DNA from: Piromyces finnis finn
Taxonomy: Eukaryota > Fungi > Neocallimastigomycota
Length of the DNA stretch: 30,481 nucleotides
Direction of reading: 5' to 3'
NCBI GenBank assembly: GCA_002104945.1
Contig: MCFH01000133.1
Coordinates: forward strand, 1 to 30,481
The translations under genes and the position numbers were made by a program. Positions 1 to 30,481 of this stretch are shown here, piece after piece. The notes under the pieces were generated by a model, which had not been told where the DNA came from, did not search any database, and saw nothing but the letters and a program-made list of their open reading frames with translations. Each line of letters opens with the position of its first letter. Position 1 is the stretch's first letter.

Positions 1-1660
1 TTTTAAAATTATTTAAATTTAAAATTAATAAAATCTAATTTCTTACTATTTTAAATATTTATATTAAATTAATAAAAATAGTTATTACCAAGTAATTCAA
101 AAGAACGTAACAATGTTAGAGCTATTATTTTAGTTCCAACCAGAGAATTAGCTGATCAAGTACACAAGCATATTAAGGAATTAACTATTTATTTACCAGA
201 TATTACTTCCATTAACATTTCTTCTGGTGAACAAAGTCAAATAAAGTAATTCTATATATTATTATTAATAACAAAAATTAAAATAGAACCAATCGAGGAC
301 TAATAAAATTAAATTTAATTTTTGAAATATACCATTTATCCTTTTTTCAAATTTAATTAACAAATAAAAAATAAAAGCTCTTTATTATCAGAAAAGCCAG
401 ATATCATTGTTGTTACTCCAAGTCGTATGCTTAAACAATTTGAATTAAAAGTAAATGTCTAAATATTATATATATTTTATTTTAATCCAATTATTACATT
501 ATGGATTAGCTTTTTCTCAAACATGACAATATGTTATTTGTTTTAAATTGAAATAATTTTAATTTTATAAAATGATATTAAAATAAAACTTATTTTTATT
601 ATACGTAATACTATATATAAATGTCGAATTAAATGAGGCATTTGAATCATTTGTTATCGATGAAGCCGATTTAATTGTTTCTTTTGGTTATGATGAAGAT
701 TTAAGAAAAATATTAAACTATTTACCAAATCTCTATCAAAGTTATTTACTTAGTGCTACTGTTGACGCCGTAAATATTTTCGTCATTTACTAATATAATA
801 TATATTTATATAATTTATAAATATTTAATATTATAGTAAAATATGATAACGTTGTATAAATATAATTTAGTATAATATAAATGACGAAAATATTTACGGC
901 GTCAACAGTAGCACTAAGTAAATACTTTGATAGAGATTTGGTAAATAGTTTAATATTTTTCTTAAATCTTCATCAAACCAAAAGAAACAATTAAATCGGC
1001 TTCATCGATAACAAATGATTCAAATGCCTCATTTAATTCGACATTCTATATAAGTATTACGTATAATAAAAATAAGTTTATTTTTAATATCATTTTATAA
1101 AATTAAAATTATTTCAATTTAAAACAAATACATATTGTCATGTTTGAGAAAAAGCTAATCCAAATGTAATAATTGGATTAAAATAAAATATATATAACTA
1201 TTTAGACATTTACTTTTAATTCAAATTGTTTAAGCATACGACTTGGAGTAACAACAATGATATCTGGCTTTTCTGAAATAAAGAGCTTTTATTTTTTATT
1301 TGTTAATTAAATTTGAAAAGGATAAATGGTATATTCAAAAATTAAATTTAATTTTATTAGTCCTCGAGGTTCTATTTTAATTTTTGTTATTAATAATAAT
1401 ATATGAATTACTTTATTTGACTTTGTTCACACAGAAATGTTAATGGAAGTAATATCTGGTAAATAAATAGTTAATTCCTTAATATGTTGTGTACTTGATC
1501 AGCTAATTCTCTGGTTGGAACTAAAATAATAGCTCTAACATTGTTACGTTCTTTTGAATTACTTGGTAATAACTATTTTTATTAATTTAAATATAAATAT
1601 TTAAAAATAGTAATGAAATTAGATTTTATTAATTTTAAAATTAAATAATTTTAAAATTCA
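1..1660. repeat. Long imperfect inverted repeat (fold-back palindrome), arms ~1-786 and ~881-1660, centre ~834
   Basis: 761-786 (gttgacgccgtaaatattttcgtcat) is the reverse complement of 881-906 (atgacgaaaatatttacggcgtcaac). 1-60 matches the reverse complement of ~1597-1657. The arms differ by scattered 1-2 nt indels. Confidence 0.95.
82..769 (+). pseudogene. DBP9: Inverted partial copy of DBP9/DDX56 exons 2-4 (82-245, 378-450, ~620-769)
   Basis: Translates to VRAIILVPTRELADQV (motif Ia), EKPDIIVVTPSRML (Ib), FVIDEADLIVSFGY (DEAD) and YLLSAT (III). The AG acceptor before exon 4 is missing in this arm but present in the other arm. Confidence 0.85.
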
Positions 1661-2036
1661 AATTACAATTTCAAATAGTTGAATAAAATACTAAAACACA
1701 ATATATAGTTTCACCAATTTTTAATAAAATAATATTATATATTCATTTTTATATTTTATTTATATTTGATGATAATTCGAAAATATATATATATTATTAT
1801 ATATATAGTATATGTGGTAGGGTATATTACCTCTTTACTTAAAATGATTTTTTGTATAACTGGTAAACAATAAGCTGAAGTTTTTCCTGAACCAGTTCTA
1901 GCTTGAGCTAAAATATCTTTCCTGATAAAGCTAATGGAATAGTATTTTCTTGAACAAGGGTTGCTTCCTTGTAACCAAGCTTACTGATAGCTCTTAAAAG
2001 TCTTGAATCTAATGATAAATCACTGAAGTTGGTCAT
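898..2036 (-). CDS. DBP9: ATP-dependent RNA helicase DBP9/DDX56, 5' half only (exons 2036-1831, 1572-1412, 1285-1214, 1045-898), truncated by the fold-back
   Basis: Exon 1 reads MTNFSDLSLDSRLLRAISKLGYKEATLVQENTIPLALSG(K)DILAQARTGSGKTSAYCLP (Q motif and Walker A). GT-AG introns; motifs Ia, Ib, DEAD and SAT follow. Several 1-nt indels (e.g. ~1920). The HELICc half is absent from the window. Confidence 0.88.
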
Positions 2037-3623
2037 TTTTCTTTTTTAAATGTTATTCTATTATTACGATAATATATATTTTATTGTTTCTATAAATAAC
2101 TTAAAAAGTATGAAAACTATTTACAAAAAAAATAATGATAAAAATGATATTAAATAAGAATAAAAAAAAAAACAATTTTAATATGCTCTATTATAATTTT
2201 TTTTTTTTTTTCTTTTCTCTAATATTAATAACAATTTATATTATATATATATATAATTTTTTTTTATTAATAAAAAAATTGAAAACTTTAATAATTATTT
2301 ATTTCAATTATTTTCACTTTTCTACCAATCATATTTATATAAATAAATCAACTATTCAATTACTAATATTACTATTAAAAATGTTTTTTTTTTTTTTTTT
2401 TTTTTTTGAAAAAATAATTAAAATTTTAAAAAGTTACCTTTTTAATATATATATATATATATATATTTTTAAAAAAAGGAATAAATATTACATGGAAATA
2501 ATTATCAAAATAGTTATTTTCTTTTTAAAAGTAATGTAAAAGTATAACAATGATAATTATACTTGTAGCATATTAAAATTACAATTTCAATATATATTTA
2601 ATATTGAAATTAATATTCCATGCTTTTCCTTAAAATTAATCCCTCCATTTATGAAAATTTTAAGTATTAAAAAAGAGATAACCTACCGAAATGATAGAAA
2701 ATATATAAAAATTACAACTAACGTTTTTTTTTATTTCATACTTTAATTTTTTTAAAAAAAATTTTTTATTATTATATTTTATCAGTTTTTTTTTTTTAAT
2801 TAGTTAATTAGTATTTCGATATAATAATTATTTTTAACTTTTTTTTTTTTTTAATTTTTATCTGTAATAATATTGGTTTATTTTTGATTCTAGTTCTTCA
2901 TTCTCTAAATCTTTAAAATTGTATTTCTCGCTTATGGTTTTTTATTCTTAAAATATCACAGCAAGGTTTCTTAAAAACAATTTAAGTGCATTAACGTCCG
3001 TTTAATAGGAATTGTAATATATATTTAAACAAAATACTATTTATATATATATGGTATATTACCTCTTTACTTAAAATGATTTTTTGTATAACTGATAAAC
3101 AATAAGCTGAAGTTTTTCCTGAACCAGTTCTAGCTTGAGCTAAAATATTTTTTCTTGATAAAGCTAATGGAATAGTATTTCCTTGAACAAGGGTTGCTTC
3201 TTTGTGTAACTAACCTACTAATAACTCTTAGGTTTTTTAATGATAAATCATTTGTCTCTTTTTCTTTCTTTTCTTTTTTTTTTTTTTAAAAAAATATAAT
3301 ACTATATTTTATTTGTTTCTATAAATAACTTTAAAAGTATGAAAACTATTCACCAAAAAATAATAATAGAAAAAAAAAAAAAAAACTAATTTATATAGAT
3401 ATTTTTTTTTTTTTTTATTTATAAAATGAAAATTTCAATAATAGACATTGAAAGTACAATTTTAAAATCAATCTTTTCCTTAAAAATTAATCCAACTTTT
3501 TAAAATTATTAAAACTAAACAAGATAATAAAATTAAGAAAAAAACTTTTAATTTCAAAAGCTTTAACTATTTTTTTTTTAAAAGTATTTTTTTTTTATAA
3601 ATTTTATTATTAATATTTTTATC

Positions 3624-3630
<7 letters not shown>
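1815..3630. repeat. Diverged direct duplication: ~1815-2800 vs ~3050-3630 (DBP9 exon 1 plus upstream region)
   Basis: Shared blocks in the same order in both copies: ggtatattacctctttacttaaaatg, gtttctataaataactt-aaaagtatgaaaactatt, cttttccttaaaa-ttaatcc, atttttatcagttttt. Confidence 0.85.
2862..3250 (-). pseudogene. DBP9: Degenerate second DBP9 copy: exon 1 remnant (~3250-3063) followed by an exon-5-like fragment (~2998-2862)
   Basis: 3063-3200 is near-identical to 1831-1970 (ARTGSGKTSAYCL) but the start is decayed. 2998-2862 reads DVNALK-LFLRNLAV...LENEELESKNINQYY, resembling the DDX56 segment after SAT (DVQALKELILHNPVTLKL). Confidence 0.7.
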
Positions 3631-3659
<29 letters not shown>

Positions 3660-4941
3660 TTTAATGATTCTTTTTATTGTATTTATTATTTTATTATTAT
3701 TAAAGATAATTTGATATTATTATTATTATTTTGTATTTATTATTATTGTTATTATATTATATTATATTTTGATTTATTGCTTATATTAATGATTATTGTT
3801 AAAATTTTTAGTAAAAAGCTTTGGTAAAAAAAAAAAAATTTTTTTTTTCTTTATAAATACAAATAATATTATATACTTCTCAAAAAGAAAAGAAAAAAAT
3901 ATTTTCTTTTTATTACGACTACTTTTTAAATAAAAAAAATAACAATATAATCATCATTGTTGTTTATATTAAATTGTTGTTATATTTATTTCTTTTTTTA
4001 TAAAAAGAGAAAATATTATTTAATAATAATAATATATATAAAAAAGTCATATTCTATAAGAATTTAAAAAAGTATTAATATTAAATTTCTTTCTTTCTTT
4101 TTGAAATCTTTTTATCAAAAAAAGACTATTTCGAAAAAAAAAAAAAAATTATCAAAATTATATCATTACTTTTTCTTATTGTTATATCTACTTTATATAT
4201 ATAATTTTTATTTTTTGGTTTTTTCTCTTTTAAATATTCTATTGATATTATTATTAATATATTTTGATATTATTATTTATACTGATTGTATTGATAGTAT
4301 TTATAAACTGGTATATTTATATTAATAATAGTGTTTATGTTTTTTTAATTTAAAAAAAAAATAATTATAGGATATTGTGACTATGCTTTTTTTTTTATCT
4401 TTTTTATTTTTATTATAAATTTTTTTAAATGAAAAAAAAAATAAATAATTTTATTTACAAAAATTTTTTTTTTAAAAAAAAAATATATTAATCACTAATG
4501 TTCTATAATTTTTCTTTTTTTTGTCTAATCTTTAATGAATTACATATAACTTTATATCGATTATTATAAAGTATATATATAAATGATTAGTTTTTTTTTT
4601 TTTTTTTTTTTTATAAATATATTTGTATTGTATTTGTATTTGTCGCTTTTTTTTTTTTGTTTTGTTTTTGTTTTGTTTTGTTCTATATTGATATTGATAT
4701 CGAATTGATTTTGTATATTGTACATAAAAATCTTGTTCTTTTAATTATTATTATTTTGTTTTGTCTTTAGCGAATTAGTAATTTTTTTTTGTGTTTTTTA
4801 TGCTATATAAAAAATAAAAAATGTATATTTAATTTTATTTTGGATGACATTTTTTGTTAGTTATATGAACTTTTTCTATGTATGAATGACAATTTATTTG
4901 TTTATTATTAGTTTTTAAGCGTTCCATTTGTATTCTACTTT

Positions 4942-7458
4942 TTATTTCTGGAATGAAAGGGAAAATCTTTTTGAAGTCTAAAAATAACAAATATTAATTA
5001 TAGAATAAAAAGAATAAATAAAATAAATTCAATGGAATTTTTATGACAATAAATCTAGCGGTTAAAGAAAATTAATATTTACCTGGACGTTGCTTAATAA
5101 TTTAGTAACTTCATTCTTCTTTTCACGATCTAAACGAATAATATTACCATTGATGATTACTCCTTTTTCAAGGTTCTAATAACATATTTATTTGGCTGGG
5201 CACCTTTATCTAATAATATTTTTATTGCCTTTAATTTTCCTAATCCACAGGCCAATTGTAAGGGCTGTTCATTATCGGCTCTAAAATTAACACCATTGTC
5301 GATTAGAACAGTGATGGAATCAACATCATCATTACCAATTGAAATTTTTAAAAGATCATAAACCCGTTTTACCCTTAAAATCGACTGGAAAACGACTAAG
5401 ATATTGAAGGAACCGAGCACGATGAAGTAAAGGTAAATGTGATTTACCCTTTAAGTGGTTGTTAAAACATTCTAGAATTCTATTAACATACTCTGCATTA
5501 ATATACTTCTTTTCTCTTTCCATTAGCCATACACAACATTCCAATTGACCCGCTAATGCAGATGCAGTGATGGCATTTGCTAAAATACCAGGTTTTCTAA
5601 ATACATTGACTGTTTTAGATTTACCATAGCGTTTATCATAAACATATTTGATTAAGCGAATAGTTTCTAAACGTCCTCTTTCTGCAGCCTTAGAAACAAT
5701 ATTCATCATTTCATTATCATTTAAGTCGAGTTGTGGATACAAATTAAAAATATATTTGGCAACATTAAGTTTATTATGGGATATAGCTTTAATAAAGGCA
5801 TAATAACCAAATAAAGAAACACTACAGCCAATGTCTTCAATCAAGTTTTTAATCAAAGACATATCACCAGAACGAGCTGCAGCAATCATTGGATGGAATG
5901 GTCTCTTTTCAATACTCTTGAAATAATCATCGATTTCCTTGTGAGAAATATCGTTATAATTAAGATAACAATTAATAACGTAAGTGTTGTAGCGTAAACA
6001 TGCTTCGTAAAAAGTTGATTTTGGTAGTATAAAATCCTTCTCAAATAAATAAGTAATAAATTCTTGAGATGTACGATTTTGGTTTTGACATGCAATACTA
6101 ACTAAACCAACTTCTACATTGAAACAGAATGGCTTAAATAGTGATTGTAATAAATGTAAATCATCCTTTTTTAAGGAATAAGCTGTTAATGAATTTTTTA
6201 AATTATCATCAAAATCTTCTACTACATTTTCATCAATATTATTTACTATTGAAGCAATAACATCATTGGTAACAATAAGACGGTTTTTAAATGCAATTTG
6301 TTGATCTGATTCTGGAATTGTTAAAACTTTTGGATCATAGTAGTAATAAAGCCATTTCGCAATGGTATCTGGATGGTTACCAACACGATAAGTCTTTTGA
6401 CAGGTATGCTTAAATTCAATTGAATAAGTTTCACCAATATATTTGAAAATTAATTGTATAGCATTATCTGGTAAATCAGTGAATACCGTCTTCTTCTTTT
6501 TTTCAACTGGTTTTGATGATGGTATAAAAAATCTACTTGAACGAATACTACTACCACTACTAAAAAGGTGATTTGAACGAGTATTGGGTATAAAAAGCAT
6601 ACTTAATATCTTTCTTTTAACACTGGTGGTAGAACGATCAGCATCTGATGTTAAACTATAATCAACAGAAGATAATGTTTTATTACTCTTACTAACAGTT
6701 GATACATTTGATTCACTTATTACAGATTTATTACTCTCACTATTATTTCTTTCAAGTTGAGTATCATTAGTTTCTAATATTTTAGAATTTTCATTTTTAT
6801 TCATACTTGTATTTTCTATCTTACTTTTATTTATTTTTGATTTTTCAAATGAAGTAATTGTTGGATCAATAATTGTACTTTGTCTAATAGGTTCCTCAAT
6901 AATAATAGATCTTTCCATATAATGTTTATCATTTTCATCAATTATATCTTCATTATAAATTTTGGATCTTCTTCTTCAATTATTGAATTATTTATAAAAG
7001 ATGGTCTTTTATCAATTTCGCCTTCAAAAAATGATTGTTGCCTTTCTATTGCAGCTTGGTCAATAAATGAGTGTTGTGTTTCGATAATTTTAGAGCTTTG
7101 AGAAGAGGATTTTTTTATTTCTGACTTTTCTATGATAGATTCTTCGTGAATTGATTTTATAGATTTCTCTCTTAAAATACTTTCACTAATAATTTGATTA
7201 TTTTGAATTTCATTTTCTCCTTGTTCTTCTATTATTTCTTCTTCTTCAGGTATTCTTTATATATTTTTCATTTAAAAACATAGCATTTATAGTTTCATTT
7301 ATATCGTTATTGTCTTCCGAAAATATTGAGTTTGCAAATATTGATTCAGCAAATGCTGATTTTTCATTTATTGATTTAGCATAGTTATTGTTTTTATTGT
7401 ATTGGTCATCTTTAACTGAGCTTTGCTCATTTATTGTTTTACTTTCACTTGTTAGCAT
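4942..7458 (-). CDS. F-box + ankyrin-repeat protein with long S/E/N-rich N-terminus; about 4 apparent frameshifts (~7250, ~6960, ~5368, ~5163); probable last intron 5082-4978
   Basis: ORFs 7246-7458, 5356-6918 and 5157-5420 join into continuous coding-like sequence. F-box-like FTDLPDNAIQLIFKYI...TCQKTY at ~6490-6380. Ankyrin-like helices: HPMIAAARSGDMSLIKNLI, IVSKAAERGRLETIRLI, AITASALAGQLECCVWL, QPLQLACGLGKLKAIKILLDKGA. Confidence 0.8.
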
Positions 7459-9996
7459 TTTTATATTTATGTATAATATTTAAAATCTAGGATATATATT
7501 TTTATTATTTAAATTAATGTATATATTTTTAAATTTTATAATTAATTTTTATTATTACTATCAATCAATAATCTTCAGGTTAAAAATTAATAATAATAAT
7601 AAATATTTTGCTTAAATAATAAGTTTATCTTGAATTAGTTATAAATTATTTTATTTATTATCTATTATATTTGTTTTTTAATCGAATTATTTATTTAGTA
7701 TTATTTTAATTTTGGTTTTTATTAATTTATTTATTTTTTAGTTTGATTAAATTATTTAGTTTGTTAATTTTTTTGTTATATTAAATTAATTGATTATTTT
7801 GATTTATTGTTTTACTATATTTATATTATTTTAATAAATTTTAAAGTGTTGTTATTACTAGGTTGTTGTTTTTTATTTTTTGAATGTATTTTGTATTCTT
7901 GTTATAATTAAAGTTGATATATTTAATATTAAGTATTGGGATTGTTGCTATGTATAAACTTAAATTAAATATATGAACTTTTTATTAAATGTTATCCTTA
8001 TTAATAATAAATCATTATTTATTATAAATAATGTATTTTTTTTTTTTTTTTTTTCTGAATTGAAAAAAATATTAATAATAAAATTAATTAAAAGAGATTA
8101 GATTTATTTATAAAAAGAAAATGATTAAGAAATAAAAAAAAGATTAAATTACTTTATATATATAAAAAAAAAAATTTTTTTTGTGATATCTACAAAAATT
8201 TATTTAATAAAATATAAATCATCGTAGCCAAAATAAAAAAAAAAACTACCAAATTATTATTTATTTATTAATTAATTATATATCCATTATTATTTATGAT
8301 TTTTTTATGAAATTTAATTAGATTCTAATTATTTATTCATTATTTAATTATAGTTGGTGATATTTATGCTTTAGAATAAAAAATTTAGTAATTTTGTCCT
8401 ACATTTTATGAAATGTCAATATATATTGTACTATATATTACTTTATTGTTTATATATTGTGTATTGTATAATATAAATTATTATTAAATAAAGTTATTAC
8501 CAAAATTATAGGTAAAATTTTTTTATTTTTATTAAGAACTTTATTAATAATAAAAAATTTTGGCAATTATATAATAGTATTAATTTAAATTAAATATTTT
8601 TAATTTAAATTAATATATGACAATAGTATTATAAAATATAATAGAAAATATAATAAGTTATTATTCCGCTTATTCCACATGAAATAATAAATTAAATTTA
8701 TACAACAATCAATAGTGTTTATATATCAGAATTTGATTCAATATATTAATTTTATTTAAATGTAAAAAAAACTTTTAATCTATATTTAATAATCAATTAT
8801 TTTTATTATTCTATTTTAATAGGATTAAAGTTTTTATTCTATTAATTTTATTATTATTATTTAATAATATATGATATACATATATTAAATTATAAATATA
8901 TAAAGATTATACGTTACTCAAAAAAATTTATAAATTAATTAATTTATTATTAATTTATCTTATTATCCTTCTATTCAAAATATTAAGAAAATCACAGAAA
9001 TGAAAACAAAGAATTTAAAACTGTAAATATTAAAAAAAAAGTAATGGATGGTGCTATAATAAACTAACAATTGGAATATTAAAGAATATTATAATATAGA
9101 ATTACCGCCGGCAATTTTACCATAATAATTCTCTTATAACAAAATAATTCCCTAACCACAAAAAATAGAAAGAAAAATAAAAAAAACAAACCAAACCCAA
9201 ATATTGAAACATTGGTATAGTTTGGAACAATTCCCCTACTAAAATAAAGTAAAACATCATCTTTATTGAATAACTGAAACAGATTTCTACTTTATTTTTT
9301 TATATTTTCTATATTAAGTAATAATGAATAAAAGAGAAACAGGGAAGGTAACCTTATTCAAAAAAAAAAAAAAATTGTTGAATTCAAAAGAATAGAAAAT
9401 TCCAATGATATGAAATATATCAAAAATGTCAATTTAATAATGATTAAAAAAAAAAAAAAAATTAATAACAACAATTTGAATATAATTTGAATTATCATTT
9501 ACTAATAAGATTAACAAGACTTTTATGATATACACCAAATAAAATTAGGAAAAAAACTTTTTTATTTTTTTGAATTTAAAATAATTTATTCTTTAACAAT
9601 ATTCAATTCAAAATGTTTTCCATAATTACTGCACTTTTATATAAGAAATATGCATTATCATTGTGTTTCATTTTTTAACTCTATTCCCTTATTTTTATAC
9701 AAAAACTTTAAATTTTATGTTTAATAATAATTTTTAACATTAAACATAGTTCTATGTATGTCACGTTACTGTCATGATGTTTTATAAGAACTCCGATGAT
9801 AACTTGAAATTAAAAATTAAAATAATAATAATTAAAATTAGGATTATAAATGGACAACTTTACATTTTAACTTGTAGTTTTTATTAAAGTATTTATATAG
9901 TATTTATTTTTTAATTCATTATAAATAACGTAGATAAAAAATCATTTTACTTTTTGTAAGGAAAAAAAAAATATATTTATATATAAATAAAAATCC

Positions 9997-12900
9997 ATGA
10001 TTACATTTGTGAGTTATGCTTCCGTTGATCCTGTGGTCATTAGCGAAGAGTTGATAAATACAGCTATTAATGAACAGATTACACCTGAAATTGCTGAAAT
10101 TGCTAAAAAGGAAGGAATTGATCCTGAGGAAGTAAAAGCCATTCGATTGGATTATAAAAGTTAGTAATTAGATTTAATATTTTTTCTTTTAAAAAAAAAA
10201 AGGGAAATTTTTTAAATAATTATAATTTTCAAGTTAGGATAGGAAGAGAATAAAAGAGAACATTAAGAACATGTGTATATGCTTACTTTTTTTTATATTA
10301 TATAAATATATATATAACAGATATTTTAAAAATTAATAACTTATGGTCCCTCAAAAATTTAACAAAGTTACAATTAGATAATAATATTATAGAAAAGATA
10401 GAAAATATTAATTTTTTGGTAAATTTAACATGGCTTGGTATGAATAATAAAAAGATAATATATTAATAACTATATATAATACAATTGAAATTAAAAATAT
10501 AATAATAATAAAAATTATTTTTATTTTTTTCACATTAGATCTTTCATTTAATAATATTACGGTGATTGAAGGACTTAATGAACTAGTAAACCTTACAGAT
10601 TTATCATTATTCAATAATAGAATATCAAAAATTGAAAATATGGATGAACTAACAAAGTTGACAGTATTTTCTATAGGGAACAATAATTTAAGTAGTTTAG
10701 AAAATGTAAATATCTATAATACAAAATTGTATAAGCAATGGCAAATAATAATTTTAAAAAAAAAAAATATTTTTAAATTCTAAATATTTTGGAAATGTCA
10801 TTATTAAACATATTATATATATATATGATTTAATAAGATTCTATACCTAACTAGATTTGAAAATCTAAGAGTATTGAATGCTGCTGGAAATAAAATATGC
10901 AATGATAAAAATTATAAAGCATACATACTAGCAAATCTTAAAAATCTCAAATATTTAGATTATCGATTAATTAATCAAGAAGAAGTAAATAATAATATAT
11001 AAATATTTGACCTATTAAATGTTAAAATAGTAATATTAGTTTATTTATCAACTTGTATTTTATTTAAATATTTTATTTTAATTATATTATTCTTCAAAAA
11101 AAAAAAAAAAACAATCATATTTTATTTTAATCCGTGATGAATATTATAAAGGTTGAAAAAAGTAGAGCAATATATTTAGATGATTTAATTGCATTGGAAG
11201 AAGAAGAAAAAATTACTAAAAGTAAAAAAGAAAAACTAGAACAAAGGAGAAAATTAGAACAATTATTTGAAGTAATTTTTGTCTAATATAAAATATATAT
11301 GATACATTTAAAATAAAGGTGTTATAGCATTTATTATCCAAAAAAAAAAAAAAAAGAAAAGAAAAAATTGTATTTTTATATGGAACACTAAAATCAAAAA
11401 TAAATAATAAAATATTTTCCTATTGTAAGGAAATGTGGAAAATAGAAAAAATTTTTATACAATTTGATTATTAGTTAATACTTATATTCTATCAGACCAG
11501 TAATAATAATGAGGAATAAAAATTTGAATAAATAAACTAGTTATTTCAATGTTAATAATAATCCTTTATTAAAAAATTTATAATGAAATTTAACATGAAG
11601 GAATACAAATATAAAAGATTTTGGAATTTATTATACAATATATAAATAAATATAATATAAATAAAATGAATCGTCAAATAACCTTCTATTATCATACCAT
11701 AAATAATAATAATAAATATTTTTACATTATTATTAGATATATATATTAATAATATACAATTGATAAATATATAATTTTTATAAATTATACCAGGAAGCAC
11801 ATATAAAAAATATTGATATGTTATTTCAAGATATGTTTGAACAAGATCCAGATTTTCATAAATTAAATATTTTAGCACCAGAAAAAATACAAGATCTAAA
11901 TGAGGAATATCCTTTATATATATATATATATATAAAATGAATATATGAACATTTTATTAAATTAAATTAAAATAAATATATAGATCAATAATAATAATAT
12001 AATTATTATTACCCCAAATGAAAATAAAAAAAAATATATCTTTAACTTAAATTGCGTTTATCCTTTCATATAAACACTTATAGAGCCAAATTTGAAATTA
12101 TTATTATTGAAATGAAGGACTTTATTTTAAAGAAGCATTCAGAGGTTCAAGAAGAAAAAGAATTAATAACAAAAGCTATAGAAGATGCTAAAGCAGAAAC
12201 AGACAGTAAAGGAATAAAACTTGTTAATGATTTAGAACATAGGAAAAAAGCTGTATTATATCAATTAAATAATAATTTAATATATGAAACAATTATAATT
12301 AATTATTATTTCACTATTTGAAACTTATCATTTTATAATATTAAATTTATATTTCCTTTTTTTTTTCTCATAAAAAAAAAACAGTTTATAAGAACAGTAT
12401 CAAATATGAGAGATGTTAAAGAAATTGATGAAGCTGTGAAAGCAATGAAATTTGATGTAGATGAAACGTCTAATGAATTAATGGCATTAGAAATGACCAT
12501 AGTTGAACAATTTGAAGTAGGTGTCAAAAAATTAATACTCTAATAAACCTATACCTCCTTTTTTTCTACTTCCTTTTTAATTAAAAATATCAATTCAAAA
12601 TATGTATATAGCATTATTTTAATATCAACATCTACTTTTTTTCTAAAATAATATTATATATATATAGGAAATATTAAGAGAATACGAAAAAAATTTACAG
12701 GAATTATTTAATTCTATGTTAGAATGTGGACAAACAAAATATCCTTTTCATATTTTAATAAATAAATTATTATTTTATATATTAAAAAAAGGAAACAAGT
12801 ATTCCTATTAAAAATTAAGAAAACAAAATCAACGTATAATAATTAAAATAAAAGTTGTTAACTTTAACGACGATTTTTTTTTTTTTTTATAATTTTTTTA

Positions 12901-13674
12901 ATATTATTTTTAATAATTCCTAATATATACTATGGCTCGTATTCGTGAGTTAGAAAATAATTATTTTGAAAGATATACAGAATGTATTATGTCTGCTTAT
13001 GACCGTATACATAAAAGTGATATGGATTCAATAGAAAATGATGATCTTCGAGAGGTAATATTATGAAAAAAAAAAATTTTTTTTTTTATAATAAATGTTA
13101 AGTCAAATAATAGAGCATATGGACTTTAATATAGAATTCATTATGTTTCTATAAAAGCAAAAATGAATATACTTGATCTATACTTTATTTTAATATTTTC
13201 CCCTTTTTTTATACTGTTTGATGTTTTATTTCCATATTAGCTTATAAGTGATAAAGAAATTATATTAAATTCATTAAATGCAACTCATGATTTCCATCTA
13301 CTAAAATTCGATCAACAGGTATATAATTTTATTACTATTTTCATAATTACTATAGATATTGTTATCGTATAAATATTAAATAAACGATAAAAAAAAAAAA
13401 AGGAAATAAATAATAATATTTCCTTTTTTATAAAGTAAGCATAATCTAATCAGTTACTACTATTCTTCAAAATATTATTATATATATTTTACTGCCTTAA
13501 CGAAAATAACAGGAAGATGGTTTGTCTAGTGGTTGTAATAAAGAGTTAGAAGATGAAATACAAAGAACCCATAATGAAGAAACTCAAAGAAATAGAAAAA
13601 GAGTCATAGAGATTATTACCTATGTGGAAAGATTATACTATGAAATTGATCAAGCGGAAGACAATATATTTTGA
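9997..13674 (+). CDS. DRC3: Dynein regulatory complex subunit 3 (LRRC48), 12 exons: 9997-10159, 10321-10437, 10539-10705, 10838-10984, 11152-11271, 11794-11906, 12078-12252, 12385-12516, 12668-12738, 12931-13054, 13241-13318, 13513-13674
   Basis: Exons sum to 1569 nt (522 aa + stop) with no indels needed. LRRs NLTKLQLDNNIIEKIEN, DLSFNNITVIEGL, DLSLFNNRISKIEN; LKYLDYRLI; ELMALEMTIVEQFE; MARIRELEN; HDFHLLKFDQQED; RNRKRVIEI, all matching recalled DRC3 motifs. Confidence 0.95.
11907..12077 (+). other. U12-type (minor spliceosome) AT-AC intron, DRC3 intron 6, phase 2
   Basis: 5' end /ATATCCTTT, 3' end ...taaacAC/. Removal gives GAG GA|T TAT AGA GCC (E-D-Y-R-A-K-F) in frame. Read-through hits TGA. 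Branch-like TCTTTAAC at 12039-12046. Confidence 0.9.
12739..12930 (+). other. U12-type AT-AC intron, DRC3 intron 9, phase 2
   Basis: 5' end /ATATCCTTTT, 3' end ...ttcctaatatatAC/. Removal gives ACA AA|T ATG GCT CGT (T-N-M-A-R-I-R-E-L-E-N) in frame. Confidence 0.9.
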
Positions 13675-14948
13675 GATATAATTTTTACAACAAAATTTAT
13701 AATAATCTCAAAATCAAAAAATAGATATATCGCCTTATTCTTTAAATATCTTTTCATATCCTTTCTTTTTAACTTATTGACTGCAATACTCTGAAAAAGA
13801 TTCCTTTTCAGTACTCTTTCCATATTAATTTAATTTTTGTTGTTGGTGAAAATGAAAATGAACCGTTTTTTTTTTTTTTAATACAAATTTAGAAATAAAT
13901 ATAATTTATATTAAAAATTTCCAAATATGGTAAAAAAGATTTTTCTTAACTAAAATACATTATTTAATATAATGTATTACTTTGTATGTAATTAAAACAA
14001 TATCAAATAAAGTTAATTTATTACAATTTAAATTTATATTTTAATATAGTATTATTTATATATATTATATTTAATATATTTTTTAATATTTTATATAGAC
14101 AGCCATTGAAATGAATTGAATTTTTATATTTCTCATATATTAATCTAAATATTAATTAATAATAAAATTAATTTTTTTTATTTGTAAAATGTACATATAC
14201 ACAAAAAAGAAATATTAATAAATATTAAATTTAATACAATATTTTATCAATTTATTATTTATTATTGATAATATAAATTTTTATATTATTATTATAAATC
14301 AATTTTACTTTTTTTTTTTTTTTTTTTTTTTTTGAAAACAATTTAGTGTTTTAAAGTAGAGTTAAGATTAAAAAATTTTAAAAAAGAAAAAAAAAAGACA
14401 ATTATAACATTACTTATAGAAATAATAAAAGGTAAAACTATAAAAATGAATAAAAAAAAGAAAAGAAGGAAAAAAAAAAGGAAATTATTAATATAAATAA
14501 ATAATAAATTTATTATAAATAAATAAATATAAACAAAAATTGAAATGAAAATAAAAAGAAAAAAGAATTTTGAATAGAAATTGTTATAATCAAAATAATA
14601 AATAAATAAATTGATCTTTTTTTTTTCTTCATGTTAAACAAAGTGATAAAATAAAGCTTTTTAAATGAAAAAAAAAAAAAAGAGGGGAAATAAATATACT
14701 TTAAATAATTAATTTTGTAAATAAAAATTAAAATAAATATAGATGAATCGAATAACACTAACCTTAATTTATATTTTTATATATTATTATAATGGTTTCA
14801 ATTACAAATGTTTTATTTATATGTATATATAAATAAAAACAAATATATATACATACATATTTCTAAATGGATTTTATTTAATCACAAAAAAAAAAAAAAA
14901 AACGGAAAAAAAACGTATTATCAATGTTTTACTTTGTAAAGATACAAA

Positions 14949-16027
14949 ATGAAATTCGACTTTGTTAAAGAATTAACCTCAGGACAATGTACCATTTACG
15001 GTCAATGGTATTGATATAAAATTATTTTATAAAAGTAAAAGCTTTTAATTTTTATTTCAAGAAAAAAAAAAAATTAATAATTTTTAATTATTTTATATTA
15101 AATTAAAATAATGAAATATTAAAGGTTCGCCATTATTTCTTCCATATGTAAGTTTATAATAAATACACAAAAAGATATTATATTTTTTAGATATATTGTA
15201 TAAAAGATTATTAAAATATTTAACATTTATTCTTTTTTTATATAATATAGTATTCCTTATCTTTGCTCCAGCAAACATTTTAGGTATTCTTATGTTACAT
15301 GCTGCTGAAAGTTTACAAGGAATCCTCGATCTGTAATAAAATTATATTTCTCTGAATAATAATTTTTTTTCATATTAATATAATTAAATTTTAAATTTTT
15401 TTTATAAATATATTTATTAAAAATATTAATAAAAGTGTCTTTGGTTGTGGTATTATTTTACTTGAAATTCCAATCTTTTTAAAGGTAAAATAAAAACAAT
15501 CGATATGTATGTTTATGTATAAATATGTATTAAGTTATGATAATTAAATATATTTTATATATTTTTCAATAATAATTAATTATAATAGTGTGTTCCATCA
15601 AGCCCAAAGTTGTAAGTATTATAGGTAATTAAGTATAATAATAAAATCACAATATATTTATTCAATTATATTTATAAATAAATTTAAATAGTGATGAACT
15701 TATTAAATTCTTTGAAAAGAACTCAATGAGAGCTGTTTTATATGCTGCGTATGTCTTTTTTTATCTTTTTTTTTTTTTATCAACCAATATAGTAATTATA
15801 AAGTAAAAGATTTTTAATTAACTATTTTTAAATAAAAATAAAATAGTATTGCTGTTGTTAACTGGCTTTTTGAATTCAATGGTGCTCTTACCGCTTTTAT
15901 CCTTCCAACCATTACTATTACTTGCAGTGCCATTTCTTACGGTATTGCTACCTTTAAGAATGAAGAACGTGTTACTAGTTCCTTAACTGGTACCAGTAAC
16001 CTTGTTGATCTTGCTTCTCGTGTTTAA
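14949..16027 (+). CDS. TVP18: Golgi apparatus membrane protein TVP18, 7 exons (14949-15007, 15125-15147, 15251-15332, 15436-15484, 15589-15611, 15692-15748, 15847-16027), 157 aa
   Basis: MKFDFVKELTSGQCTIYGQWFAIISS...LLEIPIFLKCVPSSPKFDELIKFFEKNSMRAVLYA resembles yeast Tvp18 (KDLKSFNFSVYGRW...IEIPFLLKICP...FIKRFETNGWRCLFY). All introns GT-AG, phases consistent. Confidence 0.9.
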
Positions 16028-16726
16028 GCATAATAATATTATATGGTTAACCCATTTTTTGATTACAAATATTATATAAATTGAAATGTATATAATATTT
16101 TATATATAAAAATATATTCTTTTTTTATTTTTTTATCCTTATTTTTATAAATATATTTAAAAATTAATTTATCTTTTTTTTAACCACATATAAAAAATAA
16201 AAAATAAAAAAATAAAAAAAAAAAAAAATTAAATAATAATTTAGAATTAATATATTTTTATTCAGCAATTATTTTATAAGAAATATGAAAACCATATTTT
16301 TAAGTTTAGTAATGAATTTCATTTTTTTTTTTTTTCTTTTTCATTCACACCTACATAACTATTTTATCAATATAAAAAAAAAAAGTATATATATATTTTT
16401 ATAAATATGAATATTAACAAGAAAAATAAATATATAATTTTATAGTTATAAAGAAAAGTTATTTTATATGTATGATTTATACCTTTAATAAAATAAAAAG
16501 GAAAAAACAAAAAAAATAAAATGCAATTAAAAAAAAAAAAAGTAAAATGTGTAATGAAAATTATGCTTATTTCGATATGCAAAAAAAAAAAAAAAAAAAA
16601 AAAAGAATATTATATTAATATTTAAAAATATAAAAAGGTATGAAGTATGAAATTATTTTAATTCTCTAAATTAGGTATAAAAAAAATTAAATAGAAAAAA
16701 AAATTATAGGAAAAAGTTTATTATTT

Positions 16727-20549
<3,823 letters not shown>

Positions 20550-23068
20550 AAATAATATTTGTTATTTTAGTATTACTTTATTTTTTTTTATTTTATATGT
20601 ATAAATTATCAATCTTTATTTTTTTTTATAAATATATAATATTATCTTTATTTTTTTTTTATAAATATATAATTATTATTTAAGAAAATTAAAAAAAAAA
20701 AAAAAAGTATAGAAAAAAAATTAACTATTAAAAATTAAATAGAGAATGATATAATATAGAGTTTGTTGGTTTTTCTTTTTGAAAAAATAAAAATTGTTTA
20801 TAAAATTTTTTAAAGTTTAATTTACATATTTACATTTCAAAAAAAAAAAAAAAATTATTCAAAATAAAGTTTAAAAAAAAAAAAAAAAGACTTCTTTATA
20901 AATCTTTTTAAATTGAAAAATATAGCAGTTTTTGACTATAGAAAATAGAAATTAGGGAGGAAAGAAGAAGAATAATTATATAAAAGAATATAAAAATTTA
21001 TCAACAATTAATGATGATAAATAAAAAAAAAAAAAAAAATGGAATACCTCTTGTCACAAAGATATAAATTATATTTTTTTTTTGCAATATATATATATAT
21101 ATATATATAAATCACTTGTATATTACTAAAAAATAATATATTTTTAATAAACTTTACATAATTTTATTCTTTTTTGATATTTTCCTTTATTTCTAATGTA
21201 ATAAAAGTTTATTAAAAAAATAATAATAATAAAATGAATTTTAATAAAAACATTTTGTTATTGTAACCCTTATTATTATTTATTAAAAGTAATGATTCAA
21301 TCTAAAAAAAAAAAAGTTTTTATAAAACATACAAAATATATCTAAGAGCAATTAATATTTAATATGCTCAATTGACAGATAAAATATTTATTAATTATTA
21401 ATATTATATATGTATTGATGTTAATGTTATAAATCAATAAATTATAATATTAGTTTTAATAATTCAAAATTTATTATCCATAATAATAAATTAATATTTT
21501 AATTTTTAGAATTTTAAAAATAATGAAAATATATAATATTTTTATTTTTATATATATTTTTAATGATAGAATAAAATATAGATCGTTTTTATTGACTTTT
21601 TTATATTACTTCTAGCCATTATCCTTATTCTTTCTATAAAAGGTATCCTAAAATAATAATTGCTTTTAGAATCTCAATTCATTAAATGAAATCACCTTAA
21701 AAATAAAATTTTTTTTTTAACTTATATAAGATATTTTGTAAAACAACAAAAAACGTAATTTCAACCACTTTTTTTTTATTTTATTCTCTACAATAATAAA
21801 TACAAAATTTAAAGATTCTCATAGCCTGTTAAAAAAGCATTTAAAGGATAAAATAAATTTAATTTTGAATAAATTAAAAGAAAATATTTTGTTAGCTTTT
21901 CAATTTATACATATTCATTTGCATCGACAAATATAGAAAGAGAGTAAAAAAAAAAAAAGTTTTTTTTTTAATTTATTTTTTGAATTAAACCTATGAAATT
22001 TATTTTATTACAATTCTAATAGTGAATCTGTGACTGTCTAAACATCAGTATGACTTGAAGAAAATTTTGATAGTTAAACCTATTATTATATTTTTAATTA
22101 AATTATAATATTTAGAATTCTTACTACACTATAAATAAACCTAGTAAAACTATTAAAATATATATAAAATTATTAAAATAAACTTACTTTGTTTTTTTTA
22201 TTTATTTTATTTTATATTAATAATACATAGATATAAAATATTATTTAAACCTTTCAACATAGTATAAAATAAAAAATTATTATTTACTTTATCCTCATTG
22301 TCGTTTTTGATGACTAATAATAAATTAATAATGCATACGAATATATTTATTTAATATAAAATATAATATATAGGAATATAATTATTTATTAATAAATGTT
22401 CTATTAAGTCTCAATACACTTTTTGTTTTCTTTTAAAAAAATTTGTGTCCAGAAAAAACAATCTATTTTCTGTAATATTCTCTTTTAAATGATTGGTAAA
22501 TATTATTTTAAAAATTTGTTATCTTATATATATTAATAGTCATAGATAATTTGTTAAGAATGAAAAACCCCTATTTTTCTTTTTTAAAAAAAAAAAAAGA
22601 ATAGGAATACTACATTTAAGCAAACAAAGCAAGCAAAGCAAGCAATGCAAACCATTAGAAATATAATAATAAGGCAAAAAGTAAACTAAAAATATTCTCT
22701 TTTGACATACAGCTTTAATTTTTTAAATAAATTTTTTTATTTAATACAAAGTATAGACAGTGAATACATTTTTTTTTTTCAATTAAAATTTAACTCCTAT
22801 GACCTTGCTTTTATTAGGATATATAATAAAAATACAACACTTTATAGTTTACTATTTTTTGATAAAATATATTACAAATAAATTAAAATAAAAAAATGGA
22901 TGGATTATTTAAATGATAATTCAATTATTAATTTTTAAATATAAATGTAGGTTAACTAATGAAAAATGAATAATTAAATAAGTTAAATGATATTTTGAGG
23001 GGATATAATAATGATAATAATGATAATAATGTTAATAAATGATAATATTGTTTTAATTATAAAAATAG

Positions 23069-25318
23069 TTATGATAATAACGTTGCAGTAGTATCTTCAT
23101 GACAATTTGGACATTTAAACTTTATTGGTTTATTTATTTGATTTAAATATTATAATTACGAACAGCTAAGGCTGATTTTAAACAAGTAGTATGATACTTG
23201 CATCCACAACTTGAATTAACTACAGATTTTGTTTCATTAATATTTCCATAGATTTTACCATTTTTGCCTTCGTAATCACAAAGATCAAAACGTATTAAGG
23301 AACAAGGATGATCAACTTTATTAAGTACGGTTTCCATTATATTTATACATTATTAAAAGTTTATTTAGCTTACTGCAATCGTTAGATTCCTTTATATAGG
23401 ATAAACTGTCAATGGAATATACAAATAAATTATAAATATTGTTTATACATATTGGATTGTTTTGGGTTAATCTTAAGTTCAGGATAAATTACTTCTAAAT
23501 CTTTCATGTATTTTTTTAATTCAAACTTTGCTTCATTAATATTGTTTTTAATAAACGATAATTGTTCATTTATTTATCAGCTTTTTTTGTTCGACCTTTA
23601 AGAATTCCTTGGAATTACAAGAAGAATGCTTCGCTTTTAATTCTTCTAATTCTTTTTGCTTTGATCCTTTTTCTTTGTTCAAGGTTGATATTATGTTTGC
23701 ATTTCCGTAACCTTGTTCATTATTTTTTTGATTTTCATCTTTCAATTCATCGTTGTTTTTTTCGGACTCTGTGAGTTCTTCTTGAACCTTTTCCAAATTA
23801 TGTTGTAATTTAGTAATTAATATTTGTTGAGCCTTTTTTGAATTGCTGAGCAATACAATTTCATTATCTTTTTTCTTTATTTTCCGGTTTATATTTATTT
23901 TATCGTTTTGAGCGGTTTTCAATTCATTCATTGTATTTTCAAATTCCTTTTGTATCATCAATAATAGATTGCTTTCTTTCATTTTCTCTTTTAAGAGATG
24001 CTATTTCTTCTTCCATCTTCTTTACCGTTTTATTAGTCTTCCTTTTCAATTATTTTATATTTTTAATATTATTTATACTTTCAATTTCTTTTACCTTATT
24101 ATTGACTATTTCAATTGATCTTTCTTTTCATTTTTTAGGATTTCTATTTCCTCATTCTTTTGTTGATAAATAAAATGTATTTTCAACTCGGTAAAAACCT
24201 TTTCTAAATCAGTTTGCTTTTTTTCTAATAATAATTGTTGCTTTTATTTTTTTCTTTAAGTATGTTAATTTCGCTTTTCTTTTCTTCTATATCCTTCATA
24301 TTCATTATCTTTTCTATTTTAGTTTTTTTAACTTCTTCTTGGGTATACTCTAATTCTTCTTCAGATTCCTTTATAAATAATGCTTGCTTTTATTTTTTCT
24401 TTTAGTAATTCTATTTCACATTCTTTTGCGCTTATTTCATCCATTATTCTTTCTTTTTCTCTAATAGCTGATTTTTTCTCTTTTAAAATTTCTTCAATTT
24501 CTTCTCTAGATTTTTTCCAATTCTTGTTTTGTTTCTCTATTATTATTGTTGACTTTCATTTTTTCTTTTAAGAGAAGAAAATTTCATTATTTTTTCTTCT
24601 ATACTACTTAATAACAATTTTTTTTCTTTATTAATTTTTTCAATTTCAGAATGGACTTGTTTTGCTTTTCTTCTGATATTTTTAATTGTAATAATTGTTT
24701 AATATTTTGGTCTTTAAGATATTCAATTTCATCTTCCTTTTCATATATATTCTTTTCAATTTTTCATTTTCTAATCAGCTTTATCCTTTCTTCTATTGCA
24801 ATCTTTATAGCGTTTTTGGTATTGGTTAATTCTTCTTGTGTATTATCATATGGACCATTTGATTTACCATTAATCTTTTCAATATCAATTTTAATAGGTT
24901 CATCATTTATATTAAGGTCTGAAATACTTATTTAGGTACATCTTTAACAATCGTTTTTATTTGATTTCTATAGTTTTTCTATGAATAATACATGTATTTA
25001 AAATACTTAATATCTTTTCTGTTTTTGCTATTGTATCTTTAGTTCCTTTATTAAATCTCGAATTTTAATTTTCTTTTTGTCTAACCTGGCTTTTTCAACT
25101 TCTTCTATTAACTTTTTTTGATTCTCATTTACTCCGACAGAATCATTTGGTATCTTTTCATTATTATCTACTTTTAAAATATTTTTATTTTCTGTATTTG
25201 TTTTTAATTATCTATTTTCATTATTAGTGTATTATTTTCAAAGAAACATATCAACATCACCTTTATAAGTTCTTTCTGACATTAATGATGTATAGCTATA
25301 AGACCTATCTCTAGCCAT
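23069..25318 (-). pseudogene. Coiled-coil protein with C-terminal RING-like zinc finger; many frameshifts (pseudogene or poor consensus)
   Basis: Starts MARDRSYSYTSLMSERTYK. K/E/N-rich heptad-like segments (ORF 23566-23982). C-terminus HPC...LC...SCGCKYHTTCLKSAL...KFKCPNCHED*. No obvious introns. Confidence 0.6.
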
Positions 25319-27259
25319 TTTTAATACTTAATATCAAAAATTTAAAAAAAAAAAAAAATTATAAAAAAAATTTTTTTTCATTTTTTATAGTTTTTTTTTT
25401 TTAAATTAAATTATACATTTTTTTTTTTTTTAATATAAAATTTTAATTTGTTTTAAAATTTAATTTGATAAAACTAATAATTAAAATCAAATAACCGCCA
25501 TTAAACCTATCTCTTCCATTTATTTGATTCAATATAATTAATTTTATTTTAAAGCATTAAATTTAACCAAATTTGTATATATTATTTTTTTTTTACAATT
25601 TAATAAATAAAATTATAATGTATCTTGTAAATATTAATTATAAATGGAATATCCAACATATATATATAATCGATGAATATATAGGTAAATAGATAATATT
25701 TTTATCCTATTCTTTTTTTTTAATATTAAAACAGGGAAGGTTACACGAAATTTATTAAACTCATGATAATATTTAATTTTATTAATAGTAGATATGAATA
25801 CATTTACAATATACATTTAATATATGGATTATTAATTAAAAATAAAATTTAAACTTTGGTAAAATTTAAAATTTGACCATTTTGGTCATAAGAAAATGAC
25901 TTTTAATAATAAAAGGTCAATAAGAAAAGTAAATAAGAAATTATATTAATAAATAATATTGAATATAATAAATAAATAATAAAAGATATATATATTTTTT
26001 ACTTTTTATTAAATATAATAATAGTAATAATAATAATAATAATAATGTTTTTCCATAAATTTCATTTTTTTTTTTAATTTTCTCATGAAAAATAACTATC
26101 CAATAAAAAAAAATTCTTAATAGAATTATTCATTTCATTTAAATTATTAATGTCTCCATTTATTATTAAATTTTGTTTAAAAAATAATTAAAAGTAACAT
26201 TTTCAAACCTGAACACTTTGGGTTTTTTTTTTTTTATAATATTACATTATTTTTATTCTTCTTAACTAATATAAAATAGAAATGAAATATAATAGTATTT
26301 GATATTCTTTTTTTTATTTCATTAGTCTTTTAGACCATTCTATTCATAGAAAATGATTAATTTAATAATTAATTTAATTTATTTCTAAAATGTATTATTT
26401 AAAATATAAACTGTTTTTATTATTAAATATTTAAAATAATTTAATACTTTTATAAAATAAGAAGAAAAAAACATTTAAATCCCTTTTTAGACTGATCTAT
26501 GGGATTTTTTGAAAAAATATTTGGTTAGTAACCATGCCCGAAAATTCACTTAAATCATTATTGATTATATATTATATTATTTTAAAATCTTCTTTCTTTT
26601 TTTTTTTTTAAAGTATAATAATTATTAGTTCATGGTTAAATTTTGAAAATTCTTTTCATTTTGATTAGTAATTATATAAAAGAATATTGAAGTATTTGAT
26701 GATTGCTTACATTGCTTTTTTTTTTTAATTAAATTTATATATATATATAATATACATGTATGAGCTACAATCAAATACAGTAAGAAAAGATAAGTGACTT
26801 ATCTACTTGGTGAATTTTATGTAATATTTGAAATAACTATTATTTATAAAAACAAAAATAAAATTATTTATTATATTTATTTTATATACACGATATATAT
26901 TTTCTAACTATTCAATAATAATTAGGTTTTATAATTTTTGAATAATATAAGCATTAATAAATAAAAGGTATGTGTAGAAATGAAAATAAAAAAAAATACT
27001 GTTCCTAATAAAGAAAATATAGATTTAAGTAAACGTATCTTTTAATTTTATATTTCTACTTAACATATATAGATTCATCTTCAAATACTATAAATAGAAA
27101 GAAAGATAAAATAAATAATAATGATGTTTAAAGATTACTATGAACTAAATTTACAAATGATATATAAATATTTATATGCATATCTTTTTTTTTTTTTTCC
27201 TTCTTATATTTATTATTAATATAGAGTTACATTTTATTGTAATATTTCATTTAAACTTA

Positions 27260-28239
27260 TGTATAAAAAAGAGAATTATTAGAAAGAGATTTCATCAATA
27301 ATAATTAACTAATATTACTTAAATCATTAAGAAAAAACATCAATCACAATATGTTAATATCTTACTATAGTAAAAAATTGACTCCAAAGGAATTTTTGAT
27401 AAGCTCAATGTATCTAAAGATAAGAGTATAGACAAATACAGGTCCATTGAATGAAGTAGTTGATTTAATTAATTTTAATTTTGTGTGTAAAGAGATGAAA
27501 TTTTACGATTAACCAATGGTGAAACTTTATATTTAAAATTAAAAAAAAATGGAACAGAAAAATAGTTTAAATACAAAGGAAGAAGTATATTCTGCTATGG
27601 TAACTTATGGATTTTTAATGTATATCATGATGAAAAACTTTCAATTCCAAATAATGAATTGAAAGAAGTATTTAAAGATGTAATAAAAAAAAAATTTACA
27701 TACTTTTATGATTTAATGAAAAATTCTAAGGAAATGTTAAAAAGCAACAATAACTAAAGATATAGGAACTATGAAAATATATTAGAAACTATGCATAATA
27801 ATGAAGCAACATCTTTTACAAAATATGATGAAAATACTTTAGGATTTATTATAAAATATAGTTTCTTTTATGTAGAAAAATATGAAATAGAACAAGAATC
27901 AAATGCTGGAAAAGGACGTGCTGATTTTATTTTTTATCCAAATGATAGATATAAAAACCAGTAATAATTTTAGAAATTAAGGTTGGGCATTACCAGAACA
28001 ATTATTAAACAAATATATAATAAGCAGTATTATCAAAAGGTGTTAAAAAATACAAAAAGATATTACTTGTAGGAATAAATTGCAATAAAAGAAATTATGA
28101 TTGCTTGGTAGAAAAATTTGAAAAATATAAATGTAATTTGGAAAATGATCGTTGGAGTAGAATAAGAACAAATTATAAATTAAGACCTAATCCAAAAAGA
28201 AGAAATATATATAATATACCAATAAAATTATTAAATTAA
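27260..28239 (+). pseudogene. Bacterial-type AAA-ATPase-like + PD-(D/E)XK nuclease (PDDEXK_9-type) pseudogene with internal deletion
   Basis: Fragments KTSI(T)NMLISYYSK-IDSKGIFDKLNVSKDK; NTGPLNEVVDLI; LNTKEEVYSAMVTYGFL; LSIPNNELKEVF; ENILETMHNNEATSFTKYDENTL; EQESNAGKGRADFIFYP...PVIILEIKV; ILLVGIN. Intronless, many frameshifts. Confidence 0.82.
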
Positions 28240-28364
28240 TAATTTTGATATATTTAGAAAATGATATTTATCTTGGCAAGGTATATATATATATATTTTC
28301 AAAAAAAAAATTAAATAAATGTGTATTATATTATTAATTTTACTAAAGATTACTTTAAAAAAAA

Positions 28365-28913
28365 GTCGTTCCAGTTTTTATCCTGGTTGTTAAGGCGTTT
28401 CCTTAGCATACATAAGGCTTCTGGTTCGACCCCAGATGTCAGTGCCTGTGGATTTTCCCACTGGGTTTGCCATGGGTTGGGTTATGATATTCAGGTAAGT
28501 ATAAATGAACTTTCTAATTTACTACTATGATAATAACACTCGTCTAGCCGGCCTGAGAGGGTCTAGTGTACATGGTACATTCCAAATTAGAACTTAATAA
28601 GTGGTGACTTAGGCTATGCCAAAAAACAATAATATTCCTTAATCAATTTAAGTGTAAACATTAGGGGGCGGTTGACACGTGATCAAATTGACTATAAGAG
28701 GCTTAGCATTGTAGTTGTGAAATATCGTACAACGACATGCATTTAATGTACATGGATTAAGTGAGCGTCGAAGCTGAAGAAACAGTATGACAGACCAGGA
28801 GGGTCACAACCACCTAGCAATAGGAATGAGCCAACGTTTCTCTAAGAACCATCATTGGAGCTAACTCTGATCGATGGAGAAATGCACTCGGAAGTTAAAA
28901 AAAAAAAAAAAAA
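28365..28913 (+). mobile_element. Candidate tRNA-derived SINE: tRNA-Ala-like head, GC-rich body, A17 tail, 13-bp TSD
   Basis: TACTTTAAAAAAA flanks both sides (28351-28363 and 28914-28926). B-box GGTTCGACCCC at 28423-28433. Poly(A) at 28897-28913. GC roughly 40% by eye versus under 20% in the flanks. No meaningful ORF. Confidence 0.75.
28377..28443 (+). other. Degenerate tRNA-Ala(AGC)-like head with Pol III B-box (not a functional tRNA)
   Basis: GCG-TTTCC-TTAGCAT-ACATA-AGGCT-TCTGG-TTCGACC-CCAGA has canonical tRNA spacing: anticodon loop TT-AGC-AT, 5-nt variable loop, perfect 5-bp T stem. Anticodon, D and acceptor stems do not pair. Confidence 0.75.
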
Positions 28914-29155
28914 TACTTTAAAAAAATGTTTAACAAAGTATACAATATATAAAAATTGTATTACATTTTAAAAAAAAAATATTAATATTATTAATTTAAA
29001 ATTCCAACTCTTTTTTTTTTTTTTAAACATAACATTTGAAAGTATGAAATATTAATATTATACATTTAAATTTATAATTCAAATAGAAAGAGAATTGATT
29101 AATTAAAAAGTTTTTTTTAAAAATAATATATAAAATAACTATAATTTAGGTAATA

Positions 29156-30018
29156 ATGGATAAAACTATTAAGGGATTAAAACCACTTTCAGACGATTTA
29201 AAAATCGATGGCTCAAACTACAGAATTTTAATTGTACACACTAGATGGTAATTAATATTTTAATCAGGATTTTAACTAAAACAGTAACATAATAATATCA
29301 ATAAGTAATGTTAAAATTGGATGATTAATCTTAATTCGAAATTTCATAATAAAATTATAAAAATAAAAGATTTCAACTTAAATTGCAATGGATACATCAT
29401 TTATATAATTTCAATATGCATTAGTTATAATGATTGTTTGTTTATTTAAATTTATATATATATAAAAAATAACCGAGTTTAATCCGTATATAAAATAATT
29501 TAAAATGTTTTTAAAATCTGTTTTAGTTATAAAAATAAATGTATTTAAGAACTTTCTGAAAAATTAATTTAAAAATTTTATAATAAAAAAATAGGAATTC
29601 AACTGTCGTTGATCCACTCGTTAAAGGTGCTAAGGAAACTTTAATCAATGAATATAATGTTAAAGAAGAAAACGTTTGTATCTACGGTATTCCAGGTGCA
29701 TATGAACTTCCATACACTGCTCACCATCTTATTGAAGCTGCAAAAAGAGAGTAAACCTTTCAATGCTGTTATTTGTATTGGTGTATTAATCAAGGGAAGT
29801 ACTGCTCATTTTGAATATATTTTGAAGCTGTTACTCAAGGAATTATGAGAGTAAATATTGATACCGACACCCCAGTTATTTTCGGTGTATTAACTTGTTT
29901 AAATGAAGAACAAGCTTTATTACGTGCTGGTATTGGTGAAAATAGTCATAATCATGCTATTGACTGGGCTGGAACTGCAATTGAAATGGCTAAGGTTCGC
30001 TCCATTAAAGAATTTTAA
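29156..30018 (+). CDS. RIB4: 6,7-dimethyl-8-ribityllumazine synthase (fungal type), exons 29156-29247 and 29595-30018; two apparent indels (~29745, ~29822)
   Basis: [76 protein letters not shown] match yeast Rib4 motifs. Confidence 0.93.
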
Positions 30019-30481
30019 TTTAACAATTTAAAAAACTAAAAAAAAAAAGAAAATATAATACTAGTTAATAATACATATTTATATTAGCCAATATAAAAAC
30101 CATATTAAAAAATACATATGGATTATTAAAACAAGCTCAAAAAACAAACTAAAAAACAAAATAAAAATAAAAATTAATATGCTTTTTAAAGTAATCTCTA
30201 GAAAGGGTATTTTATACATCATCCAAACAAAGATGTAGAATCATTTTTCTATATATAATGTATTGATAATGTATCATAAAAATAAAGAATGTAATAAATA
30301 GTAACCTATCATTTTCTAAAATTAATTTTTGTAATACTAAAAACAAAATAGATAATTTACTTTTACTACCACCATCAATGCTTTTATAATAAAAATAAAT
30401 TTATAAAGTGTCGAAAAAAAAAAAAAAAAACATTATTTTATAAGTAATTTCAATAGTTTATCTAAAGAGAACTTTTTATAT

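Follow-up and report, generated by a model that had tools for sequence, protein, structure and literature searches.

What removes the interval between exons 6 and 7 of the DRC3 gene of the anaerobic gut fungus Piromyces finnis, which begins with AT and ends with AC, and does its removal add anything to what is known of splicing in these fungi? Our analysis indicates that this interval is almost certainly intron 6 of DRC3, an ancestral, phase 2, U12-type AT-AC intron that would be removed by the minor spliceosome. This was also the reading of a preliminary description of the locus; it is right, yet already known, because a 2023 publication names P. finnis and the public gene model already removes intron 6. 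It is the branch signal alone that stands out.

The DRC3 gene and its two AT-AC junctions

The deposited P. finnis DRC3 protein (P0008, 522 aa) maps to the window (the whole stretch of DNA analysed, 30,481 nt) as 12 out of 12 exact blocks, which define the gene structure given in Table 1. The identification of the gene as DRC3 in the preliminary description is borne out by the UniRef name of P0008, by its end-to-end alignment with chytrid and animal DRC3, and by the C-terminal half of a relative's protein (P0001), which matches the human chain, a second 522-aa chain and the Chlamydomonas chain of DRC3 in the PDB over about 290 residues (E 9e-36 to 6e-31). The leucine-rich-repeat exons match Pfam LRR_4 and LRR_9, and the architecture is that of DRC3, with N-terminal leucine-rich repeats, a C-terminal coiled-coil region and full-length homology. 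The exons of the window were searched singly, and the full-length comparisons are those of database proteins. As single queries against the PDB, exons 6 and 7 found no DRC3, and exon 3 ranked PPP1R7 first because of its repeats. Our sequence-comparison scripts covered positions 9900-11600 and 11700-14000 of the window, and only a few codons were joined at each junction for the boundary tests. The preliminary description conjectured that flagellar assembly may depend on the minor spliceosome; DRC3 itself is a motility-regulating subunit of the N-DRC and is not known to be an assembly factor.

Table 1. Features of the P. finnis DRC3 locus, in window coordinates, and 5' regions of two snRNAs.
Feature	Position	Strand	Basis or remark
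DRC3 coding region, 12 exons and 11 introns	9997..13674	+	Exact blocks of P0008
DRC3 exons 1-6	9997-10159, 10321-10437, 10539-10705, 10838-10984, 11152-11271, 11794-11906	+	P0008 mapping
DRC3 exons 7-12	12078-12252, 12385-12516, 12668-12738, 12931-13054, 13241-13318, 13513-13671, then stop codon	+	P0008 mapping
Exon 6, ending ..CTA AAT GAG GA	11794..11906	+	Sequence, P0008
Intron 6, U12-type AT-AC, 171 nt	11907..12077	+	P0008 fit; orthologues; L005/L012 pair
5' splice site of intron 6, ATATCCTTT, U12-type consensus	11907..11915	+	Sequence; identical in relatives, chytrid, Nematostella and echidna
TCTTTAAC, distal branch-site-like element	12039..12046	+	Presumed branch A at 12045, 32 nt from the 3' splice site
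ATCCTTTCAT (including TCCTTTCAT at 12061-12069), proximal candidate branch region	12060..12069	+	About 9 nt from the 3' splice site
AC, 3' terminus of intron 6, context CAC|TTATAG	12076..12077	+	Sequence, P0008, L005/L012
Exon 7, first base T making GA|T (Asp), then YRAKFEIIIIEMKDF...	12078..12252	+	P0008
Intron 9, second U12-type AT-AC, 192 nt, ATATCCTTTT...ATATAC	12739..12930	+	P0008, relatives, L005/L012
CTTTAAC in intron 9	12862-12868	+	63 nt from the 3' end
TTCCTAAT in intron 9	12917-12924	+	Sequence
snRNA 5' regions: GCCGAGAGA (U6atac), AAAGAAAAG (U11)			

When boundaries are fitted to P0008, nine of the 11 junctions admit GT-AG and the remaining two are AT-AC. At junction 6, the pair 11906|12078 is the only one to reproduce the protein (..LNED|YRAKF..), so that the frame-restoring AT-AC boundaries proposed for the intron beforehand are the sole fit to the deposited sequence; its numbering as intron 6 is also borne out. 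The end of exon 6 (Table 1) therefore places intron 6 in phase 2, inside the codon for Asp276, and ATATCCTTT matches the U12-type 5' box /[AG]TATCCTT. Exon 6 had been described as having no usable GT donor at its end and as running into a stop when read through, and this is indeed the case: the only GT dinucleotides within 11794-12090 are at 11820 and 11835, both inside conserved coding sequence, and at 12056, and the read-through continues with ..LNEEYPLYIYIYIK to a TGA at 11938-11940. The U12 donor at 11907, the AC at 12076-77 and the candidate branch sites at 12039 and 12061 were all found as claimed.

The other AT-AC junction is that of intron 9, three introns downstream of intron 6, where 12738|12931 is the only boundary pair reproducing P0008 (..ECGQT N MARIRELE..). 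The sequence ATATCCTT occurs four times on the plus strand of the window, with 1.3 copies expected from base composition, and two of the four lie exactly at DRC3 exon ends. Of the other two, one (13756) falls in the 3' flank and one (24289) faces a coding region on the minus strand; both appear to be chance occurrences and were rejected as donors.

Excision in relatives and conservation across fungi and animals

A cDNA contig (L005, 912 nt, one open frame) and a genomic contig (L012) from separate samples of a sister species are 98-100% identical, and their comparison reveals the unambiguous, exact excision of ATATCCTTT...AAAACAC (intron 6) and ATATCCTTT...ATATAC (intron 9), with the same AT-AC termini that the fit to P0008 gives for P. 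finnis. A second full-length mRNA contig (L027; protein P0009) reads ..NEDYRTKFE.. and ..GQTNMSRIRE.. across the two junctions. The public P. finnis gene model already splices intron 6; P. finnis itself probably does so in the same manner, and the deposited model is likely to have had transcript support.

The transcript evidence comes from relatives, which would leave room for the interval being no intron at all, the gene being a pseudogene or the product of an assembly artefact. We consider the probability of this to be negligible. None of the 12 exons is disrupted, and the 522-aa protein that they match can be aligned with chytrid and animal DRC3 over its entire length. The identical structure is found in independent assemblies of relatives, and four public runs, all of one organism, contain 26-33% of the words sampled from the gene stretch, roughly what the exons make up of it (about 40% by our count).

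Given that the interval is an intron, removal could in principle run from 11907 to the AG at 12082-83, an AT-AG event that keeps the frame and yields ..LNEE|AKFE... The choice of 3' splice site in U12-type introns has been described as error-prone (PMC3584512), and such a product may arise as a minor by-product; we nonetheless regard this alternative as very unlikely. It would remove the Tyr-Arg of the YRAKF motif, a motif that every fungal relative examined retains (as YQAKF in Spizellomyces; echidna has Y-K-A-K-F and Nematostella FQDKF), D-Y-R is present in the deposited protein and in the mRNAs of two relatives, and terminal combinations of this kind are disfavoured (PMC3584512). The only public model to use the corresponding AG is that of Neocallimastix lanati (P0010), which is a GT-AG-only artefact: about 25 conserved residues are lost at one minor intron and junk is gained at the other. 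The conservation of YRAKF in relatives, mRNAs and the deposited protein likewise counts against use of the AG at 12082-83, which the preliminary description had named as an example of an outcome contrary to its reading. Its statement that gene predictors miss AT-AC introns applies to the N. lanati model, and not to the public P. finnis model, which splices intron 6. GT-AG-only predictors damage genes with minor introns, as the DRC3 of N. lanati exemplifies.

The AT-AC boundaries of intron 6 are also those of its orthologues. In three anaerobic-fungal lineages these measure 171 nt, 275-328 nt and 238 nt and keep only their termini; in the Neocallimastix-like contigs and in a second relative they begin with ATATCCTTT and end with AAACAC, and no alignment of the interiors of the three lineages was obtained with MAFFT. 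At the same position and in the same phase, AT-AC introns are present in a chytrid contig (ATATCCTTTT...TCCTTAAC, then 19 nt to AC), in Nematostella (L020; TTCCTTAAC, then 10 nt to AC) and in echidna (L029; ACCTTAAC, then about 11 nt to AC), and ATATCCTTT is invariant throughout these lineages. Intron 9 is kept in the relatives as well, and its position and phase match those of AT-AC introns of Nematostella and echidna DRC3. The two introns have had different fates among other fungi: Spizellomyces and a Rhizophydiales-like chytrid have no intron at either position, a Rhizophlyctidales-like chytrid retains only intron 6 of the two, and Gonapodya has lost intron 6 and carries a clean GT-AG, major-type intron (GTATGT...CAG) at the position of intron 9.

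In mammals, DRC3 is catalogued as a gene with minor introns: MIDB gives two of them each for human and mouse DRC3, with the 5' strings AGC|ATATCCTTT and CCT|ATATCCTTT (Olthof et al., 2019, PMC6717393, Tables S1 and S2). The positions of the human and mouse introns are read here from these 3-nt contexts, and echidna has exactly the human string CCT|ATATCCTTT at the position of intron 9. The U12-type introns of animal DRC3 (LRRC48) have in common with those of P. finnis the gene, the two codon positions, phase 2, ATATCCTTT and the AC end, and those of Nematostella and echidna at these positions have canonical branch sites. Both DRC3 minor introns have thus stayed in the identical codon and phase, with an identical 9-nt donor box, in organisms as different as a gut fungus, a sea anemone and a mammal. 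The codon and phase of intron 6 equal those of animal DRC3 AT-AC introns; sequence comparison indicates that intron 6 is ancestral, as is intron 9, and that it goes back to the ancestor shared by fungi and animals. The case adds one well-documented example to the evidence that early-diverging fungi keep the minor spliceosome.

Minor-spliceosome components and the route of removal

Minor introns and minor snRNAs have been published for P. finnis and Neocallimastix californiae (Larue & Roy, 2023, PMC10639083), and 129 minor introns are attributed to N. californiae (Olthof et al., 2024, PMC11347168); this precedent concerns the same group, names P. finnis and reports introns and snRNAs together. 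In its searchable text, neither paper names DRC3 or comments on how far the branch site lies from the 3' splice site in these fungi.

We found genes for all four minor snRNAs in the P. finnis genome, as the preliminary description would predict. U12 (66.6 bits) and U6atac (52.1 bits) exceed the Rfam gathering score, and U11 (38.2 vs a cut-off of 39) and U4atac (49.2 vs 53) fall slightly under theirs. The 5' segment of U4atac, CGUCCUUAUCU, is the exact complement of AGAUAAGGACG in U6atac, with 11 contiguous bases paired, compensatory changes relative to consensus and a predicted duplex energy of -28.7 kcal/mol. Among protein components, the genome has a match to one Pfam ubiquitin-like family, which we take to be that of the U11/U12-25K protein, and a CHHC zinc-finger match. 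A six-frame genome search with Pfam PDCD7 (PF16021), our assumed stand-in for the U11-59K protein, gave no match; the controls gave none either, so the result is uninformative, and six-frame searching has low sensitivity where genes contain many introns. A metagenome scan for the U6atac of relatives returned one contig, which shares only a 48-nt core. The earlier claim that the organism has an active minor spliceosome stands as far as the presence of the snRNAs goes, and that had already been published for P. finnis (PMC10639083); its activity we infer.

On this basis, it would be the minor rather than the major spliceosome that removes intron 6. The 5' box ATATCCTTT would be recognised by U11 and later by U6atac, the branch-site element would pair with U12, and, after lariat formation, exon 6 (..GA) would be joined to exon 7 (T TAT AGA..) past the CAC at 12075-12077, giving ..LNEDYRAKF...

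Removal by the major (U2-type) spliceosome has to be weighed against this route. U2-type AT-AC introns exist (PMC1557818), and they share the terminal dinucleotides of intron 6. The snRNAs themselves give this alternative some purchase: P. finnis U6atac has an atypical 5'-splice-site box, GCCGAGAGA where the family consensus is AAGGAGAGA, and is predicted to bind the 5' splice site weakly (-2.5 vs -6.9 kcal/mol), as is the 5' end of U11. The spacing of the branch element from the 3' end, and the T-rich tracts of the relatives, are also reminiscent of U2-type architecture. However, the full 9-nt U12 5' box is invariant in relatives, chytrid, cnidarian and mammal while the interiors diverge completely, and the conserved interior element agrees with the branch-site consensus of U12 introns and, when paired by hand, with the U12 of this genome. 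The GTATGT...CAG intron of Gonapodya illustrates the outcome of conversion to the major type, an outcome not seen in P. finnis. To our knowledge, U2-type AT-AC introns lack a TATCCTT box and a TCCTTAAC-like branch element; intron 6 has both. Taken with this evidence, the major route appears highly improbable.

A possible displaced branch signal

Within an intron 6 removed by the minor spliceosome, two elements compete as the branch site. The distal one contains CTTTAACT; among interior 7- and 8-mers with two or more G/C, it alone is common to the three orthologous copies of intron 6. The chance of such a motif being shared by all three shuffled introns is 5e-5. TCTTTAAC is one C-to-U change away from the consensus TCCTTAAC, a change that still allows a G-U pair, and by hand it pairs with GAGUAAGGAU of P. 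finnis U12, leaving a bulged A. Between TCTTTAAC and the 3' end of the intron there is no AC or AG. The proximal ATCCTTTCAT has the strongest U12 duplex predicted in intron 6 (-10.3 kcal/mol with RNAduplex, a program with which AT-rich windows also score well), and is partly conserved, as TCTTTCAA in Neocallimastix and TCGTTAAAT in the second relative; it is degenerate, and its best predicted pairing with U12 has no bulged A. We lean somewhat towards A12045 in TCTTTAAC as the branch point, in preference to the degenerate proximal motif, which lies about 9 nt before the 3' splice site.

Each of the six introns compared (two loci in three lineages) has one consensus-like element. Its distance to the 3' end is 32 nt in intron 6 and 63 nt in intron 9 of P. 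finnis and 41-127 nt in the relatives (77 and 127 nt in their intron 6), in which T-rich tracts lie behind it. Over the 372 nt behind the six elements, there is not one AC or AG, vs 12.6 expected (shuffle P = 1e-4). A CCTTAAC 12 nt before the AG of intron 11 was also considered as a branch signal; it is not conserved in relatives and was read as chance for that reason.

In U12 introns, the optimum distance from branch site to 3' splice site is 11-13 nt (PMC3584512), and the branch elements of the animal DRC3 introns (TTCCTTAAC, ACCTTAAC, TTCTTAAC and TTCCTTGAC) lie 10-13 nt from the 3' end, unlike the 32 and 63 nt of P. finnis. We tentatively propose, at somewhat less than an even chance, that the minor spliceosome of anaerobic gut fungi uses branch sites 30-130 nt upstream and scans to the first pyrimidine-AC past a zone free of AC and AG. 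The U12-pairing element would have stayed put while T-rich tracts grew behind it, and a scanning-type rule in gut fungi would contrast with the tight spacing of 11-13 nt in animals and plants. If the displaced branch signal and its AC/AG-free tract are real and general, the strict spacing rule of U12 splicing would not be universal. The altered U6atac box GCCGAGAGA may belong to the same relaxation as the distant branch sites.

Two AT-AC introns in DRC3

Intron 6 of the DRC3 gene is a genuine U12-type AT-AC intron and one of two ancient ones in this gene, as the first reading of the locus had it for intron 6. The deposited P. finnis protein, P0008 (522 aa), which was retrieved by word search with a relative's protein as query, falls on the strongly AT-rich window (G+C ~18%) as 12 blocks, all of them exact. 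It is named 'outer arm dynein light chain 1 [Piromyces finnis]' at NCBI and dynein regulatory complex subunit 3 in UniRef. The gene product has leucine-rich repeats at its N-terminus (Pfam LRR_4 and LRR_9) followed by a long coiled coil, and the C-terminal half matches DRC3 of human, of a second 522-aa chain and of Chlamydomonas, all from axoneme structures, over ~290 residues (E 9e-36 to 6e-31). The first reading suggested that flagellar assembly may depend on the minor spliceosome; DRC3 regulates motility and is not known to be needed for assembly.

When boundary pairs at every junction were checked for their ability to reproduce P0008, GT-AG was admissible at nine junctions and AT-AC alone at two, those of introns 6 and 9. 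The preliminary description had proposed that exon 6 lacks a usable GT donor, that read-through meets a stop and that an AC acceptor restores DRC3. All three points were borne out, with the donor box, the acceptor and both branch candidates exactly where it had placed them. The intron opens with ATATCCTTT (11907-11915) immediately after the exon end ..AAT GAG GA, read-through meets TGA at 11938-11940, no GT dinucleotide occurs between 11835 and 12056, and the 3' end is the AC at 12076-77. The branch candidates are TCTTTAAC (12039-46) and TCCTTTCAT (12061-69).

Coordinates of the DRC3 features (window positions) and of the minor snRNA loci in the P. finnis genome
Feature	Position	Strand	Basis
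DRC3 gene, 12 exons	9997-13674	+	12 exact blocks of P0008
Intron 6, AT-AC, 171 nt	11907-12077	+	sole boundary type reproducing P0008
Intron 9, AT-AC, 192 nt, ATATCCTTTT...ATATAC	12739-12930	+	sole boundary type reproducing P0008
U11 candidate	L003:1496-1615 (C152)		Rfam score 38.2 vs 39
U6atac, sole gene found	L002:1501-1649 = C112:211500-211648		Rfam score 52.1 bits

Excision in relatives and age of the introns

An exon 7 profile search found P0001, the C-terminal half of a relative's protein, encoded by the 912-nt JGI contig L005; this contig is a single open frame from end to end and is therefore spliced mRNA. Genomic contig L012, obtained from another sample, has exons with 98-100% identity to L005. 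L005 reads ..gaatgaaga/ttatagagc.. at the intron 6 site and ..caaacaaa/tatggcgag.. at the intron 9 site (slashes mark the junctions), where L012 has ATATCCTTTTTTTTT...AAAACAC and ATATCCTTTATATAT...ATATAC interposed; the boundaries are unambiguous, other placements being impossible. A full-length mRNA contig from a further lineage (L027, encoding P0009) has identical junctions. Exact removal of both AT-AC introns is thus shown directly in the sister species. Use of the intron 6 boundaries in P. finnis is supported by indirect evidence: those of P0008 are the ones excised in the sister species, and the P0008 model presumably rests on transcripts, since an ab-initio predictor would not pick AT-AC.

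In Neocallimastix lanati, the DNA (L023, JACVTC010000804.1) has ATATCC...AC introns at both sites and the public model, P0010, is wrong at both, with ~25 residues missing at intron 6 (..MFEQDPDF...NEDYR) and translated intron sequence inserted at intron 9 (..IIFFFFFELYT..). P0010 shows the behaviour of a GT-AG-only predictor. The expectation that gene predictors miss AT-AC introns thus holds for N. lanati and fails for P. finnis, whose public model already removes intron 6. Larue & Roy 2023 (PMC10639083) report minor introns, along with minor snRNAs, in P. finnis and N. californiae; Olthof et al. 2024 (PMC11347168) put the number of minor introns in N. californiae at 129, and DRC3 is catalogued as a minor-intron gene in mammals (MIDB, PMC6717393). 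The intron 6 finding is therefore right, but already published and annotated.

Among three anaerobic-fungal lineages, only the ends of intron 6 are conserved (ATATCCTTT and AAACAC); its length is 171 nt in P. finnis, 275-328 nt in Neocallimastix-like contigs (L006-L011) and 238 nt in a second relative (L012-L017), and the interiors are not alignable. Intron 9 likewise keeps its ends and not its interior in the anaerobic-fungal relatives. The suggested comparison with animal and chytrid DRC3 placed AT-AC introns in the identical codons, in phase 2, in Nematostella (preceding FQDKF and MTQLRDLE) and echidna (preceding YKAKF and MAQCRDLE), with canonical branch elements 10 nt and 11-13 nt from the 3' end, respectively. 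MIDB lists two minor introns in DRC3 of human and also of mouse, and the human 5' string given there, CCT/ATATCCTTT, is the one that echidna shows at the position of intron 9. From the shared codons and phase, together with the MIDB listing, it follows that both introns predate the split between fungi and animals. A chytrid contig whose nearest DRC3 are those of Borealophlyctis and Rhizophlyctis (L018) has ATATCCTTTT...TCCTTAAC, with 19 nt on to AC, at the intron 6 position, where the called protein translates through, and no intron at the intron 9 position. Neither intron is present in Spizellomyces or in a Rhizophydiales-like contig (L019). Gonapodya prolifera has no intron at the intron 6 position and a short GTATGT...CAG intron (L021:2165-2222) at the same position and phase as intron 9, which looks like a minor-to-major conversion.

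Position of the branch site

The main point of interest in this case is the branch-site lead. In the published description of U12 introns (PMC3584512), a polypyrimidine tract is absent and 11-13 nt separate the branch site from the 3' end; the fungal DRC3 AT-AC introns differ from this description in the distance of the candidate branch element. In a survey of six introns (two loci in three anaerobic-fungal lineages), C[CT]TT[AG]A[CT] had exactly one interior match in each, at distances from the 3' end of 32, 127 and 77 nt for intron 6 and of 63, 41 and 86 nt for intron 9. Among interior k-mers containing two or more G/C, only CTTTAACT is common to intron 6 of all three lineages, and the chance of such a motif in all three shuffled introns is 5e-5. 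Between the distal motifs and the 3' ends, AC and AG together occur 0 times in 372 nt vs 12.6 expected at the upstream rate (P = 1e-4, composition-preserving shuffle), a pattern that fits a distal branch site from which the first pyrimidine-AC would serve as acceptor. Two observations speak against a distal branch site: a degenerate motif nearer the 3' end is partly conserved (TCCTTTCAT, TCTTTCAA, TCGTTAAAT), and in intron 6 of P. finnis this proximal motif has the most favourable predicted pairing with U12.

In intron 11 (13319-13512, GTATAT...CAG), CCTTAAC sits 12 nt ahead of the AG; it is missing from the relatives' orthologous introns and is probably there by chance.

Minor-spliceosome machinery

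Of the minor snRNAs sought in the P. finnis genome, U12 (66.6 bits) and U6atac lie above the Rfam threshold, and the U11 and U4atac (49.2 vs 53) candidates slightly under it. The core of the U11 candidate, GUGCGGAAUCGAUAUCAAGAGAUUUCG...AAUUUUUGA, is very similar to that of human U11. Its 3' half is strongly conserved; its 5' end is AAAGAAAAGUUUUUU, that of human U11 being AAAAAGGGC, and its pairing with the 5' splice-site region could cover only ~5-6 nt. The 5' end of U4atac, CGUCCUUAUCU, is exactly complementary to AGAUAAGGACG of U6atac; relative to the consensus pair the two carry compensating changes, and their predicted duplex has -28.7 kcal/mol. The 5'-splice-site-pairing box of U6atac is GCCGAGAGA vs AAGGAGAGA in the family consensus, which takes the predicted pairing with ATATCCTTT from -6.9 to -2.5 kcal/mol; the introns retain the canonical box. 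The search for minor-specific proteins also gave matches, to a Pfam ubiquitin-like family, presumably the one to which the U11/U12-25K protein belongs, and to a CHHC zinc finger.

A metagenome contig (L026:197-244) carries a 48-nt core identical to the U4atac-pairing region of P. finnis U6atac, without the 5' and 3' parts, and is a fragment, chimera or pseudogene. The U11 candidate is followed, some 550 nt downstream and on the minus strand, by a match to a SNORD14-like C/D box snoRNA (L003:2162-2325; 52 bits, under the gathering score of 64).

Follow-up and report, generated by a model that had tools for sequence, protein, structure and literature searches.

The known fungal SINEs are few and comprise MgSINE, Foxy, Egr1/EGH24, nrs1, SINE2-1_BG and the AfuSINEs (PMC5063351), with MgSINE of Magnaporthe grisea measuring 472 bp and occurring in about 100 copies (PMC5063351). 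The element described here, from the anaerobic fungus Piromyces finnis, is comparable to MgSINE, Foxy (Fusarium oxysporum) and SINE2-1_BG (Blumeria) in its length, its lack of coding capacity and a copy number between 100 and a few hundred. All four also have target-site duplications and A-rich 3' ends, and all depend on a LINE. In contrast to the other three, the P. finnis SINE belongs to an early-diverging lineage, the Neocallimastigomycota, and its copies are almost identical. Moreover, MgSINE, Foxy and SINE2-1_BG are described as recognisably tRNA-derived, whereas the head of the P. finnis SINE fails the tRNA tests that were run.

In mammals, Alu and B1 are mobilised by L1 in a relaxed, poly(A)-dependent manner, for which a common terminal 3' sequence is not needed. 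P. finnis offers a similar combination of an A-tailed SINE and an A-tailed L1-like LINE, together with duplications of 10-17 bp, a T/A-type nick and 5' truncations. Unlike in Alu and B1, the head of the SINE is not 7SL-derived, and the element carries an internal 53-nt piece of a LINE ORF end. CORE-SINEs and V-SINEs are modular and combine one head with different LINE-derived bodies. In a similar manner, a module of ~145 nt is common to two P. finnis families and to a relative on a metagenome contig (L102), with unrelated bodies and tails, but this module forms the 5' end and not a central core, and it includes a splice-donor-like motif. SINEs related to 5S rRNA are represented by SINE3 of zebrafish and AfuSINE3 of Aspergillus fumigatus (PMC5063351). 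They are matched by L102, with its 5S just upstream of the module, and not by the P. finnis copies examined, which are without 5S.

By the window we mean the whole stretch of DNA that was analysed, a contig of 30,481 nt (MCFH01000133.1). Its positions 28365-28913 are best explained as a single insertion of a very young, non-coding SINE family of 535 nt, and we put the probability of this explanation as a whole at about 80%. The copy was moved by a LINE, represents a new family for the Neocallimastigomycota and is not demonstrably derived from tRNA-Ala. A literature search found no papers on SINEs in Neocallimastigomycota or Piromyces, and to this extent the original prediction of an undescribed family in anaerobic fungi stands.

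The insertion and its duplicate on a second contig

The GC-rich island noticed in the original prediction was recovered in the composition profile, with 532 nt of 35-42% G+C between flanks of only 11-18% G+C. The proposed A17 tail (A18 in the copy on contig C135) and the 13-bp target-site duplication on both sides were also found as described (Table 1). No ORF longer than 69 aa is present in the island. A RIB4 neighbour had been placed ~240 nt downstream. Its identity is supported by Pfam, and its ATG, in the same orientation as the SINE, lies 229 nt past the downstream duplication.

Table 1. Features of the SINE insertion and its surroundings, in window coordinates.
Feature	Position	Strand	Remarks
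Upstream target-site duplication TACTTTAAAAAAA	28351..28363	+	from sequence reading; A at 28364 is extra and missing in the C135 duplicate
SINE body	28365..28896	+	532 nt here; 535 nt in the C135 copy and the family consensus
5' module	28365..28504	+	consensus nt 1 to about 145; common to the L071 family and L102
A-box-like site TATCCTGGTTG	28379..28389	+	6/9 specified positions; starts 44 nt before the B box
Exact Pol III B-box consensus GGTTCGACCCC	28423..28433	+	invariant in family 1, family 2 and L102
2-nt loss (CG/GC)	28430..28436, at 28432/28433	+	the two bases are present in C135 and the other copies read
Splice-donor-like motif CAGGTAAGTAT	28492..28502	+	conserved in all three lineages
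53-nt AT-rich intron-like stretch GTAAGT...CTAAT...TAG	28495..28547 (consensus nt 131-183)	+	
53-nt motif common with the LINE A ORF end	28763..28815	+	85% identity
A17 tail	28897..28913	+	11-96 A in other copies
Downstream target-site duplication TACTTTAAAAAAA	28914..28926	+	
RIB4-like gene (6,7-dimethyl-8-ribityllumazine synthase), with introns	29156..30018	+	Pfam DMRL_synthase

A SINE copy on contig C135 (L002; C135:271738-272272, minus strand) shares its flanks and its duplication with the window insertion, and the two are therefore one and the same insertion. An empty counterpart of this site did not come to light. Over 3.5 kb (window 26865-30396 versus C135:270238-273772), the alignment contains 51 indels, nearly all of them one or two bases absent from the window, as would fit an unpolished duplicate contig. 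Most apparent substitutions adjoin indels. The window is thus an error-rich, indel-ridden duplicate of the C135 stretch. The C135 copy departs from the family consensus by just two substitutions, to which the window copy adds three indel events.

The low quality of the duplicate contig affects the reading of fine details, some of which, for example a perfect T-arm, can be assembly errors. In the window copy, one of the three indel events, a 2-nt loss, turns ...GGTTCGACCCCGCAGA... into ...GGTTCGACCCCAGA... and thereby creates a perfect 5-bp T-stem that is found in this copy only. The frame of the RIB4-like gene is likewise broken in the window contig because bases are missing there.

Genes taken from the window contig will show false frameshifts (for example, RIB4 at 29749 and 29822). 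The entire contig (C39, 30,481 nt) seems to duplicate part of C135 redundantly, with many indels.

Nearly identical copies with marks of retroposition

A DNA search of the P. finnis genome yielded 870 first-look candidates, and the 40 of these that were scored were all full length, with 99-100% identity. Using the last 22 nt followed by A6 as a pattern, with at most one mismatch, we found at least 274 matches in the same genome, and none with the reversed control. The family consensus is 535 nt long, as are other copies in the genome search, and 27 of 31 aligned copies are identical to it. Eleven full-length copies from an unselected sample showed 99.4-100% identity.

Both ends of the element are fixed, the 5' end as GTCGTTCC... 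(the copies read begin at GTCGTTCCAG) and the 3' end as ...CGGAAGTT. Behind the 3' end, the copies have 11-96 nt of pure A. Roughly 50 copies were checked, and each has a duplication of its own. For 38 sites with a clear repeat, the median length of the duplication is 13 bp (range 10-17 bp) and that of the tail 32 nt. In 29 of these 38 sites the nick is preceded by T (position -1), compared to a background of about 41% T. Among tail-anchored copies, which were not selected for length, about three quarters reach nt 1-4 and about a quarter are 5'-truncated. The truncated copies begin at nt 12, 19, 26, 55, 217, 318, 420, 503 and other positions, each again with its own duplication.

Near-identical copies, individual duplications, A-tails and 5' truncations together point to recent target-primed reverse transcription of the LINE type, and the element is copied through RNA by this route. 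The copy ends, duplications, tails and truncations confirm the earlier view of a non-autonomous poly(A) retroposon that is moved by LINE machinery. As expected in the original prediction, many copies with shared ends, A-tails and differing duplications are present. As is typical of SINEs, the element is short, non-coding and interspersed, with common ends, its own duplications, A-tails and truncations.

One SINE copy (in L061) has 19 extra nt (GGGGCGTAAAAGAAAGAAG), at positions 5232-5250 of L061, between the target-site duplication and G1. These could stem from an upstream start, from a template switch or from the addition of untemplated bases.

Origin and transcription of the 5' module

The original prediction derived the head from tRNA-Ala and placed the element among the SINE2. 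A true SINE2 of this kind, with a decayed tRNA-Ala(AGC) head whose A and B boxes still drive Pol III, would account for the exact B box and for the succession of TTAGCAT, 5 nt, AGG, 5 nt and GGTTCGA, which has the order and spacing of a tRNA from anticodon loop to T-loop. The head may also be similar to tRNA-Ala of other organisms. However, tRNA-Ala descent and SINE2 membership were not borne out by the tRNA searches. ARAGORN found no tRNA in the window, nor in five heads at 100, 90, 80 and 70% of its thresholds; at the 70% threshold, 27 of 300 shuffles (9%) already score. The Rfam tRNA model scored 12.5 bits on the window copy, where the gathering score is 29 and the E value was 3.8 for the 116 nt searched, and the match aligned the T-arm only, with 33 model positions deleted. 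It did not match the consensus head, family 2 (see below), an older copy (L072) or L102. General Rfam scans of the element, head, tail, family 2 and L072 also gave nothing significant. The "perfect T-arm" on which the prediction had drawn is private to the window contig, as ...GGTTCGACCCC(C)GC... stands at this point in the C135 copy, in the consensus, in family 2 and in L102, with the stem broken.

The letters of the proposed TTAGCAT anticodon loop are present, but they are not part of an anticodon-type stem-loop, and the supposed stem pairs in only 2 of 5 positions. A G in the older copy L072 would restore one pair of this stem. In the consensus folds, TTAGCA instead belongs to another conserved hairpin, as one of its two strands. 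Both RNAalifold and the folds of single sequences show TGTTAAG paired with CTTAGCA around a variable patch, as well as GTCG/CCAG paired with CTGG/CGAC. Differences among the three active lineages are concentrated at nt 31-38, and this sole hypervariable patch is one strand of the supposed anticodon stem. The head was not found to fold as a cloverleaf, and no acceptor stem can be drawn. Five genome-wide patterns for a tRNA-Ala(AGC) gene returned coding sequence, SINE variants and chance matches only. Derivation from tRNA-Ala is not supported by these results. The 5' module is too decayed, or too different, to count as tRNA-derived, and we regard a genuine tRNA-Ala SINE2 as unlikely.

The tRNA search of the genome produced about 2,900 first-look candidates. 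Identical genes for tRNA-Arg(TCT) number at least 30 and are spread over many contigs, an unusually high load of dispersed tRNA genes.

Of the promoter elements in the original prediction, the B box is exactly as claimed, and an exact match is expected only about 0.001 times per element at such composition. The A-box region is also present, at a spacing of 44, with 6 of 9 positions and no variation in the three lineages, but 10% of shuffles reach the same level. Similarly, it is true that no T5 run occurs after 28379, but this is not significant with about 0.7 runs expected from the element's own composition. The exact and conserved B box, together with the weak A-box-like site at the canonical distance, makes Pol III transcription of the SINE plausible. 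The template RNA would thus most likely be made by RNA polymerase III, and the conserved 5' module, with its exact B box and degenerate A-box-like site at tRNA-like spacing, would be the promoter.

Family 1, the most successful one, has a T5 run at nt 11-15. T5 is a Pol III terminator in some fungi, and the run therefore speaks somewhat against Pol III. It would be compatible with a non-autonomous retroposon transcribed by Pol II, in which the 5' module acts as an RNA-level element and not as a Pol III promoter, and in which a U1-binding donor motif protects or retains the polyadenylated transcript, as in the LINE 5' UTR. Such a role could explain the conservation of CAGGTAAGTAT in three lineages despite diverged surroundings, and its occurrence within GTT(A)TGATATTCAGGTAAGT, which SINE nt 119-138 have in common with the 5' UTR of LINE A (0 of 500 shuffles were as good). 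The absence of a cloverleaf and the LINE-like A-tails of up to 96 nt fit this explanation as well. On the other hand, the SINE contains no AATAAA for Pol II polyadenylation, and none of this type near its fixed 3' end, whereas LINE A has one ~27 nt before the tail. Transcription by Pol II also has to be reconciled with the exact and conserved B box, with the absence of spliced forms among at least 274 copies, and with the sharp 5' end in about 75 of 77 full-length family-1 copies. Taken together, a Pol II origin of the template appears rather improbable, and Pol III is preferred.

A second SINE family was found via pattern matches. It has about 20 or more copies (L071, positions 125-647; L073; L144-L162), which end in ...GGAAGTCT and have their own A-tails and duplications. 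Family 2 matches family 1 with 88% identity at nt 1-69, and looser homology extends to about nt 145 and includes ATTCAGGTAAGTATAA. The family 2 body of about 450 nt is unrelated to the family 1 body. L102 (metagenome contig Ga0138317_1043819) contains a third version of the module, with 75-78% identity over 142-166 nt, followed by yet another, unrelated body. In family 1, family 2 and L102, module nt 1-75 are almost invariant except for the variable patch at nt 31-38, and CAGGTAAGTA is invariant in all module versions.

The donor motif (CAGGTAAGTAT/CAGGTAAGTA) is complementary to the conserved 5' end of U1 snRNA, and it recurs with its left flank in the LINE A 5' UTR. In family 1, a 53-nt stretch begins at this motif, contains a branch-like site (CTAAT) and ends in TAG; copies that lack this intron-like stretch were not found in the genome (0 cases). 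The ~145-nt module might be a distinct anaerobic-fungal RNA module and not a tRNA relic, with expression either from the B box within it or behind a 5S rRNA gene. With a U1-binding donor in common with the LINE 5' UTR, it would repeatedly have captured different LINE-derived bodies and so founded SINE families. We consider this scenario distinctly unlikely; if it were true, the SINE head would be of an uncatalogued kind (not tRNA, 7SL or 5S itself).

The L102 contig contains a complete 5S rRNA gene (1176-1294, minus strand; 106.9 bits in Rfam), and the module homolog begins 16 nt downstream (990-1159, minus strand). A bona fide 5S gene at this distance would be in keeping with a SINE RNA that is the trailer of a 5S rRNA transcript (made from a type-1 Pol III promoter) and is trimmed to G1 before it is copied, with promoterless copies stemming from one master. 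The identity of 27 of 31 copies to the consensus would fit a single master, and the 19 extra nt before G1 in the L061 copy would also be in favor of this model. However, this extension is no closer to the L102 linker than random flanks (it ties with 2 of 83), and upstream of the heads read (about 77 of family 1 and about 20 of family 2) neither 5S nor linker is present. A search for such a master, with 5S in its 5' flank, covered 39 additional family-1 and 20 family-2 loci and yielded none. L102, a single contig, could be a template-switch chimera of reverse transcription, or 5S and module could be neighbors by chance. A 5S-linked source gene is therefore very unlikely in our view, and transcription from the B box of the module remains the preferred explanation. 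L102 itself may show the arrangement of a source gene, or it may be a SINE of another fungus that contains 5S, or else a chimeric retrocopy. Chimeric retrocopies that arise by template switching of reverse transcriptase have been described in Magnaporthe (PMC2104539).

Two further 5S connections were considered and rejected. A SINE3 with a 5S-derived head is not compatible with the sequences, as neither the element nor the DNA upstream of about 97 heads matches 5S, an adjacent 5S being found in L102 only. A 5S origin of the SINE 3' tail was dropped as the Rfam scan found nothing significant. In L102, 5S and module lie antisense in the 3' UTR region of a Snf7 gene; using the L102 SNF7 protein as a lead, we obtained two short contigs only.

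LINE A as candidate partner

One SINE copy lies within L061, a LINE with APE endonuclease and reverse transcriptase domains. A full copy of LINE A (L074) has a single ORF of 1508 aa, with human L1 ORF2p as the best PDB match (E 5e-33), ahead of R2. The C-terminal third of this ORF gave 1225 first-look candidates. The 126 that were scored have 93-97% amino acid identity, and many of them are in open frames of 1508-1521 aa. All LINE A 3' ends that were sampled are alike (...AATAAAGTTTAAAATATTTGATGCCGTT followed by A32-54), and one full copy has an 11-13 bp duplication. The same genome thus contains an abundant and intact autonomous LINE. As the SINE has similar A-tails and duplications and a 53-nt motif in common with it, we infer that this single-ORF APE and RT element supplies the enzyme.

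The 53-nt motif corresponds to the last ORF codons of LINE A. Two small hairpins are possible within it, with a single compensatory difference between SINE and LINE (GACC/GGTC versus GGCC/GGCC), and these are no more stable than those of shuffles (z -0.8 and -1.3). A comparison of the 3' ends, as suggested with the original prediction, did not reveal a relationship: the last 84 nt of the SINE are without a LINE A match (342 of 1000 shuffles were as good). In a pattern search for a LINE with a GGCC hairpin ending in ...GGAAGTY plus poly(A), no match was found, and the sampled LINE A subfamilies have one different tail. Because the common motif is internal and not terminal, the proposed partnership of SINE and LINE A is based on their co-activity and one motif.

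We also considered that the SINE could be an internally deleted LINE. This was rejected, as the SINE and LINE A have only two internal pieces in common (53 nt and about 20 nt) and neither terminus matches.

Most SINE copies are identical and the LINE ORFs are intact, and both the SINE family and the LINE therefore look active now. For this reason, they could serve as insertion-polymorphism markers for strains, could give rise to mutations close to genes (the present copy lies 229 nt before a gene of the riboflavin pathway), and might be a first step towards retrotransposition tools for these fungi, which are difficult to engineer.

Some additional observations concern the LINEs of this genome. 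In L061, positions 181-947 represent the LINE A 5' UTR, with GTTTGATATTCAG directly followed by GTAAGT at 403-421. A perfect TACTAAC box (in the 722-751 region) is located ~310 nt past the GTAAGT and 22 nt before an AG. The LINE A 5' UTR thus looks as if it contained an intron that is kept in genomic copies, and the donor side of this intron matches the SINE. In L074 (1756-2000 and 7462-7815), the first 123 nt of LINE A are tandemly duplicated at the 5' end, and this LINE A is inserted into an older, 5'-truncated LINE A copy. The best 150 RVT_1 matches (137-146 bits) come from elements, possibly LTR elements or further LINE lineages, that are distinct from LINE A and have open frames of 1250-1570 aa.
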